Below the pieces are notes generated by a model that searched no databases, was not told the origin of the DNA, and was given only the letters and a program-made list of their open reading frames with translations. The translations under genes were made by a program, and so were the position numbers. 64,000 nucleotides of DNA, from assembly GCA_963726195.1 (NCBI GenBank), contig CAVSBO010000008.1, forward strand, positions 64,001-128,000. The letters run 5' to 3'. The DNA comes from Candidatus Thorarchaeota archaeon. Lineage in GTDB: Archaea > Asgardarchaeota > Thorarchaeia > Thorarchaeales > Thorarchaeaceae. This document shows, piece after piece, positions 1 to 64,000 of the stretch; position 1 is the stretch's first letter; every line of letters starts with the position of its first letter.

Positions 1-750
1 GTCTGTAACCGAAACGATCAGTCAAGACAACCATGAAAACCACTTGGAACCCAGAGTTGAGGGCTTGAATAATTCCTATTGTGAAATCGTTTCCTCCAAG
101 GTCTGCCAACAGAAGAGGCCATAGTGTCCAGACAGCTTGAGCACTGCAGTTCCTGATTAGCATCGCCACTAATATCGGAAGGTTTCGCCTAACGATTTCT
201 GTTGGGAAGAAGGGCACGCTCATGTGCTGCGCAGGGATTGGGGGTAGCATCATCGCACTGGCAGTTCCTCCAGCCAAGAACAACGTCGACACAAGGAATG
301 CGAGATAGATTCCCGTACCCGCCGCATAGCCCGCAAGCAATGTGCCCACAGCCCAACCCAGCGCTCCATAAGAGGAGTATCTTCCCATCGGTATCTTTGA
401 CTCGTAAGCATATGCTGTCAGCGCACCCGGGTAGACGCCGATGCAGAGACCATTCACTATTCGGACAAACAAGAGAGTCTCGGCGTTGTCAGCTAACAGC
501 AGGACAGAGAAGCTGAGGAATGACAAGAGCATGCTAGCCCGGAGTATCAATCTGCGCCCGTGGATATCTCCCGCCCTTCCAAAGACATAGCTTGTCAAGA
601 ATGATGCGGCCGCATACGCACCAACTACCAATGAAATGTACAACTCATCAGCCCCCAAGTAGTCACGGGCGAGAATTGGTATGTAAGTGGTGGAGGACAG
701 AATGGCGGCGCCAGCCATGAACTGCATCGTTTCTATCTTCAAGTGCGGGT
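1..750 (-). CDS. MFS transporter (partial, runs off window start)
   Basis: Manual minus-strand translation MQFMAGAAILSSTTYIPILARDYLGADELYISLVVGAYAAASFLTSYVFGRAGDIHGRR contains MFS motif A (GxxxDxxGRR). Start approximate. Confidence 0.8.
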
Positions 751-848
751 CGGTCTTCGGCCCACCAAAGTGCACTTTTTAGTCGTTCTCTATGTCTCTG
801 CAAAGCTATTTCTTGTTACAGGTCTAAGGAGACCTCGGAGAGAGGACA

Positions 849-1244
849 ATGACTGGATTCTTCACACCCAAGGTGAAGTTCATCGCGATTACTGCGAACG
901 AGCTCTTCCTGGTTCCCTTGGCCATCATTGTTGTGTACTATTTCGCCCCGGAATATGTGTGGGATGTGGCCATTTTCTCGATTGCCTGTGCTGTGGTATT
1001 CGTGGTGGTGAAGTATTACTTGGTCTATCCTTCGTTACTGGATTCAGATTCATATGAGCTGTACGACTTGAAGGGAATGACTGTCGTCGTCACAGAGACC
1101 GTCACGCCCAATCGAGGCAAGATTAGAGTAGGCCAGGAAATCTGGGAAGCCCGGTGTGAGACAGGGGAGATTGCTCCGGGCACCAAGGTGCGTGTCTTGT
1201 CTAGGCAGAACCTGATGGTGATCGTCGCTGCAATCGATACCTGA
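849..1244 (+). CDS. NfeD-family membrane protein (C-terminal OB fold)
   Basis: Two TM helices followed by GKIRVGQEIWEAR...IAPGTKVRV, typical of NfeD C-domain. Confidence 0.8.
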   Translation: MTGFFTPKVKFIAITANELFLVPLAIIVVYYFAPEYVWDVAIFSIACAVVFVVVKYYLVYPSLLDSDSYELYDLKGMTVVVTETVTPNRGKIRVGQEIWEARCETGEIAPGTKVRVLSRQNLMVIVAAIDT

Positions 1245-1348
1245 CTCGTGTGAGTAAGCATGACGTTTTTTCTGGGAATTGCGGTTTTGCTATTATGTGC
1301 ATCCCTGCATTACTGAAGTATAAATCCACCCACGCAGAAATAGGCGGT

Positions 1349-1771
1349 ATGCCTTTGGAGGATATTCTCGTAGGACTTGCGATAGGACTCGTGTTCACAA
1401 TCCTTGTTTATGTCATCATGGTCATGAGAGGCAAGCGAATGTGGGCCGAACAAGAGGCTGGAATAAGAAAGGATGCGTCTGATCGAAGTCGATATGTTCT
1501 GAAAGGAAAGATAATGGAGCAATTTGTTCCCCTGCTACGTGACAAGTTCAAGCACGAGCCGGCAGATGCACGTTTCTTGGGGAGTCCGATCGACTACATT
1601 ATCTTCGACGGATACTCTGCAGTCAAAGATGACAACTCTGAAGATCCTATCAGTATAGTCATAGCCGACATTAAGACGGGGAACGCTCTGCTCAGCAGAA
1701 CCGAACGCAAGATAAAGGAAGCAGTCGAAGCCGGCAGGGTCCACTGGGAGACCATTCAGACAGATTTCTGA
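1349..1771 (+). CDS. Holliday-junction-resolvase-like endonuclease (Endonuc_Holl type) with N-terminal TM anchor
   Basis: GKIMEQFVP, DARFLGSPIDYIIFDG, DIKTGNA motifs. Confidence 0.8.
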   Translation: MPLEDILVGLAIGLVFTILVYVIMVMRGKRMWAEQEAGIRKDASDRSRYVLKGKIMEQFVPLLRDKFKHEPADARFLGSPIDYIIFDGYSAVKDDNSEDPISIVIADIKTGNALLSRTERKIKEAVEAGRVHWETIQTDF

Positions 1772-2154
1772 ACTGCCTCCTCTGAGCAGTCTTGGTAGAC
1801 CTGCGCCGCTGGATGCTGAACGCAGTGCTCGGAGAAGCACTCTTTCATCAGTACTCGTATGACTGCATCATGTATGATGTCATCTTGGGGCAGGCCTGAA
1901 AGGACGATATCGCATATCCTGATTGTTGGGAGAGCGACTATCTGAATATCGCTCTCTAGCTCATCCTGTGAGTCAATATCAACCTCCCTCAGTACATCAG
2001 TCGATACTCCGTATTGAGAAATGGCATTTGTCAGCATCTCGCTCGCAATGTCACAGAAGTAGCAGTTCTCGCCCCTGTATAGAGCAATGCAGCTCTGCCT
2101 GCCGCACAATGGCAACGGCGAGTTGAATGCAGAGGATAGCGGTCCTGTGCTCAT
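1756..2154 (-). CDS. Thioredoxin-fold protein
   Basis: CYFC CxxC motif; EVDID; ALPTI cis-Pro motif. Confidence 0.75.
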   Translation of the reverse strand: MSTGPLSSAFNSPLPLCGRQSCIALYRGENCYFCDIASEMLTNAISQYGVSTDVLREVDIDSQDELESDIQIVALPTIRICDIVLSGLPQDDIIHDAVIRVLMKECFSEHCVQHPAAQVYQDCSEEAVQKSV

Positions 2155-2220
2155 TCTTGCGCCTCCCGGGTGACTATTATAGTATATTCAAACATATTTA
2201 ACGATAGAGTGTGCCTAATA

Positions 2221-2342
2221 CCTACGGTCGGCAAGAGGACTATCCCAAGGTTAGGAACATGGAGGTCACACGACTGTCTTTGCAGACTAGTCTTCTACTG
2301 TTAGGAGGAAGATTCCTCACAGTAATCAGATTGCACCGTAGG
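2221..2342. ncRNA. Candidate structured ncRNA (multi-stem junction, 122 nt)
   Basis: Closing stem CCTACGGT(2221-2228)/ACCGTAGG(2335-2342) plus GCAA/TTGC. Internal hairpins at 2272-2292 and 2296-2324. Intergenic. Confidence 0.45.
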
Positions 2343-2451
2343 GTGAAAGAGGGGAATAAGAAAATTGGCGTTGCGGCGGACCTAGTCGTCGAGCCCGCCG
2401 GCAACGTGCATTCAAGCGTGCTAGACTGAAACGAAGCTGCTTCTCGTACGA

Positions 2452-2871
2452 TTAGTCGTAACGAGGGCGGCTTTCGTAGTAACGGCGATGGCGAGTCCTG
2501 TGGTGTTCGTACTCGGTCGCGTATCTCTTCCTAGGATGTTCGTGTTCTTTCGTGGCCCGCTTCTTGATCGTGAGGAAGACTTCGTCTGCAGCGATGTCGG
2601 CATCGTCTTTGTCGGATTTTGGCTTCCCGACAGATAGCATCTGTTCGTCCGTAAAGCGGGCTTTCTTATCAAGCCGGACGACAATTACATCCGGTTTGTT
2701 GAATCCGCTTTCTGCCTCAATTACAATACCAGAAGCAGATACTTTCGAACCAGACTCTATGTGAGTTCCTTCGATAGTAGCAACGATATCCGAGGTCTTG
2801 AGGTACTGCTTGACCCAATCAACCGCTTTGTCCATATCTTCGCCTTTGAAATACTGCTTAGCTTGTGACAA
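2452..2871 (-). CDS. Hypothetical protein
   Basis: 139-aa ORF with protein-like composition and an upstream GGTG SD-like motif. Confidence 0.6.
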   Translation of the reverse strand: MSQAKQYFKGEDMDKAVDWVKQYLKTSDIVATIEGTHIESGSKVSASGIVIEAESGFNKPDVIVVRLDKKARFTDEQMLSVGKPKSDKDDADIAADEVFLTIKKRATKEHEHPRKRYATEYEHHRTRHRRYYESRPRYD

Positions 2872-3181
2872 CTCGACACACCTTTGGTGGCTAGTATCCT
2901 AAAGGAGTAGCCCTAATAATCCTTTTACTGTCAGACTTTATTTCTTTTGCGGGGCAAGTCAATCGTTCTCCATGTACCGAGGATGTTCTGGCCTTGGAGA
3001 GCTCTTACGACGCATCTGGCCGAGCTTGTTCCTTCTGCTGTCCGTACAAGGGCGCCTTACGCCGATATCGTGAAAGAGCTCGTCTTTTCAGTTGAGCTTG
3101 CCCTATGATGCCCCCAATAGCAGACTCAAAGTCGTTCGTCATGTTTTTCATTCGGTACCGGCCTCAGATGCTTGAGACAAC

Positions 3182-4370
3182 TTGATGTCAGTCAAGGCGG
3201 ACGTGATTCCATCTTCGGAGGTTCTATCACGGGTGCAGAACCTACGTAAGAAGCTAAACGATGCCAACTTGGGCGGTGCATTGTTGCTGTCTTCCCAAGA
3301 GTGCTACTACTACTCCCGACTTGGCATCGAAGGGGCTGTCTTTGTGCCAGTGGAGGGGGAGCCTGTTCATCTCATCAAGCGCAACCTGGCATTTGGCTGC
3401 GCCCACTCGGCAATAGCGCGGGTTCAGGAGTTCGGAAGGCAATCAAAGCTGTTCGAGACTCTAGGAATCAAGTCGGGCACCAAGCTGGCAATTGAGGCTG
3501 ACTTGCTGCCCTTCTCGTTTGTGAAGTACTTACAGTCGAAAGCAGATGATATCGAGCTCGTTGATGGCAGTCAGCTGTTCAGGCAACTGCGTGCTGTCAA
3601 GTCTGATTTTGAAATCGGTCTCATCGAGCGAGCAGCGCGAACGGTTGACAAGATGCTCGGATTCTGTCAAGAGACTTCACGACCGGAGATGACCGAAATC
3701 GAACTGTCATCACGTCTGGATTCTTGGCTACTCCAAAACGGTCATGATGGTTTCATAACAACCCATGCTTTCAACTCATTGATGTTTCAGTATTCATACG
3801 TGGTCTCAAGCGCAGCCGCAGCCATGAACACGTACTTCACGCCGGTGTCGAGCACGGGGCTCTCGCTGAAGTATCCCTACGGTCCAAGCCGAACAAAGAT
3901 TGGCCGAGGGCGCCCCTTCTTGGTAGATGCCTGCGGTAATTGCCAGGGCTACATATCCGATACCACAAGGACGTTCGTATGCGGGCGTTTTGACAAATCA
4001 GATCGCGACCAATTGGACGCTCTGATTCAGGTGAGAACGTTCATCAGTCGTCAACTCAGACCTGGCTTGAATCTGGGAGAGCTGTATGGGCTTGTGCTTG
4101 AGCTGACACGTGAGCTCAAGATTGAAGAGCACTTCATGGGCGCTGGGCCCGATAAGGTTCCTTTCTTGGGTCACGGCGTGGGCTTGGAACTCGATGATTT
4201 GCCCGTGTTCCATGCTGGGGGACCGGAATTGCTGGCCGGCAACGTATTGGCGTGCGAACCAAAGCTGAATCATGCCGGGAAAGAGCGTGCTAGGCATTGA
4301 AGACACCTACGCGATCACACAGTCGGGTTGTAGGCGCTTGTCCAATGCCCGAGAGCGCTTTGAAGTATAG
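3182..4370 (+). CDS. Xaa-Pro aminopeptidase (M24), frameshift near 4268
   Basis: LRAVKS..EI, GYISDTTRTF, GHGVGLELDD, EPK; the alternate frame continues with GIEDT to TAG at 4370. Confidence 0.88.
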
Positions 4371-4389
4371 GCACCTAACAAGACCGCAA

Positions 4390-4855
4390 TTACTGGCCAA
4401 GAATGGCATGACCGACATTGAGACCGAACTGCTGAGCCTTCGGAATCTCGCCATCAACCAGGGGCCCGGTCCTGCTTTTGACCTCTGCAGAAAAGCCTTC
4501 GCCAACAAGCTTCACCCCACGCAGCTTCTCTCGAATCTTTCTCTGCAGCTTGGCGACCGCAATACCCTTGTTTGCACCCATGTAGGTATCAAACGCTGCA
4601 GACAGACTTGCCTCTCAAGTCCACTGAGGAAGCCCGTTCAAGGAATCCCGTCACTCCACGTGATGGTTCCTGCATGTGATTTGGGCCGCCGAAAAGGATT
4701 GCATCGTAGCGTAGGAGTTCGTCTGGCTGCGCTTCAGCTGGGCTAACCAATTTGCATTCGATATCGCCAGCTTGTTTGATGCCTTCCACTATCGCTTCCG
4801 CAATCCGCTTCGTGTTTCCGTACTTGCTCTCATAGACTACCAGTGCGCGCTTCAT
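4390..4855 (-). CDS. Flavodoxin-family protein (frameshift near 4590)
   Basis: YESKYGNTKRIAEAI FMN-binding motif; the C-terminal half is in ORF 4390-4581. Confidence 0.8.
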
Positions 4856-5097
4856 TTCTTGGTCTCGTCTAATACGACGTTCTCCCCCTTATGTCAATTT
4901 CCCGAAACGACACGGGAGTCTTCGACATGAATAGAACCGGGTCTTTGGCCTGAGACACATGCGGGCAAGGTATGGTGCTCAAGAGAACGAGTCATGCCTT
5001 GATTTCATCGACGGAGTCAGGGAAGACCATGACAGGAACGGTGATATTCGGAAGAAGATGAAGGCCGCAAGAGACCCACTCTAGGAGCGACGCTGCA

Positions 5098-5625
5098 ATG
5101 CGAGAGTTCAGCTTTGACTTCGTGGAAGGAAGAATCCGGAAAAAGACGTTTGGTGTGCTGACGACAATAGATCGCCAAGAGCGTCCTCACTCGACCGGGG
5201 TTCTCTACGGAATCTCCCCGCCGGAGTCCAAGTTTTCAATCTATGTGATGGCGGGTGCTGGTTACGCGAAAGTGCGGAATGTAAAGCGCAATCCAAACGT
5301 TTCCTTGGTGGTGACGTTTCCTCACTACTATGTGCGCTTTGTTCCCGCCAGCTATGTCATGTTCCGCGGAAAGGCAGAGGTCGTCCCGCCAGACGACACA
5401 GATGGTCGGTGGGCCTTCAATCAAAAGAGGATTCTGCGCATGAGCCAGTCTGTTGATGCAGCAAGCGAGCCGGTCTTCATTAGGCTTGACCCCGAACCGA
5501 CTGTCTTCTGTTTCGGAGTCGGAATCGGTACGATTCAGCTAAGGCGACACATTGAATCGGGCGCGTACAAAGTCATAATCCCGGAGGGACGCCTGGCCTC
5601 CAAGAAGAGCCATCAGAACCCCTGA
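5098..5625 (+). CDS. Pyridoxamine 5'-phosphate oxidase-like FMN-binding protein
   Basis: GVLTTID...PH, KVRNVKRNPNVSL motif. Confidence 0.75.
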   Translation: MREFSFDFVEGRIRKKTFGVLTTIDRQERPHSTGVLYGISPPESKFSIYVMAGAGYAKVRNVKRNPNVSLVVTFPHYYVRFVPASYVMFRGKAEVVPPDDTDGRWAFNQKRILRMSQSVDAASEPVFIRLDPEPTVFCFGVGIGTIQLRRHIESGAYKVIIPEGRLASKKSHQNP

Positions 5626-5639
5626 GAGTCACTATGAGC

Positions 5640-6050
5640 CTACTTCAGGGGCACGTACGATGACGACTTGGTTGCACCAATGCCTGGGTTGCCATGACTG
5701 ACCTTTCTTGTTGACGGCGCGAATTCACCCAAGACGTGTCCAATCATCTGGGGAATAATCTTGACCTTGGCGAAATCCTTGCCGTTATGAACTGCGACCG
5801 TCAGGTCAATCATCTCAGGAAGGACGACCATATCTCGGCAATGAGTCTTGACAATCACGTCTTTGCCTTTCTTCTGTGACTTCCTGGCATTCCTGAGCTT
5901 AGTGAGCAGCTTCTTCTGTCTCGGGGGTAGACCTCGTTTCAGTGTTCTTCTTCTGCGGCTTGGAAGAATCTCCATGAGATCATCTATGTTCATCTTAGCG
6001 AGTTCTTCAATTTCGTGCCCGCGATAGGTTGGAACACCTTTCTGAGACAT
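5640..6050 (-). CDS. rps19p: 30S ribosomal protein uS19 (archaeal S19P)
   Basis: KTHCRDMVVLPEM, HNGKDF, MIGHVLGEF, HGNPGIGATKSSSYVPLK. Confidence 0.97.
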   Translation of the reverse strand: MSQKGVPTYRGHEIEELAKMNIDDLMEILPSRRRRTLKRGLPPRQKKLLTKLRNARKSQKKGKDVIVKTHCRDMVVLPEMIDLTVAVHNGKDFAKVKIIPQMIGHVLGEFAPSTRKVSHGNPGIGATKSSSYVPLK

Positions 6051-6168
6051 CTAATCACCAGGTTGGCATCAGAGATGGCTAATGCTACTCAAATCGAGTC
6101 GAGGCATCCAAGACGCAACTTAAACGTTTCGTCAGGGTCTTTCGCAGGACATGCGACTCGGTGCCACC

Positions 6169-6690
6169 TTATGAAGGCTCGCCCTTTTGATCAGCTGCCT
6201 TCTTGACTGCATCAGGAACCCAGTCCATGGAATTCCTCAGTCCTGGATCCCTAATGAGTGCCAGCCTCGCTAGTTCAAGTGCCTTGTCCCATCGTTCCAA
6301 TTCGTAATTGATCTCGGCCATATGGAGTATCGCGAGAGGCAGTTTCTTCTCTCGCTTCAACGCAGTTTCAAACGCTGTTAACGACTCTTCAAGCATCCCG
6401 AGGATGCGAAGGCATACACCTTTGTTGAAAAGGGGAACGGGGTCCTTAGGTGCGATTGTAGCCGCTTTGTCCAGCAGGTCTAACGCCTCTTTGGCAGAGG
6501 GGCTGTCCTTCTTCGCGGCGCCCTCAGTTTCCATAAGCGCCACTGCCAGTGAAACCATCGCATTGGTGTGAGCCGGATTCTTGGAAACAATATCCCTGAG
6601 AATCGCTATTGCCTCCTCGGTCTTTCCACTAGTAAGTAGCATCGCGGCCTGCTGATACTCCGAGTCCTTCTTCCGTCCAAGTGCTGGCAT
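6169..6690 (-). CDS. Tetratricopeptide repeat protein
   Basis: Repeated helix-turn-helix TPR consensus (PLFNKGVCLRILG..EE.L..FE.AL). Confidence 0.8.
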   Translation of the reverse strand: MPALGRKKDSEYQQAAMLLTSGKTEEAIAILRDIVSKNPAHTNAMVSLAVALMETEGAAKKDSPSAKEALDLLDKAATIAPKDPVPLFNKGVCLRILGMLEESLTAFETALKREKKLPLAILHMAEINYELERWDKALELARLALIRDPGLRNSMDWVPDAVKKAADQKGEPS

Positions 6691-6755
6691 GGTGGTGTCG
6701 GATTGGACTGGAACCGACGATACTCTTAAGTCATCGCCTAATAGAACCGCCGCAC

Positions 6756-8115
6756 GTGGGACGTATCTTCGGCACAAACGGTGTGCGTGGAATCATTAAC
6801 CAAAGCATTACCGTGGACATGGCTCTAGACATCAGTAGGGCTGCTGCTACTATCCTAGGTGTCGGTCATGTTGCAATTGCCCGAGATTCTCGCATGGGCG
6901 GGGAGATGTTTTCACGGGCCATAACGTCAGGTCTCCTGTCGACGGGTTGCTCGGTCGTAGATGTTGGGCTCGCTCCAACTCCAGCGCTCCAATTCATGGT
7001 GCCCAGACTCGGCTGTGTTGGGGGCATTATGGTCACTGCATCACACAATCCCGGGGAGTTCAATGGCATAAAGGTCGTGGGACTTGACGGCATTGAGGTC
7101 TCTCGGGACGTTGAAAGCCGCATCGAAGAGGTGTACTTTGACAGGAAATTCAGAGTTGCTTCGTGGGACAAGATTGGAACTGTAGGAAGCTCATGATTCC
7201 GCACTGAGACAGTTCATGGACGGCATAAAGAATCACATAGACATTCAAAGGACGCAGAAACGGAGGCTCACAGTCGTTGTCGATTGTGCAAACAGTGTTG
7301 GTTCGCTGGTGACACCACAGCTCATGAGAGAACTTGGATGCAAGGTGTTCTCAATCAATGCACAGCTAGATGGTACCTTTCCTGGCAGGAAGCCTGAACC
7401 ACTTCCGGAGAACCTCACAGAACTGAGTCGGGCCGTCGTATCCATCGGGGCAGACATGGGAATTGCACACGACGGCGATGCTGACCGTGCAACTTTCGTG
7501 GATGAAAAAGGCCAGGTCCTCTGGGGTGATCAGTCGTTTGCGCTGATAGCCTCGCGAGTACTGGCCCGTAGACCCGGTTCAACTCTCGTAACACCGGTAA
7601 GCAGCGGGAGGTTGATTGAAGACATAGCCAAACAGACTGGTGCCAAGATTGTTTGGACAGAAGTGGGTAGTGTCGTGGTTTCTCACAAGGTGAAGGAAAT
7701 CGGAGCTGAACTCGGTGGAGAAGAGAACGGGGGCGTCTTTTACCCGCCGCATCAGCCAGTTCGAGATGGCCCAATGACGGCCGCCCAGGTTGTGGACATA
7801 ATGGCTGCCGATGGAGAAAGCTTGTCGAAGCTAGTTGAAAAACTACCTAGGTATGCCAACGCCAAGGTCAAGGTCCCAGTACCTGCCGAGAAGAAAGATC
7901 GTATACTCGGCGCTTTGCTTCGAATGACCGAAGGCCAAAACAGGGTCACGCTCGATGGAGTCAAGCTGATTTACGACGAAGGCTGGATTCTGATGAGACC
8001 ATCAGGGACTGAGCCTCTGTGGCGATGCTTTGCTGAGGGAAGATCTCAGAAGACCGCTGACAAGCTGTCTCAGCAAGGAGTGGACCTGATTCAAAAGGCG
8101 ATAGCGCAATCTTAG
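6756..8115 (+). CDS. Phosphomannomutase/phosphoglucosamine mutase (frameshift near 7190)
   Basis: FGTNGVRG, TASHNP, DGDADR, GEENGG, RPSGTEP motifs across two ORFs. Confidence 0.93.
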
Positions 8116-8207
8116 GTTATGGAATACGCAGGTCACCAATATGGCACCTGCAGTCATGGCTAGAACTCTGTGAAGCCGGTCAAATCGGAAAGAAAACAAA
8201 ATGCAAA

Positions 8208-8232
8208 GAGAGGGATTTGCTCGGTCCCTCTC
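8208..8232 (-). terminator. Hairpin terminator-like element
   Basis: GAGAGGGA...TCCCTCTC inverted repeat followed by a T-rich run on the minus strand, between convergent genes. Confidence 0.45.
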
Positions 8233-8261
8233 ATGAGGTAGTGATCCTCGGGTCGCAGCGC

Positions 8262-8636
8262 CTACTTCTTGGCCTTCGGAGGAGCCTTGGTCTCAGGCTT
8301 CTTCTCTTCTGGTTTTGCTTCGGGCTTCTTCTCCTCTTCAAAGTCGAAGTCCTCAAGTGGCTCAGGAGCTGGAGTTGTCACCATTGTCCAACCAATCCAC
8401 ATTCCGATAACAGCGATCAAGACCACGGCAAGCCAGATTGGGAGCATGATTAGAAACATCGGATCTGGCATGAAAAGGTCGCGCCATATGCCGGGCGGAA
8501 ATATGCTGTTGCCCCAAGCTCGGGCACCGGGTCCGAACCACGGGTTGGCTAGAATCACAAGATTCCAGGTGTAGTAGATTAGCACAAGAAATGCGACGAC
8601 GAGTATGAGAGCACCAATTCCTTTCTCTTTGCCCAT
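8262..8636 (-). CDS. Small 2-TM membrane protein, DPM2-like
   Basis: G..IL.V..L...YYT.....P...F.P......LP.......I..IG.WI...M pattern resembles eukaryotic DPM2; acidic/Lys-rich tail. Confidence 0.55.
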   Translation of the reverse strand: MGKEKGIGALILVVAFLVLIYYTWNLVILANPWFGPGARAWGNSIFPPGIWRDLFMPDPMFLIMLPIWLAVVLIAVIGMWIGWTMVTTPAPEPLEDFDFEEEKKPEAKPEEKKPETKAPPKAKK

Positions 8637-8729
8637 TAGTGTTCACTACCTACTCCGGTTTGAAAGCACTAGGAGGTTATCCGTTTCAGCCATAATAAAA
8701 GGATTGTGCAAACTGACATACTCCCACGG

Positions 8730-9430
8730 CTAAAGATTGTGAGGTTCTAAGGTCTGCATCGTCCTTGCAGTTGCCTCTTGGGGCGTATCAGTGCTGCCCT
8801 CCGACATATCACTTTCTACGTCGGATTGAGAAACGCCCACAGGACGCAATGCTATGTTGAACGAAGCATTGACGTCGGCGTTCTCCACGTACCCGCATGT
8901 TAGGCACTTGAATCTCTTACCGTTCCGGTCTCCTAAATGGCCGCACCTCGAACAGCTCTTACTCGTCCATGCAGGCTCGATGTAGGCTACGACTATTCCT
9001 TGCAGCTTGGCCTTGTAATCGACAAACTTTCGTAGCTGGCAGAAGGACCAACTGTTCAAGGAGTAGTTGAACGACTTTACATGTTTCTTGTCCTTTCGGA
9101 TGCCGCTAAGGTCTTCGAGCTTGATACCAGATCCCGAAGCCTTTGCTGTCTCGACTATCTTACTGCTCATCCTGTGGTTAATGTCCCTGACAATGCGGCT
9201 CTCTCCGTTCCTAATCTTCTTGACCATGCTATACTTCCTGCGTTTCTGGAGCCTGCGCCGGATGTTCTTGTACTTCTTGTGGATATGCCGGCATTGCTTG
9301 CCGAGCTTCCATACCTTTCCGGTCCTCGGATTACACACGACGGCCGCATGTCCGGTAGCGTTGAGGTCTACGCCAATGTAGTATTCTGGTTCCAAAGCTT
9401 CCTTCTCGGGTACGCTCACGCTGACATAGG
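8730..9430 (-). pseudogene. tnpB: tnpB 3' part (RuvC + Zn ribbon)
   Basis: IGVDLN, KLEDL, TSKSCSRC...CLTC, NADVNASFNI. Confidence 0.92.
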
Positions 9431-10034
9431 GATGTTTGCCATTCCATGCGTACGTTTCAGCACGTTAAGATACTACTTTGCTGATTTGTTCTTCACAGTG
9501 CTTCGAGTCCCACGAGTGTTAATCGCGGTTTTCGCTTTGGAATGATTGTGGTTTACGGCCGATTGAACGAGAATTGCTAGCGATCTCCCATTGATTTTGT
9601 CGTCCTTGAAAAAGTCGATAGTTCTCCATTTCTTGCCCTCAAGCCCGTTGTTGAATAGTTTGTCCGGGTCAGGAAGACTTGCACCTTCATAAAAAGTCAG
9701 CTTAACCTTGTCTTTGAAGGCATTTGCGACACAGACTATCCCATCGTGAGACCAGACTGGGGTACCCATCCATTTCCATTCCTCGACAATCTCGGGATCA
9801 GCATCGCGGATAATCTTGCGGATGTTGGTAAAAGTCACTCCGCGCCAATCAGTAAGTTTTGCGATTAAATCATTAATTAGATCACTTGCGTTCATTTTGA
9901 CATCTCCCATTTGAAGAGTTAATGAATCTATCAGGCTGATATGGTAATCTCTGCCCGCCATGTATATTGTGTGCCTGACCGGACATTAGTGTCAAACTGA
10001 AACGATAACGCGTACTTGGCCGCGTGTCAACATC
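9431..10034. mobile_element. 604-bp cargo cassette inserted in tnpB, flanked by GG repeats
   Basis: GG|GATGTT...AACATC|GG; removing it restores tnpB EEYAYVSVSVPE. Confidence 0.8.
9473..9895 (-). CDS. DUF1801 (YdhG-like) protein
   Basis: DWRG...IR..I..ADPEIVEEWKWMGTPVWSHDG, KVKLTFYEGASLPDP. Confidence 0.88.
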   Translation of the reverse strand: MNASDLINDLIAKLTDWRGVTFTNIRKIIRDADPEIVEEWKWMGTPVWSHDGIVCVANAFKDKVKLTFYEGASLPDPDKLFNNGLEGKKWRTIDFFKDDKINGRSLAILVQSAVNHNHSKAKTAINTRGTRSTVKNKSAK

Positions 10035-10311
10035 GGCATATTCCTCGTCGACTTCTATTTGGTTTACCTTCTCAAACTCGGGAAACTCATAGGCCAGAGT
10101 CAGGTTCAGGCAGGCCACCATGATGATTCGTTTCTCATGGTCGGCCTTGATTCCCTGTGATGGGACGATGAGGTTGACGTTCTTCGCCTTCTTGATTGTT
10201 TTATTCCGACCATATTTGCGAAGTATTTGGTTTGCGATCATGGATTTGAGACCAATGTGCTAGCTCTTCGAGGAAGTTCCGGTTGTGTCGGACCTTGTAC
10301 GTCAGTATCAA
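10035..10311 (-). pseudogene. tnpB: tnpB 5' part (with internal deletion/frameshift)
   Basis: LILTYKVRHNRNFLEEL ... HIGLKSMIANQILRKYGRNK ... FEKVNQIEVDEEYA, typical archaeal TnpB N-terminus. Confidence 0.8.
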
Positions 10312-10412
10312 TGATTGTTCTTCTCTTCGATGCACTTCTTAATGGTCTCTTCGGATATATGGCAACAAGACTGAGCGCTGGCCGTACAATACGTTGTACG
10401 GTTGGCAAGCAT
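10308..10412 (-). pseudogene. tnpA: tnpA (Y1 HUH transposase) remnant
   Basis: C-terminal HISEETIKKCIEE matches Y1 TnpA GHISEETIKKYIE with the Tyr replaced by Cys; most of the gene is deleted. Confidence 0.6.
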
Positions 10413-10678
10413 ATAATCTTCTCTCTATCAACTGGATACTACTCCAAGGGGTGTATGGACTCATCCCACGACTGAAGTGGTGGGCTTTCTCGTACTCTTG
10501 TCATAAGTATGCATGCGGAACTGACGCCACATGGGAAGAGCGAGATTCACCCTGTTCTGCGGTCGTCAGACAAGGTGGCATTTTTCGGTTTCAGGACGTA
10601 TAGCAATTCCTCGTGCGCAGGACTTATAATCAAGCAGTTTTGCAGACCAATCAATCCTAGCCACCTTGGAGCGTACTG

Positions 10679-11470
10679 TTGATGAAGATAATAGTGCCCG
10701 TCAAGCAAGTACCTGAGGTCGCTGAGGTCCGCATCAATCCTCAGACTGGTACGCTCATAAGAGATGGAGTGCCGAGCATTCTAAATCCGTTCGACGAGTA
10801 TGCAGTTGAGGCCGCAATACAGCTGAAAGAGAAATTCGGCGGCGAAGTGACCGTAATTACGATGGGCCCTCCTCAGGCCAAAGATGCGCTTTACAAGGCT
10901 CTGGCAATGGGGGCAGACAAAGCTATCATTCTCACAGACGTAGCATTCGCTGGTGCAGACACTTGGGCCACTGCCCATACTCTTGCTGAAGAAATCAAGA
11001 AGTTGGAGTATGACTTGGTTATCTGCGGGAAGCAGGCCATAGACGGCGACACCGCACAGGTGGGTCCTGAGCTTGCGGAGCTTTTGGGCGTTCCTCAGGT
11101 CTGTTATGTGCGCCACCTTGAGGTAGACCCGGATGGCAAGCGTCTGACCTTGCACAAGAGCACTGATGACGGGTACGAGGTAGTCAGCGTCAAGATGCCG
11201 GCGCTACTCACAGCGACGAAAGGCCTGAACGAACCTAGGCTTCCTAACATCATGGGGATAATGAAAGCAAAGAAGAAACCACTGGAGGAAGTGAATGCTG
11301 CCACGTTGGGAGTGCCTCCTGACCAACTCGGATTGAAGGGGTCGCCCACCACTGTCAGGAGAGTGTTCGCACCTGAGAAAAAGAAGGGCGGCATCAAGAT
11401 TGATGGAACCGATCCAAAGGCAGCCGCGAAGAAGCTAGTGGAGTTCCTTGCTGAGAAGGGGGCGATCTAG
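10679..11470 (+). CDS. etfB: Electron transfer flavoprotein beta subunit
   Basis: VKQVP, NPFDEYAVE, GADTWAT, GKQAIDGDTAQVGP. Confidence 0.95.
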   Translation: MMKIIVPVKQVPEVAEVRINPQTGTLIRDGVPSILNPFDEYAVEAAIQLKEKFGGEVTVITMGPPQAKDALYKALAMGADKAIILTDVAFAGADTWATAHTLAEEIKKLEYDLVICGKQAIDGDTAQVGPELAELLGVPQVCYVRHLEVDPDGKRLTLHKSTDDGYEVVSVKMPALLTATKGLNEPRLPNIMGIMKAKKKPLEEVNAATLGVPPDQLGLKGSPTTVRRVFAPEKKKGGIKIDGTDPKAAAKKLVEFLAEKGAI

Positions 11471-11472
11471 AG

Positions 11473-12672
11473 ATGGCACTAATCTATGACAAGGAGAAAT
11501 GCACGGGCTGCATGCTGTGTCCCAAGGTGTGCAACTTTGGAGCCATTGCCAAGGACGGTCAGAAGGTTAAGTTTGACTTCAACAAGTGTGTGCTCTGCGG
11601 GTCATGTGTTGACGTATGTCCGGTTGATGCCATAAGGATCGAAAGGAAAGCTGTAGACAAAGAGAAGATTGCTCAGTACAAGGATGTCTGGGTAGTCTGC
11701 GAAACTTCCGAAGGTCGATTGAAGAGCGTATCTTATGAGCTCGTGACCGAGGCTCGTGTTCTCGCAAAGAAGCTAGGCGAGAGGGTAGTGGCAGTGCTCA
11801 TCGGGTTCGAAGTGTCGGCGCTTGCTCCCTCGCTGATTCATCAGGGCGCTGACAAGGTCTTGGTCGCTGATGACAAAGCTTTCACAGACTTCACGACCGA
11901 TGCGTTTGCGATTGCAGTAACTTCCATGATAGCACCAAGAAAACCTGCTATCGTGCTGTTTGGAGCGACCACCAATGGAAGAGATCTGGCTCCTCGTGTG
12001 GCTGCGCGTCTTGGGCTAGGCCTTACCGCAGACTGCACTGGTCTCGACATCGATGACAAACGTCAGCTCGTTCAGACTCGTCCAGCATTCGGCGGTAACA
12101 TCATGGCTGAGATTGTGTGCCCCTATACACGGCCGCAAATGTCTACTGTCCGACCGAATGTCTTCAAGCCAAGCGAACGGGATACATCTCGCAAGGGCGA
12201 AATCGAGAAGGTTCCGATTCAGGTTAACCCTGTTCAAGTCCGTACGAAGGTCTTGAAGAAAGTGAAAGAGATTGCCGAAGGGATGAAACCCGTAGATACA
12301 GCGGACATTATTGTTTGCAGTGGTCGAGGGATCAAAGACCCGGAGAATCTTTCCCTTCCAACTGAGCTGGCGAAACTGCTGGATGCAGCGGTCGGCGGCT
12401 CAAGACCGGTTGTTGATGCGGGGTGGCTACCCCCAGCTCAGCAGGTGGGTCAGTCTGGACGCACCGTGTGTCCGAAGCTTTACTTCGCGCTAGGGATATC
12501 GGGGCAGATCCAACACCTCGTGGGGATGCAGACCAGTTCGATCATTGTTGCCATAAACAAAGACCCAGAAGCTCCAATCTTTGGAGTCGCAGACTTCGGC
12601 ATTGTCGGCGACCTATTCGAAATCGTGCCGGCAATCATAGAGGAACTCAAGAAGCTACAGGCAGAACGATGA
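11473..12672 (+). CDS. etfA: Electron transfer flavoprotein alpha subunit with N-terminal 2x[4Fe-4S] ferredoxin domain
   Basis: CTGCMLC..VC and CVLCGSCVDVCP; RPAFGGN, QVGQSG, GISGQIQHLVGM. Confidence 0.95.
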   Translation: MALIYDKEKCTGCMLCPKVCNFGAIAKDGQKVKFDFNKCVLCGSCVDVCPVDAIRIERKAVDKEKIAQYKDVWVVCETSEGRLKSVSYELVTEARVLAKKLGERVVAVLIGFEVSALAPSLIHQGADKVLVADDKAFTDFTTDAFAIAVTSMIAPRKPAIVLFGATTNGRDLAPRVAARLGLGLTADCTGLDIDDKRQLVQTRPAFGGNIMAEIVCPYTRPQMSTVRPNVFKPSERDTSRKGEIEKVPIQVNPVQVRTKVLKKVKEIAEGMKPVDTADIIVCSGRGIKDPENLSLPTELAKLLDAAVGGSRPVVDAGWLPPAQQVGQSGRTVCPKLYFALGISGQIQHLVGMQTSSIIVAINKDPEAPIFGVADFGIVGDLFEIVPAIIEELKKLQAER

Positions 12673-12694
12673 ATCGTCGAGCCGCTCTCTGACA

Positions 12695-13800
12695 CTAGAC
12701 AAGGCTGAGGGACAGTCTCTTGGCTAGGACTATTCCGTAGGCCGCAGATGCTATTCCCGAAACAATAGTCGCGGTAAGGGGCGGGAACAACAGGAAGCCC
12801 CAGTTGGGCCCGGTTGTATGAATCATTCCTCCCGACATCCAATACAGCCACAGGGTGATGTTGGAATCAACCTTTGTAAGCGTGAGAATCGCATCCTTCT
12901 GCAATTGGATATGCAGGAAAACACCCTCACCTGATGCGAACTTGGCAATGAACTCCTCGTTGCCCGATTCAGTTTGAAAACCCATGGCGACAGAGCCTCC
13001 GTCGGCCGTCATGGAAACAGAGATTTCGTTGTCGCCCCATGAGCGAAGACTGGTCTGGTATTGGGGCTGGGATGCGTTCAGTTCAACATTGATTAAGTCG
13101 AAATATCCATACCATTGGGCATCATAAACGATATGGCCTTCGTTAATCCCGTATAAGACTGTAACTGGGGTGAAACACAGAGATGAGAACAGCATCAAGA
13201 CCGCAATGAAGGCTGGGCGCGCGTGACTGGGCCACTTACTTTCTAGCTTCGTCTTGGCATTTCTCTCTATGGCGTAGAACCAGTAGAGGGAGGTTCCCAA
13301 AATCACAACACCCAACCCAAAAGGAATGACTTGTGACGCCAGTACATAGTACGGGCAGACACTGGCGCAGCAGAGTTGGGCTAACACAGTGGCACCTTCT
13401 TTGCAGTAGAGGAGGGCCAACACAGAAACAGTCGCATCTCTGCTTTCCCGAATGAAACCTATCTCTCCTGGAGCAAAATGATAGAGTTCGAGCGTGAGAT
13501 TCTGGATTTCGGTCACGTTGGCCAGCTCTAGGTAAATGCCCGAGGATCCATAAGCTACTATCCGAACCGGGGTCTCATTCGAGTCTACTCTGAGAATCTT
13601 CACGACATTAGTCGAGTCTGTCTAGGCTCATGTTGTACGTCGGGGCGCTTGAGGATAGCACGAAGGTCAGGCTAACAGTCCTACCAGTCGGGGCGGCCGA
13701 GAGAGGACGCACGAACGGCGAGGAGAAAATGAGCAGTCCTCCAATCAGCACAAGAATCGAGAAGACGTAGACCAGAAGCCGAGGATGTCGCCCAGTCATC
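12695..13800 (-). CDS. Hypothetical membrane protein (frameshift near 13605)
   Basis: Two consecutive ORFs with TM segments alternating with beta-rich extracellular domains. Confidence 0.55.
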
Positions 13801-14130
13801 TTCTCCAGTCTCCCATTTACCTGCCAATGTCTGTGTAAGCTAGTTATCATAGATAAGCATACGCTCATCTAGGACGGAATCTGGCAGACCCTAGACTACA
13901 TGAGTTGCTTAAGCCATCCACGCCTTTGTCCGAGCCCTCTTTGCCAAAGGTGCTCGATTCTCTAGCCCGATGAGCTTGGCAAATGCGGCATCTAGGCATG
14001 ACGCCAGAATGCCTGAGACAAATCAGAATGGTACGAACACGATTCAGACGATTCGGAGCAAGTGCCACTCGATTGACCGGAAGACAAATGAGTGATGAGG
14101 GCAATCCTATCCGACGAAGGTGCATGAATA

Positions 14131-15072
14131 GTGGTGGACGTAGAAATCCCGTTCACAGAACGCAACGGTAAGACAAGGGCTATTCGTGTCAACAACAACG
14201 CCCCCACAATTGACATGACGGGCAAAGGGCTTGCCGCAGTCAATCTTACATCCGTCAGAGCGTGTGGTCACCTGACACGTCTCCTGCTAAATGATAATGA
14301 GCTAACCGCTGTGGATCTCTCACCCCTGACTGCATGCCCCCAGCTGACAGTCCTTGCCCTGAAGAAGAACAGGCTCCAGAGCGTAGATCTCTCGCCATTA
14401 AAAGACTTGACACATCTTGAGGCAATCGACCTGAAAGAGAACATGCTCACAAGGCTAGACCTATCACCCATTAGGAATCACGCAGTTCTTCAGAAGATAT
14501 TCTTGGCCGGAAACCCGCTGACAGAGCTTGATGTTTCCGCTCTGTTGACCTGCAGGAGTCTAAAGGAAGTCGAGATAGGACGACACGTAAGACTCAAAGC
14601 GGACATGGCTCTAGCGGGCTCATCAGTGGCAGCCATGCAACAGTACAAGAAGCAGATAGTCTGGATTGACATACACACTCTGGAGACTCAGACCGCAACG
14701 GTTACAGCTGCACAGCAACACATCAAAGCATTATCTCAAGATACTCGAGACAGCACGAGGAAGAGAGTTCTGGGAGTACTGAAATCGCAAACTAGGATTA
14801 GTATGAACAAGCTCATGCCGTACTCGGGATTACCAATCGATGAAACCAGAGAGCTTGTCTTCGAGCTCGTAGGATCTGGCGCCGTGACAGGTAGGTTCGA
14901 CCCTGACACGGACGAATTCATATCTCTGGATGCAGTGCAGGCAGCCGCTTTGATGCGCTCTGAAGGCCCCACCATGCAACAGTGTCAACACTGTGGAAAG
15001 CCCTTCCCAAAGGCCCTGATGCCTGGTGAGTCTTGCACCTGCGAAAGCTGCGGTCAGGTCAATGAAGCCTAG
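14131..15072 (+). CDS. Leucine-rich-repeat protein with PCI/wHTH-like domain and C-terminal Zn ribbon
   Basis: Several LxxLxLxxNxLxxVDLSPL repeats; ELVGSGAVTGRFD; CQHC...CESC. Confidence 0.85.
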   Translation: MVDVEIPFTERNGKTRAIRVNNNAPTIDMTGKGLAAVNLTSVRACGHLTRLLLNDNELTAVDLSPLTACPQLTVLALKKNRLQSVDLSPLKDLTHLEAIDLKENMLTRLDLSPIRNHAVLQKIFLAGNPLTELDVSALLTCRSLKEVEIGRHVRLKADMALAGSSVAAMQQYKKQIVWIDIHTLETQTATVTAAQQHIKALSQDTRDSTRKRVLGVLKSQTRISMNKLMPYSGLPIDETRELVFELVGSGAVTGRFDPDTDEFISLDAVQAAALMRSEGPTMQQCQHCGKPFPKALMPGESCTCESCGQVNEA

Positions 15073-15160
15073 CACTGATTGACAAGTCCGGATTGGAGTT
15101 CGGTGGGGCGGAGTTGAATTCTTCCTTGCATAGTGCTGACCAAGATAATCTCAGAAGACG

Positions 15161-15778
15161 TTGACATACGATGGGTGCCGAATCTTGATTACGCTTCGTT
15201 TGTACCGCTTTGCCAATGCGCCGCAAACTATGCTAACCAGACTGCGCGAAGCAGTTCTCAGCAGACTGCCGAAAGATCTCGTCCGAATTCAGATTCAACC
15301 TACTGAACTGAGCGTACAGAGAGACGCATTCTTCCCAGTTCGCGGCCAGTACCTCGCCGATTCCTTTCTCAGTTTGTTGAATCAACATGTTCCTCGTGGT
15401 GAGCATGGTCTTGCTCTGGTTAATCTCGATTTGTTTGTTCCAGAGCTAGATTTCGTCTTCGGCGTTGCTCAGTATGGAGGAAGTGCTCTCGTTGCCCTCC
15501 CGCGGCTTAGTCCCATGTTCTATGGTTTACCTGAAGACTCTGAAATCTACTTTCAACGGGCCTTGAAGGAAACAGTGCACGAATTGGGTCATGTCTTTGG
15601 TCTAGAGCATTGCAGGGAGTTCTGCATCATGCGCTTTTCGAACTGCCTAGAGGACACAGACCGGAAACCGGACAGCTATTGTTCAGGTTGTTTCAAAGAG
15701 GCTGAGGAAGACCAATGCCTGCGTTGTGAGAATTCATCGGATATTTCGTCAATGACGACAGTCTTGCTACCATGGTAA
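15161..15778 (+). CDS. Archaemetzincin (M54 Zn metalloprotease)
   Basis: HELGHVFGLEHC...CIMRFSN...D.K...C..C; LDFVFG. Confidence 0.9.
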   Translation: MTYDGCRILITLRLYRFANAPQTMLTRLREAVLSRLPKDLVRIQIQPTELSVQRDAFFPVRGQYLADSFLSLLNQHVPRGEHGLALVNLDLFVPELDFVFGVAQYGGSALVALPRLSPMFYGLPEDSEIYFQRALKETVHELGHVFGLEHCREFCIMRFSNCLEDTDRKPDSYCSGCFKEAEEDQCLRCENSSDISSMTTVLLPW

Positions 15779-16365
15779 TGAAACGTGAACTGTGGTTTGT
15801 CTCGAGATTCGTGCCTACACAGAATCCCGGGGGCTGTCATCGTTGCAACGAAGATCAAGCATCGACCAGACTCCCATCGCTATGGGGCTGAGGATAGGTA
15901 TGAAAGCAACAACCAATAGGAGCAGCACTGGGCCAATGCAGGACCTGGACGAAGACGGTTCATTGGGTTCTGTTTGCTACTCGTTCAAATGGAGGCATCC
16001 AAATCTAGCAGAATAGATGTTGAAGTGATAAGACTCTCTCTTTGAGCAAGTCTCCACCGTTCATTGCAAGTTGGGCAAAGCCGGACACAACCGCCTTTGC
16101 TTTCTCAGAAACGGCAATAGGGTCGCACTCCTTGAGACTGCAATATGCCGAGTCAACCTCAAAGATATGTCTAGTTCCGGTCAATCAAGCTCTTATTCGA
16201 AGATTTCCAAGATTGTCCAACTTCCACAAAGCTGTTGCATACCCGTGCACTTGCATAACGTCTATATATCAAGAGATGTCACAAATGCGTTGCGAGAGAC
16301 AATCGGCATCTCCGCACTATGTGGATCATCAAACGAAGGGCCGCATCATCAAAGGAGGGCGAGTC

Positions 16366-16869
16366 GTGGAAGGCGACGAGGGAGTTGACAAGAAGAAGCG
16401 CATGCGCAGGGTATGCCTCTTGAACCTCTCTCGAGTTGCCATGTACTCCTCTGTGGTGGTAGTTCAGTGTCTGCATCTCGGATTCGTTTGGTTCTCTGCA
16501 TGGGCTTTTCTCGACTGGTTGTTTTACCTGTATTTCTCAGGCTCAGACTTGATGCTTGTCTTAACGCCGCTGCTTCTTGCGCTTCTTGATACCCTGTTGA
16601 TGGTGTGGAGTACAAGGCCGTCTCGCGGTTCCATGGTTGCCGCACAATTCGTTTCGCTAATAGCGATCCTCATTTCGCTGAATACCCTGATTCCGCTTGT
16701 GACTTCTTCAACCGCACTGTCCACCTACCAGATGACTATGCTTGTGCTTGGCATATCCGTGTTCTTGATTTCTGTCTTGGACATAATCCTTCAGCGAATT
16801 GGCTCTCTGCCGGACCAAGAGAGGGTGCAAACGATCTCGAGCGGTGACTTCAGGTCATACGAAGGCTGA
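16366..16869 (+). CDS. Hypothetical membrane protein (4 TM)
   Basis: Hydrophobic segments in the 3' half of ORF 16042-16869; start uncertain. Confidence 0.55.
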   Translation: MEGDEGVDKKKRMRRVCLLNLSRVAMYSSVVVVQCLHLGFVWFSAWAFLDWLFYLYFSGSDLMLVLTPLLLALLDTLLMVWSTRPSRGSMVAAQFVSLIAILISLNTLIPLVTSSTALSTYQMTMLVLGISVFLISVLDIILQRIGSLPDQERVQTISSGDFRSYEG

Positions 16870-17063
16870 GGGAAGTGGTCCCGATTCCGAGGCTACTAGA
16901 GAGGTCTTACAGACTTCGTGAGAGAATTCCACGGATAGCTGAAGCCGATACCAAGGTCTCCAGCAAGGTCGGAATGCGTGCTGTGTAACTGTACAAAAAC
17001 CGAAAAGTTATAAGGTAATGTATTAGTGTACAGTTCAAGTGTTGAGGCAACCTCTGTTGCGCA

Positions 17064-17781
17064 ATGTCTAACCAAGTGGTGATGAACACGAGTGACGATA
17101 TCGATGACATCAAGAAAGAGCTCGAAGAGGTGCGTAGGCTCAAGGAGAGTCTCAAAGAAGAACTCGAGGAGCTCCGCAAAGAGAACACGGACAAAGAAGG
17201 CAGACCCAGGTGCCGAGAGCACGCACATCCACGCGAGCCATACGTTGTGGATCTCCGTGGTGTGACTGAGGGTTCTCGATGATATGATGGAAGGACTCGG
17301 CGAACAAGTACGCGCCTCTTTGAAGAGTGTTGGAGGAATCGAGGGATGCATAAGGGCTCCCCAGTTTCGAATGGTGCGGATGGGGAGGGAAGCTCGTAGG
17401 CGCATTGAGACCATACCACCAGAGCGCGTTGCCAAGGCAGTTAGCCCCTTGGGCAGTGAGGAGCGTCTAAAGATACTAGACATCCTCAAAGAAGGCGGCA
17501 AATCCTTCAATGAGCTGGAAACACTGACCGGCAAGACAGGGAGCTCCCTGATGCACCACCTAGTGCCTCTGATGGAAGCCGGTTACATAATCAAGGGCGA
17601 GGTACGAGGCACATATTACGTGACAGTCGAAGGCCGACTCGCATACCGTCTCGCACAATGGCTGACAGGGAGGGTCGAAGCACAGCGGATTCGAACAGGC
17701 GAGAACGGAGAGGGCAAAATCAGTGTGTCCTTTGAAGATGAGAACAAGGATACCGAAACCGAGGGAGATGATCACGAGTGA
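17064..17781 (+). CDS. ArsR-type wHTH regulator with N-terminal coiled coil (frameshift near 17280)
   Basis: LGSEERLKIL..L..GGKSFNEL...LMHHL..L..AGYI...RGTY. Confidence 0.75.
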
Positions 17782-18531
17782 CAGGTTTTGAGCATGACGA
17801 GAACGTGATGGCCACTTCAGCCGCGCTGAGATTTGGTTTCACACGAGAAGGCCAAGGTCCAAGTTGAGCCTGGCTGCACTTGGACGCACCTTCTACGCAA
17901 CGGGGAGCGAGTTGGTATCGCATACACGGGCCCCTCGAAATTCACAGTCGATGCCATCACTGAGACCGCTGGCGGCGCTGTCGGAAGCACTGCATCAGGG
18001 TCACTGAAAGGAATTCAAATCTACATCGGAAAAACCACGATTGAGGACGTTTCAGGACCTGTTACGGAGAACGTTCTCAATGATTGCGGCTATCCCAATG
18101 CTGCTGCATTCCTACGTGCAGTTGACGACAGCATTGAGCATCGTCTGGACGGCGGCCGCAAGGTGAGAATTGCCAAGCAAGACGACGCCATCCTTCTCGG
18201 CAATACTGAACAGGATAAGCCACTGACACTGTTGGTAAGACCTTCCGGCCTAGTGTTCATGAAAGGCAGCAATGTCTTCGTCGAGGAAGACGGTCGAACT
18301 GTATCAGTCGGCAAGAACGGTGTGGCTTTCAGAAACAGGGATGGAAAAAGCATCGTCTTGGCAGGTGATGGCATCACGGGTTTGAATGAGTTGGAGAGAA
18401 TCGGCCCCATGCTCGGCAGGGCCATGGGCATGATGTGCGGCCCGGGTTCTTTCAGATTCCCTAGAAGGCCGGACCACATGATGCACGGTTCACACTGCTG
18501 CAGTGATGACGACGAACCCGATGACACATAA
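17778..18531 (+). CDS. Hypothetical beta-rich protein (frameshift near 5' end)
   Basis: Long ORF overlapping the stop codon of the upstream regulator. Confidence 0.5.
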
Positions 18532-18580
18532 CAAGTCCATGCACAGGCACAAGGCAGCTCTAAATCCCTTGAACGTGGTA

Positions 18581-20393
18581 TCATGGCGCTAGGATGGGAG
18601 CTGCCTCTGGCCTGATTTGCAGTTCATAAAGAGAGTAGTATGTACCCTTCTTTTTCATCAGTTGGGCATGTGTTCCCGACTCCACTATTCTGCCATTGTC
18701 AACGACAAGGATTCTGTCTGCGTTCATTATCGTTGACAGCCGGTGTGCAATTACAATCGAGGTCCTGCCTTTCAGCAGTGCCTTCAAACCTTTCTGTATC
18801 ATGTGCTCTATGTAGATATCAACCGAACTGGTTGCTTCGTCAAGTATGAGTATCTTCGGGTCAGCAAGCAGTGCTCGAGCGAAGCTCACTCAGCTGTCGT
18901 TCCCCTTCAGAAAGTCGTGAGCCTCTCTCTCCAACTTGCGTCTCGAATCCGTTTTCTAGGCTCTCGAAGATGGATCTCGCACCGATGGCCTCGGTAGCCT
19001 TGGCGACCTGATCATCTGTCGCACTGGGCCGACCGTACCTTATGTTCTCCCTTATGGTTCCTTGAAACAGAAATGGTTCTTGGAGGACAAGGCCTATTCT
19101 TGACCTTAGGGAGTTCTGAGTCACGGAACGGATGTCAATTCCGTCGATTCTGATTGAACCAGAGCTGACATCGTAGAACCTATTCAGAAGATTGACGATT
19201 GTTGTCTTTCCCGCGCCTGTGTTCCCCACGATTGCGACTGCTTCACCTGGCATTATCTCTAGGTTGAAGTTCGCCAAGACCGGTCTGCCTTCAATGTAGC
19301 TAAACGTGACGTCAGAGAAGGTAACTTGCCCACTGATTTCAGGCATCTCTTTCGCGTCAGGTGCATCAAGAACTGTTGCCTTGGTGTCCAAGATGCTGAA
19401 GATGCGCTCCGATCCCGCAAACGCGCTCTGCACCGTATTGTAGAAGTTAGTGATTGTGAGCATAGGCTGAAAGAATCGGTCGTTGAACTGAATGAAGAGC
19501 ACAAGTGTCCCCAGTGTCAGAGTGCCCTGAAGGAGCCGCGTTCCGCCAAAGCACAACATGAGAACCACACCGATACCTCCAATGAATCTCACGACCGGAA
19601 AGAAAGTGGATGTTGCCTTCGAAGCTTCAACATTCGATTGATAGTCCGCCCGATTGACTTCCGCAAAACGAGCGCTGCTGGTACGTTCCCTTGCGAAGCT
19701 TTTCGTCACCTTTGCACCCGAGATGCTCTCCGCAAGGTTCGAGGTCACACTCGAGATAGTCTTTCTTGTGCTTCTGTATGCCTTTCTCATCTTTACTCTG
19801 AAATACATCATGGAGACGGCGAGCAACGGCACGACTGTAAGTGAAATGAGGGCGAGCTGCACATCTACTGTGAAAATCACAAAGCCAATTGCGAAAACAA
19901 CGAAGAACTGAGCAAACGTATCGATGAGTTCGCCTGCAAGGAATTCGCTCACCTTGTCGATATCATTGGTCAATCTAGAGAGGATTCTTCCACTGGATGT
20001 ATGGTCGTAGAAATCTTGAGACATCGTTTGCAGGTACTCGTAAAGCTCCTGCCTCATCCGGTAGACTGCCATTTGCCCCATGACCGCCATCAGATAGCCT
20101 GAGCCGTAGCTTGACAACCAACCTAGGGCCTGCAGTATGGTGTATAGAAGTGCTGTGAGGAACAGCGGATAGAGATTGCCAGACGAGTACGCATTTGGGA
20201 AATCAACATCTATCGCTTGTCTGAGCACGAAGGGTGACCAAATGGTGAGAATAATGCCCAATGCGACAATCACCACATCGGCGGCGAAGAGTCTTCTGTA
20301 CGCAAGCAGATACCGGACCATGCGCCTCAAGAGGGTCCCATCCGGATACTCGTGGGTCCTCTCGTCCTCATCCTCAATAATGGAGCCACTCAT
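18581..20393 (-). CDS. ABC exporter, fused permease/ATPase (frameshift near 18885)
   Basis: GNTGAGKT, LSEGERQ, ILILDEATSSVD, IAHRLST. Confidence 0.92.
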
Positions 20394-22312
20394 GTTGCCT
20401 GTCCTCCGACAGCTGCCATAGTTGGTCTTCGTTGTGAACGTCCAGTCCGAGTATCCATCCCTGCTAGCGTGGTCAGGATGTCTGCATACAAACCCCCTTT
20501 CGCGAGCAGTTCTTCATGAGTCCCAGATTCCACGATGTGGCCGCGGTCCATCATTACTATCAGGTCGGCATTTCGAATGGTCGAGATGCGATGCGTAATC
20601 ACGAAGGTCGTACGACCGGCCATCACGTTTTCCAGCGCTTTGCGAATCAGGTTCTCTGTCTTTGCATCAACTGAGCTAGTAGAGTCATCAAGGATGAGTA
20701 TGCGAGGGTCGGCCAACAATGCTCTTGCTATGGCAATCCTCTGCTTCTGGCCGCCGCTAAGTGTTACTCCTCGTTCCCCGATAACGGTGTCATATCCCAT
20801 CTCAAGAGACAACACAAAGTCATGTATCATCGCCGCTTTTGCAGCTTCTTCAATCTCCTCCAGTGCAGCATCGGGCCGGGCAAAGGCGATATTCTCACGT
20901 ATCGATGCCGAAAACAGAAATGGGTCTTGGTGGACCATCCCGATTTGTTTCCTCAAGTCCTGAAGGCTGTACTGACGGACATCGACACCATCGATAAGTA
21001 GCGCCCCGGGCTGTTTTACAGGGTACATCCCACCTTGAATCGATATGATGCCATCCCGCATGGCGTATTCTTTTCCGTCTATCTTTGTCTTGCCCTTCTC
21101 GTCTATCCTGTAGGTCTTGCCTCGGTACGTCACATTCGGTTGCGACTCCACGTCGTAGAATCTGGGAATCAAGTTGATCAAGCTGGTCTTCCCTGAGCCG
21201 GTCCCCCCCAGCAAAGCCACGACTTGGCCGGGCTTGACTTTCAAATTGACGTCTCTCAGTATCCATTTCTCACCACGATAGACTGAAGTCCACTCTATCG
21301 AACTCAACCTCCCCTCGGAGTCGTTCAACATGCACAGGATTCTCTGGTTCCATCATTCTGTCAGAATGATCTAGGATGTAGAAGGTCCGCTCGGCGGCCG
21401 CAGACGCTCTTTGGTACATGCCGACTCCCCAGCTGAAGAACCGTGCCGGAAGACCTAGCATTGTAACTAGGCTGACAAACGCCACAAACTCGCCATACGA
21501 CATTATGTCGACGACATAGAGGAGACCACCATAGTAGATTACGAAGCCGGTAGCAATACCTAGCACAGTGATCAAGAATGGTGAGTAGAGTGCGTTCAGC
21601 TTGAATGCTCGGATTACTATGTCCATGAAGCCTCTGTTTTCGCGCTCGACCCGCATTGATTCCCTTTCTACAGTTGCGTATGATCTGATGACCTTCATTC
21701 CAACTATGTTCTCTTGCATGACGCTGCTCAGCACACCAAACTGGTTTCGGGACGACATGAAAATCGGGCGCACTCGCTTTGCAAACACGTAAACGAACAG
21801 TATCATCGACGGGACAATCAGAAGCATGTAGATGGTCAGCTGGTGGTTTCAGCTGCCACATGACATAGTAGGTACCCAGCAACGAGAACCACCCCGATGA
21901 ATATCACACGATAACCCCAGACCAAGAACTCCCGCATCGTGGTGACATCGGTTGTGACTCTAGCTAAGAGCTGGCCGGTCTCATTCTCGTCATAGAATGC
22001 TAGGTCCTTTTCCATCAGACTATCGTAGAGCTCAGAACGGAGGTCGTAAATCACATGCTGTGCCATGAGCGAAGACAGATAGCGGCCAACCATGTCTAAG
22101 GCCGCGTAGAGACCAATCAGCAACAGATACAGAAGGGCGTAAGAAAGAAGCAGGCCATACTGCAAGTTTGGTATGACCGAGTCTACGATGATGGCAAGCA
22201 CGAGCGGCGTGATTGTATTGAACATGACACCTAGACCTGCAGCAAGCATAGCACCGATGAAGAGACCACGCTGCTTGATGGCATAGCCCGTGAGTCTTCT
22301 CATGTACCCCAT
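20390..22312 (-). CDS. ABC exporter, fused permease/ATPase (frameshifts near 21275 and 21850)
   Basis: TMD in 21836-22312 and 21270-21827; GGTGSGKT, LSGGQKQR, ILDDSTSSVD; heterodimer partner of the adjacent gene. Confidence 0.9.
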
Positions 22313-22333
22313 AGCTTCTGTCGTCCTTTGTTG

Positions 22334-22753
22334 CTAATGCCCGCATTCTTTCGCTAGCTTCGAACCCAAGGCCTTGCATTCATCAAGCTTTTCCTCGCTG
22401 GGGAAGTCCTTCGCTTTCAGTGGCTGTTCCTGAATGAGGCGTGCACCTTTGCTCCTAAGAAGGTCCGCTATCGCATCAGGTGCCTCTCCACTCCACCCAT
22501 ACGAACCAAAGCTCGCTGCAGCCAAACCTGATAGACCTGCCAATGCAGACAAGACTTCACGAATAGCCGGCAACGGTTTCTTGATGCGAGTCGAACTGCC
22601 GACAGCAAGGGCGCAGACGTCCTCAAGGTTCTGGAATGATGACGCATCGATCAGTTCGCATGTGACCCCTTCGGACCGGACCCCTTCACATATTGCTTGG
22701 GCCATCGCGCGTGTTCGACCCATTGTGCTCTCATATATCACAGCTACGTGCAT
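22334..22753 (-). CDS. Flavodoxin domain protein
   Basis: YESTMGRTRAMA; SFGSYGWSGEA. Confidence 0.85.
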   Translation of the reverse strand: MHVAVIYESTMGRTRAMAQAICEGVRSEGVTCELIDASSFQNLEDVCALAVGSSTRIKKPLPAIREVLSALAGLSGLAAASFGSYGWSGEAPDAIADLLRSKGARLIQEQPLKAKDFPSEEKLDECKALGSKLAKECGH

Positions 22754-22892
22754 GTCTGTCGAGCCGGAAGTCGCGGCAGCCAAGACAAAAGCGTTCTGCA
22801 ATGTCCACGAAAACGAAGACTCCCAATACTCGATTGCCCCTTTGTCGTATTCAAATGCATATATCTGGCCTCATAAGTGAATTGTATCAACA

Positions 22893-23570
22893 TTGACGGA
22901 CACTAAGATGCTAGCCAAAGTCGCAAGGATTTGCGATCTTTTGGCGGCTAACTATGGCACCGCAATATCGGACCGAGCTACGCCTCCTGTCGATGAACTA
23001 ATCCTGACGATCCTGAGCCAGAATACAAACGATACAAACAGCCAACGAGCATATGACAAGCTGAGAGCCACGTACCGCAGTTGGGATGATGTGCTTTCCG
23101 CACGCGAGGAGGAATTGGCCAATGTCATTAGGTCCTCAGGCTCCTACAGGCTAAAGGCGAAGAGAATCAAAGCGGCCTTGGCTGAAGTCATGGAAAGAGT
23201 TGGTCGGCTTGACCTCTCTTTGCTCAAAGACATGGGCACTGAGGAAGCAACGCAATGGCTAACTTCACTCTATGGAGTCGGCCCAAAGACAGCTGCGATC
23301 GTTCTTTTGTTCTGTTTTGGCAAGCCCACATTGCCTGTTGATACGCATGTATGGAGAGTATCGAAGCGTCTTGGTCTTGTACCTGACAGCACATCGCGCG
23401 TCAAAGCGCAAGAGAAGCTCCAGGCCATTGTGCCCATAGACTGCGTGTACTCTCTGAACCACAACCTCGTGACGCACGGCAGACGAGTCTGCCGGAAGCA
23501 ACGACCACTGTGCGAAGAATGCTTCCTCACTAAAGTCTGTGACTGGTATTCTGGACAGAGGCCTCACTAG
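22893..23570 (+). CDS. nth: Endonuclease III family DNA glycosylase
   Basis: ILSQNT, HhH LYGVGPKTA, PVDTHVWR, C..QRPLCEEC....C [4Fe-4S]. Confidence 0.92.
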   Translation: MTDTKMLAKVARICDLLAANYGTAISDRATPPVDELILTILSQNTNDTNSQRAYDKLRATYRSWDDVLSAREEELANVIRSSGSYRLKAKRIKAALAEVMERVGRLDLSLLKDMGTEEATQWLTSLYGVGPKTAAIVLLFCFGKPTLPVDTHVWRVSKRLGLVPDSTSRVKAQEKLQAIVPIDCVYSLNHNLVTHGRRVCRKQRPLCEECFLTKVCDWYSGQRPH

Positions 23571-23600
23571 CATGCCGACAAGCACAGGCCAGTGCTAGTT

Positions 23601-23915
23601 TCAGGGCTCCTCTTCTTCACTTTCATGGCGGGCTTCTTGGGTCTCATCCAAGAGTTCAGCAAAGTTCGCTCTGAGGTCCTCTAATACTGCATCATCTTCT
23701 GGCCGATTTGTCATGATAGTGAGAGTTCGACCCCACCAGCCACAGTCGAGGCAGTAGTAAGCCGGCTGAAAGGCACCGAGAAACCCTAGGTCTAGGTACG
23801 ATGTTATTTGAACTACCCGAGGGCTTTTGCACACGGGACAAATAGCGACGTCGGCCGAGATACCTCGTCGCCTGTACTCTTCAAGAGCGTCCTTCACGAT
23901 TTTCAGTCTTTTCAA
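23601..23915 (-). CDS. Zn-ribbon hypothetical protein
   Basis: CPVC...CLDCGW. Confidence 0.65.
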   Translation of the reverse strand: MKRLKIVKDALEEYRRRGISADVAICPVCKSPRVVQITSYLDLGFLGAFQPAYYCLDCGWWGRTLTIMTNRPEDDAVLEDLRANFAELLDETQEARHESEEEEP

Positions 23916-24165
23916 ATCCCGGAGCTCCCTGCTCGTTCAGCTGCCCGCTCTGTTGTTCAGCCGACGTGTCTATCCTCGCCTATTACGACTAACGAGCTCA
24001 GAATGATATACCTCTTTCGAAGGTGCTCCTTATTCGTAAAGAAATAGGAGGTTCATGGTCGCTCGGAGACCTAAGCTCGCTCTCTGGACACAGCCAGAAG
24101 TACGAGTTTAGGGCCCAAGACCATGAACCGGACTGGCATTCAACTTCGAACCGTCTAGTGATCGA

Positions 24166-24600
24166 TTACAAGATGTAGAACATGACGAAGTTGATAATGC
24201 CGAGTACGAAAGATACTATCCACAGAAGCAACACGATTTGCATCCATAGCTTGAGTTTCTTTGTCAGCTCTGGCTTCTGGCCCTTGAGCAAGTATAACGT
24301 AGGAATGAAGAAGGCCATGAAGATTGTGATGCTACCGATGATAACCATCAGGGTTAGGTACCAGTATACGCCCAAGTCGATACCCGTGTCGAATATTCTG
24401 ATTGCTTGGGGAATCATCCAAATGAAGGTAGCAACGCCTCCGAGAATTAGGGTCATGGCAAGAGCATCGTGATGCATCGTGACGTTCTGCTTGCCGGTTC
24501 TCTTGAAGAAGCTGTAAATCAAGAACAACAGAGCTAGAATTCCAACTACCAGCGAAATGCCGGCCATGTCAATTGTAGGAACCTGCATCATTATCACCAT
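24166..24600 (-). CDS. Hypothetical 4-TM membrane protein
   Basis: Four hydrophobic helices. Confidence 0.65.
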   Translation of the reverse strand: MVIMMQVPTIDMAGISLVVGILALLFLIYSFFKRTGKQNVTMHHDALAMTLILGGVATFIWMIPQAIRIFDTGIDLGVYWYLTLMVIIGSITIFMAFFIPTLYLLKGQKPELTKKLKLWMQIVLLLWIVSFVLGIINFVMFYIL

Positions 24601-24777
24601 TTATGACGTGATTTAACTGAATCTCCGTGTTCTTCTTCTTAAAGTTACTGGCCATGTGTATACTCAATGGCTTTCATGAGCGCCTATTGGCGCCGCGTTC
24701 ATCAATAGGGCGCCAGAAGTGATGCATCTTGTCTACTCGGAAAAGTGAAATGCAGGTCGGTGATTCCCGTACCTCAG

Positions 24778-25272
24778 ATGAACGCACAGAAGGCACGCAG
24801 TTCCTACGTTGATATCATCCTCGTCGTGGCTTCAGTCCTGATACTTTCGTTTTCCGTTTGGACATGGATTACGGCGCTTCCTATTCCCAAGGAAACAGTC
24901 TACCTTGCAACTACAATCGGTCTCGTCATTTCACTAGTCTTGATCATCAACGTCGCCATACTAGTTGTACTGCGGCTTCAGAGACGGGTTACGCGTCTTG
25001 AGGACATGCTTTCTACAAGTGCCGCAAGCCCCAATGAGTCCGAGAAAGAAAGAGTCGTAGTCGTGACATTAAGCAACGTAGAGCGTCGCATCATCAATAG
25101 GCTCGAAGAGGGTGGTGGTCAGATGACCCAAGATGAACTTAGGAAGGACGTAAACCTTAGCAAGTCTACGCTCAGCGTTGCCCTATCGTCTCTCGAAAGG
25201 AAGTCGCTCGTGAGTCGGAAAGTCAGTGGAAGGACGAAGATAGTCGTGCTGGAGAGAAAACTCCCCCAGTGA
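24778..25272 (+). CDS. Membrane-anchored wHTH transcriptional regulator
   Basis: 2 TM, then MTQDEL...LSKSTLSVALSSLERKSLV.R...GRTKIV. Confidence 0.78.
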   Translation: MNAQKARSSYVDIILVVASVLILSFSVWTWITALPIPKETVYLATTIGLVISLVLIINVAILVVLRLQRRVTRLEDMLSTSAASPNESEKERVVVVTLSNVERRIINRLEEGGGQMTQDELRKDVNLSKSTLSVALSSLERKSLVSRKVSGRTKIVVLERKLPQ

Positions 25273-25387
25273 AGCCTCTCTGGTCCCAAATAAGGCCCAT
25301 AACTCTATTGGAACAGTCATCACGATTATGAATGCCCAAAGTGCAACGGCGGAACCTATTCCCGGCTTTATTCCTGTGTTCATGAAT

Positions 25388-25402
25388 GGTTCACGGCGAA
25401 CC
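25388..25402. promoter_or_regulatory. Palindromic operator candidate GGTTC-N5-GAACC
   Basis: Perfect 5-5-5 palindrome upstream of the 25459 gene and downstream of a wHTH regulator. Confidence 0.3.
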
Positions 25403-25458
25403 TCTAAGTCATTTCCTGATATCGTGTCTGACAGAAATCTAAGATTCGAGGTCTCATC

Positions 25459-27171
25459 ATGAGAAGTATGAATGATCGGCGGGTTGCTACGGTCTTACTC
25501 GTAACGACCCTGATGATGATCAGTATTGGACCCGTGGCGGCAATGCAGGTCGGCCAGAGCCCGAAGCCTGCTCAATCTGCGCCTCCTTTCCAGGAGATGC
25601 TTCCCGGAGTCTATGTGTATTGGCGATGGTGGAACGAATCGAGCCGGACTGTTGGGCCGGTTCCTATGGACGCTCGGAATCAATACAGCTACCGGTACAT
25701 CTACTATGTCGAGGATACCTTTGGACACGGTTACTGGATTCGCGAGGACAGCGAGTACAACTCGACCGACGTGTGGTCCTTCTCGAATTTGCTGGTGACC
25801 ATAATCCTCGACCCTGATGGCACATTCATCAGCTGGCTCTCGACTCAGCCGAGGCAAGAGAACCCATGGACAATATTCTGGGCTCCGAATATCAAGGCGC
25901 TGTCTGGGGACGAGGTTTTCATCTATTCATCCTTCTACTATAGCAAGTACAACTACAGCTATTCGTACAAGTCCGACTACACATGGACCGACAAAATGGG
26001 AAATACAGTCAATCCGAACTCCATTATCCCGAATCTGAAGGAAGAATACCAGTGGGCATCCGTCATGAACGCGTCACAAAGCCATTCCTCCAATCGGCAC
26101 TACTGTGGGTTCGGCTATGATATCAGCGAGATGACCACCAAGGACAACCAGACACAGTGGATGCAACACTACTTCAATGGTCTGTCCGTCTTCAATGACA
26201 CAAACCACAACGGGATCATAGATGTCACATACGAGACGAATATGCCGGGCGTGTCTGGACCTAGTACCAATATCATGCCAAACGAGTCGTACCCGGTGCT
26301 GAACGAAAAGAAATCCGAGCTGGAGTATATCTTCATAGCACAGAATGCCACCATCGGGCAGGTACAAACTCCGTTTGTCAACACCAATGGGGAGATTCAA
26401 TGGAGCGCTGAGGTCACAAGCATAGAGGGAGACTTGGTCTCGCCATTTGTCGAAGCTATAGGACTGCCAAGCCGTCCAGCGAACACCGCAGCAATGACAC
26501 CAAAGAGCATTGCGACCAAGGTTGATAGTCTGAAGATGATCTATCATTTTCAAGTGACTAGCGAAGCTGCAGTACTCAAGATAGATCAGCACATAGGAAG
26601 ATTCACAAACCCTGTGGACGGGAAGGTGCTGCCACAGGTTCAGGGGCTGAGTCTGGCACTGAACTACTGGAGTTCCTTCTCCAGTTCTAGCTTGGTTCCA
26701 TTGGCTGGTACCAGCACGACTGCAACTCCCTTGACTTCGAGTCCGAATGCTGAACCCATCTCGAGTGGCGGTCTCCTTTTCACTGATGAAGGCAAGCCTC
26801 TTGTGATGATCAAGTTCGGTGGTACGTATGTCTGGGGCTGGGACAACTCAACGCACAACGTGGGGACGGCAGTGATGCCAATGTACCTCTTTGCCTACCC
26901 GCTGACTGCTAACGCTCCGCTAACCAACACTGTTTCCGGAGTAGTCCCAATGCGTGCTGGTTCGTACTACTACAGCACTTGCTATGGTAACTGGAGCGGA
27001 TACTCGATTACTCACGATCCAGTCTTTGTCGCATATCCCGGAGTAAGTCCTGCGGATGTCAGCGGGAGAATCTCAGGCATATTCATCTTCACTCTGCTTT
27101 TGGGCGGCATAGGAGTGGTCGTTCTTTCAGCAGTAATCATGAGAATCGTTAGAGTTCGTAGGTCCTCGTGA
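25459..27171 (+). CDS. Secreted, C-terminally anchored cell-surface protein
   Basis: Signal peptide, many N-x-S/T sequons, ITHDP followed by a C-terminal TM helix and basic tail. Confidence 0.75.
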   Translation: MRSMNDRRVATVLLVTTLMMISIGPVAAMQVGQSPKPAQSAPPFQEMLPGVYVYWRWWNESSRTVGPVPMDARNQYSYRYIYYVEDTFGHGYWIREDSEYNSTDVWSFSNLLVTIILDPDGTFISWLSTQPRQENPWTIFWAPNIKALSGDEVFIYSSFYYSKYNYSYSYKSDYTWTDKMGNTVNPNSIIPNLKEEYQWASVMNASQSHSSNRHYCGFGYDISEMTTKDNQTQWMQHYFNGLSVFNDTNHNGIIDVTYETNMPGVSGPSTNIMPNESYPVLNEKKSELEYIFIAQNATIGQVQTPFVNTNGEIQWSAEVTSIEGDLVSPFVEAIGLPSRPANTAAMTPKSIATKVDSLKMIYHFQVTSEAAVLKIDQHIGRFTNPVDGKVLPQVQGLSLALNYWSSFSSSSLVPLAGTSTTATPLTSSPNAEPISSGGLLFTDEGKPLVMIKFGGTYVWGWDNSTHNVGTAVMPMYLFAYPLTANAPLTNTVSGVVPMRAGSYYYSTCYGNWSGYSITHDPVFVAYPGVSPADVSGRISGIFIFTLLLGGIGVVVLSAVIMRIVRVRRSS

Positions 27172-27201
27172 AGGGGGCAGCAGCCCCCTCCTCTTTTTTT
27201 T
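27172..27201 (+). terminator. Hairpin + poly-T terminator
   Basis: AGGGGGC...GCCCCCT followed by a T-run directly after the stop codon. Confidence 0.6.
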
Positions 27202-27251
27202 GGAATCACACGCGTTCCTGCTACTGGCACTGTCAAAGGAACACAATCCCC

Positions 27252-28085
27252 TTAGGTTTGGATTTGTAGCGTTCTGAGACAATCATCGAGGAACGATTTG
27301 GCTTTGACTATGTTATCTTTCTGCCTGTGAGACACTTCGACAGTGATTGCCTTCTCATAGCCGGCTCGATGGAGGGCGCTCAAGGTCTCAAGCAGATTGA
27401 TATCACCGGTCCCCGGCAGAAGGTACCGCCTATGTCCATCCGCATCTAGGAGCCTTCCATCGCCGTCCCTGAAATGCACATTCAGCAACCTGTTGCCAAA
27501 TAACTCTATGATATCACTCATCTGTGAGCCATGGTACCGCACGTATTCCAAATCAATAGTCACGCCAAGTGATGTCTGTTCGTGCGCTTTGATAATGTCC
27601 GACAGGAACTGCTCCACATTGGGAACATAGGGCATATTCTCTAGGGTAAGGCTGCAATTCGCCTCTTCCGACATTTGCAGAATCCTATCCAGTCTGGTCA
27701 GCCACTGAGTCCCCGATAGCTCAGTTGGCTCAGGCGGATGAAGCACAGCGACCTGAATTCCCAGCTTGGCAACGAAGTCAAATACGGCACGCGTGACTTC
27801 ATAGAATTCCTCCTCTCTTTGAGATAGTACAAGTTTGGGCAGGTGAATTGAATACGGCTGAAGCGCAAGGTCATGCAGGGCGGCCTCGATTGTTCTTCCG
27901 ACCCACTGCGGCTGGTTGTTATAGATGAGCTCGACATGGTCAAAGCCACAATCGCGGACACGGACTAGAGTACGAATCTGGTCCATGAGAAATAGCTCCG
28001 GCTGGGTTCCTGATCTTATTCCGCCGATTGTTGAACACGATACGATCATGTCCATTGCCAGCTGTCGTGTTGGAGTCGGTCTCAA
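27252..28085 (-). CDS. Sugar phosphate isomerase/epimerase (AP endonuclease 2 TIM barrel)
   Basis: TLENMP, TIDLE, NVHFRD, LPGTGDI, ITVEV. Confidence 0.8.
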   Translation of the reverse strand: MRPTPTRQLAMDMIVSCSTIGGIRSGTQPELFLMDQIRTLVRVRDCGFDHVELIYNNQPQWVGRTIEAALHDLALQPYSIHLPKLVLSQREEEFYEVTRAVFDFVAKLGIQVAVLHPPEPTELSGTQWLTRLDRILQMSEEANCSLTLENMPYVPNVEQFLSDIIKAHEQTSLGVTIDLEYVRYHGSQMSDIIELFGNRLLNVHFRDGDGRLLDADGHRRYLLPGTGDINLLETLSALHRAGYEKAITVEVSHRQKDNIVKAKSFLDDCLRTLQIQT

Positions 28086-28229
28086 GCTGGCATCTTCGCG
28101 TTATATTGGTGCGTGTTAGTGACAGATTCACTGAATCAGCGGACCACGCTTGACCCAATTGCTCCGTTCGCAGGGACCCCCCCAATGAACCAGAAATGCT
28201 TTTACTTAACAGTTGACAGCCACTGATTC

Positions 28230-29250
28230 TTGATGAGTGAATCTATGCCGCGCCATGTTATTGCAGCGATATTGCTCTGCACAGCCTTCGTGCTCTTTCA
28301 GACGCCTCCATGCTTGGCAGGCCGCACTACCTACTCACAGAATGGGATTAGAGCTGAATTGGCCCGGTGGGCTCATAATCGACCACAACTGCATCGATCT
28401 GGGTGCCATCCCAGCTGAGTGGATTGATTCCGCAAAGAACGACGTCAAGATTCACTACGCACACACCAGCCATGGAGAGCAGATAACAACCGGTCTCGAC
28501 CTAATTGAGGCCGAGAACTCGACCTTCAGTCAAGTTCAGGGAGATTGTTACTTACCCACGGAGTCGGGTGCACTATGCATACTCGATGGGAACCCTCCCA
28601 ATTCCTATGTAACACCTGATCTCTACTGGCAGACCACCGAGGGCATAGCGACAACGGAAGCTACACTCCACGACAACCCCAGTCTTACGGTATCTATGTG
28701 GATGTGGTGCACACAACTGGATTCCTATAGTCAGGAAGAGACACAGGCCTACTTGGACGCAATGTCCTCTCTTGAATTGGCTCATCCAGGGGTTACCTTC
28801 GTGTACATGACAGGCAACGCACAAGCGACCGGTTCAGACGGATACAATCGCTGGCTGCGGAACGATCAGATACGTCAGTTCTGTCGCGACGGCGGCAAGA
28901 TTCTATTTGACTTCGAGAATCTTGACTGTTGGAGTAACGGCGATCACAGCACTTACGACTACACTACTGACGGGCACACATACACGATACCTTGCGAGCA
29001 TGCAAACTTCCACGGAGATGAAGCTGGGCACACAACCTACACGAGCTGTGAACAGAAGGGTCAGGCCTTTTGGTGGCTTGCAGCATGCATAGCAGGCTGG
29101 AATGCACCCCAACAGCACGATACCACAACGAGTGGAACAACGACTGGAGGAACAAACACTTTCAGTTTCATCGATGGAATGCTTCTAGGGGGCGGCTTGC
29201 TTGCGGCACTCGCACTAATCACTGTCATAGTGTACCGAAGGAAGCCATAG
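28230..29250 (+). CDS. Secreted membrane-anchored protein (frameshift near 5' end)
   Basis: Signal peptide in frame 28230; IIDH..., YAHTSHGEQI, MWMWC; Thr-rich linker and C-terminal TM. Confidence 0.65.
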
Positions 29251-29255
29251 AAGGA

Positions 29256-30046
29256 CTACACAATCTGGAACTTAGCGACTTGTGGCTTCTCTAGAATCGT
29301 CCACTCACCTCGAGTACCGGCTGCTAGCGCGCCCAGCTCAAGATGCAGCATAGCAATACCGCAATCTAGACGATAGGATATACGACCGAACATGTTTCTG
29401 GAACTAGTTTCGCTGACAGTTATCGAATCTTCATCAATAAGGAACCTCCACGGCTGCCTATTGATAGCCGATGGCGCAAGCCTTGCCGCTTCGAGAGATT
29501 TCGTCATCCACTGCTTCGGAGGATGACTGTGAGGCAAAATGAGATTGCGCAGTTGCTGCCGCTGGTGCAGTTTGACATGACCGTTTCTCAGGCCGTCGAT
29601 ACGCACGTCTGGATCTTCGGCATAGCCTATGGGCGTCACTCCAGCCACGTACTCAGAATCAGCAACATCGATGTCTTTTCTTACGACCTCCGGACGGAAG
29701 AAACCGGCCACCCAGCAGGTGTTCAGACCGAGAGCTGTCGCTTCCAGAATTATGCCCTCGCCCATGTAGCCCAGAGCTATATCCACTGTTGGCGTGTTAT
29801 TGTCACCGACAAAGGCAACATAATGCGGTGCGCCTTTCACCTTGCCATAAGAGCCGACTGCTCCCCTGAATACATCGTCCGGTGGGCTTCGGACGAGTTC
29901 GGCGCGTGCTCCTTCATAGGGACGGAATTCGCGGCACGTCTTTTCGAGCTTCGAAGATCCTTCTCTAAAACGGGCTCGTCGGAATAGCTGCGTTCAGAGT
30001 GGCGCAAGAAGATTGACTGGTACCATGATTCCACAGGCAATGCCAT
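29256..30046 (-). CDS. Nitroreductase family protein (frameshift near 29870)
   Basis: RHSERSY; LGLNTCWV; ARLAPSAINRQPWRF; DCGIAMLH. Confidence 0.85.
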
Positions 30047-30239
30047 AGCCGTTCCCTGCAGGCAGTTTCCCTGTTCGTAGATAAGACCTGTTCTTGGTGC
30101 ATGTTCGGTTGACAGCCTGATTCATATGAAGCGGAAGCTGGCAATCCGTTCTCTCCTTTGTCTCTGGCCCTCAATCATCGTCCGCTGGAAGAGCTGAGAG
30201 TCTCGAAGAGCAGAGCCTCAACGGTACTCCCTTCTTCAT

Positions 30240-30731
30240 CTAAACCGGTATGACGGCCTTTTCTGCTTTCTTTCCGCTCATGCAGTCGATATCGATTCGA
30301 CCGATGTTGACATCCGCGATTGACTTTGCCGAGATTTGTTTCTGGATCACTTGAGCTGGATTGTTGTCCAGGGCGCGTATCATAATCGTAAGAGCGTGTT
30401 CCTTCTCCTTTGGATCTTTCACGAAGGTTACCTTGCCCTTGAAATGTACGCTGGCATAGAGATAGCTGCACTCACCTTGAACATAGCCACCGTCAATCAG
30501 AGCTTGGCCCCAGACGACGTTGTTAGCAGAGAGGATGTCAATCTTCTTGCCCTCTTTCGCACAGTGAAAGTAGATGCAGTTCCTCTCTTTCTCGTAAGCA
30601 TGGGTCAAGCTCACAAGATAGGGCTCGTTGTTAGCGCACATTGCAACCGTAACATACTGTGCATGCTGGAGAATACTCACCATCTCTTCTCGGCTCTTGA
30701 TGGCTTTCTCCTTTCGACGGAGTTCTCTCAT
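30240..30731 (-). CDS. NimA/pyridoxamine 5'-phosphate oxidase-like flavin-binding protein
   Basis: LRRKEK, PYLV, YFHCAKEGKK, YASV, MSGK. Confidence 0.85.
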   Translation of the reverse strand: MRELRRKEKAIKSREEMVSILQHAQYVTVAMCANNEPYLVSLTHAYEKERNCIYFHCAKEGKKIDILSANNVVWGQALIDGGYVQGECSYLYASVHFKGKVTFVKDPKEKEHALTIMIRALDNNPAQVIQKQISAKSIADVNIGRIDIDCMSGKKAEKAVIPV

Positions 30732-30804
30732 TTAGATACCGTGCGTCTTGCAGCATATGACTAGCATTTGTCGATTGCGATGATGTCTGGCTGCCAATGG
30801 TAGT

Positions 30805-31644
30805 TTAAGCCTTGCCGTAGCTTCTGAGGGCTCGCAATGCGTCGACAGTTGCATTCACAGCAAACTTCTCGCCATCCTCTGAGCTCCAACTGCCTTCTGC
30901 TCTTTGATGCGCTGCTAAATCCTGAATGACTCTCCCAACAAGCGGGTGACTACTGGGCAGGTCTGAATGCTTGAGACAAGTTAGAAGCCATGCAAGATTG
31001 GACCCCTCACACTCTGAAGGTGTGTATGCACTCTCAATCGCCTCGAGGGTCTCTTTGAATTCGGTAGAATCCGGACCGGGGTTATAGCTGAACAAGACGA
31101 GAGCATCCCAAGTGGCTCTCAGATAGCCTTTCAGTAAACCAGACCGTTCTCTCTGTTTGAGTAGAAAGCTGGCTGGGCATCCTTTGGAACCAGGCGGTTC
31201 CACACACCCAAAGCGCGTGAGCCAGTGGGCACAGCATGCGGTGAGCCACGTTCGGGTTCGATTTTCTCCGGGTGTCATGAAAGGCGGAGGATTGGTCGTC
31301 TTCACCGCTTCCACCTCGTCCCAGCCGCTGTCACTCTTCTGATGCATCTTGAGGAAGCGGACTGCGCCATCTACTAGTGTTCCTTCTTTAATCCGGAGGT
31401 CATCAAGCCAAGACATGACATTGAGGGTGGAACAAACCGTGCTGATTCCGCCCTTCTCTATTGAGTATCCTCCATCCTCGTTCTGCATTTCGTATAGTCT
31501 CTTGATTGCGGTGCTACTCTGTTTCTGCCCCCACAGAATCGATGACATCCGGCCAATCTGGATGGGGTCGCCACGAGCGGTTACAAAGGCAACAGCCTTC
31601 TCAATATTCACACCACAGCCACCTATGTACGCAGATATTGCCAC
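30805..31644 (-). CDS. Prenyltransferase/squalene cyclase repeat protein
   Basis: QW-like repeats QNEDGGY, QKSDSGW, QRAEGSW. Confidence 0.75.
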   Translation of the reverse strand: MAISAYIGGCGVNIEKAVAFVTARGDPIQIGRMSSILWGQKQSSTAIKRLYEMQNEDGGYSIEKGGISTVCSTLNVMSWLDDLRIKEGTLVDGAVRFLKMHQKSDSGWDEVEAVKTTNPPPFMTPGENRTRTWLTACCAHWLTRFGCVEPPGSKGCPASFLLKQRERSGLLKGYLRATWDALVLFSYNPGPDSTEFKETLEAIESAYTPSECEGSNLAWLLTCLKHSDLPSSHPLVGRVIQDLAAHQRAEGSWSSEDGEKFAVNATVDALRALRSYGKA

Positions 31645-31829
31645 GGCCTGAAGAACATATGGAAATTGGGACAGATATTTCCAGCGGTATCTCGTCTTTC
31701 AGGTTCAATGACTGCTCGATCAGCATCGAATCGGAAGGCTGACCCACACGAGAAGCAATTGATATAGCATCGGCAGTTCACGCTGTTTCCCCTGAAAACA
31801 GAGCATATCTCTGAGGAGTTGACAGTCTG

Positions 31830-33698
31830 ATGTCTCGAAACCGCGGCGTGAGGTATACAGCGGCATTTCTCCTGTTAATCTCGTTCTCTTACATAGGACT
31901 GCTTGTGTCAGGCTTCAGTACTTACACATCGTTCACTAACCCATACAGCTACATTCCAATAGGCCCCGTCTCATCCATCGAAGGGATGGGTGCTGTTCCA
32001 CTTGCCAACCGTACTGTTATCTTCGTACTTGACGGGCTGCGAGCAGACACATTCTATAGCACTCCCAAGCCTCATATTGAATCGCTTGGCAACTGGGCCA
32101 ACTACACATCTATTCACTGCTCGACTCTTCTCAGCGTAAGCAGAACTGGCTATGCTGTGATCTCCTCGGGAGTGAATTCCACCGAAAGCGGGGTTATTGA
32201 CAACGATGTGCATGGGGTCTTCCCGGGCGACTCTCTTTGGAATACGACCGTTGCTAACTCAGGAACCACTGCTGTAATAGGCAGCGACGCTTGGTACGAC
32301 ATGTTCGGACCTTGGCTTAACTACTCTCTCACTTTTACCGACACGGAGCCGGGAAGCGACTCGATTCTCATCAACGCCACCACAGGTGCCGTGCTCAGCA
32401 GGACGTCGGTGCCAACGTATTATGACAGTCTTGTCTCCTCATATGCAAGGCTCCTTTTCGAAGAGCATCAGCCTACCCTAATGGTGGTCCACTTCTGCGG
32501 AACGGACGAGGCTGGTCATGCGAATGGAACATCCAGCGCGTCTTATGTGAACGCACTGAAGAACGACGATTCCTACATAGGCGAAGTCCTTGGTGCATAC
32601 GAGACGGCCGGATTGCTGAATTCAACGCTTGTAATAGTCACTGCAGACCACGGGCAAATAGACATTCGACCAGGTCATGCGGAACATGGTGGAACGGAGG
32701 AGGTCGTCCTTCACGTTCCTCTGATAATGAGAGGACCAGGAGTGAAACTTGGGACCTATGGAGCACCAGCACATCAGAATTCTATTGCTCCGACGATAGC
32801 CGCTGCCATGGGTTGGGCCATACCCTCTGATTGCTCAGGGACAATTCTATTTGATTGCCTCAATCTCTCTTCACAGCAAGTCGCCATTCACAGAATCAAT
32901 TTGGCGGAGGTGCGTGCGGCTCAGGCCGGGAAGACAGTCAGCAAGATGGGATACCTTTCAATCTACGAACCAGAGCTCACGGACTGCGCATTGCACCTTG
33001 TGTATTCCCAAGGCAACTTCACCGCTGGGAATTGGACTGCCGCTTCGCAAGATGCCCTCTTCACACAGACAATCGCTGAGACGGTTTTGCGGGAGTCTTG
33101 GTCAGCGAAGGCTGCCGAAGAGCGCACATTAAGGCTGGAAATCGTTGTGGCGGTTGCAGTTGGTGCCATCCTTCTCGCGGCTGTTATCATACGAGGGCCC
33201 GTTGCCAGAGCAAAGAGTGCGGATTCTGAAAAGCTCCGGATGCTTCTTGTGGCTATTACAGTACTTGCATACTTCGGCTTCCTGTACATTGGGCTGTCAC
33301 TGTTTGGTTGGAAGTTCTCTGCTAGCTATTTCTTCACTAGTGTCGGGGAGTTTGTGGTTATGACCTTTGGTCCCACCTTCTTCGCAATAGTGCTCGGCAG
33401 CATTCTTCTTTTCTTGCTCCTCAAGGCAGCTGACCACGTGTACTCCGCGAAGTCTAACCTGACCACATGGGCCACCGCCTTCGTTTTCTTTGTGGCGGTC
33501 GTGTTTCTGCTGATCACGGCATATTTCATCGTTGACGCGGGTCCGGGACTATTTTGGTTTGCCCGAGATGCAGATAGGCCGATAATGTACTTCTCTATGG
33601 TTCTTTCATACTTGGCCTTCGCGCTCTTCGCATTCCTCGGTCTGCTCGGTAGCAAAATCGTCTCTCGGATATCGCAGAGAGGGTCCCACAGTGGTTAG
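31830..33698 (+). CDS. Alkaline-phosphatase-superfamily membrane protein (PIG-N/O/G-like architecture)
   Basis: LDGLRAD, SVSRTGY, DEAGH, TADHG, HGG; one N-terminal TM and multiple C-terminal TMs. Confidence 0.8.
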   Translation: MSRNRGVRYTAAFLLLISFSYIGLLVSGFSTYTSFTNPYSYIPIGPVSSIEGMGAVPLANRTVIFVLDGLRADTFYSTPKPHIESLGNWANYTSIHCSTLLSVSRTGYAVISSGVNSTESGVIDNDVHGVFPGDSLWNTTVANSGTTAVIGSDAWYDMFGPWLNYSLTFTDTEPGSDSILINATTGAVLSRTSVPTYYDSLVSSYARLLFEEHQPTLMVVHFCGTDEAGHANGTSSASYVNALKNDDSYIGEVLGAYETAGLLNSTLVIVTADHGQIDIRPGHAEHGGTEEVVLHVPLIMRGPGVKLGTYGAPAHQNSIAPTIAAAMGWAIPSDCSGTILFDCLNLSSQQVAIHRINLAEVRAAQAGKTVSKMGYLSIYEPELTDCALHLVYSQGNFTAGNWTAASQDALFTQTIAETVLRESWSAKAAEERTLRLEIVVAVAVGAILLAAVIIRGPVARAKSADSEKLRMLLVAITVLAYFGFLYIGLSLFGWKFSASYFFTSVGEFVVMTFGPTFFAIVLGSILLFLLLKAADHVYSAKSNLTTWATAFVFFVAVVFLLITAYFIVDAGPGLFWFARDADRPIMYFSMVLSYLAFALFAFLGLLGSKIVSRISQRGSHSG

Positions 33699-33701
33699 AT
33701 T

Positions 33702-33931
33702 GTCAACTACCCGCGACTAAAGTCGCAGGCTTGCCACTGCGATCCGTGGTAGGAACTCTACCTCGTCATTTCGCGCGACGTTTGGGCGGTTGACTTTCGC
33801 CCTCCCGACCACAGCATTGCCACGGTCGGACACGATCCTTCACTTTTCAAGCTCACATTTAAACTCGTATATCCCGCGGCGTCGTTTTCTCCCCCGACTG
33901 AAGTCGGGCGGTCTCCTCGCCGCGTTTCTAT
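33702..33931 (-). mobile_element. Non-autonomous IS200/IS605 mini-element (left end + promoter + omega-RNA), copy 1
   Basis: Left-end hairpin CCCGACTTCAGTCGGG; right end GCCTGCGACTTTAGTCGCGGGTAGTTGAC; preceded by TTCAT; ~90% identical to 63012-63240. Confidence 0.85.
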
Positions 33932-33955
33932 ATGAATGAGTGTCCCATCATGATG

Positions 33956-35032
33956 CTAATTGGAGACTTGCTTTCTGTCACGAGGCCATGACTTGATTCT
34001 GATATTGTGGCCACATCTACTGCATCTGCCGTGCGCATCGGTGCCAGTGTTTGTAGAGTGCAACCCGTATCTGCTGTAGCACAGGTTGCCGCATTCTGGG
34101 CAGACGGTATTCTCAAGGCCTTGCTGTGGAGCATTACCTATGTACACGTAATGTAGGCCCGATTGTCGCCCGATTTCTCTTGCCTTCAGAAGTGTTTCAA
34201 TTGGTGTCTTAGGTCTCTTGTATCGATAGGAAGGAAAGTATCGATTCACGTGCCAAGGTGTGTCGGGACCCATATCCGAGACTATGCGCGACGCGATTTG
34301 TTGGAGGCAGTCTTCACCGTCGCTGAGTCCGGGGACCACGAGCGTTGTAAGTTCTACATCAATTCCTCTCTTCATCATGTGGATGGCGCTTTCCCAGACA
34401 TATTCAACGCGAAGGCCGCAGATTCTCTGAACTCCTTCTGCACAGCCCTTAATATCAACATTCGCAGCATCAAGACCTGCATCCGCCATCAGGTCAATCG
34501 CAGCATTTGTCATGTACCCGTTTGTTACTATGGTGTTGTATAGTCCCTTCTCATGGGCTAGTCTGAATACCTCTATGTTCCACTCTAGCATCAACGTAGC
34601 CGCTTCGTTGAAAGAAATCGAAGTCCCCTCACTGCCTTCGATAAGCGCTCTATCGACAAACTCGTTCGGACTCATATAGTGGGAGATTTCGGGACTCGGG
34701 TTCCTCTTCGAGATTTCGTAGTTCTGACAGAAGAGGCAAGTAGCATTACAACCCCAGCTGCCTACGGTGAGAGCCATTGTGCTTGGAGCGAAATGAAAGA
34801 ATGGTTTCTTCTCAATCGGGTTGTTGTTGATTGAAGAGATGTTCCCGTAGCAGAGAGTCATGACTCTGCCGTTGATACCTATTCTTGTGCCGCAGAACCC
34901 CTTCTTGCCGTCTGGAAGCAAGCAGCGATGGTTGCAGGTAAGGCATCTTGTGCCATCATCATCCTTGCTCTGTAGGAGGCCATCGTGAACTACCCTAGGA
35001 TCAAACAGTCCAATTCCTGTATCACTGTTCAA
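33956..35032 (-). CDS. amrS: AmmeMemoRadiSam system radical SAM enzyme
   Basis: C..C...C.L..GKKGFCG.R, PIEKKPFFHF.P, GCNATCLFCQN, YVYIGN, CPECG. Confidence 0.88.
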   Translation of the reverse strand: MNSDTGIGLFDPRVVHDGLLQSKDDDGTRCLTCNHRCLLPDGKKGFCGTRIGINGRVMTLCYGNISSINNNPIEKKPFFHFAPSTMALTVGSWGCNATCLFCQNYEISKRNPSPEISHYMSPNEFVDRALIEGSEGTSISFNEAATLMLEWNIEVFRLAHEKGLYNTIVTNGYMTNAAIDLMADAGLDAANVDIKGCAEGVQRICGLRVEYVWESAIHMMKRGIDVELTTLVVPGLSDGEDCLQQIASRIVSDMGPDTPWHVNRYFPSYRYKRPKTPIETLLKAREIGRQSGLHYVYIGNAPQQGLENTVCPECGNLCYSRYGLHSTNTGTDAHGRCSRCGHNIRIKSWPRDRKQVSN

Positions 35033-35227
35033 GTCATCACGTACGTGTAGAGTATTGGGTCTCGCAGTTCTTCTAGATTATGGAGGACTTCAATCCACAT
35101 AATGAGACAATACCACGAGGCCTCTTTGTTGCGGAAAGACAACGACACAGAAGAGACTGTTAATGCATCCAGCTATGTCAATGTGTCCACGCTTGTCTGA
35201 CATCACGCCGCATAGTCTTAATAGAGG

Positions 35228-35995
35228 ATGACTCTTGGTCGAAGAGTGGTGCTGGCACTGAGGAAAGACCGGCTGCACTCTGCTCACATCTGGATCATCA
35301 ACCATGATCAGAGCAGAGCTTTCAACGTGCTCTACATCAGTCTTGCGGTAATCCTCAGTGTTTTCGTGAGCCTATTCTGGCTCGTATTAATTGTTGGTAT
35401 TCATTTCGTACTTGAGGTCATACGCCAGCATTACCATTGTCCAGGATGTACGAAAAAGGTACTTGGAAGGTCCTTCTGGCAATTGAAGCTTGACTTCTCG
35501 TTTGTTGCTTTCTCTTTCGCTGCAGATGCCTACATGGGAATTCTGCTTGGCATGGCCGGGCTCGGCAATATCTCTCGTCTGCGCGGAATCGAACAGACTG
35601 AAATCAGCAGTGGAGCCCGACTCGGAGGGTACGAGAGGGCAGTGCGGGGTGTCGTGCTCTCTTCTGATGACATCGCTCGAACCACATCGACCGCCATTAG
35701 ACATAGGGACAGCATCAGAGATGATGAGCGCAATGGTGCATCGGAAGACGACCGGGCTAAGGAAGATTACGCTCCTACTCCAGCAATGCCTGAGTCAGGC
35801 CAGCCGCTAGTTCGACCGGGGCTGGCCTCCACGGATGCAGACCTGCAGGTGAGGTGGGCTCGCAAGGATTATGGTACTGTCGCCTTTGGAATCACGTGCG
35901 TTGTGCTTCTGTTTCTGACACCATGGCTGATAGGGATGACCTATGGCGAGCTGCTTCAAATAATCATTCAGGACCTTCGGCCATTCCCGACATAG
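35228..35995 (+). CDS. Hypothetical membrane protein
   Basis: WIINHD...FNVLYISLAVILSVFVSLFWL; several TMs. Confidence 0.65.
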   Translation: MTLGRRVVLALRKDRLHSAHIWIINHDQSRAFNVLYISLAVILSVFVSLFWLVLIVGIHFVLEVIRQHYHCPGCTKKVLGRSFWQLKLDFSFVAFSFAADAYMGILLGMAGLGNISRLRGIEQTEISSGARLGGYERAVRGVVLSSDDIARTTSTAIRHRDSIRDDERNGASEDDRAKEDYAPTPAMPESGQPLVRPGLASTDADLQVRWARKDYGTVAFGITCVVLLFLTPWLIGMTYGELLQIIIQDLRPFPT

Positions 35996-36068
35996 TTGGA
36001 AAGGTCTTGTGGCAGCACCCTATACTGGTGCAATCGACAGCACAAGCGACGACTCCCTTCCTCACAAT

Positions 36069-37025
36069 CTACGTGACGAACGACTCGTCAATGCTGACCA
36101 TGACCTGTTCGGTGTTCATGCTCGCCGTCAGCCACATTGGAAACGGGACGTTGGGCGTGTAGTGGCCGAAATCTATCCCGGCGATTACGGGGAAGTCGAA
36201 CTCATCAGCTATTTCTAATGCGGCTGGTTTGACATCGTCTGTCATATCTCTCAGGGCACCTCCTTCCTCTCCTCTTATCTTGCCTATGAGCATCCCACGA
36301 GCCCTATCGAAAAGACCTGCTTCCCTGAAGTGAGACAGCTTCTGGTCGATGTGACTGAGAGGCTGAGTCATTGCCTCCCAGAAGAAGATGGTGTCTTCTT
36401 TCAACTGGGGAATGTAGCGTGTTCCGATCGAGCACTGGATACTATTCATGTTTCCACCAAACAACCTTCCCTTGGCGAATCCGTCTCGCCACACTTCCCA
36501 TTTGGTAAGGGCCGGTAGTGTCCCTATTGGTTCGGCATTCATGGTGACCTTGAAGAACAAGTCACGTTCAAACTTCGCTTCTTCACTATTGATGTCCGCT
36601 CCAAATCCAAAGGTCACATCAGTTTGATGGAGTCCACTGAGACCTGCCCGCGCCAAGAACGCTAAGTGATACGTTGTTATGTCACTCATTCCAGAGAATA
36701 CCTTTGGATTTGCTCTTATCAGATTGAAGTCTAGGTAGCGCAGGGTGCGAATTGCCACCTGTCCTCCGAAAGCACAGACAATCGCCTTCACCTCTCTATC
36801 TGCAAATGCGGCATTGATATCTTCCGCTCTTTGCTCGTCCGTCCCTGCCATGTACTCTCTGTAACTGAGTCTTACAGTCTTGCCCTCTTTCACCCTGAAG
36901 CCGAGTTGTCTCAGATTCTTGATTCCCTGATCATATTTCTCTTGAAACATCATGACAGGATGAGACGGCGCAATCACTCCAATCGTGTCGCCTTCGACAA
37001 GTCTTCTTGGCTTCACTAGCTTCAC
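36069..37025 (-). CDS. LD-carboxypeptidase / MccF (S66) family
   Basis: GDTIGVIAPS, GMSDIT, GRLFGGN, FFWE, DFGH. Confidence 0.9.
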   Translation of the reverse strand: MKLVKPRRLVEGDTIGVIAPSHPVMMFQEKYDQGIKNLRQLGFRVKEGKTVRLSYREYMAGTDEQRAEDINAAFADREVKAIVCAFGGQVAIRTLRYLDFNLIRANPKVFSGMSDITTYHLAFLARAGLSGLHQTDVTFGFGADINSEEAKFERDLFFKVTMNAEPIGTLPALTKWEVWRDGFAKGRLFGGNMNSIQCSIGTRYIPQLKEDTIFFWEAMTQPLSHIDQKLSHFREAGLFDRARGMLIGKIRGEEGGALRDMTDDVKPAALEIADEFDFPVIAGIDFGHYTPNVPFPMWLTASMNTEQVMVSIDESFVT

Positions 37026-37170
37026 ACAAATCGCACTCCCGAGTCTGCGTTCCTCTCTGGGCGCGCATCTGTACTAAATCCTTTGTTGAACGCCAGATCG
37101 TCAAGATTACGCACGCTATCACTGGATTCCTTGTATGTCGGTGTGCGAAAGAATAACCATTGCCTTCGCT

Positions 37171-37872
37171 TCATCCTATTTCAAAGGCGAAGGACCTCTT
37201 GGGTCTCACAACTACTCCAAACCCCGCTAGATAAGCTGGCCTGTCGTTGGCGCTAGCATAAGTCGTTTGCATGAATCTCCTTGCGGCGACCAGAAACAGG
37301 TCATGGGTTACATGTAGGTGCATCGAGCCATCTGGAGCCGACCTGAGTTTCCGAATCATCTCCCCAACCACTCTCGTCTGGAACTTGCCGTAGGACTCCA
37401 TCTGTTGTTCTGTGAACATACCGTTTTGCCAGTCTTCGACGAACTCTAGAACGCGGATTCCATCCCTTCCAATCTTCTGCCACACCTGCGGATCAATCAC
37501 ACGCGGCCCCACGAGAAGGTCCGAGGCTTCAATCAAATCCACATGTCCGCCTGCGTCATGAATGCCTTCTGCAATGTCCTCGGCCGTCTCCGTGCATCGC
37601 GGCACGTAGCTATGGAATATCCTTGTGTTCTTTCGTAAGGGGAGTCTCCCACCGAATTCCCTTGCCATTCGATGTCCTAGTCCAGTCAGTCCTCTGCCAA
37701 TCATATCATCATAGCTTGCAATTGTCTCTCTGTGAGAGTGTCTGACGACCAGCATGAACGAGGTGTCACTTGCGACCGAGTGCGACCAACGAATCAGCTC
37801 TTTTGCCTCACCAAGCCAATCCTGACTGTTCCACTCTTGTTCGAAGTTGGTTGTGGACTCTTCTGCGCTCAT
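37171..37872 (-). CDS. Histidine phosphatase superfamily protein
   Basis: VRHS, LTGLG, S..PRC.ETA, VTHD. Confidence 0.8.
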   Translation of the reverse strand: MSAEESTTNFEQEWNSQDWLGEAKELIRWSHSVASDTSFMLVVRHSHRETIASYDDMIGRGLTGLGHRMAREFGGRLPLRKNTRIFHSYVPRCTETAEDIAEGIHDAGGHVDLIEASDLLVGPRVIDPQVWQKIGRDGIRVLEFVEDWQNGMFTEQQMESYGKFQTRVVGEMIRKLRSAPDGSMHLHVTHDLFLVAARRFMQTTYASANDRPAYLAGFGVVVRPKRSFAFEIG

Positions 37873-37906
37873 AGTTGGTTTGAGAACTGTTGTAACGACA
37901 TGCTAA

Positions 37907-40096
37907 TTATGCTTCTGCCTCGGACTGCAAAGACGTTCCACTGACCTGATTCTTCCTTATTGTTCCTCCTCGGCGGACATACAGGACTAGAGAGAATATC
38001 AGAACTATGACTGCCAAGTATGCTATAAACTGATAAAACGGCAGAATTGTCAACTGGAAAGGCTCTCCTTCCAAGGCACCTACGAGCATGTTCAGGACAT
38101 CGCCCACTGCAAGTACCGATATGAAAAGCCCGACGAGCTCCATTGCTCTGGCGCTTCTGGCTTCCTGTTCGGCTTCCAGCTTCTCTTGTTCCTTGGCCCT
38201 GCGTTCTACCACCCCCGCTGCGATATCTGAGAAGAGGGTCTCATGATGGGAAAGAATTCCAAGTCTGCGCTCGAGAAACTCAACCATGGGGTTCACATTC
38301 AGAGCATCCATCATCGCTCTCAGGAGCTCTGCGTGGTCGCGGAAATGCGAGGTAAGTGTTCCGCGAATTAGTTCGATGGTCATATGTGCCATCGTGTCAA
38401 AGTGAATTACTGGTAACAGCTCTTTTCGGCCATCTGAGATTCTTTTTTCAGCTACGTCGAGTTCAAGCTTATCAAGCTCATCGGCGAGGTCCTTTGTCTT
38501 CTCTACAAAGGAATTCAAGAGATCTCCGGCAATCTCTATCAGCGTAGAAATCAGACATCGCAAGCGAACAACGGTTTCGACCGTTTCCTGATATTGAACA
38601 ACAATCCAGTGCGGATCGTCCGGAAATGAGAGCACTCCATGGTTCTCTGTGGTTACAAGGAGATCGGTCGTGTGCGAGCGTATGGGGGCGAGATTGCGGG
38701 ACCGAACTGGTTCCCGAGTAATCCAATCATCAAGTGCCGCACGAGCTTCCATTTGTCCTATGAGCAGACCTCTGAAGTCCGGATGTTGAGCCGCCTCTTC
38801 GAGCGTGACTGCTGCTTCCTCGTTGGCATTTCTGAGCGAGATGCCGTGTCGAATCAATGCATATGCGTACCAATTGAGATGTGGAACGAATCTAATGGCA
38901 GCATCGGACTCAATTCTGGTGAAGGACTTCCGCAGTGCGTCGACTACTTCATCGGCGACTTCGGAGAGATACCTGTAGGTCTTGTCCTGCCATTTGATTG
39001 AATACTCTGCAGAGGGGGGACCGTTGAAAGTGAGGTACGTGCGCAAATCAGAGATTGTCATCTCCTCCTCCTCTGCCTTCAGATAGATGGTGCCAATCGC
39101 ATACCTGTACAATCTAACAGAAAGCGTCATCGACACATCCTTGCCTCTGAAGTTCAGCGTGACAGGTTGCAGCGAAATGACCAGATTCGTCATCCTGCTT
39201 GCTCCCAAAACTGTCTCGAACAGGTCACTGAGAGAATCCTCATCAACAGTCTCAATCTTTACACCGGCAGAATTCATCTGCTCCACAAAGCTAGTGCTGT
39301 CTTCCAAGAGTTTGTCCAAGATTCTGTTCAGGCACCTCTCCTCAACCCAGAAGCTAAGCATCCAATTGAGTTCATTGCTCTTCAGAACCAAGTATTCGGG
39401 GTGCTTTGCTGCCATGCTACTGTGACGCTGCAGAAAAGCGTAGTAGCTGGACAGTTCTGTGAAAGAGTCTTCGTCACCGCTTTCTTCGAGGAACTTCAGA
39501 CTTGAGATGATGGTTTTTTCTGCTTCTGCGTAGACCTTCTTGAACTGAGGGGTCCTTATTGCAGACATTGCTCTGGCATAGGCAGCCACTCCTTCTCCAT
39601 AGTATTTCCAGACCATCAGCTGCGAGCGAAGCCAGCCGACGAAATCGCCTTCTCGCTCCTCGAGGCCACCCAGGTATTCAAGCCCGCTTGCAGCCAAGTT
39701 TCCAAGTCTATTGGCGAACTCAAACATGGACTTCGGGTCCGTTGAGATGAGGGCATTCTCAAGATCAATTGCAGAACTTACGATTCCGTTTAGGGTTTTC
39801 AGCGAACGCAATCCCTTCTGCTCAAGCTTGGGACATGATTCTATGCTTTGATCAATGACTTCATCCGCTTTACGGAGGAGGTCCCTGGCCATTGCATAAT
39901 CGTATGAGGATTCCCACCTAGAATACCCCTCCATGTGCAGCATCAATACCTGAAGGACTATCGACAGTGTCCTGTCCTTGGAATCGGATAACTCTTTCTT
40001 GGCCATGATGGACGCGTCTTCATACTCGCATTCATCATAGAGGTCGAGTATTGGTTTGAGAATGGGCAGGAAGTCACGGAACGGCATAAGGTTCAC
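37907..40096 (-). CDS. Large hypothetical protein: helical N-terminus + CorA-like C-terminal region with 2 TMs
   Basis: VRLYRYAIGTI beta motif, long coiled coil, two terminal TM helices. Confidence 0.55.
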   Translation of the reverse strand: MNLMPFRDFLPILKPILDLYDECEYEDASIMAKKELSDSKDRTLSIVLQVLMLHMEGYSRWESSYDYAMARDLLRKADEVIDQSIESCPKLEQKGLRSLKTLNGIVSSAIDLENALISTDPKSMFEFANRLGNLAASGLEYLGGLEEREGDFVGWLRSQLMVWKYYGEGVAAYARAMSAIRTPQFKKVYAEAEKTIISSLKFLEESGDEDSFTELSSYYAFLQRHSSMAAKHPEYLVLKSNELNWMLSFWVEERCLNRILDKLLEDSTSFVEQMNSAGVKIETVDEDSLSDLFETVLGASRMTNLVISLQPVTLNFRGKDVSMTLSVRLYRYAIGTIYLKAEEEEMTISDLRTYLTFNGPPSAEYSIKWQDKTYRYLSEVADEVVDALRKSFTRIESDAAIRFVPHLNWYAYALIRHGISLRNANEEAAVTLEEAAQHPDFRGLLIGQMEARAALDDWITREPVRSRNLAPIRSHTTDLLVTTENHGVLSFPDDPHWIVVQYQETVETVVRLRCLISTLIEIAGDLLNSFVEKTKDLADELDKLELDVAEKRISDGRKELLPVIHFDTMAHMTIELIRGTLTSHFRDHAELLRAMMDALNVNPMVEFLERRLGILSHHETLFSDIAAGVVERRAKEQEKLEAEQEARSARAMELVGLFISVLAVGDVLNMLVGALEGEPFQLTILPFYQFIAYLAVIVLIFSLVLYVRRGGTIRKNQVSGTSLQSEAEA

Positions 40097-40962
40097 CTCG
40101 TCTTCCCGCCAATGGGCTTCCTCATGAGGTATTCAGAGTCGACCCGCTTGAGGCCTCTTCCGTATGCATATTCCATGAGATCCTGGTGGCTATCTTGTAA
40201 CCAAACATCGACTTGTCTTGTTTTCACGAGGGTCACTGCTGTGTCCAGCACGGCCTTGCCGAACCCCGGCTTAATCCAGAGCGCAAGCTCTGTCGAACTG
40301 CTCTCTTTCTTTACTTCGGGCAAGCTCACAGTGCCCACTATCTTCTGGTCTTCGCGTGTCATCAAAACATGGCAGTTCCCCTCCGAGATACGTCTCTTCC
40401 AGCTGTTCACGTCGCTGGCATCCCAGTAGGCATCAGGAACAAGGCGTGACAGTTTCACAGCATCTCTGGTCTCAGCGTCACGAACTGCGAGTTGTTGGGC
40501 AGGATTAGTTTGCCAGGTGCTGGTTCTCAAACGAACTACTAAGAAACGCATATCGTATCCCAGTTTCTCATAGAGGGAGATGGCTCGAGAGTTATGAGTC
40601 TTCACGCCGATAGCAAGATCGGTAATCTCTGTCCCGCTCTTTGACAATAGTTGTTCCGACTCGGCGATGAGCTTGGTGCCTATGCCCTTGTCACGCTGCT
40701 CGGGGACCACGGCCAGTTCCCAGACCATGCCCCATTTCAGAGACTCAATGACGGAATTGATCACAACTCCCACAATCTCATTGTCTAGAACGGCCACTCG
40801 CCATAGTTTTCCGAGATTGCCGTTCTCCCGGTTTGTGTCCCACGACTTCGAGAACCGTTCATAGGTTGTCTCGTCAACATTCGGTAGACCCGTGTTGTAG
40901 ACGTCATAGAATCGCTTCTTTTCTTCAGGCAATGGAGTTCGAATACTCAATTTCACGGACAA
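40093..40962 (-). CDS. GNAT acetyltransferase (tandem domains)
   Basis: LAVVPEQRDKGIGTKL; NSRAISLYEKLGY. Confidence 0.88.
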   Translation of the reverse strand: MSVKLSIRTPLPEEKKRFYDVYNTGLPNVDETTYERFSKSWDTNRENGNLGKLWRVAVLDNEIVGVVINSVIESLKWGMVWELAVVPEQRDKGIGTKLIAESEQLLSKSGTEITDLAIGVKTHNSRAISLYEKLGYDMRFLVVRLRTSTWQTNPAQQLAVRDAETRDAVKLSRLVPDAYWDASDVNSWKRRISEGNCHVLMTREDQKIVGTVSLPEVKKESSSTELALWIKPGFGKAVLDTAVTLVKTRQVDVWLQDSHQDLMEYAYGRGLKRVDSEYLMRKPIGGKTR

Positions 40963-41111
40963 CTCAGCATTCCTCGTGGATTGGCTTACCCAGCCACCTT
41001 ATCGTCGCACTTGAGAATCGGTAACTGTTGTTCTACAAAAAAAGAGGATTGTATCTGTCTATTTCGGTTTTGCTCCTAATCGGAATCACCGTGCAGTTCA
41101 TTTTGCATTCG

Positions 41112-41855
41112 CTACGGAAAGACCTCCAATAGGTCAATAATGTTCCTTACAACTGTGACATCTGGTGGAGCATGCTCGCCATCCTTTGGATTATAGGATG
41201 TCAGCAGAAACGGTGTCATCCCTGCTCTCCTTGCTCCTTCAATGTCGATACTGACGAAGTCTCCAATACAGGCACATCTGATGGGATTGACACCCAAGCG
41301 AGTCGCGGCTTGTATCAACATGAAAGGTGAGGGCTTCGCATAGCCGGGCACTCGTGAGTACTCCACTGCTTCGAAGAGATTGAGTATTGAATCCCTCTCG
41401 AGGAGGGGTGTTGGGTCCCCCCAGCGGTTTGTCACTAGCCCGAGCTTGTAACCCCTTGAGTGCAGCTCCTTTACGACCGACTTCGACCCGTCGGGCAAGC
41501 GGGACCGCATGTCTACACCGTAGCCTTCCCACTTAGAAATCATGTCTGCGGCTAGAACGTCAAGCCTCTCCTTGATTCCGAGCGAAGTGAGCAGCCTGTG
41601 TCCGTATTCAACCCACAAATCATGTGATGGTCTCCAGTGTTGGTCGGCATCAAAAGCTAGCATATGCTCGTTCAACCAACGGTCTGGGCCCCGTGTGAAT
41701 GCACCCTGAAGCCTTTCGTCTGAAAACCTACTTTGCTTTTCGAGACCTATTTCCTTGAGAAGCCTGCGAGCAATATCAAGCATCCTTGCGTCTGACGTAT
41801 ACAGAGTGTCATCAAGATCGAATATGAGAGCGATTTTCTTAATTGGAGACAGCAA
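41112..41855 (-). CDS. HAD-family hydrolase
   Basis: FDLDDTL, LVTN, KPSP, IGD...DIEGA. Confidence 0.9.
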   Translation of the reverse strand: MLSPIKKIALIFDLDDTLYTSDARMLDIARRLLKEIGLEKQSRFSDERLQGAFTRGPDRWLNEHMLAFDADQHWRPSHDLWVEYGHRLLTSLGIKERLDVLAADMISKWEGYGVDMRSRLPDGSKSVVKELHSRGYKLGLVTNRWGDPTPLLERDSILNLFEAVEYSRVPGYAKPSPFMLIQAATRLGVNPIRCACIGDFVSIDIEGARRAGMTPFLLTSYNPKDGEHAPPDVTVVRNIIDLLEVFP

Positions 41856-42135
41856 AGAAGTGTCCTCGAGTCACGACTGTAATGATGATTGACTGAATGT
41901 CACCTTCTATCTATGGTTTGCGGCGATTGTGCATTAACTGTCTGAGTCTCGAGTTTGACTGACTACCACGGCGTGACCATGAACGAGCCTGTGGCTAGGC
42001 TGTCAGGCGGCGACTTTCGTTCGGACGGCTCCAAAATGACAGGTGTATCGCAATCACGGTGAGTGCGAAGAATGCTCTCGCCACGTTGGAGAATGATGAT
42101 GTCGAAATGCCTCCCTGCCGGATCAAGAGGTCCGC

Positions 42136-42586
42136 CTAGGAATCCCATGTGATTCCAAGCATTCTCTCGGCCGTTTCCCACAACCTTCGTTGCAGGTCCA
42201 AATCATAGGACAGCTCGGACGAGCGGCTCTCTTCCTTCTTTGAGAAATACTTGCCGCTGACACCCTCGATGTCTGGCGACGATGCAAGAAGAACAGAAGT
42301 CTCTGCCCCCTTCTCTGGAGGGATTTGCATTGGACGTACCATCTTGAACATGACACTGCTTCGGGTTCCTGCGTTGCCTCCCAGATTGGTTGCAACGAAA
42401 CCCGGATGAACGACGTTGGCAGTTACACCAGTGTTCTCCAGACGGCGAGCTAGTTCGTAAGTGAACATGAGAACCATTAGCTTGGCATTCTGATACGCTG
42501 TCATTCCTTTGTAGTGCTTCGTGCTCTGAAGATTGTCGAAGTCGATCACTCCATTCTTGTGAAGTCCTGAGGTTATGTTGATAACC
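42136..42586 (-). pseudogene. Short-chain dehydrogenase/reductase, 3' half (interrupted by mobile element)
   Basis: VINITSGLH, YQNAK (YxxxK), VVHPGFVAT. Confidence 0.9.
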
Positions 42587-42588
42587 GT

Positions 42589-44627
42589 TCATTGTAAGTT
42601 GGACAAAGTTGGACATATTTCCTTTGTCCTCCCAGGAACGGCACTGGGACTCTGGACATGAATTATGTTTCGTGCAGCATTGATGTCCGCATGAATGTGT
42701 GAGTCGCAGTTTGGACAGTAGAAGTACTCTCCACCTTTCTGTTCCACCTTTGACCTGCAACTATCGACACGTATGCCTTTCTGCCTGCACACATGGCAGG
42801 TCTGGCTGGTGTAGGCGGGGTTCACTGTCCACACACTGTACGGGCTATGACCCAGTGACTCGCGCATGTACCGGACAGTGTCGATAACCTCTCCCCACAG
42901 GTTGGTGGAGAGTCTCCACGACAGGGCTCCCTGACCAGCCGGGGTCTGGTAGTTCCTCAAGTCTTCGAAGTAAACGGTCTTCACACTGTGCTCTTCGCAG
43001 AACCAAACAGTGTGCGAAGCAACCAACCGGGAAACTTCACGGTCGAGACGACGCACCTTCTGCCACACAGCATCCTGATGTCTCTCTTTTTTTAGCAAGA
43101 ACACAGGATGCGACAGCCCCGGCCGTTTCTTGTCCCAGTTGTTCCTTCTCCTGTCCACTTCGGATCTGAGCAGCGAGGCCTGTTCTCTAAGCCTCTCCCT
43201 TTTCTCCAACAGATACTCCACTCTAAGCAGCTCGTCCAGGTAATCACCATCCTCTTGAACTGAAAGGGCAACGGGGACTCTCACACCCCTATCGACACCG
43301 GCTAGTGCAGTGTACTCCTTTTCTCCTAAGACCTGCAGCAGAGTCTTTCTGTCAGGGGAAAGAAAGGGGATTTGGAGTGTGACGCGATGACCTCTCATGA
43401 GCAGGCGAGGTGGGGCACTCCTCCTCAAGGACTTCAAACTCTTCATATCGGCCTCGAGCCTCGCCACCTCTTCGGGGTCGGATTCTCTCTTCTGTCTGAG
43501 GCATGAGAGCGCGTAGGCCAAGTGCTGGACTTGAATGGTGTTCATGAGCTGTTGGTGTTGGTCCTCAAGCTTCGCTGCCCTGAACCTCAGCCTGTGTTGC
43601 ACGAGCAACTCTTCCCTCCTGCTCGACTGCCTCGGCTCTGTTACGGCCGTCTCCCGCAGCACGAGGCAGCCAGTTCAGAAATCTGAAGGTCAGAGTCTGA
43701 GTACCATATGGAGAACCGTCGCTGGGTGTGCCATCGAGTCCCGGGAGGGAGCTTGATGTGGAGGAGAACCTCATTCTCCCTATCGTTGTCGAGTGTGAAC
43801 CAGTAACCCTGTCCCACACTGTTCTCTGTCGATGCCGAGTAGTCAAGGCTCCACTTTCTGAGCTGAGGGACTGTAAAGGGATACCCCTCCTTGTGCCAGC
43901 ATTGTATCCGCTCAGCTACGAGCGAGGTCACTTCCCCGAACTCGGGCGAGTTGGCCTGCAGGTGGTCACCGACCCGCTTCCTCTGCGCAGACCTCGACCC
44001 AAGGGGCTGAGCAAGTGAGGAGAGAATGTACTCGTCAAGAGCCCTCCTGATCTGTTTCAGAGCACCCAAGGCATAGTGATATCCTGTACCGTTGTCCTTT
44101 GCACGCTCACAGGAGTCTCTCACCTTTCGTATCAGGTCAGCTGGAATGTATCTGTTCCTGAGCAAACGGAGTTGGTCGGCAAGGGAAGCATCCAGAAGAG
44201 AAACTGCAGATTCCACAAGCCTTCTTCGAGTGTGGTCAGCATGAACCGTCCTGGCAGCCTGTTCCAGTACGTCCCTATGAAGCCTTTCGAACACAAGCTG
44301 TCTGAACTCTTCGTTATGCTGGTAACAGAGGTCACGCTCCTTCCTGAGGAGCGTGTAGCCATAACCCCTGTACTTCGTCAGCTCTTCGCCCAACCTCTTT
44401 GCTCTTGCAGGGTGAGAATAGACTCGCTCAAGTGCGAGGTTGACCGCCTTCACATACCTGTCCAAGTAAGTACCTATGGTAGCCAGCCCAAGATCCCCGA
44501 CCTTTGTGCCAAAGGTCCTGCATAATGTATGCAGTCTTTCTTGGGATGATATGGATGCGTTTGAGGGGAAGGTTCTCCTACTGAAGGCCGGGTCTGGCTG
44601 CTTTCCAAGACCTTTGTGCGAGGGCAT
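42589..44627 (-). CDS. Large TnpB/Cas12f-like RuvC nuclease, ~680 aa (frameshifts near 43745 and 43590)
   Basis: AGVDRG (RuvC-I), YFEDL (RuvC-II), TSQTCHVC...CPNC, HADINAARNI (RuvC-III). Confidence 0.88.
42596..42615 (+). repeat. Tandem subterminal motif (AAGTTGGACA)x2
   Basis: Read directly from the sequence. Confidence 0.9.
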
Positions 44628-44933
44628 GTAATCTTGGGAACACAGGGTGAAGGACTCGACAAGATATCTCACGTGACCACAATTATATATGCCGCCCATT
44701 GTTGTATGCATGCTCTGCGTCCGGGGGTGGCGCTGGACGGGTCGTTTCACGGCAGTTCCTCAACATCTCTGTGTATTGCGGTCCTCTTAAGCGCCACCAA
44801 TTATATATATCATGGAAGTTTCCCAACTGAGAACTTATGCATACTATATTTGCCACTTTTGACTGTCATATCGCTTGTATAATTAGCCATATTGTCACAG
44901 CATCCTTATAAATAGCTGAGGTCCACCAGTACC

Positions 44934-47900
44934 ATGCTCAAGGGCGAGACCGATGTCAGACCAAGTGAGGTTTTGAGAGATTCATTGTCAATAGGCCTGG
45001 CCGCCATAGCCAGACTGACAAGGTGTCGCTCCAATTCCACTGTCAGGAAGTACGTCGACTCGATAGCCCAGTGCTGGTCCGATGCATCTGCCAAGCTGGA
45101 AAACGTCCTTGCCACGACACAGTACGGAGCATCTGCGATCGTGTCATCAATCGCAGCCATAGAGCACAGTCTTCGGCACTCCATCTCAAGTTCCTCTGGC
45201 AGAGCACGAAACGCTACGGAAACCGCGAATTCAAACGGGTTTACGATTGGAGACAGGGCTCTGTTGGTCCGCTTAACGGGTTTCTGAACTACCTTGGAGC
45301 AAGGCTCAGAGACCTTGCCGTTACCCGCTATTCATTTCCAACACCCCAGCACTATCAGGTGAGAGAGTACCCTGACGGCTCCAAGAAGGTTCTCGCAGCG
45401 TCCGTTGCATCCAAGTTACCCATTGACGGCTCAGTAAAGAGATACTGGAAGGCAGGATACCCAGGGACATCGAGAGCCCCGCGGGTGCTGCTAGCACACC
45501 CAACTCTTCCGGAAATGGACTTCGTGGACATGCTCCGGGGGCATCTGGTCGAGCTCTCTCGTCAGCTGTTTATCTACAACGTGCCCCGTGATGATGCCCA
45601 TAGATACATCCGACTCTTGGTTGCTCGGTTAACGCCATTCCTCGACTGGGTCTACACAGGAGGAAAGGCAGGTCGCAAGAACTTCTGTCCTGATGGTGAC
45701 AGAGAACTCAGGCACCTTGTCCTCGAAATACGGTCCACTTACGGCAGAAGAGCTGGACAGGGTCGTAGGACATCTGAGATGGCTCAGCAAGAGGGAACTC
45801 CGAGTGTCAGTATCGCTACGCTCACAGAGAAAGCCATTGGACTACTCCAGAGCACCCAAGATCCTGAGATTCGGAAGGCATGCGAGCGCATACTTGACAG
45901 TATAAACCAAGAGGTTCTCACCGAGAATGACGTGATGCGGCTCAGGGAGCACATAGTCGCTCTAATTCAACAGGAGGGCAATGACTGGCACAGGGTGCTT
46001 CTATCAGACCTGCATCACTGTTCTCTCATCGATGCTGTTCTGAGCGGCGACTCGATGCTTGAGACTGTCTCCGATAGACAGTTCTTAGCCGAGGTTCTCA
46101 ATGAAAGGTTCTGAAGACCAAGGGCAGGCTGATATTGTCCTCTTTCTGAGGAGAAAAGCGGGACTACGAGTAGTCTGGACTCCCGTGATGGTTCTGGAGA
46201 TAAAGACGAGAAGCTCCTTCGATTTTGCGCTCTACGGCCTAAGACCACGAACCAAGATTATGAACGCGTTTGTGCCAGCCCTTTGCCCTTGGAAAGTGTT
46301 CTCTTTCAGAGAAAGAGTGGGAGAGCATCGTTTCGTCAGAACCGCCGCAGAGCAACCTGCGACAGTTGGAGCTCTATGAACGAGGACTGATAGAGGAGTA
46401 CCGACGACTGGTTCCTGAGGATCACACGCTGCCGTCTCTCTGTGGAAAGGTGTCGTAGTGGTCGACAGCTTACAGACATACAAAGAGACCTTCGAAGCCT
46501 TCTCTGCTCTCACTCAGAACCTGATGCAGCTTCGTCACTTGCCATCAGGAAAAGGAAGATGGTCTTCGCTGAGCATGAAAGACCTCTTTGACAGGAGTCC
46601 GAGAGTCGCATTGCTGATGTCACCTTCCGAGGGGCCATCCCACTTGCTCAGTCGGACCACATTTCCAGACTCCATCTTGATAGAGAACCCGTTCAAGGAC
46701 AGTACCGAACACCAGCGGAATCTGACGCTCTACATACCTGTCGCATCAGTCAACATCTGGAGGAAGAGCCGCTGCATGGCACTCCAAGAACTGGCATTTG
46801 CTCAACCATATCCAAGAACTGCGCGAAAGAGACCGGGATGTTGGAGGTGTGGTCTGGCTGGATTTAACCAGCTCTCTTCCTGAAGGGTTTCGCAGACGTG
46901 CTTTCAGGCTGGAGAACACCAGGAGGAAGAAAGGGCGGCTTCTGGAACACTTGCAGCGATTCTGGATGAAGTCGATTTTCATGACATGGGGAATATGGTG
47001 CGAGAATACCTTGCAGGCAGGGCTGATGCAGACATAGCACGGGAGCTGACTGGTATCAGGCAATCACGGCAGCCCGGCTCCCGATTCATCGTCGTCATTG
47101 ATGGATGGAGCGAACTCCGCCAAATGGTCCATGGCTCTGAAAGGCAGAGACTCAGAGCCCTTGAACAGCTTCTCGTCGAGAAGATTGTCGCAAAAGAGAA
47201 CGAGGTCATATGGGTTGACAGTGGAATCCAGCACACGAAGATGAACTTGATTTACCAGAGACCATGCGTACGTCCGCTGGAGGCAGATTCGCCTCGCAGA
47301 CTTCGTCTCGGGGAGATATTATGGAACATGCCTTTGCCGCCAAAGGGATTCGGATGGCAGGCACCATGGTTTGACGATAAGAGGGTGATTATTCAGGACA
47401 CTGCCACTTCAGCACCTCTCTGGTCAACGGTAATTGATGTGCCGATGTTAAGACATTGGCCGAGGAAGTTCAGAGGTCTATCGAACAGGGAAGTGACAAT
47501 CCAGGAATATGAAGTCAGGTCCAGTCTTCTGACAGACGAAGACATGTACGGTCGGTCTGTCCGGCTTTCTTCTATCCAAGCCGATATGCAGCAGCTTTCT
47601 GAAGAGACAATCATGGACATTCAAGAGAAAGCGATGAGTCTCGCTCCGAGCCTACTCAGATCAAGAAACAGGGAAGAACAACAAGTCATACCAGACACCG
47701 AACAGTCGTCGATGACCCTGCTTTCCGTTATGGTTACATGTGCCTCGCCTCCGACCCTTAGTGATAGACTGCATCTCCAGCCCTGTCATCCTCCTCCTGA
47801 GCCCGGGCGGTCCAAGCTGAGATATGTGGACCCGGAGCGGATAACACGTGAGTGGCAGAACAGAATCCTAAAGAAGGACGAGGAAGATAGCAAGAGAAGT

Positions 47901-50058
47901 CGCATGACCCGGCGGCCTCCGCTCTATGCTGTGACCATGTCTCAGAGAATCGACTCCGACACAACTCGAAGACGTGAAGTCAGACGACTAATGCATGCGG
48001 CCGACTATCTCAAGCACCGACTCGACCCCGGCGAAGATCTGGAAGTTCTGTTCGAAGACATAGTTGCTTGCTGTCGTTCCACGCTTGAAGGCCCAAGAAA
48101 TGGCCAGTTGTATCTGAAGACTTTGTTGGAAGTCCATGACATGATTCTTGAGAACACGAGACGGCGAGGTGCATGGCTTTTGATAGAGCAAGAGAGGAAC
48201 ACCCTCGGAGATGTTCTGAGCCTTGAGAACCGTGCCGCGCTTCAACAAGCGATGTCTCGCAACCCCGAGCTGCTGACGCTATATGGCAACAATCTGTTCC
48301 TTGCTGTAATCGTTGCCATCACGAGAATCATGGATGACCCCGTTGATCTGGGGATACTCCCACTATGGAGAGCAGTTGCAGAATGGGAGCTCTATCAGAT
48401 GGGTTTCAAGCCCGCAGAGAGGCCGCCATACATGGCTCGTTCCAGATACGACTTCGCGTCAATCTATGGCAACCTGCTGTTCCGGACAAGGAACCTCGTA
48501 TCTCAGAAACAGAAATCACAGGCCGCACCGAAGAGGCCTCAGGCATATCAGTATAGAGAGGGGATACTTGTCGGTAAAGAGGGGTCGTCCTGCTGGCTCC
48601 TGTTCAAAGCGGATGATGGAAGGGTTGTATGCGGGTTGCTAGAGGACCCCGGTGGCAGGCTGGGCATAGGTTGGTATCGATGTTCTACCAATCCTGCGCA
48701 GATGTCTGAGGCTGCTGAGGACACTCTTCACGGGAGCAACGACGACATTCAGATGCACTTGGCCGTGACCACCGTGGGCAAATCCGAGATACTCTGGCAG
48801 CGGCACGAAGAAGGCACCGGTGGCTGGATGCTTCTGGGACGACTTGAGTATCAGATTAACGAACGAGAGGGAGTCGCAACCATACCGTGGCTGAAGACAT
48901 CAGAACCGGATTTGAAGACCTCGCTAGGCCTATCTGAGAGCATGCCCGTAGGTGTACCATCCTCAGAGTCAACGTCGCGGCTACTAACCCCTCTCAAGAA
49001 AATAGCAGAGTGGAATGTCGAAGTCAAGAGTGTGAAGTGTGAGGTCTCATTGGACACTAGGAAAAGAGCGTATGTCATTACATTTCGCAATCCTGAACTG
49101 CCCAGCCAGTGAAGTCTACGAGAGTTTTGAGAGCGCAGACACCCTTGAAATCGTGTCCGTACTGAGGTCGCCCGTGACAGGAAAACAACAGGTGATCACA
49201 AAGGAAGGAGCAGTCCTCACTTGGGACCATCTGAAGGATATCGACTATGGGGTCGCAACAGTTCCAACTCGAGATGGTGAGGCAGATATCAGCCTGTCAT
49301 TCCTCAGACCTCTTGTCCATCGCAGTCGGTTCTTTGCCGGAGATTATGTGGTTCCATACAATGCGACTCAGCTGTTCACTCTTAGAGAGGGACCGCCTGT
49401 GACGATCAGAGTCCTCCCGTGGGACAGAAAACAAAGTGACTATGACCTCAGACGACTCAGGGTCACCATTGATGGACTCAACGAGGACTCTGGCTTGAAG
49501 GGTCTCGAGGATAGAATGATGAAAGTCCGGGATGTCGCTCTGCTGACGGACTGCGAGCACTCATCGATGTCAGGTCAGGTCTGGTACATCCCGTACGAGT
49601 TAACGTCAGAAAGGTGGTCGGGCTTAAGTCTCCTGAGGACATATCAGATTCCCGACTTGTGGAGCTGACTTTCGGAGTTGGAGGAGGAGAGCCATGATTC
49701 AGATGAGGAGTCAGAGTCTTACTCAGACGAGAAGCAAGAGAAGAGTTCCAAAGCGGAACAACGTCAAATGGTCTTCGTGTCAGCCAATGTAATCGTTGGC
49801 AGGCGAATGACTGTCATAGAGTATCATGTAGACGTGACGTTGGCTCCGGTCGATGATACAAAAAGCGTGGAGGTGGGAGAACTCATGACAGTGAGGTGGG
49901 AGAAAGGCCGTACTGCAGCCAACTATGAGGGCTTAGCAGAAGAGATTAGTGCGAATCTCAGGAAACAGGGCGTGGTGGAAGGCGACCATGGGGAAGCCAC
50001 CCGAGACATTATGGCTCTGCTGGAGAAGGCGGGCCTGCCGGTTCTGGAGGATGAGTAA
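44934..50058 (+). CDS. Giant hypothetical protein (~1700 aa if joined) with PD-(D/E)xK nuclease motifs; multiple frameshifts
   Basis: Chain of overlapping ORFs 44934-50058; GQADIVL...VLEIKT...QLELYE; IVVIDG; acidic stretch near the C-terminus. Confidence 0.65.
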
Positions 50059-50178
50059 GAGGAAATGGTTGCAGTGCCAGATACTGTGAACCCAAGGCTG
50101 GCAGCCGCGGTTCCTCGATCACGACTTAGCCTATCCGACATTGTTACAACACGCTGCAGCATTCATCCGCCTTGGATG

Positions 50179-50207
50179 TGTCCTCCATGTCCAAGATTGT
50201 CCAACTT
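50179..50207 (-). repeat. Subterminal motifs AAGTTGGACA/ATCTTGGACA/(G)GACA
   Basis: Inverted relative to the motifs at 42596-42615. Confidence 0.85.
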
Positions 50208-50220
50208 CTAGGCAGTGGAT

Positions 50221-50629
50221 ACCCTTGAAGGGGCGCTCGATTTCAAGATCGGCAGCAGTTCGTGTGTCAGGAGAAAAGGAGCAAGGTAGTTCACTGCCAA
50301 TGATCGTCGAAACCATCGACAGTTACCTCTCGCTTGTTGAAGACAGCGCCAGCATTGTTGTCTAGAACGTCAAGTCGCTCATGACTATTCTGAAACTCTT
50401 CTGCAAAACGACGTATCTCTTGCACAGAGGAGAGGTCACAAATCATGAGTTCGAGCGCATTGTTGCCGGTTGTCTTAGCGATTTCCGCACGCGCTTGTTC
50501 GCCTCGCTCTCTGTTTCTAACAACCATAACTACATTGGCATCCATCCGAGCCAATGCTCTGGCCGTCTCTTTTCCTATCCCTGAGTTGCTGCCGGTGACT
50601 ACGCAGACCTTGTTTGTCATGAGTCCCAT
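50221..50629 (-). pseudogene. Short-chain dehydrogenase/reductase, 5' half
   Basis: VTGSNSGIG, CDLSS, NNAG, then (after an indel) VNYLAPFLLTHELLPILKSSAPSR ending at the junction. Confidence 0.9.
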
Positions 50630-50794
50630 TCTCTCTGCTCCCAGTACACTACTCGTGTTCTGTTGGTGCTTCATGAAACCAATAACACGGATTATCAGAA
50701 TCGCAACGGATTTCCTATGATTCCGTTATTGTAGTATCGATAGGGCCTTTTCCGTGCGTCGAGAGGTTGCACTCATAATTGTCACTCTAATCCA

Positions 50795-52378
<1,584 letters not shown>

Positions 52379-52379
52379 T

Positions 52380-53002
52380 ATTCACGAATCCACCATTCGG
52401 GACTAAGATACCGGTTGATGACCAGAGAATCCTTCAGCAGTTCGAACTTGCTAGGCAATGGATAGGTGGAAAGGGAGACCTTGGACGGTGACGGAGAGGA
52501 TGCATAGGAGCGTTCCTCCAGAGATTCTCTTCATTGAGAGATGTGTGAAATGGACTATTCCTGGCGCGGGAAGAGACGCCATCGTTTTAGACAGGGATTC
52601 TGGCAAACAGAAACACGACTTACGTTCGCCAATGGATTCTCCAAAACTGCGAGGTTCGCAAGCGTTCATGTGTCATAGAATGCTCCCCAAGACGGTGAAA
52701 CTAGTTTCTTTCTGTAGGTTCCCGAGAAAGAACAGGCTAGAGCATTGGCCGGCGAGTGTCCTTCCTACAAGACTTTCTTTGCAGTGGCGGAACATGTTGG
52801 AAAAGACAAAAGGGGGAATCCAGTCTTTCGAAGAGATGAACGAGGGCGCATCGTGACTGTCAGACAGGAGCGTTCCATTCAAAATGAGCGATTCAGCCAG
52901 ACGGGCACCGAGAAGTATGTGGAGGTCCCAGTACTGGATGATGATTGGCCGCTGATAGCCGAAGCATTCAGAAACGAGAAACTACAATCTAGTCGCCAGT
53001 GA
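52380..53002 (+). CDS. N6-adenine DNA methyltransferase (type I/IIB M-like), 3' fragment, error-ridden
   Basis: NPPFG-like region at ~52387, PPEILFIERCV...IVL..GIL, FFAVAEHVGKDKRGNP. Confidence 0.75.
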
Positions 53003-53009
53003 TTCAGAG

Positions 53010-54422
53010 ATGAGGACCAGCGTAGACGTATCAAAGCATATCGATGAGATGAGTTCACGACTGGACGCAGGACACTATCTCTCGGTTGGATATCGCAATG
53101 TTGGCTGTCCGCTGTCAGCCACTGCTTCTGAGTCGATTCAGGCAATAGAATCCTTCCCCGAACACACCCAGTTGAGCGAAGTCGTGAGGGGAATTGACAT
53201 ACTCCGAGATTCTCCAGAGTGTACGTTGATGAACAAAAGGGGGCCCCATTCCTTTCTGGCACAGATATTACGAGAACATACAGTCCGCGAATAAAATACC
53301 TGTCCTTGGAGGCCCACAGGAATTTGTTACCTCGGCTGACAATCCGGAAGGGAATGATTCTCGTATCATTGGCTCAGTAACTTTATAAGCCGGACAGCCT
53401 TGGTTGGCGAATACTGGAATGGTTGGACTGCAAGTCAGCATGTCCTTAGAATAAGAGTCGACGATGATTGTTTGAACGCGGGGTATCTATATGCATTCTT
53501 GTGTACCGAGTATGCACAGTCCCAGATTAGTAGAGAGATTCACGGGTCAGTTGTTGACGAAATCAATGAGGTTCAAATGGGAAATGTTCTGCTACCGATT
53601 CCTGACAAGCGGATTCAGGCCTCAATTGCAAAGCTGGCATGCGACGGAGTCGCTAGGTTGGATTATTTTCGGTCCACGACCCAGAAAGCTACTCAGACAA
53701 TATCAGCAGAAACTGGCGTGGATATGCATCTGGCTGATAGCAAATGGCACGTACTAGAGTCCAATGCGGTACGCGACCGACTTGATGCGACACACTACAT
53801 GCGAGCAGCCTTAGAGATTGAAAGGATGATGGCCAGTCAATCGTCTGAAAAGGTAGGAAGACTCGCAAGTGTCTTTCTGGCACCCAGATTCAGGCGCTTC
53901 TACGTGGATTATAGCAATGGAATTCCATTCCTCTCCGGAAAGAGCATATTGCAGGTATTTCCGACGCCACTGCAGTACCTTTCACGTGACTTGCATGCTG
54001 ACCTCATTCCTCTTCTAGAAGTCAAAAAGGGAACCATTCTGGTCACATGTTCTGGGACAGTCGGGAATATCGGAATGGTATGGAATCAATGGAATGGATG
54101 GGCTGCCTCTCAGCACATTCTGCGGGTAACACCCTCATCCGAACATATCCATCCCGGATTCCTCTATGCATTTCTGATGAGTCCGTGTGCCCAGCTGCAG
54201 ATAGCGAAGCAAGTTCACGGCTCGGTCATCGATGAGATTACAGACTACCAGCTGGGCGAGCTTCTTGTGCCCCTGATTCAGTGGGAGAAACAGAAGGAGA
54301 TTGGGGAAAAAATACATCTGGCGCTGGATGCGCTCGACGAGGCGCGTTCTCTGATTTCCGCAGCAGTGGATGGCGCCGCCTCGGGGATTATGGAGGCCGT
54401 TCGGCCTCTCCAATCATTATGA
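53010..54422 (+). CDS. Restriction-modification specificity (HsdS-like) subunit (frameshifts in 5' part)
   Basis: RLDAxHY twice, GIPFLSG, ILVTCSGTVGN, GFLYAFL, HGSVIDEI. Confidence 0.82.
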
Positions 54423-54707
54423 TGGTATGATGATTTCGGCTTCACAAGAATCAGGTTGCAACCAGAGGCCGATCGAAGATGACGGTCTCATGAGGGGGCC
54501 CCTGAGATGTGTTAGGCATGGCGAGAAGAAATCTCGTTACATCGACTTCTGCTTTGACTCTTCTCACTAATGGTAAGACGTGCAAATCCAAGGATGGCCC
54601 TTGCCGAAGGCACATACCTTATAAACGAATTGTGCCCAACGTTGGGCGGATGTCAAACGTTCAACATAACCGGTGCGTTTGACAACTGTTGTTTAGAGGC
54701 TAAGTCA

Positions 54708-55615
54708 ATGTCCACAAATTACGGTACAGTCTTCGACGACCTGAAGTCAAGCTTCGGGCTGGCAAAGCACAACATACTGAGTTACCTTCTCGCCAACTTG
54801 GGAATGGCAATAGTCTTGATTGTTCTGCTTGTACTGGTCATGATTCCAGTTGCCATCATCGCTATGACCGCCTACGGCGTCATGGGTCCCGGCTTTGGTC
54901 CTATGATGGTTACCTGGGCAGTGCAGAATCCCCTAGTAATTGGCGGGACTGCAATCTTAGTCGTAATCCCTATCGTATCCATCTTTCTGGTGGTTGTCGG
55001 TTCAATCTATGGGATGACTAATGATCTTGTCACTACTGGAGAAACCAAAGCAGAGAACGCTTTCTCCCATCTTCGGGCCAAGTTCATCTCGTTCATCAGC
55101 GCTGGTGCCATGCTGACCATAGTAATCGTTGTCCCGCAGTTGGTAGTGTGGGGCTTGGCATCAAACATGTTTGCATACACTATGGTTGGTCTACCACAAT
55201 ACATTCTGGCTGCCTTTTCGTTTGTGTGGACCTTCATCACAGTAGGCCTGACATCGATGGTTTTTCCGGCGGTTGTTAGCGGAAAGGGCGTGCAGGAAGC
55301 CTTCCATGAGTCATTCAAGCTTGCTACGCAGCGCTTCGACCGTGTCTTCGGCCTGCTGACATCAATCGTGGTGCTAGCCGCCGCGACGCTTGCCCCAATG
55401 ATGATCTGGGGGTTGCAAGCGGATGGACCATGAATCCGTTTAGTCCAGTGCAGTTAGGAATGGTGGCAATCGTCGGAGTCTGGACTCTGTTCGTCCTTCT
55501 CATGTGGGCTCTGGTTCTCTATCCGATGGTAATCATCGCATTCGTAAGAGTCTACCACGAACTCACCGACGGACAGGTTGCGCCTGCTCGCCAAGCCGAA
55601 ATACCAATCGCATGA
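54708..55615 (+). CDS. Multi-TM membrane protein (frameshift near 55425)
   Basis: Six or more TMs; AF.ESFKL....F.RVF; paralog of the next gene. Confidence 0.7.
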
Positions 55616-55682
55616 ACAGAAGAGAAACGAGAGTGCCAACCATCACGGCACTCTCAAACCATTCAATGTAGGTGATTAAGAA

Positions 55683-56610
55683 ATGAAGGAGTCAAGTTTC
55701 GGAGTTCTAAAGGATGACTTGGGCATTAGTTTCAGATTTGCAGCTGAGGAACATCATTTCGTTTGTCTTGGGAATGCTGGGCGTTCTGGTTGTGGCTTTT
55801 ACTCTCATGATGGTGTTAGCGATGATTATATTCGTTCCCATCGTATTGGGCCTAATCTCAGGATTGGGAATGGAGGGAATGATTCAGTTCTTCACATCTT
55901 TCGCGACGACTTGGTCCACTCCCCAAGGGGCCCTGATGTTTGGTGCGTTCATGCTACTTGCAATGTTCATTCTTGGTCCTTTCTTTGTTGCCTTTGGCGC
56001 ACTCTTCGGTATGGCTCGGGAAATAGTCGAAAGCGAGGGAACAACTGCCGGGGGCGTTTTTGCGTGGTACAGAAAGAGGTTCTTCTCTCTTGCAGGAGGC
56101 GGAATCATTCTTTTCACCATTGTCTTGGGGCCGATGATACCGTTGTTCATATGGGTCCCTGGCTTCGCTACCGGCTCATTCGTTGGGCCTACTGCTGCTA
56201 TACTCACAGCTGCTTTCACCCTCTGGGTCATTGTAAGCGCCGGAATGCTGTCGCTGCTATTCCCTGGGATAATCGATGGGCTTTCTGCGCTGGGTGCAGC
56301 GAAGCAATCTCTCAGATTGAGTTGGCGATACTTCGACCGGGTCTTCAGCACGTGGTTGTCTTTCGTCGGGATTCTCCTAGTTACGTTTGTTCCGGCTATA
56401 GTTGTGCCCATGTTTCTAGGGTACAGTGGTCCTTGGGTTGCTGCCTTAGGCACGTTTTCGGGTATCATGGCCATAGTAGACGTGGTTCTGGTTGTGCCAG
56501 CAATGGCAATCGCGCTGAGCAGAGTGTACTTGATTCTCACAGACAACGTTGGAGGAGCCGATACTGTTTCCTCGGAGCGACCTGACTTCAGACTTGTTGG
56601 TGGTGTCTAA
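55683..56610 (+). CDS. Multi-TM membrane protein, paralog of upstream gene (frameshift near 55745)
   Basis: FGVLKDDL..SF..A N-terminus and A.KQSLRL....FDRVF shared with the previous gene. Confidence 0.7.
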
Positions 56611-56612
56611 GA

Positions 56613-57257
56613 GTGGAGCAACCACAGCGAGTAGAGCCGATGAAGGACCTTGAGGTCATAACCGACCCCAGCGTCTTCAAGGTTCTGCTTGAGCCAGTAA
56701 GAGCTGACATTGTGTTCAAGTTCTTGGTCAATGGCGCGATGACTGTCAAGCAGCTGGCAGATGCGCTCGGCAAGAACCCCGGGACTATACTGCATCATAT
56801 AGATGCGCTGAAGAAAGCAGGGTTAGTTGTCCAAGAACGAACACAACTCACGCCAACAGGAATAGTTCAACGTTACTATCGTGCTACCGCAAGAGAGTAC
56901 CGCATGGGTCTTGGTGAGATGATGCAGGCGGATGATGGAGTAGCACGTTTCGCAAAGGAACGTCTCAAGTCTACGGTCTCGTGTCTCTCGGCTTATGGCA
57001 TTGAGATACCAGAGTCTCAGAGTGAACGGGCCATAGACATGCTCGGTCGACTGATCGAACGAGAGAACGTGGTAACTTCGAATATTCCTATCTTGGATGA
57101 GAAGGCGTACCGCAAGCTCCCTTCTTCAGTCAGGAGTGACGCATCGCGAATCATGCGTCGGTTTGCATTGGAAGAGGATTCGCAATATCGAGACCTGAGA
57201 AAGAAGTGGCACAGCTTCCTTCGGTCAAATCAAAAAGGTGGTATGAAGAATGAGTGA
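56613..57257 (+). CDS. ArsR-type wHTH transcriptional regulator
   Basis: MTVKQLADALGKNPGTILHHIDALKKAGLV...RYYRA. Confidence 0.85.
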   Translation: MEQPQRVEPMKDLEVITDPSVFKVLLEPVRADIVFKFLVNGAMTVKQLADALGKNPGTILHHIDALKKAGLVVQERTQLTPTGIVQRYYRATAREYRMGLGEMMQADDGVARFAKERLKSTVSCLSAYGIEIPESQSERAIDMLGRLIERENVVTSNIPILDEKAYRKLPSSVRSDASRIMRRFALEEDSQYRDLRKKWHSFLRSNQKGGMKNE

Positions 57258-58008
57258 ATATCATAGGAATACGGGAATGGTTGTATGTATAATCGCAGTA
57301 CTTGCGGTCGGAGCAATCACCGTGGGTGGTCTGACATACTTAGGCTCGACTGGATGGTGGGGAAACTTCAATCCAGCGAAAACTACCTTCACATTCCATG
57401 CTGACGTGGGCAACACCACGGGGGCAGTGCTTCTCGACGTGAAGCTGGCGGCCGGAGGTCTCACCCTGCAATTCGTTGACAATTCTTCACTTCTGTACAG
57501 GATGTCAGTCGTAGTGCAGAACAGCACTCTACAACAATACGGTCCTCCGGCAGTCACCTTCGCTGGAAACAAGATTGCTCTTGACTACACAGCCGCGGGT
57601 GTAAACGTCACCCTAGGTACTGGTGTGAGGTATGCCATTCATGGAAACGTGACCGCAGGTGGCATCTCAGCCACTCTGAATCATGGAGCACGCCTAGCCA
57701 ATATGTCATTGACCTCATCGGCCGGAGGTATCACAGTTGTGACGACCAATCAGATTGTGGTCACAGGAAACGTTCCGGTTGACCTACACACGACTGCTGG
57801 CGGCATTTCCGTTAACGTTGGTCTTCCCACCGGCGTAGGGGGTAGCTTCGACGCCACAGTCACCGCGGGAGGCATCAGCGTGAACGCCCCAAGCTGGACT
57901 CACGTGACACAGAATCACTATGAAACAGCCAACTACAACTCAGCATCAGACAAAGTGACTATAACAGCTGCCACAAACTCCGGCGGAATATCCGCGAATC
58001 TAAGCTAA
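57250..58008 (+). CDS. Membrane-anchored beta-strand repeat protein (DUF4097/adhesin-like)
   Basis: Repeated (T/S)AGGISV motifs after an N-terminal TM. Confidence 0.7.
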   Translation: MSEYHRNTGMVVCIIAVLAVGAITVGGLTYLGSTGWWGNFNPAKTTFTFHADVGNTTGAVLLDVKLAAGGLTLQFVDNSSLLYRMSVVVQNSTLQQYGPPAVTFAGNKIALDYTAAGVNVTLGTGVRYAIHGNVTAGGISATLNHGARLANMSLTSSAGGITVVTTNQIVVTGNVPVDLHTTAGGISVNVGLPTGVGGSFDATVTAGGISVNAPSWTHVTQNHYETANYNSASDKVTITAATNSGGISANLS

Positions 58009-58074
58009 CCGTTGTTTGGAAGGGGAGGCTTTGGCTATGCCTCCTCACATTTTTCTTGTTTGGTTTCTGGCCAA

Positions 58075-59097
58075 CTAGGTGAGCTGACTGCGAACCATTT
58101 TGCTGGCAATGGCCTGCGCCTTGATTGCGTCTTCTGTCCCGAATGATGGTATCTTCCCGTGGAGTACGCAGTCGACGAAGTAGGAGTCAATCTGATAATG
58201 ACCCCACACTTTGGTTCCTTTTTCCTCGAACGTCCATTCTTCTTTCTCAAGGTTTTCCCCTATCAACGTCAATGAATTGTTCGACTTTGCTTGCAGTGTC
58301 TTGCCGTTGCTCCCATAGACCTCCAGAATACTCATCCCCATTCCCGGTGCGACAGTCGAACCATAATGCAATGTCCCAACAGCACCATCTGCCAGCTCGA
58401 TGATACCCACTGTCTGATACCCCTTAAAGCTCTCAAGCCCATCTACCGGAGCATAGTTAGCCGCCCAATGAGCGTTCCTGATTTCGGTACCAAGAAGCCA
58501 TCTGACAAGGTCAATGGACCACACTGAGAGGGTAAAATCGGGAAAGCCGCCGCTCTTCTTCGCGTCCCAAGCCCACGACGTCGACGGCCATTGGTCTGCG
58601 AGATCCTTGGCCGCGATGAATTCCGTGAATGAGACCGCGATTGGTTTTCCGATGGCTCCTCGATCGATGAGGTCCTTCGCCATCACGAAGTTAGGTGTGA
58701 ATCGGAAGTTGAGTACTGGCATCAATAGTACTCCCTTCTTCTCAGCCAGCAATCCCATTTTTCTCGCCTGAGGGATCGTGGTTGCCAGAGGCATCTCGCA
58801 GAGAACGTGCTTGCCCCTTGAGATAGCTTGGGATGCCATCTCAAAATGCTCTGGTGTCGGTACTGCGAGCACGACCGCATGAATCCTAGGGTCGTCCAGA
58901 GCCTCTGCGTAGTCAAGGTAGCAACAGAATCCGTGCTTCTCAGCGAGTTCCTTCGCCGCCTGCTCGCTCCTATGGCCGGGTCGACCAACTATGCCAACAA
59001 CCTCTGCGCCTGGTATCTTTCTGAACGAAGGGACATGAGCACGTTCTCCCACGAAACCTAGTCCTGCAATAGCCACCCCGATTTTCTTCTCTGACAT
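58075..59097 (-). CDS. Gfo/Idh/MocA oxidoreductase
   Basis: GLGFVG, H...A..AI..GKHVLCEMP, NFRF. Confidence 0.9.
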   Translation of the reverse strand: MSEKKIGVAIAGLGFVGERAHVPSFRKIPGAEVVGIVGRPGHRSEQAAKELAEKHGFCCYLDYAEALDDPRIHAVVLAVPTPEHFEMASQAISRGKHVLCEMPLATTIPQARKMGLLAEKKGVLLMPVLNFRFTPNFVMAKDLIDRGAIGKPIAVSFTEFIAAKDLADQWPSTSWAWDAKKSGGFPDFTLSVWSIDLVRWLLGTEIRNAHWAANYAPVDGLESFKGYQTVGIIELADGAVGTLHYGSTVAPGMGMSILEVYGSNGKTLQAKSNNSLTLIGENLEKEEWTFEEKGTKVWGHYQIDSYFVDCVLHGKIPSFGTEDAIKAQAIASKMVRSQLT

Positions 59098-59211
59098 CCG
59101 TCCATCACTTCTTTCTTGAAATCCCTCAATAGACTAGGTAGCTCAATCTTCCTCTACACCTCAACGAAACATTGCAGGAGCCGGGTACATCCATTCAAGC
59201 CTCAAGAAGGG

Positions 59212-59796
59212 TCATGCCAGATGCACGGCGAACTTGCACTCCTTAGCCCCTGACACCACTGACTCTATGACCTCGACTTTTGGCTTCTTGCCAAGATATG
59301 CCTGCCATATCTCCTCGACAAACCCTCTCGAGCATTGACAGTAGGTTCGCGATACTGTCTGGTCATTGGGAAGCCCCTTGAGCAGACCGCAGAAGCATCG
59401 CACTCCTTGGCCGAAGGAACTTGGCGTGAAGTAGTGGTAGACCATGTTACCTTTTCTTTCAATTCTGGAAGCCTTCCCGGCTGTCTTCTCCTCAGCTGCT
59501 AGGAAATCGTCCAGAGACTTGTACTTCTGTCGCTTCTTTCGGGCATTCTCTATGGTGCTTTTGTGTGCTTGCGCACAGTCATGACCACACCTAACCATGA
59601 TTTCGTTTCTGGTCTCAGGTTTCACGAGACTGTCAAGTCTGTTGATCGCACCTTTTACCCAGAGTGCCACATCCTCGCTGGAGGCCTTTTCAATCGTATC
59701 GCTACCTACCATGAACTTCTTTCGGACATCCTCTCCGGCCAGCAGAGAGATGTTCTTGGCTATCTCTTCAACCATTCCCAGTTCACGTTTCGTCAT
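59212..59796 (-). CDS. DUF6144/V4R-like Cys-containing protein
   Basis: CGHDCA, CFC, YCQCSRG, SVVSGAKEC.F. Confidence 0.7.
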   Translation of the reverse strand: MTKRELGMVEEIAKNISLLAGEDVRKKFMVGSDTIEKASSEDVALWVKGAINRLDSLVKPETRNEIMVRCGHDCAQAHKSTIENARKKRQKYKSLDDFLAAEEKTAGKASRIERKGNMVYHYFTPSSFGQGVRCFCGLLKGLPNDQTVSRTYCQCSRGFVEEIWQAYLGKKPKVEVIESVVSGAKECKFAVHLA

Positions 59797-59939
59797 ATGG
59801 GCACCACCAGAGGCTCTTCGTGGAAGGTCGGCCATTCCCCTTTTTTGCTTATTCCCGACTCGAGCATTGTGCCATATGCATATGCTTATAACTAATGCAC
59901 AATAGTTAACCACAGTGGATTGGAATCCACGGATGTGAA

Positions 59940-60347
59940 ATGATGAAGAACATAGTTGAGACAGTGACCGCAGCTGGAAGCTTCAAGACACTGCTGAAGG
60001 CTGCTCAGGCCGCAGGACTAGTGGACACTCTTACCAAGGGTGGACCTTTCACAGTCTTTGCACCAAGTGACGAAGCATTTGCAAAGCTGCCTGCTGGCAC
60101 AATCGATGGATTGCTTAAGGACAAGAAGAAGCTGACTGCAGTACTGACCTATCACGTCGTACCCGGCAAGATCATGGCAAAGGATGTCATGAAACTGAGA
60201 AAGGCGAAGACTGTTCAAGGTCAGGAGATAACAATCGACACAAAGGCTGGCGTTAAGGTGGACAATGCCAAGGTCGTCAAGACAGATATTGAGGCAACCA
60301 ACGGCGTCATCCACGTCATTGACACAGTCATCATGCCGAAATTGTGA
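59940..60347 (+). CDS. Fasciclin (FAS1) domain protein
   Basis: [27 protein letters not shown]. Confidence 0.93.
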
Positions 60348-60364
60348 TAGCAGAGCTTTGAGAG

Positions 60365-60406
60365 ATTCAGGGTTTCGTGAACCCTGGATCATCACTCTAT
60401 TTTTTC
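60365..60406 (+). terminator. Hairpin + T-run terminator
   Basis: GATTCAGGGTT...AACCCTGGATC followed by TTTTTT. Confidence 0.55.
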
Positions 60407-60574
60407 TGTTATAATCGGAGTGTCTCTTCTTAGGTCTGTCACATCAAGAGAATGGATGGATTGACTCATACGAATACCGTTCATTCGAATGATTCGTCAG
60501 ACTGAGCGTTTATTAGATGGCTACTCACATCTGTCACTCACTGGTTGATTCATTCCAGCGCGTGGTGAACAGAT

Positions 60575-61210
60575 ATGATGTATTCATGGAAGAGGATTGG
60601 AGCACTCTGTGGAATACTTGGCGGGATTCTGTTCGTCATAATCACGTTCTTGATTATGCTCATCTATCCCGGCGGGTACTCCTTTTTGGGCAACTACTTC
60701 AGCGAGTTGGGTTTGACCGTGACGAATGGTCAGCCATCAATGGCGGATTACTACCTGTTTTCTATTGCATGCACATCAGCTGCAGTGTGCATTGTGTTAT
60801 TCATGTTGTCCATGCGAACTGTTTTCGTTGAAACACCTTTGCTGAAGTACCTCAGTTGGCTGGGCACGATGCTGGGCATTGTAGCCGCACCCTTCCTATC
60901 TTCATTGGCACTCTTCGCAGGCAATGTGTTTCCATATCAGCATGGTTGGTCGACCATCTTGTTTTTCGTGTTGTACTCGATAGCGATTGTGGTGTACTCG
61001 ATTGCCATTCTGTTCAACAAGAGTTACAACAGACTCTATTCGCTTGTCGGCTTCATTGTGGCAGCCATTTGCCTGTTGTACATCTTCTGGCTCGGGTCTG
61101 CTTGGATGCAGAAGCTGGCAGTCTATGCTCTCGTGCTGTGGTCAGCATTCCAAGGCTATAGGTTATTGCAGCTGTTCGGTCAAACCAAGGCGCCGTCTTC
61201 TGCAAGCTGA
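60575..61210 (+). CDS. DUF998-like membrane protein
   Basis: YPGGYSF..NYFSELG; five or six TMs. Confidence 0.7.
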   Translation: MMYSWKRIGALCGILGGILFVIITFLIMLIYPGGYSFLGNYFSELGLTVTNGQPSMADYYLFSIACTSAAVCIVLFMLSMRTVFVETPLLKYLSWLGTMLGIVAAPFLSSLALFAGNVFPYQHGWSTILFFVLYSIAIVVYSIAILFNKSYNRLYSLVGFIVAAICLLYIFWLGSAWMQKLAVYALVLWSAFQGYRLLQLFGQTKAPSSAS

Positions 61211-61320
61211 CAGCCTGAAGCGCTGTTCCGAAAAGGAAAGGCCGATTGGCGGAGTCTTCCGTGTCAACGGGAAATCGCTCTGCTATCGGTCCCTTCCCTT
61301 GAGATGTTTACCAGGGTCTT

Positions 61321-62688
61321 CTAGCCTTGTTGGTATTTGACAATGGCATTGGCTCTCATCGAATCGCGAGCAGTGGTGTACTCTGTGTTCAGTGTGCCAT
61401 CCATCAACGAGGCATAAGCTGTCATGTCGAAGTGGCCGTGCCCTGAGAGATTGAAGAGAATCACTGTCTTCTCGCTTTTCTCCTTTGCTTCAAGAGCTAG
61501 GTCGAATACTGCTTTTATGGCATGAGATGATTCGGGAGCAGGCACGATACCTTCTGTCCTTGCGAAACTGGCTCCTGCGTTCAAGGCATCGACTTGATCG
61601 TAAGCTCTAGGTGTGACCCTGCCTTCCTGTATGAGCGCACTCAGCGTTGGAGCTGACCCGTGATATCGCAAGCCGCCGGCATGTATCTTCGGCGGAATGA
61701 AGTTTGCACCGAGAGTGTACATCTTCAACTTGGGTGTCAAGCCAGCAGTGTCTCCAAAGTCGTAGCGGTATTCGCCTTCAGTGAGCTTAGGGCAAGCCTG
61801 AGCTTCGGCGGCAATGAACTCTGTGTCCTTGAATTTGGGGTCGGCGATAAACGGATATGACAAACCCGCAAAGTTACTGCCACCACCAACGCAGCCGACT
61901 ACATAGTCTGGTTTTGTGTCAATCAGCTCCAGCTGCTTCTTGGCTTCTTGCCCAATGACTGTCTGATGGAGTAGTACGTGGTTAAGGACCGATCCAAGAG
62001 TGTATTTCGTATTCTCGCTGCCAAGCGCATCTTCAAGCGCTTCACTGATTGCGATCCCCAGTGACCCGGGGTGTCCTGGCTGTTCTCGGTTGAGTTTTCT
62101 TCCAAACTCGGTCCTTTCAGAGGGGCTAGGTACAACTTCTGCTCCGTAGAGTCTCATCAGAGTTCCGCGGTATGCTTTCTGCTCGTAGCTAATCCTTACC
62201 ATGTAGATCATTGCCTTGAGACCGAAATGCGAACAGGCAAGGGCGACGGCACTGCCCCATTGACCTGCACCTGTCTCGGTTGTGTATCGTTCCACTCCCT
62301 CTTTCATGGCGTAGTAGCATTGCGCCAACGCGGTATTCGTCTTGTGACTCCCAGTCGGAGAAACGTCCTCCCTCTTGTAGTAGATTCTGGCCGGGGTCTT
62401 CAGCATAGCTTCAAGTCCGTATGCTCTCTGAAGTGGGGTCGGCCTTCCGAAACGGATCATTGCTTCCCTCACTTCGTCAGGGATAGGTATGGTCTTTTGT
62501 TGGGAGACCTCCTGTCGCACGCACTCTCTTGCGAATATCCTCATCAGTGCCTCGGGGTTGACGGGCTCTTCCGTCCTCGGATCTATCGGAGGTGGAAGGG
62601 GGTTCTGCAAATAGGGAACTATGTTCACGAAGCTCTTTGGTGTGTCATCTGGATCCAGCATGATCCTGACTTGCTGTTTTGTCATCAA
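61321..62688 (-). CDS. trpB2: Tryptophan synthase beta chain 2 (TrpB2)
   Basis: [53 protein letters not shown]. Confidence 0.95.
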
Positions 62689-62827
62689 TGATTCCTCACA
62701 TTTGTGCTTCCCAAGGACGGCATCCCGTCTGGCCGCTCATGATGGCAATGGCATTCGTTTGGCCGACCATCGAACTGACTAGCCACGGAAGAAAGGAAGC
62801 CGCCAAGAATCACCGCGTGAGCAGTAT

Positions 62828-62890
62828 CTACAAAACGAGCTGAATGGGTCGCTTCAGACCCCTTCCCCATTGGTAGGGACGCACGCTCAT
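62828..62890 (-). promoter_or_regulatory. Candidate leader peptide uORF (MSVRPYQWGRGLKRPIQLVL) upstream of trpB2
   Basis: GAGGTGA SD at 62900-62906, TTATAA box at ~62939-62944, one Trp codon. Confidence 0.35.
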
Positions 62891-63011
62891 CGCGGTTTTT
62901 CACCTCAGGACTAGGTTCAGTGGTCCACGATGGTCGTCTTATAAGCATTGTGCATAATCGTACATTAATGTACATATGTGTGCATCAACCGAACTGCCAC
63001 ACTTCTTTCAT

Positions 63012-63240
63012 AAAGAAGCGCCGCGAGAAGACCCCCAACTTCAGTCGGGGGAGGAAACGCCGCCACGGGATATACGAGTTTAAATGTGAGCTTGAGAAGT
63101 GAAATATCGTATCCGACCGTGGCAATGCTGTGGTCGGGAGGGCGCATGTCAACCGCCCGAATGTCGCGCGAAATGACGAGGTAGAGTTCCTACCGCGGAT
63201 CGCAGTGGCAAGCCTACGACTTTGGTCGCGGGTAGTTGGC
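63012..63240 (+). mobile_element. Non-autonomous IS200/IS605 mini-element (left end + promoter + omega-RNA), copy 2
   Basis: TTCAT at 63007-63011; left-end hairpin CCCCCAACTTCAGTCGGGGG; right end GCCTACGACTTTGGTCGCGGGTAGTTGGC. Confidence 0.85.
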
Positions 63241-63283
63241 CTTTCCACAATGCTCAAGCCAATAGAATCTCAAAACGGTTCAC

Positions 63284-64000
63284 GTGCCATCGACTGATCA
63301 AGGCCCTGTTCGCTATGCGGTTCGGGGAGCCAGTGGGGAGTTTGAGCCCCCTTTTCCCATGAGTCCTGAGCAATTAACAAACGGAACGCGCAAGACCGTA
63401 TGCAAGACAGTTGATAAGACCCCGCTCAGGAAGTACACCAGCTTCTACGCTGTTGGCGTCTACGGAGGCATAGCCACTGCCTATTCGGTCGGATGCAACT
63501 TTCGATGTGTGTTCTGCTGGGTGGACTGGTCACGTGACTGGCCCGAAAGATACGGTGGATTCTATTCACCTCAAGAAGTCTACACGAGATTAAGACAAGT
63601 GATGAAGGAGCGGCGTTTCAGAAGGGCAAGAGTGAGCGGCGCAGAACCCACACTATGCCCTGACCATATCTGTTCAATACTGGACTTGGTTCATCAGGAC
63701 TCAAGCGAGTTCGATTTGTTTGTCATTGAGACAAATGGGGTAGTTCTCGGAATGGAACCCGATCTTGCTCCTCGCTTGGCTCGTTATGCCTCAAGAGACC
63801 CGTCGGACGGGACTGTGGGACATGTTCGGCTGTCGATTAGAGGCGGACTTCCTCAGCCTTTCGAGGAGAAGACAGGTTGCAGTCGTGAGTTCCTTGACCT
63901 GCCATTCGTAGCTGCAGAACGACTATGGGATGCTGGAGTCTCATTCCATGTGGCCGTTGTCGTCGACCCCCGATTCACTTCGCAGAGGGAGAAGGATACT
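63284..64000 (+). CDS. Radical SAM protein (archaeal uncharacterised family), partial
   Basis: YGGIATAYSVGCNFRCVFCW; RVSGAEP; IETNG; start uncertain. Confidence 0.85.
   Translation, partial: MPSTDQGPVRYAVRGASGEFEPPFPMSPEQLTNGTRKTVCKTVDKTPLRKYTSFYAVGVYGGIATAYSVGCNFRCVFCWVDWSRDWPERYGGFYSPQEVYTRLRQVMKERRFRRARVSGAEPTLCPDHICSILDLVHQDSSEFDLFVIETNGVVLGMEPDLAPRLARYASRDPSDGTVGHVRLSIRGGLPQPFEEKTGCSREFLDLPFVAAERLWDAGVSFHVAVVVDPRFTSQREKDT

Follow-up and report, generated by a model that had tools for sequence, protein, structure and literature searches.

Element ends and insertion site

In the 64,000-nt stretch of DNA analysed here (the window), an SDR gene is interrupted by an element that carries two divergently oriented genes, a long tnpB and a giant gene of the aCas1 type. 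Both halves of the SDR gene match adh_short and lie on the minus strand: the 3' half (42136-42586) begins with the right-hand GG core (42585-42586), and the 5' half (50222-50674), which has one frameshift in the assembly, ends in four bases (50225-50222) that make up the target motif and predicted TAM, AGGG, and include the left-hand GG core. An earlier note on this DNA had proposed that deleting 7637 bp restores the gene, and our sequence check bore out the junctions, the deletion and the restored frame (SAPSRVINITSGLH) in which the two halves rejoin. The note had also pointed to an intact SDR allele in related data as a check, and we found the exact empty allele in three public runs from two studies, on contigs of runs X1 and X2 (one study) and X3 (another study). 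These contigs skip exactly 7637 bases, with three letters that fit on either side, and the X1 contig differs from the window flanks by three letters and one gap over ~1.7 kb.

The empty site reads AGGG followed by T, and the filled site has only GG in common with it. The core had previously been read as GGT; the GG stands, but the T is a target preference seen across the flanks of the family. Because the filled site shares only GG, the element proper, a non-autonomous IS607-family element on the minus strand, spans 42587-50221 without duplication (left end 50221, right end 42587; 7635 bp between the GG cores) rather than 42584-50223 as first given. Comparison of the filled and empty alleles shows that the element entered the SDR gene at AGGG, that the two alleles have the GG core in common and that no bases were duplicated. 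Among the public contigs and reads examined, none bridges the filled junctions of the SDR site, and the filled allele rests on the assembly; a circle joint of the element ends was likewise not found among the public contigs listed. The product of a neighbouring host gene shares 80% identity with a Thorarchaeota protein, in support of the Asgard host that had been suggested.

Tandem 10-bp motifs, which are predicted TnpA sites, lie at 42596-42616 (plus strand) at the right end and at 50187-50207 (minus strand) at the left end, and only two repeat motifs were found per end. Together they form a 21-nt subterminal inverted pair (19/21 matching) that is the longest in the region and beyond chance, as none of 2000 random 60-nt window pairs reached it. 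The left end of the window copy is 4 nt shorter than the family consensus, with its motifs 4 nt nearer the core. A GG core, the lack of a target duplication and phased motifs are hallmarks of IS607 elements (Chen et al. 2018, PMC6188088), and the IS607-type ends claimed from the letters are all present, namely the GG core, the phased subterminal motifs and an imperfect inverted repeat. The terminal position claimed for tnpB also holds, its stop codon lying 3 nt from the right end. We found no tnpA (HTH and serine recombinase) within the window copy and no tnpA remnant between its left end and the giant gene, which agrees with its description as a cargo carrier that has no transposase and is non-autonomous.

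With the IS607 family (IS607, IS1535 and ISC1926; PMC6188088) the element therefore shares the GG core without target duplication, a preference for (G)GG targets, short phased motifs, a subterminal inverted repeat that is imperfect, a tnpB located at the right end and, in the parent copy described below, an HTH-serine recombinase TnpA. It differs in its size (7.6-8.1 kb, compared with about 2 kb for IS607 elements), in the 5-kb inverted gene that sits between tnpA and tnpB, in a TnpB of ~720 aa that scores only 28 bits against NF038280 (cut-off 350), and in the lack of tnpA from the window copy. Unlike an IStron, it has no group I intron and no Rfam match of note, and only 163 bp separate the left end from the giant gene.

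The long TnpB, its RNA and its guide

The long tnpB lies at 42589-44750 on the minus strand; it encodes 722 aa in an intact sister copy and has frameshifts near 43591 and 43740 in the window. Ordinary TnpB proteins are far shorter, and here about 480 residues precede the canonical D-E-D triad (D at 43291-43293, E at 42964-42966 and D at 42685-42687) and a C4 zinc finger. The glutamate at RuvC-II sets the 720-aa class apart from TnpBs with a rearranged RuvC (RIIr, Fanzor-like), in which RuvC-II has Gly or Pro and another Glu serves instead. A contig scan with a TnpB query gave no match, and the N-terminal part matched only unnamed clusters when compared with the Atlas.

The 3' part of a predicted omega-RNA scaffold occupies 42585-42648 (minus strand) and shows compensatory changes among 29 sequences. 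It would form a hairpin of 5 bp (42631-42648), with a loop (42637-42641) able to pair with 42585-42589 as a pseudoknot. Across the 29 sequences, C-G changes to U-A at two pairs of the hairpin (in six and two sequences), and the pseudoknot shows one change from C-G to U-A and one from U-A to C-G, with a few mismatches. This covariation supports the predicted hairpin and pseudoknot without amounting to proof, the sequences being related and not independent. A second hairpin, in the first codons of tnpB (44718-44739, minus strand), resembles that of the omega-RNA, and its stem covaries in ~20 loci; it is possibly an autoregulatory site bound by TnpB. An AT-rich divergent spacer with TATA-like stretches (44751-44933) separates tnpB from the giant gene.

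The predicted guide (42565-42584, minus strand) consists of the host SDR sequence that directly follows the right end; this sequence has its match in the empty allele, beside AGGG, so that the empty allele is its predicted target. The IS607 TnpB of the C. botulinum IStron has the TAM TGGG and a scaffold ending in GG, and its homing has been shown (PMC10690162); the TAM and the homing role that we propose here are inferred from this distant TnpB. The two have in common a TAM-like NGGG on the left, a scaffold end GG on the right, a guide predicted to come from the flank and an intact RuvC. They differ in that AGGG is preferred here rather than TGGG, and in that we found no group I intron.

The giant aCas1-type protein

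The giant gene lies at 44934-50058 on the plus strand and encodes 1708 aa in the sister copy; the window copy has 11 single-base indels. It had been regarded as unknown, but it has a Cas1 fold with catalytic residues. The Cas1 catalytic helical domain (44934-45712) contains the invariant residues E77 (45162), H189 (45497), D196 (45518) and D199 (45527), and the E-H-D signature does not vary across 42 homologues; the N-terminal beta domain of Cas1 is absent. This domain is followed by RecB/Cas4-type PD-(D/E)xK nuclease motifs (46091-46377; E387, D400, E422-x-K424 and Q477-x3-Y481) that are kept in 46 homologues and in the window copy, an assignment based on sequence motifs, as this part had no fold match among those listed. 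Further on lie a RecA/KaiC-fold domain that lacks the Walker A lysine (46704-47615) and, tentatively, a further helical domain (47922-48473) whose fold is weakly Cas1-like and which lacks a conserved catalytic His. The latter is possibly a second, degenerate Cas1 fold: a profile comparison aligned the two Cas1-like domains in register, though not significantly. Pfam, NCBIfam and PADLOC returned no match for the giant protein. A profile built on its first domain retrieved no solved sequence, and in the Atlas its C-terminal half had only leads below threshold. Residues ~1200-1600 had no fold match among those listed, which is not evidence of a new fold.

A Cas1 domain within a mobile element invites comparison with casposons, which carry PolB, terminal inverted repeats and target duplications. 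Here there is no PolB, no long terminal inverted repeat and no target duplication, only a GG core; the intact sister copy has two genes only, and only the helical domain of Cas1 is present, fused into a 1700-aa chain. The locus also differs from type V CRISPR-Cas systems, as there is no repeat array in 42000-51000 and the Cas12f2 model scores 48 bits against a cut-off of 450.

Related copies in the same genome

A BLAST search with the element recovered a full-length sister on contig C16 (L001) that is 88% identical and has unbroken ORFs of 1708 aa (giant protein) and 722 aa (TnpB), which served as proxies for the broken window genes. The left terminus of this sister is missing and its right core reads GA, yet both genes are intact; it is a stranded copy whose genes stayed under selection.

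The tnpA-bearing parent that the earlier note had suggested looking for is present on contig C3. This 8145-bp element has the same ends, with 28/28 bases of its left end identical to those of the window element, and is ordered as tnpA, a distant homologue of the giant gene (26%) and a long tnpB (45-61%), followed by the same right end. Its tnpA, just inside the left end, encodes an IS607 serine recombinase that looks intact, scores 174 bits against NF033518 (cut-off 110) and is the only one found in the genome, and excision of the element at GG leaves an unbroken methyltransferase frame. The same genome holds about 10 mini-copies of 183-188 bp with both ends present, and 13/14 left flanks end in NGGG, 10 of these in AGGG, while right flanks of family copies start with GG, mostly followed by T. 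One 183-bp mini-copy lies inside the window at 16056-16245 (C8:80057-80245).

Other remnants were also observed. A decayed locus (L002, C8:55320-59492) consists of a left end with the tail of a giant gene, and a tnpB tail with a right end, enclosing two unrelated ORFs of 609 and 406 aa; this is either replaced cargo or two separate remnants. A fourth giant gene, frameshifted, is paired with a 563-aa rearranged-RuvC TnpB beside a tRNA-Asp (L043, C16:216.4-223.4 kb), and both TnpB classes described below therefore live in one genome. A separate tnpB tail of the 560 class, with its RNA, lies near C16:202 kb.

Distribution across related genomes

The giant gene is present in 50 of 87 related genomes. 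In 42/43 loci tnpB faces it, the remaining locus stopping at a contig edge, and the giant gene and the long tnpB lie head to head, mostly 70-370 bp apart. The two genes thus co-occur as a conserved pair, and this excludes a one-off capture, which had been raised as the alternative. Two classes of TnpB pair with the giant gene, one of ~720 aa and one of ~560 aa. In the 720-aa class the triad is canonical, and the right end is that of the window element in every locus with sequence there. In the 560-aa class RuvC-II carries G, with an E further downstream, and the GTTCACTCA motif is present; none of the 25 loci with a ~560-aa TnpB had a tnpA match. Beyond the giant gene, five 720-aa loci have an intact tnpA and a matching left end; these are the C3 parent and four loci of three other genomes. 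It had been suggested that the giant gene occupies the place of tnpA, but in these five loci an intact tnpA adjoins it, and the window copy has lost its tnpA.

In a tree of the giant proteins, which was quick and unrooted, left out two broken rows and supports no claim on the direction of capture, at least seven switches of TnpB class fall on well-supported branches, and the pairing has therefore been reshuffled repeatedly. The giant gene is absent from 13/29 long-tnpB loci with room upstream, indicating that tnpB persists without it. At these giant-less loci every tnpA remnant is cut at its 3' end, and one locus shares 91% identity with a giant-bearing locus as far as the first codons of the giant gene, both of which are expected of internal deletions. 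From these comparisons, a three-gene element is the likely parent of the giant-less, tnpA-less and mini derivatives.

To our knowledge, aCas1-TnpB loci have so far been computational predictions only and have never been bench-tested. They were reportedly first described by Makarova et al. in 2020 in CRISPR J. In the analysis of Altae-Tran et al. (2023, PMC10691335), aCas1-associated TnpBs fall into two Asgard groups, Cas1H-Asgard-1 and -2, aCas1 replaces the recombinase and is considered a likely transposase, and aCas1 loci carry the GTTCACTCA motif and a hypervariable stretch before a CRISPR-repeat-like motif. The pair in the window had been called undescribed, potentially a new two-gene system, but it fits these loci: the Asgard host, a diverged Cas1 with catalytic residues, an adjacent tnpB and two distinct TnpB groups are common to both, matched by description in PMC10691335 rather than group by group, and the GTTCACTCA motif of that study marks the 560-aa group here. 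In contrast, the hypervariable stretch and GTTCACTCA are absent at the window locus and in the 720-aa class, where serine recombination of the IS607 type is indicated by the ends, the GG core, the mini-copies and an intact tnpA. In the literature searched, coverage of which was incomplete, no paper links the aCas1-TnpB pair to an IS607 tnpA. Rather than a new system, the element is thus a non-autonomous IS607 member that is also a variant of the known aCas1-TnpB loci.

Several features of individual loci concern tRNA genes and RNA motifs. In three loci of the 560-aa class (L068, L070 and L083), the tnpB and giant gene pair is flanked on one side by an intact tRNA-Gly and on the other by a repeat of the tRNA-Gly 3' half; the repeat is 29-46 bp long, starts at the anticodon loop and lies right at the giant stop codon, and no other recombinase is found inside the bounded pair. 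These loci are the best hint that aCas1 may integrate the 560-aa class. In four loci of the 720-aa class (L044, L045, L071 and L072), sequence similar to a tRNA-Lys 5' end occupies the guide position, followed closely downstream by an intact tRNA-Lys in reverse orientation, which ARAGORN detected in three of the four. By eye, a reverse complement of the GTTCACTC motif can be seen upstream of tnpB in the 560-aa class (e.g. L048, L069 and L078); this copy includes part of the "hypervariable" stretch, lies between two TATA-like 13-mers and is either a tracr-like anti-repeat or a terminal inverted repeat. We also considered whether guides of the 560-aa class target their own promoter, but this failed a shuffle test (1/21 at p under 0.05).

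Mobility and the role of the giant protein

We believe, with a probability of roughly 0.85, that the window element derives by deletion from a three-gene IS607 transposon, lacks a transposase and was moved by TnpA in trans, with TnpB acting in homing and the giant protein as a passenger. The ancestral order would have been left end, tnpA, inverted giant aCas1 gene, long tnpB and right end. By analogy with characterised IS607 elements, TnpA supplied in trans would bind the tandem motifs, excise the element and insert it at GG, TnpB would load the right-end RNA together with flanking host DNA and cut empty alleles (AGGG followed by a guide match), and repair would copy the element back. The giant protein would be a passenger under selection and not the maker of these junctions.

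The importance of this reading is that one of the two aCas1-TnpB classes is bounded by IS607 serine-recombinase junctions, which uncouples mobility from the Cas1-like protein and calls for an explanation of the conserved Cas1 active site found beside an RNA-guided nuclease. This is relevant to the question of how Cas1 and TnpB became associated during CRISPR evolution. IS607 ends are also shown to carry 5 kb of cargo scarlessly, with the window copy itself as a broken example. The genome offers a full testable set in the form of a tnpA parent, intact sister genes, mini-elements, exact ends, a predicted TAM, a predicted guide and an empty allele.

As to what the passenger does, our guess, held at a little under even odds, is that the giant protein is the DNA-end processing and strand-transfer enzyme of the recombinase-free aCas1-TnpB elements and a re-insertion aid in IS607 elements. 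The nuclease would trim ends and the Cas1 domain would join them, with the second Cas1-like domain standing in for a non-catalytic subunit; inside IS607 elements the protein would be kept to aid re-insertion at breaks made by TnpB. We tentatively rank this role first and defence second. Under the latter, IS607 TnpA would still provide mobility and the giant protein would be a defence or addiction nuclease with the Cas1 and RecA folds as sensors, either benefiting the host or acting as a toxin checked by the element. The intact nuclease motifs, the pseudo-ATPase, the patchy and multicopy distribution, the intact genes in copies that lack ends (such as the sister without a left terminus) and a fragmented type I restriction locus 2 kb away are in keeping with such a nuclease, but it has no PADLOC match and no apparent antitoxin, and an invariant Cas1 active site would be needless for a pure toxin; we consider the defence role rather unlikely.

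Bolder still, and considerably less likely, is that the giant protein is a single-chain Cas1 pseudo-dimer that, with an end-trimming nuclease, joins DNA at TnpB breaks, amounting to RNA-guided integration without host recombination. If true, this would explain why the gene has paired repeatedly, through the class switches noted above, with two unrelated TnpB classes and always facing tnpB. Cas1 and a Cas4-like nuclease are also known as a spacer-acquisition pair, and the presence of both in one protein could suggest a one-chain adaptation module that writes new TnpB guides, as could the hypervariable stretch before a CRISPR-repeat-like motif (PMC10691335) seen in the 560-aa class. We find this improbable, as the guide here is plain host flank without an array, and the variable stretch of the 560-aa class looks by eye to be complementary to sequence upstream of tnpB, a pattern more in keeping with an RNA stem or a terminal repeat than with a foreign spacer.

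Integration by Cas1-type enzymes duplicates the target, as in casposons and CRISPR arrays, whereas only GG is shared at the SDR site. It is therefore highly unlikely that the giant aCas1 is the transposase of this element, with the IS607 features being incidental, despite its invariant active site, the proposal to this effect in PMC10691335 and the 560-aa loci that lack a tnpA match or, in three cases, are bounded by a repeated tRNA-Gly 3' half. The mini-copies and the tnpA parent show the same type of junction, and five loci retain an intact tnpA next to the giant gene. For the 560-aa class, a role of the giant aCas1 as transposase may still be true.

State of the window copy

Compared with the intact sister, the window copy carries 13 single-base indels in 7.3 kb of coding sequence, two of them in tnpB and 11 in the giant gene, whereas 57 host genes have 0.12 per kb. 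There is no nonsense substitution, dN/dS between the two copies is 0.26 for the giant gene and 0.20 for tnpB, and at least five of the indels are absent from related contigs. At window positions 50800-52380, a 1531-nt poly-T run followed by 47 C represents an assembly artefact. Indels without nonsense changes, beside such an artefact, suggest unpolished long-read error, and the 4-nt deletion at the left end suggests some real decay; the frameshifts are thus either assembly error or recent decay, and this copy is probably immobile or decaying. That the filled locus is itself a long-read assembly chimera, as the poly-T artefact beginning 600 bp off, the excess of indels and the public contigs bridging only the empty allele could imply, is very improbable, because both junctions fall exactly at the family ends with a consensus AGGG-T target and a restored frame, the 12% divergence from the only sister and the codon-level selection argue against a misplaced duplicate, and the X3 contig matches 224 internal bases with one difference.

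Elsewhere in the window, fragmented ORFs at 52458-54422 resemble M and S subunits of type I restriction-modification systems. The whole genome has 35 matches to the TnpB zinc-finger/RuvC family compared with one serine recombinase match, and an ORF fragment resembling an ordinary-type TnpB lies at window positions 8730-9419.

Follow-up and report, generated by a model that had tools for sequence, protein, structure and literature searches.

Three reading frames on the minus strand (43641-44759, 43565-43915 and 42589-43674) of a 64,000-nucleotide stretch of Thorarchaeota DNA, hereafter called the window, raise the question of whether they are parts of one unusually large TnpB, a member of an RNA-guided nuclease family, and of what such a protein does there and how its gene arrived. 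An earlier note on this DNA had joined the frames into a product of about 680 aa. Dropping a surplus base near 43740-43742 and another near 43591-43592 fuses the frames; counted from the ATG at 44627, the product is indeed 678 aa long, and read from a GTG at 44750 it is 719 aa. The GTG is probably the true start, as both sequence comparison and the structural model indicate, because the Met at 44627 is a Thr in the intact twin copy on contig C16 of the same genome and because residues 31-36, which form the first WED strand and are at least 90% conserved in the family alignment, are encoded further upstream. A start at 44627 was rejected on these two counts (Table 1).

Table 1. Positions of the features in the window, with the evidence for each
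Feature	Position	Strand	Evidence
Oversized TnpB gene, 719 aa read across two +1 frameshifts	42589..44750	-	C16 twin, family alignment, AlphaFold, fold searches
First TnpB frameshift, a surplus base in the WED region	43740..43742	-	Absent from the C16 copy and from related contigs, 3 runs
TnpB frameshift 2, one extra base, helical WED insertion	43591..43592	-	Absent from the C16 copy and from related contigs, 3 runs
RuvC-I Asp, D-R-G motif, not DPG	43291..43293	-	Invariant, 67 homologs
RuvC-II Glu at its canonical place, 56 residues ahead of the zinc finger	42964..42966	-	
C4 zinc finger (CxxC ... CxxC)	42706..42798	-	PF07282, E 1.2e-14, above cut-off
RuvC-III Asp	42685..42687	-	
Predicted omega RNA scaffold, 3' part, overlapping the tnpB end	42585..42655	-	Fold z -1.7, weak alone; covariation
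Predicted guide, SDR sequence right after the right end	42565..42584	-	Empty-site flank, GG-ending scaffold rule
Predicted TAM, AAGGG; family consensus approximately AAGGG, GGG near-invariant	50222..50226	-	
IS607-type non-autonomous element, 7,637 bp, no transposase gene inside	42585..50221	-	Empty-site joint; ends common to the C3 element
SDR gene, 5' half, one base missing near 50306	50222..50674	-	PF00106, E 6e-19
SDR gene, 3' half	42136..42584	-	PF00106, E 7e-8
Subterminal repeat of the right end, a pair of short direct repeats in inverted orientation to that of the left end	42596..42616	.	Predicted TnpA binding sites
Left subterminal repeat	50187..50207	.	Inverted-repeat search
Putative divergent promoter region, TATA-like boxes at 44800-44810 and 44905-44915	44800..44915	.	
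aCas1-type giant gene of about 1,700 aa, intact in C16 and with 11 single-base indels here	44934..50058	+	Folds, invariant residues

The three RuvC motifs and the zinc ribbon are present where the earlier note had put them (GVDRG at 43285-43299, FEDL at 42958-42969, HADINAA from 42693 downward, and the zinc ribbon at 42706-42798), and the D-E-D triad is invariant across 67 aligned homologs. Some dimensions required correction. About 485 aa, rather than some 400, lie ahead of RuvC-I, and 100 nt, not about 80 nt, separate the RuvC-III Asp codon (42685-42687) from the end of the element, with the TnpB stop codon ending 4 nt short of that end. A long helical segment had been placed after RuvC-I; in the AlphaFold model the extra size sits before RuvC-I and not mainly after it. 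The model (pLDDT 75, with low-confidence stretches at 1-29 and 45-88) is predicted to contain a helical REC lobe at 89-291, WED strands at 319-361 and 451-465, and a RuvC domain from 484, and an 85-aa helical insertion (364-444) breaks the WED strands. Its closest fold matches are Cas12f structures, with a best Z of 17.4; the match to ISDra2 TnpB (8h1j) has a Z of 14.2 over 351 residues, and those to ISFba1 TnpB (8iaz) and Fanzor2 (9b0l) a Z of 13.7 each. The predicted fold is that of the TnpB/Cas12 proteins. In profile searches, the window protein scored below every curated TnpB cut-off (NF040570, 61.2 against 100 bits; the IS607 model, 28 against 350), and the NF040570 match is confined to residues 486-699.

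The frames belong to one gene and not to two. The C16 copy is a single open frame of 722 aa (C16:26999-29167), with 619 of 722 residues (86%) identical to the window protein, and more than 100 homologs of 600-760 aa are single genes as well; the reading of the frames as two separate genes was accordingly discarded. A database search returned 272 relatives, the best 120 of which measure 602-759 aa and, where named, come nearly all from Thorarchaeota. Among 301 genomes of the phylum, the long TnpBs were found in 37 of the 76 genomes of the window's own family and in 0 of 224 others. A first scan of the genome contigs with a single-protein query gave no match, and a search of the ESM Atlas with the TnpB returned generic TnpB clusters only. 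In a RuvC tree the long TnpBs form their own clade (100/100), apart from other TnpBs, and their link to TnpBs of 750-1100 aa is weak (84/72). The taxa of this tree are TnpBs, without Fanzor or named Cas12f sequences, so that the family is not placed relative to these. Of the six outside relatives that were checked, four stand beside a serine (IS607) recombinase, TnpBs of 769-790 aa among them; large IS607 TnpBs are therefore not confined to this family. An expanded TnpB lineage in an Asgard host, as had been supposed, is thus supported by the Thorarchaeota homologs, by a family of its own and by the single gene. On the grounds of sequence comparison and modelling, the window gene is confirmed as a real, unusually large TnpB of the IS607 lineage.

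The boundaries of the element that carries this gene are given by an empty allele. In three public runs from two studies, the joint passes directly from 42583 to 50221, skipping 7637 bases with a 3-letter GGT ambiguity; the left end is at 50221 and the right end is the GG at 42586-42585. The insertion has no target duplication, or at most 3 bases within the GGT ambiguity, and the two halves of the interrupted SDR gene rejoin in frame once the element is removed. The flanks of the empty allele show 0-3 differences from the window, so that the insertion is recent. Beyond the right end of the element, many different flanks were seen across four runs. Elements of the IS607 type target GG and leave no duplication, and TnpA recognizes their ends by short motifs that are repeated there (PMC6188088). 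The subterminal repeats of the window element form an inverted pair (I11, 21 nt, 90%), with two tandem motifs per end. The same ends flank a sister element on contig C3 (854982-863120) that includes an IS607 recombinase TnpA (NF033518, 173.8 bits against a cut-off of 110), and the IS607 ancestry that had been proposed is borne out both by this recombinase and by those beside the outside relatives.

Other copies were found in the same genome. Contig C16 carries another complete copy, with 87.6% nucleotide identity to the window element; its terminal left end is missing and its right end reads GA, so that some copies are immobile yet intact. There are also about 17 gene-less mini-elements of 185-190 bp, with both ends, a TATA-like box and hairpins. 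They are comparable to PATEs, which likewise contain no gene, keep the two ends together with a guide scaffold and are used in trans (Meers et al., PMC10055086), and differ from them in being of the IS607 type, in the archaeal TATA-like box and in an extra 5' hairpin unseen in full elements. Targeting of tRNA genes was considered as a rule for the family and rejected, as only 4 of 82 right ends lie near a tRNA; no tRNA was found in the 64-kb window.

The right end probably also specifies the guide RNA. The predicted scaffold comprises two hairpins (42649-42630 and 42629-42601), and the loop of the first is predicted to form a pseudoknot with the last bases of the element. The terminal hairpin noticed previously is real and lies at 42630-42649; five compensatory types of its stem occur in 78 right ends, and the right end is conserved in about 80 loci. 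The identity of one loop base (C/T) varies in concert with that of the terminal base of the element (G/A; Fisher p 5e-4, for sequences that are not independent). No Rfam match was obtained in the window, the scaffold included. The TnpB of the IS607 element CboIStron uses a TGGG TAM and a scaffold that ends in GG (10.1101/2023.11.20.567912). By the rule of a GG-ending scaffold, the predicted guide would begin at 42584 (TTATC...), one base earlier than had been proposed; its predicted source in the SDR flank is supported. On the left side, a BLAST search of the genome gave 10 left ends, all of them preceded by GGG, and A occupies positions -4 and -5 in 13 of 20 left ends collected with a search pattern that required GGG. 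None of the six guides tested matched a second site in the genome. The element shares with known IS607 elements (CboIStron, IS607/IS1535 and ISFba1) the GG core, scarless insertion, a predicted GGG-type TAM, the end motifs, an associated serine recombinase with an N-terminal HTH, a predicted right-flank guide and a TnpB stop codon at the element end. It differs from them in its TnpB of about 720 aa, against about 400 aa, in a 5-kb cargo gene, and in having no recombinase in the window copy.

This cargo gene stands head-to-head with the TnpB gene and was absent from the earlier note; its product has 1,708 aa in C16. It is of the aCas1 type, which reportedly goes back to Makarova et al. 2020. 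Searches of Pfam, NCBIfam and PDB sequences, alignments included, gave no match, and the Cas1 and RecA parts were recognized from fold search alone. In the model (pLDDT 85), residues from about 1 to 255 resemble the Cas1 catalytic domain (VIA-align Z 12.9 to 8flj and 4n06, range 11-12.9), the match covering the helical catalytic domain only, from Cas1 residue of about 80 onward; the active-site residues E99, H189 and D199 are invariant in 75 homologs. Residues 387-481 carry invariant RecB/Cas4-type PD-(D/E)xK motifs, and the domain was called from these motifs, the whole-model fold lists being filled by other domains. Residues 590-900 have a predicted RecA/Rad51 fold (Z 11.6 to RAD51C-XRCC3) with no canonical Walker A, and the C-terminal part beyond 900 has no assigned domain.

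Association of aCas1 with TnpB is close. A TnpB adjoins 52 of 59 aCas1 loci, and 5 of the remaining 7 are cut by contig ends; aCas1 in turn is carried by 26 of 33 long-TnpB loci. The neighbour belongs either to the long-TnpB family or to an unrelated TnpB family of about 570 aa, and the partner label changes at least five times along the aCas1 tree, which comes from a rapid LG+G4 run that raised warnings of long branches. At two loci (L107 and L123), the DNA is 89% identical from the promoter on, yet the TnpBs are different. TnpA lies near 9 of 43 aCas1 loci that have a long TnpB and near none of the 40 whose TnpB is of the other family. A fixed module of TnpB, nuclease and RadA was also considered; it is weakened because only 13 of 92 loci have a RadA/Rad51 paralog behind aCas1 and the window element has none. 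Neither a canonical cas1 nor cas2 was found in the genome, which is 88.9% complete.

The adjoining giant aCas1 ties the locus to a class of Asgard aCas1-TnpB elements that is already catalogued by computation. Two such groups, Cas1H-Asgard-1 and -2, have been described, with aCas1 as the likely transposase (Altae-Tran et al. 2023, PMC10691335). The same paper reported a downstream motif, GTTCACTCA, which it does not state to hold in both groups. The window locus has in common with these loci an Asgard host, a TnpB beside a diverged Cas1 fusion, and end repeats. The motif was found behind the TnpBs of about 570 aa that are paired with the same giant family (about 19 loci), and the giant is therefore very probably the published aCas1. 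Downstream of the 715-aa TnpB family GTTCACTCA is absent, the right ends being of another type. Unlike the published loci, this family has its own right end, GG-ended elements and an IS607 recombinase, and the window insertion has no target duplication, whereas the paper takes aCas1 as the transposase. The long-TnpB family probably nests, in part, in the TnpB class already described.

We regard it as probable that the window holds an enlarged homing nuclease of the IS607 TnpB lineage on a non-autonomous 7.6-kb element. As read from the sequence, the element sits scarlessly at a GG core in the SDR gene, with the empty allele present in natural populations. The serine recombinase of C3 would have inserted it, and could excise it, in trans, if IS607 biochemistry is a guide. 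Transcription across the right end would give a guide RNA made up of a scaffold that stops at the GG and a guide read from the SDR flank, as the covariation suggests. By analogy with TnpB biochemistry, the protein would cut the empty allele only, where AAGGG abuts the guide sequence, and repair from the occupied copy would restore or spread the element. Cutting followed by repair from an occupied copy, with retention of the element, is established for other TnpBs (PMC10055086). The roughly 17 mini-elements, each with its own TATA-like box, may feed guides in trans to the same TnpB. The extra residues, about 300 in number, are predicted to consist of a flexible basic N-terminus, a helical REC lobe of about 200 aa and a helical WED insertion of about 85 aa, and they probably enlarge the grip on the guide and the target DNA. 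The least certain step of the mechanism is the role of aCas1, which is tentatively viewed as a passenger that aids repair of the TnpB cut and not as the transposase of the window insertion. Its RecB-type nuclease would trim the ends, its RecA fold would recruit a recombinase and its Cas1 domain would act on branched DNA. Help in repair or homing is seen as the likeliest of its possible roles; the RadA paralog next to aCas1 at some loci speaks for it, and the absence of one from the window element against it.

The frameshifts bear on whether the window TnpB is alive. If they are real, the copy would be a dead pseudogene of which only the ends and the guide RNA work, with the C16 protein acting in trans. 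The window element contains 13 single-base indels in 7.3 kb relative to C16, 11 of which are in the giant gene, a density about ten times the genome background, which is a lower bound (65 of 363 host-gene matches frameshifted, or 0.19 per kb, with some genes counted twice; Poisson 4e-9). Because of this density, local decay keeps some probability; the C3 and C13 copies have one frameshift each too, and decay is possible for non-autonomous copies. Against it, dN/dS relative to C16 is low (0.20 for TnpB and 0.26 for the giant gene), and 2,413 codons contain no premature stop. The SDR flank near 50306 shows a like loss of one base, which the empty-allele contigs do not have. Only a fraction of the reads would cover a polymorphic insertion, which would then polish badly, and a poly-T artefact of 1.5 kb lies 600 nt away from the element. 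In related contigs from three runs both extra TnpB bases are absent; these contigs are only about 90% identical and therefore do not represent the window copy, and no contig of the exact window copy spanning both breaks was found in the public runs. The frameshifts are considered, with fair assurance, to be errors of long-read assembly, poor polishing of the polymorphic insertion being the likeliest cause, and a pseudogene seems unlikely, if still worth serious attention. For an intact TnpB of this kind, relevance to the origin of Fanzors had been suggested, and it could be a Fanzor forerunner or a CRISPR effector of the Cas12f type. The IS607 ancestry, the Asgard host, the Cas12f structures at the top of the fold list and Cas12f2 as the second-best NCBIfam profile (48.5 bits) are in favour of this. 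Pro-Fanzors, which are mainly cyanobacterial, have DPG and a glutamate six residues ahead of the zinc finger (Yoon et al. 2023, 10.1101/2023.08.09.552727). The long TnpBs share with pro-Fanzors and Fanzor2 (9b0l) the IS607 association and a RuvC with zinc finger, but both defining active-site signatures are missing: RuvC-I reads D-R-G in 67 of 67 homologs, DPG being absent, and the glutamate is the canonical E598, 56 residues before C654, with none at -7. By this signature test of the residues the Fanzor-forerunner reading is refuted, and a bearing of the family on Fanzor origin is not supported. The Z of Fanzor2 is, moreover, below that of Cas12f and equal to that of an ordinary TnpB, and the family is a clade of its own among the TnpBs of a tree built without Fanzor or named Cas12f sequences. 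As for Cas12f (AsCas12f1, 8dzj/7wju; Un1Cas12f1, 7c7l), a Z of 16-17 over about 375 residues and the order WED-REC-WED-RuvC-zinc finger are shared, while identity is 14-15%, about 300 residues are extra, the guide is encoded by the transposon, and there is neither a CRISPR array nor evidence of a tracrRNA. The description of the protein as Cas12f-like therefore holds by fold and not by profile, the Cas12f2 cut-off (NF049972) being 450 bits against the 48.5 obtained. Nor is there an array: none occurs in the window, in agreement with the earlier note, or in 81 family loci, and genome-wide there was a single match, to one repeat on C3 that is remote from every copy. A Fanzor forerunner or a Cas12f-type effector is hardly credible on these data.

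The remaining alternatives concern aCas1. According to the published proposal (PMC10691335), aCas1 would be the integrase that moves the element, as in a casposon, and the IS607 TnpA would be incidental. The Cas1 fold with its invariant active site, the subterminal inverted repeats, and the 22 of 33 loci with aCas1 but no TnpA in view agree with such a role. Casposases duplicate 13-14 bp of their target (PMC8464041), and a duplication of 13 bp is present at the ends of one element (L056); in addition, the first bases of left ends resemble their own right flank above chance (p 0.001). The last two observations keep the transposase reading alive. However, the window insertion duplicates no more than 3 bases, 19 of 20 two-ended elements have at most 4 bases in common beyond GG, with L056 as the sole 13-bp exception, and the same ends are used by elements without aCas1, namely simple TnpA and TnpB elements of 2.6-3 kb at loci L019 and L036 and the mini-elements of 185 bp. 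The Cas1 match is also limited to the helical catalytic domain, and, in contrast to a casposon with its family B polymerase, the element has no polymerase gene. The mark left at the window insertion site is that of IS607 and not of Cas1, and movement by aCas1 is judged distinctly improbable. Cas1 and a Cas4-type nuclease form the spacer-acquisition pair of CRISPR systems, and TnpB with aCas1 might by the same pairing be a primitive adaptive system, in which the Cas1 and Cas4-like domains capture guides without a CRISPR array. The near-obligate linkage to some TnpB through at least five partner changes would fit this, as would the promoter-bearing guide cassettes, about 17 in the genome. These cassettes, however, carry a transposon end on either side and are accounted for as mini-elements like PATEs (PMC10055086), the predicted window guide is plain SDR flank, no array, cas1 or cas2 was found in the genome, and 0 of 6 guides match a second genomic site. 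Guide capture of this kind is very doubtful.

With an enlarged IS607-lineage homing nuclease as the preferred reading, the inputs of a bench test are now defined: the intact C16 copy, a scaffold that is predicted to be short, a TAM of the GGG type and, as target, the empty allele that occurs in nature. To the published class are added the precise empty site, its IS607 signature and the switching of TnpB partners by aCas1, and the published reading of aCas1 as a transposase becomes testable at the window locus. As a less likely alternative to a repair helper, aCas1 may be no transposase but a self-contained processing enzyme, built of the Cas1 domain, the RecB-type nuclease and the RecA fold, that acts after any TnpB cut, driving homing or writing guides, and would for this reason hop between unrelated TnpBs. 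If that is true, the pair would be a two-component RNA-guided machine for cutting and repair with no CRISPR array, and such a machine would join an ancestor of Cas12 to a homolog of Cas1.

The ~570-aa TnpB family, a second and unrelated family that also pairs with the giant Cas1-type protein aCas1, carries Gly at the canonical RuvC-II position. In L086:1051-2742 and its relatives, a Glu is found seven residues upstream of the zinc finger, which is the shifted-glutamate type, and DPG is absent. The 715-aa family of the long TnpB differs in both the Gly and the Glu. Behind the ~570-aa gene, a 'hypervariable region' preceding GTTCACTCA has been proposed as a possible spacer-like guide (PMC10691335), and at loci L086-L141 this region is located ~100 nt behind the gene. 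Judged by eye only, it seems complementary to the bases 3' of the motif, giving an apparent hairpin whose stem consists of the hypervariable region and the bases past the motif, with the motif in the loop; a GG-T resembling an IS607 right end, likewise seen only by eye, follows the segment.

The genome under study contains a second aCas1 gene (see table), and a tRNA-Asp-like gene lies ~250 nt behind the TnpB of that locus. A called tRNA was present within 200 nt of 4 of 82 right ends. Several guides, in the right flanks of L015, L021, L022, L031, L033 and L034, have a tRNA-like appearance, and among these loci similar guides are common to unrelated ones.

Coordinates of additional loci and element variants
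Feature	Coordinates	Remarks
Second aCas1 gene of the genome	G000:C16:216658-223305	Paired with ~570-aa TnpB
P0265, TnpB-like protein	L151:2706-6020	1,104 aa
Intact twin element	L001:2520-10172 (G000:C16)	
Derivative element, 4.1 kb	L004:6300-10500 (G000:C8:55334-59493)	Both ends, with aCas1 and TnpB stubs

P0265 is a distant relative of the 715-aa family, and no recombinase was called near its gene. An unannotated ORF family of 225-285 aa, recurrent within aCas1-TnpB loci L027, L038, L113, L118, L125, L135 and L137, matched nothing in Pfam or NCBIfam.

In the window outside the element, a poly-T run of 1,531 nt followed by 47 C (50800-52378) is almost certainly a long-read assembly artefact and gives rise to spurious poly-F/K ORFs. 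An inverted pair of 205 nt (33704-33908 and 63034-63238; 93% complementary, 29 kb apart) possibly reflects a further small mobile element that is present twice.

Variants of the long-TnpB element were also observed. The 8.6-kb element of L056 encodes the serine recombinase TnpA, aCas1 and the long TnpB; the start of its left end (near L056:640-665) and its right flank have 13 bp in common, GG included, which is unique among 20 two-ended elements. The interior of the derivative has given way to two genes, one for an alpha/beta hydrolase and the other for a BNR-repeat protein. The intact twin looks immobile, because the terminal ~30 bp of its left end are missing and its right terminus is GA instead of GG. 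Both of its genes retain open frames, and contigs resembling it are present in four public runs; domestication of this copy is possible.

What the first reader, a model, noticed from the sequence alone, without database searches (positions are those of the whole stretch)
63007..63260. Mini-element copy 2 shows a TATA box positioned to transcribe an omega-RNA
Seen: left-end hairpin, then TTTAAA (63079-63084, identical in both copies). About 28 nt later comes a G-U-rich hairpin CCGACCGTGGCA-A-TGCTGTGGTCGG, also identical in both copies; its G-U pairs fix the strand. Next, GTCAACCGCCC can pair with the terminal GGGTAGTTG(A/G)C, and the A-to-G difference between copies keeps a U-G pair. The segment translates as AHVNRPNVA, like a TnpB C-terminal tail. 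The predicted guide is CTTTCCACAATGCTCAAGCC. Its ends differ from both TnpB elements in this window. Inference: self-expressing mobile guide cassettes serving a TnpB encoded elsewhere, in effect a dispersed guide repertoire.
Basis: partly seen in the sequence, partly recalled or inferred. Interest (0 to 1): 0.75.

Follow-up and report, generated by a model that had tools for sequence, protein, structure and literature searches.

The report
Gene-less TnpB guide-RNA mini-transposon
This 229-base repeat is a cut-down copy of a TnpB jumping gene in an Asgard archaeon that has lost the nuclease gene but keeps both transposon ends, the gene's own promoter box and the complete guide-RNA scaffold; it is real and looks functional, but it belongs to a kind of element already described.

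Summary
Window 63012-63240 (+) and 33702-33931 (-) are two of seven ~229-bp copies in this genome, and all seven share one internal deletion junction. They derive from a ~1.28-kb IS200/IS605-type, TnpB-only element. Four full-length copies with open ~386-aa tnpB genes lie elsewhere in the genome, none in this window.

The mini keeps:
- the TTCAT target motif and the left-end hairpin;
- the tnpB promoter box (TTTAAA);
- a 129-nt omega-RNA scaffold;
- the right end, followed by a locus-specific guide.

Covariation across 18-21 relatives supports five helices and a pseudoknot. The TTTAAA box ends 27 nt before the scaffold. That matches the 25-30 nt spacing of TATA-like boxes before tRNA genes in this genome. 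Among the protein-less copies, the scaffold and the box are conserved while the spacer drifts, and 9 of 10 changes at paired sites keep the pair. So the refutation criterion (random decay) is not met.

Expression and TnpB loading remain unproven, and no intact TnpA was found. The guides match nothing but their own flanks, so "guide repertoire" is not supported beyond homing. Stand-alone omega-RNAs and PATEs are published. This scan has also reported sister copies of this element on other pieces of the same genome. Verdict: new member of a known kind.

The parts
63007..63011 (+). TTCAT, the target/transposon-adjacent motif (TAM) immediately 5' of the left end of copy 2
   Evidence: Conserved as TTCAT/TTCAC/TTGAT/CTCAT at the left boundary of all 11 genomic copies, while the DNA further out is unrelated. 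Related metagenome copies show the same motif.
63012..63240 (+). Mini-element copy 2 (229 bp), an internal-deletion derivative of a ~1.28-kb TnpB-only IS200/IS605-type element
   Evidence: blastn and alignment give 7 mini copies with one shared deletion junction, plus 4 full-length copies with the same ends.
63018..63066 (+). Left-end subterminal imperfect palindrome: inner stem 63032-63039/63044-63051 with loop TTCA, and an outer GC-rich stem
   Evidence: Present in all copies. Compensatory changes occur in divergent relatives L018 and L019. The energy alone is not unusual.
63079..63084 (+). TTTAAA, a TATA-like box inherited from the tnpB promoter
   Evidence: Invariant in 7/7 minis. It aligns with ATTTAAG/TTTAAA ~27-31 nt upstream of the tnpB ATG in full-length copies and relatives. 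It ends 27 nt before the scaffold, and the same box type ends 25-30 nt before the mature end of 11/20 tRNA genes.
63085..63111 (+). 27-nt spacer between the box and the scaffold; the predicted transcription start lies in its last few bases
   Evidence: It is the most variable segment among the minis (pi 0.187). It has no counterpart in the full-length copies.
63112..63240 (+). 129-nt omega-RNA scaffold. Helices: H1 63112-63138; H2 63140-63158; three-part stem 63163-63209; right-end hairpin 63212-63233. Pseudoknot: 63148-63153 with 63235-63240.
   Evidence: RNAalifold and pair counts on 18 sequences give 97.6% of cells paired, 10 pairs with double changes and 0/500 shuffles as good. The wider set gives 38/41 pairs with double changes. 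The covariance model R1 scores this copy at 149 bits.
63241..63260 (+). Predicted guide of copy 2 (the first ~16-20 nt of flanking DNA after the right end)
   Evidence: Similarity among copies stops exactly after ..GTTGAC/GGC. Homology to same-genus genomes resumes at about 63244.
33702..33931 (-). Mini-element copy 1 (230 bp). TTTAAA is at 33863-33858, the scaffold at 33702-33830, the TAM at 33932-33936 and the guide at 33682-33701.
   Evidence: Alignment to copy 2. R1 scores it at 156.9 bits. The orthologous intergenic region of same-genus genome G022 lacks the element.

Best explanation
The repeat is a non-autonomous, protein-less derivative (PATE-like) of an IS200/IS605-family, TnpB-only (IS1341-type) insertion sequence in an Asgard archaeon. 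One internal deletion removed nearly all of tnpB. It fused the element's left end, including the tnpB TATA-like box, to the last 129 nt of the element, which are the complete conserved omega-RNA scaffold. This cassette then spread to at least seven TTCAT sites (shown).

The rest is inferred. Transcription would start about 22-27 nt after TTTAAA, at or just before the first scaffold helix, and run through the right end into flanking DNA. That would give an omega-RNA whose guide is the neighbouring 16-20 nt. The RNA would be loaded by TnpB made from the four full-length copies. As for full-length elements, the complex would cut the TTCAT+guide 'empty' site left after excision, so that recombination restores the mini-element. 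The mini thus hitch-hikes on TnpA for movement and on TnpB for retention.
For: Copies and origin:
- Seven minis share one junction, alongside four full-length copies with open ~386-aa TnpB genes.
- The TnpB has TNB/zinc-ribbon and OrfB domains. Its LEDL and HADLNAARNI motifs align to Cas12f/TnpB structures.
- The insertion is absent from the orthologous site of same-genus genome G022.

Scaffold structure:
- Covariation supports it: 97.6% paired, 10 double-change pairs, slid controls 30-51%. With distant relatives, 38/41 pairs covary.
- G-U pairs fix the sense strand.
- The H3 stems pair within the 129 nt, so the mini holds the whole conserved core.

Promoter box:
- It is conserved in position before tnpB in divergent relatives.
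- It ends 27 nt before the scaffold, against 25-30 nt for 11/20 tRNA genes and a 0.9% background.

Conservation among the minis:
- Diversity is 0.052 for the scaffold, 0.115 for the left end and 0.187 for the spacer.
- Variable sites number 18/129 against 36/87 (p=1e-5).
- At paired sites, 9 changes keep the pair and 1 breaks it.

Published precedent:
- Stand-alone omega-RNAs work in trans (PMC10691335).
- PATEs 'often encode omega-RNAs' (10.1101/2023.03.14.532601).
Against: - No expression data of any kind exist, so the TSS, the 3' end and TnpB binding are all inferred.
- No intact Y1 TnpA was found in the 88.9%-complete assembly, so current mobility is unproven.
- All minis descend from one deletion event, so retention of the scaffold at the outset could be luck.
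- Many mini variants are shared with full-length copies. Gene conversion, rather than selection on the minis, could therefore explain part of the conservation.
- The tRNA box pattern was defined after looking at the tRNA upstream regions.
- A crude scan upstream of protein-coding starts showed no positional TATA signal.
- In full-length copies RNAalifold offers alternative pairings with upstream coding sequence, so the native RNA might be longer.
Confidence: 0.8

Rival explanations
1. It is an inert decay product. The mini is simply a deleted IS that TnpA could still move because both ends survived. The scaffold is conserved only because the copies are young, because the right end is needed for transposition, or because of gene conversion with full-length copies. 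No functional RNA is made.
For: - All copies stem from a single deletion.
- Copies are only 7-11% diverged.
- Several mini variants also occur in full-length copies.
- Archaeal PATEs are known to arise by core deletion as a form of IS inactivation (PMC3119063).
- Folding energy is no better than shuffles.
Against: - Within the same copies, the spacer and the left end vary 2-3.6 times more than the 129-nt scaffold. The scaffold is far longer than a TnpA right-end site would need to be.
- TTTAAA and its flanks are invariant in 7/7 copies.
- Changes at paired sites keep the pair 9:1.
- The deletion left the box at tRNA-like promoter spacing from helix 1.
Confidence: 0.13
2. It is a portable promoter or regulatory RNA. 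The main effect of the mini is on its neighbours: read-through from its TATA box into the downstream gene, or antisense RNA against a convergent gene. A TnpB-independent small RNA, like the haloarchaeal sotRNAs, is another form of this idea.
For: - Copy 2 points into the radical-SAM gene that starts 44 nt after the right end.
- Four of seven minis are co-oriented with the downstream ORF, and two face a convergent gene.
- sotRNAs of IS1341 elements were reported as functional ncRNAs in archaea (PMC4615843).
Against: - There is no consistent orientation or distance to neighbours.
- What is conserved is the TnpB-type scaffold with its pseudoknot, shared with elements that do encode TnpB. Nothing conserved relates to the neighbouring genes.
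Confidence: 0.05
3. It is a programmable guide repertoire. The seven guides direct TnpB to other loci, host or viral, for defence or regulation.
For: [quoted passage not shown] Minis outnumber nuclease genes 7 to 4.
Against: - Every guide matches only its own flank.
- The best second matches (17/19 and 16/18 for copy 2) have seed mismatches and no TTCAT.
- The two IMG/VR hits to the copy 1 guide lack a TAM and are at chance level.
Confidence: 0.02

Closest known systems
Stand-alone omega-RNA loci of OMEGA systems (Altae-Tran et al. 2021, as summarised in PMC10691335)
   Same: They are mobilised copies that carry an omega-RNA but no effector or transposase. They sit in the same genome as effector-containing loci and use the effector in trans.
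   Different: The published cases were shown to work biochemically, and here nothing has been assayed. The host is an Asgard archaeon. Here the origin is traced to one deletion that placed the tnpB TATA-like box at promoter distance from the scaffold.
PATEs (palindrome-associated transposable elements) of Haloquadratum walsbyi (PMC3119063) and Geobacillus stearothermophilus (Meers et al., 10.1101/2023.03.14.532601)
   Same: - They are too short to code.
- They have subterminal palindromes instead of inverted repeats.
- They make no target duplication.
- They derive from IS605-type elements by core deletion.
- Meers et al. note that PATEs often encode omega-RNAs that need TnpB in trans.
   Different: Many Haloquadratum PATEs are terminal-only (52 bp) and cannot hold a scaffold. 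This element keeps 129 nt of scaffold plus a promoter box, and the scaffold shows signs of purifying selection.
ISDra2-type TnpB omega-RNA (reRNA) of IS200/IS605 elements (PMC8612924, PMC10097598)
   Same: - The RNA overlaps the tnpB 3' end.
- It ends at the right end with a guide taken from the flank.
- It uses a 5-nt TTSAY-like TAM (TTGAT in ISDra2, from my own knowledge).
- A pseudoknot joins an internal loop to the nucleotides just before the guide.
   Different: The sequences are unrelated and there is no Rfam match. In ISDra2 the RNA comes from the tnpB transcript or region, whereas here the gene is gone and the mRNA promoter would drive the RNA directly.
sotRNAs of archaeal IS1341-type tnpB genes (PMC4615843)
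   Same: They are archaeal sense transcripts from the 3' end of tnpB. That paper also noted one in a truncated 120-bp pseudogene.
   Different: No BRE-TATA was found upstream of the haloarchaeal sotRNAs, whereas here a TATA-like box is present at canonical distance.

Membership tests
PATE / non-autonomous IS200/IS605 derivative | Subterminal palindromes at both ends and no terminal inverted repeats | tested here: met
   The left-end hairpin (loop TTCA) and right-end hairpin (loop TTTR) share the GAC-TTYA-GTC core. The right-end hairpin has 5 pairs with double changes, and the left-end hairpin covaries in L018 and L019.
PATE / non-autonomous IS200/IS605 derivative | Insertion 3' of a short conserved target motif, without target-site duplication | tested here: met
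   A TTCAT-like motif lies at the left boundary of all 11 copies, and the flanks are otherwise unrelated with no direct repeat. The G022 ortholog is collinear once the element is removed.
PATE / non-autonomous IS200/IS605 derivative | Too short to encode a protein, and derived from a coding IS by core deletion | tested here: met
   The copies are 227-231 bp. Only ~25 codons of the TnpB C-terminus remain. They align at both ends to four 1.28-kb copies.
PATE / non-autonomous IS200/IS605 derivative | A Y1 (HUH) TnpA is available in trans | tested here: inconclusive
   PF01797 gave no match. NF033573 gave only a 15.6-bit C-terminal fragment at G000:C16:15503-15589. The assembly is 88.9% complete.
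TnpB omega-RNA (OMEGA guide RNA) | The scaffold overlaps the 3' end of tnpB and stops at the right end, with the guide coming from flanking DNA | tested here: met
   In the four full-length copies and in the metagenome and other-genome relatives, the same 129 nt cover the last ~25 codons plus the 3' UTR and end at GGTAGTTGAC.
TnpB omega-RNA (OMEGA guide RNA) | A conserved secondary structure supported by covariation | tested here: met
   The pseudoknot is supported by A40G+U126C in the C5 full-length copy and by the U-G pair in copy 2.
TnpB omega-RNA (OMEGA guide RNA) | A cognate TnpB with RuvC and zinc-finger motifs is present in the same genome | tested here: met
   There are four open ORFs with PF07282 at 79 bits. 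The GxDRG, LEDL, CxxC..CxxC and HADLNAA motifs are present.
TnpB omega-RNA (OMEGA guide RNA) | The RNA is expressed and bound by TnpB, and guides TAM-dependent cleavage | not testable with these tools
   No transcriptome or biochemical data are available.
Archaeal TBP/TFB promoter | A TATA-like box about 25-30 nt upstream of the RNA 5' end | tested here: met
   TTTAAA ends 27 nt before the scaffold. 11/20 tRNA genes of this genome carry YTTAAD/TTTTAT boxes ending 25-30 nt before the mature end, against a 0.9% background. TBP is encoded in the genome.
Archaeal TBP/TFB promoter | A BRE upstream of the box, and a mapped transcription start | tested here: inconclusive
   The upstream ACGAG only loosely resembles the A-rich ..AACG of the tRNA promoters. 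No TSS data exist.
Rfam RNA families | A match above gathering score | tested here: not met
   There were 0 matches in the whole window.

The most novel reading that the evidence does not exclude
The protein-less copies would be selected, self-promoted guide-RNA genes that outnumber their nuclease genes 7 to 4 in an Asgard archaeon. TnpB loaded with them would do more than restore excised copies. It might, for example, protect or regulate the neighbouring host loci, as a step from selfish homing towards a host-used RNA-guided system.
Probability: 0.07. Interest if true: 0.6.

Novelty: new member of a known kind. Interest (0 to 1): 0.3.

Why it matters
This is a clean natural example of how a TnpB transposon can shrink to a ~230-bp 'guide-RNA gene'. 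One deletion put the nuclease gene's own promoter at the right distance from the RNA scaffold, and the RNA part stayed conserved afterwards. The example does three things:
- It extends stand-alone omega-RNAs and PATEs to Asgard archaea.
- It gives a defined minimal scaffold (129 nt), a TAM (TTCAT-like) and a matching compact nuclease (386 aa) that could be tested directly.
- It offers a covariance model for finding more such elements.

It does not change the current picture of TnpB biology.

Tried and rejected
- **Rfam scan of the window:** no family matched.
- **Single-sequence folding:** energies were not better than shuffles on either strand, and neither was the left-end DNA hairpin.
- **Crude scan upstream of about 1,200 long ORFs for a positional TATA signal:** uninformative. 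It was replaced by the tRNA upstream analysis.
- **Empty site for copy 2 in same-genus genomes:** not clean. In G023 and G024 a PadR-HAAS gene pair lies between the two flanking genes, and in this genome that pair sits 2.6 kb downstream. Copy 1 gave the usable empty site, and the C4 copy gave none.
- **TnpB homologues in 87 genomes of the same order at E<=1e-30:** none apart from this genome.
- **One protein scan of genome contigs:** it gave only one 5'-truncated relative.
- **Guides against the genome and IMG/VR:** no TAM-adjacent targets.
- **Origin of the 27-nt spacer:** not found in full-length copies or elsewhere in the genome.
- **Longer native omega-RNA pairing with upstream coding sequence:** support is weak, resting on one clade-level change with 3 exceptions. 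The within-scaffold H3 stems covary in distant relatives.

Full report
**What is there**

The 25-nt hairpin sequence occurs exactly twice in the window, at 63113-63137 (+) and 33805-33829 (-), against 0 expected by chance. The two copies align over about 230 bp and differ outside it.

In the whole genome (19 contigs, 2.92 Mb; the window is C8:64001-128000), blastn finds two classes of copy:
- seven copies of 227-231 bp;
- four places where only the two ends match, about 1.28 kb apart.

Those four places are full-length elements, each with an open reading frame of about 386 aa. The protein carries the TnpB/Cas12f TNB zinc-ribbon domain (79 bits) and a weak OrfB_IS605 match. Its best solved relatives are Cas12f and TnpB, with the LEDL and HADLNAARNI motifs aligned.

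The mini's 'G-U hairpin' and the AHVNRPNVA reading are the last ~25 codons of this TnpB. All seven minis share one deletion junction. They therefore descend from a single deletion and multiplied afterwards.

**Boundaries and mobility**

Similarity among copies begins after a TTCAT-like pentamer (TTCAT, TTCAC, TTGAT or CTCAT). It ends at ...GGTAGTTGAC, or ...TTGGC in copy 2. Beyond these points the flanks are unrelated and there is no target duplication.

For copy 1, the orthologous intergenic region of same-genus genome G022 is collinear with our sequence once the 230 bp are removed. That is an empty site.

For copy 2 the locus is rearranged in the relatives. Even so, homology resumes within 4 nt of the right end.

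Both ends carry subterminal hairpins with the same GAC-TTYA-GTC core. This is the IS200/IS605 (PATE) architecture.

No intact Y1 TnpA was found in the 88.9%-complete assembly. The genome encodes TBP and a full-length actin (445 bits). The nearest foreign copy lies in a Promethearchaeota MAG. The host is therefore an Asgard archaeon. Earlier notes of this scan call it Thorarchaeota, but I did not verify the class.

**The RNA**

I aligned the last 129 nt of 18 copies: 7 minis, 4 full-length copies, 1 MAG copy and 6 metagenome copies at 76-85% TnpB identity. RNAalifold gives four elements:
- a 12-bp 5' hairpin;
- a GGGCG/CGCCC hairpin;
- a three-part stem;
- the right-end hairpin.

The last six nucleotides pair with the loop of the second hairpin, forming a pseudoknot.

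Counted on the alignment, 97.6% of cells pair and 10 pairs show changes on both sides. None of 500 shuffles reaches this, and slid controls pair at 30-51%.

Specific compensations:
- C-G to A-U at positions 6/22;
- G-C to C-G at 33/43 (L019);
- A-U to G-C at 40/126 in the C5 full-length copy;

Column 119 covaries with column 104, not with column 47.

Many G-U pairs fix the sense strand.

A covariance model built from this alignment finds exactly these 11 loci in the genome. It also finds weaker hits in 10 of 150 other genomes of the phylum, and none in 26 genomes of the same family. Most of the distant hits sit at the 3' ends of 355-430-aa TnpB genes, and some have no gene.

On the wider alignment, 38 of 41 pairs have double changes. 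These include the central stems, which were invariant in the close set. That alignment is fitted to the model and so leans towards it. Because the central stems pair within the 129 nt, the mini holds the whole conserved core.

**The promoter box**

TTTAAA aligns with ATTTAAG or TTTAAA about 27-31 nt upstream of the tnpB start codon. This holds in the full-length copies and also in relatives whose left ends are otherwise diverged. The box is therefore the nuclease gene's own promoter box.

A crude look upstream of protein-coding starts was uninformative. The tRNA genes were more useful. Eleven of 20 have a YTTAAD/TTTTAT-type box that ends 25-30 nt before the mature 5' end, against 0.9% of random windows. 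In the mini the box ends 27 nt before the first scaffold nucleotide.

I defined the box pattern after seeing the tRNA upstream regions, so this is supportive rather than a blind test.

**Is it decaying at random?**

Nucleotide diversity among the seven protein-less copies:

| Segment | Diversity (pi) |
|---|---|
| Spacer | 0.187 |
| Left end | 0.115 |
| Box +/- 8 nt | 0.065 |
| Scaffold | 0.052 |

Variable sites number 18/129 in the scaffold against 36/87 in the left end plus spacer (Fisher p=1e-5). Changes at paired columns keep the pair in 9 of 10 cases. Paired columns also change less often than unpaired ones, 10/94 against 9/35.

Caveats: the numbers are small, the copies are related, and several variants are shared with full-length copies. 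Gene conversion could contribute.

**Guides**

Each guide is the flank of its own insertion. None has a second TTCAT-adjacent match in the genome. The two 18-nt IMG/VR matches to the copy 1 guide lack a TAM and are at chance level. The guides therefore fit the published homing and retention role and do not look like a targeting repertoire.

**What is known**

- Stand-alone, mobilised omega-RNAs that work in trans with compatible effectors are described (PMC10691335, summarising Altae-Tran 2021).
- Meers et al. state that PATEs often encode omega-RNAs that need TnpB from other IS copies (10.1101/2023.03.14.532601).
- Archaeal PATEs arising by core deletion of IS605-type elements were defined in Haloquadratum (PMC3119063).
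- A 3' tnpB transcript in a truncated archaeal element was noted in PMC4615843.
- This scan has already reported sister copies of this same element on other pieces of this genome (e1-5629830, e1-5626060), with the same conclusion.

My analysis reached that conclusion independently and adds three things:
- the tRNA-spacing argument;
- the diversity contrast within the minis;
- the corrected pseudoknot.

**Verdict**

The element is a new member of a known kind and of modest interest.

Noticed in passing
window 62990-63244, compared with L029 (G024:C4:25700-29100) and L030 (G023:C121:8700-12100): In two same-genus genomes a PadR regulator and a HAAS-domain membrane protein lie between the PLP-enzyme gene and the radical-SAM gene. 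In this genome that pair sits about 2.6 kb downstream (G000:C8:129865-131324), and the mini-element occupies the junction. This is a local rearrangement next to the element.
   Followed up: partly
G000:C16:15503-15589 (-): This is the only trace of an IS200-type Y1 transposase in the assembly. It is a 15.6-bit match to the last 29 positions of NF033573, in a 63-aa frame, beside another TnpB gene (C16:14574-14765). It is probably a TnpA remnant.
   Followed up: no
L044, L045, L048, L049, L051, L056 (other genomes of the phylum): Covariance-model hits to the same scaffold type have only short ORFs upstream (37-147 aa). Truncated or gene-less omega-RNA loci of this family therefore seem to recur in other Asgard genomes.
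   Followed up: partly
G000:C13:96179-96197 (-) and G000:C3:455196-455213 (-): The copy 2 guide has 17/19 and 16/18 near-matches elsewhere in the genome, against about 0.03-0.1 expected. The C13 site is preceded by TTCGT, one base off the TAM, but has two mismatches in the TAM-proximal 10 nt. This is probably chance.
   Followed up: partly
L039:4778-4795 and L040:8501-8518 (IMG/VR contigs): Two viral contigs share an exact 18-nt match to the copy 1 guide. The match is preceded by ATATT rather than a TTCAT-like motif, and the count is about what chance predicts for a collection of this size.
   Followed up: yes
window 42589-43662 (-) and 8730-9419 (-): These are two other TnpB-domain ORFs in the window, of 357 aa and a truncated 229 aa. 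They belong to different element families, and neither the mini sequence nor model R1 matches them. The genome has 35 TnpB-domain hits in 2.9 Mb.
   Followed up: partly
L010:1001-1417 (Promethearchaeota MAG JBGLND010000001.1): The closest copy in a named genome is 5'-truncated. Only TnpB residues ~252-384 remain, with an intact scaffold and right end. This is a different kind of partial copy from the internal-deletion minis.
   Followed up: no
L021:879-1017: One metagenome copy carries a 10-nt tandem duplication inside the right-end hairpin (..GTCGACTTTAGTCGG..).
   Followed up: no
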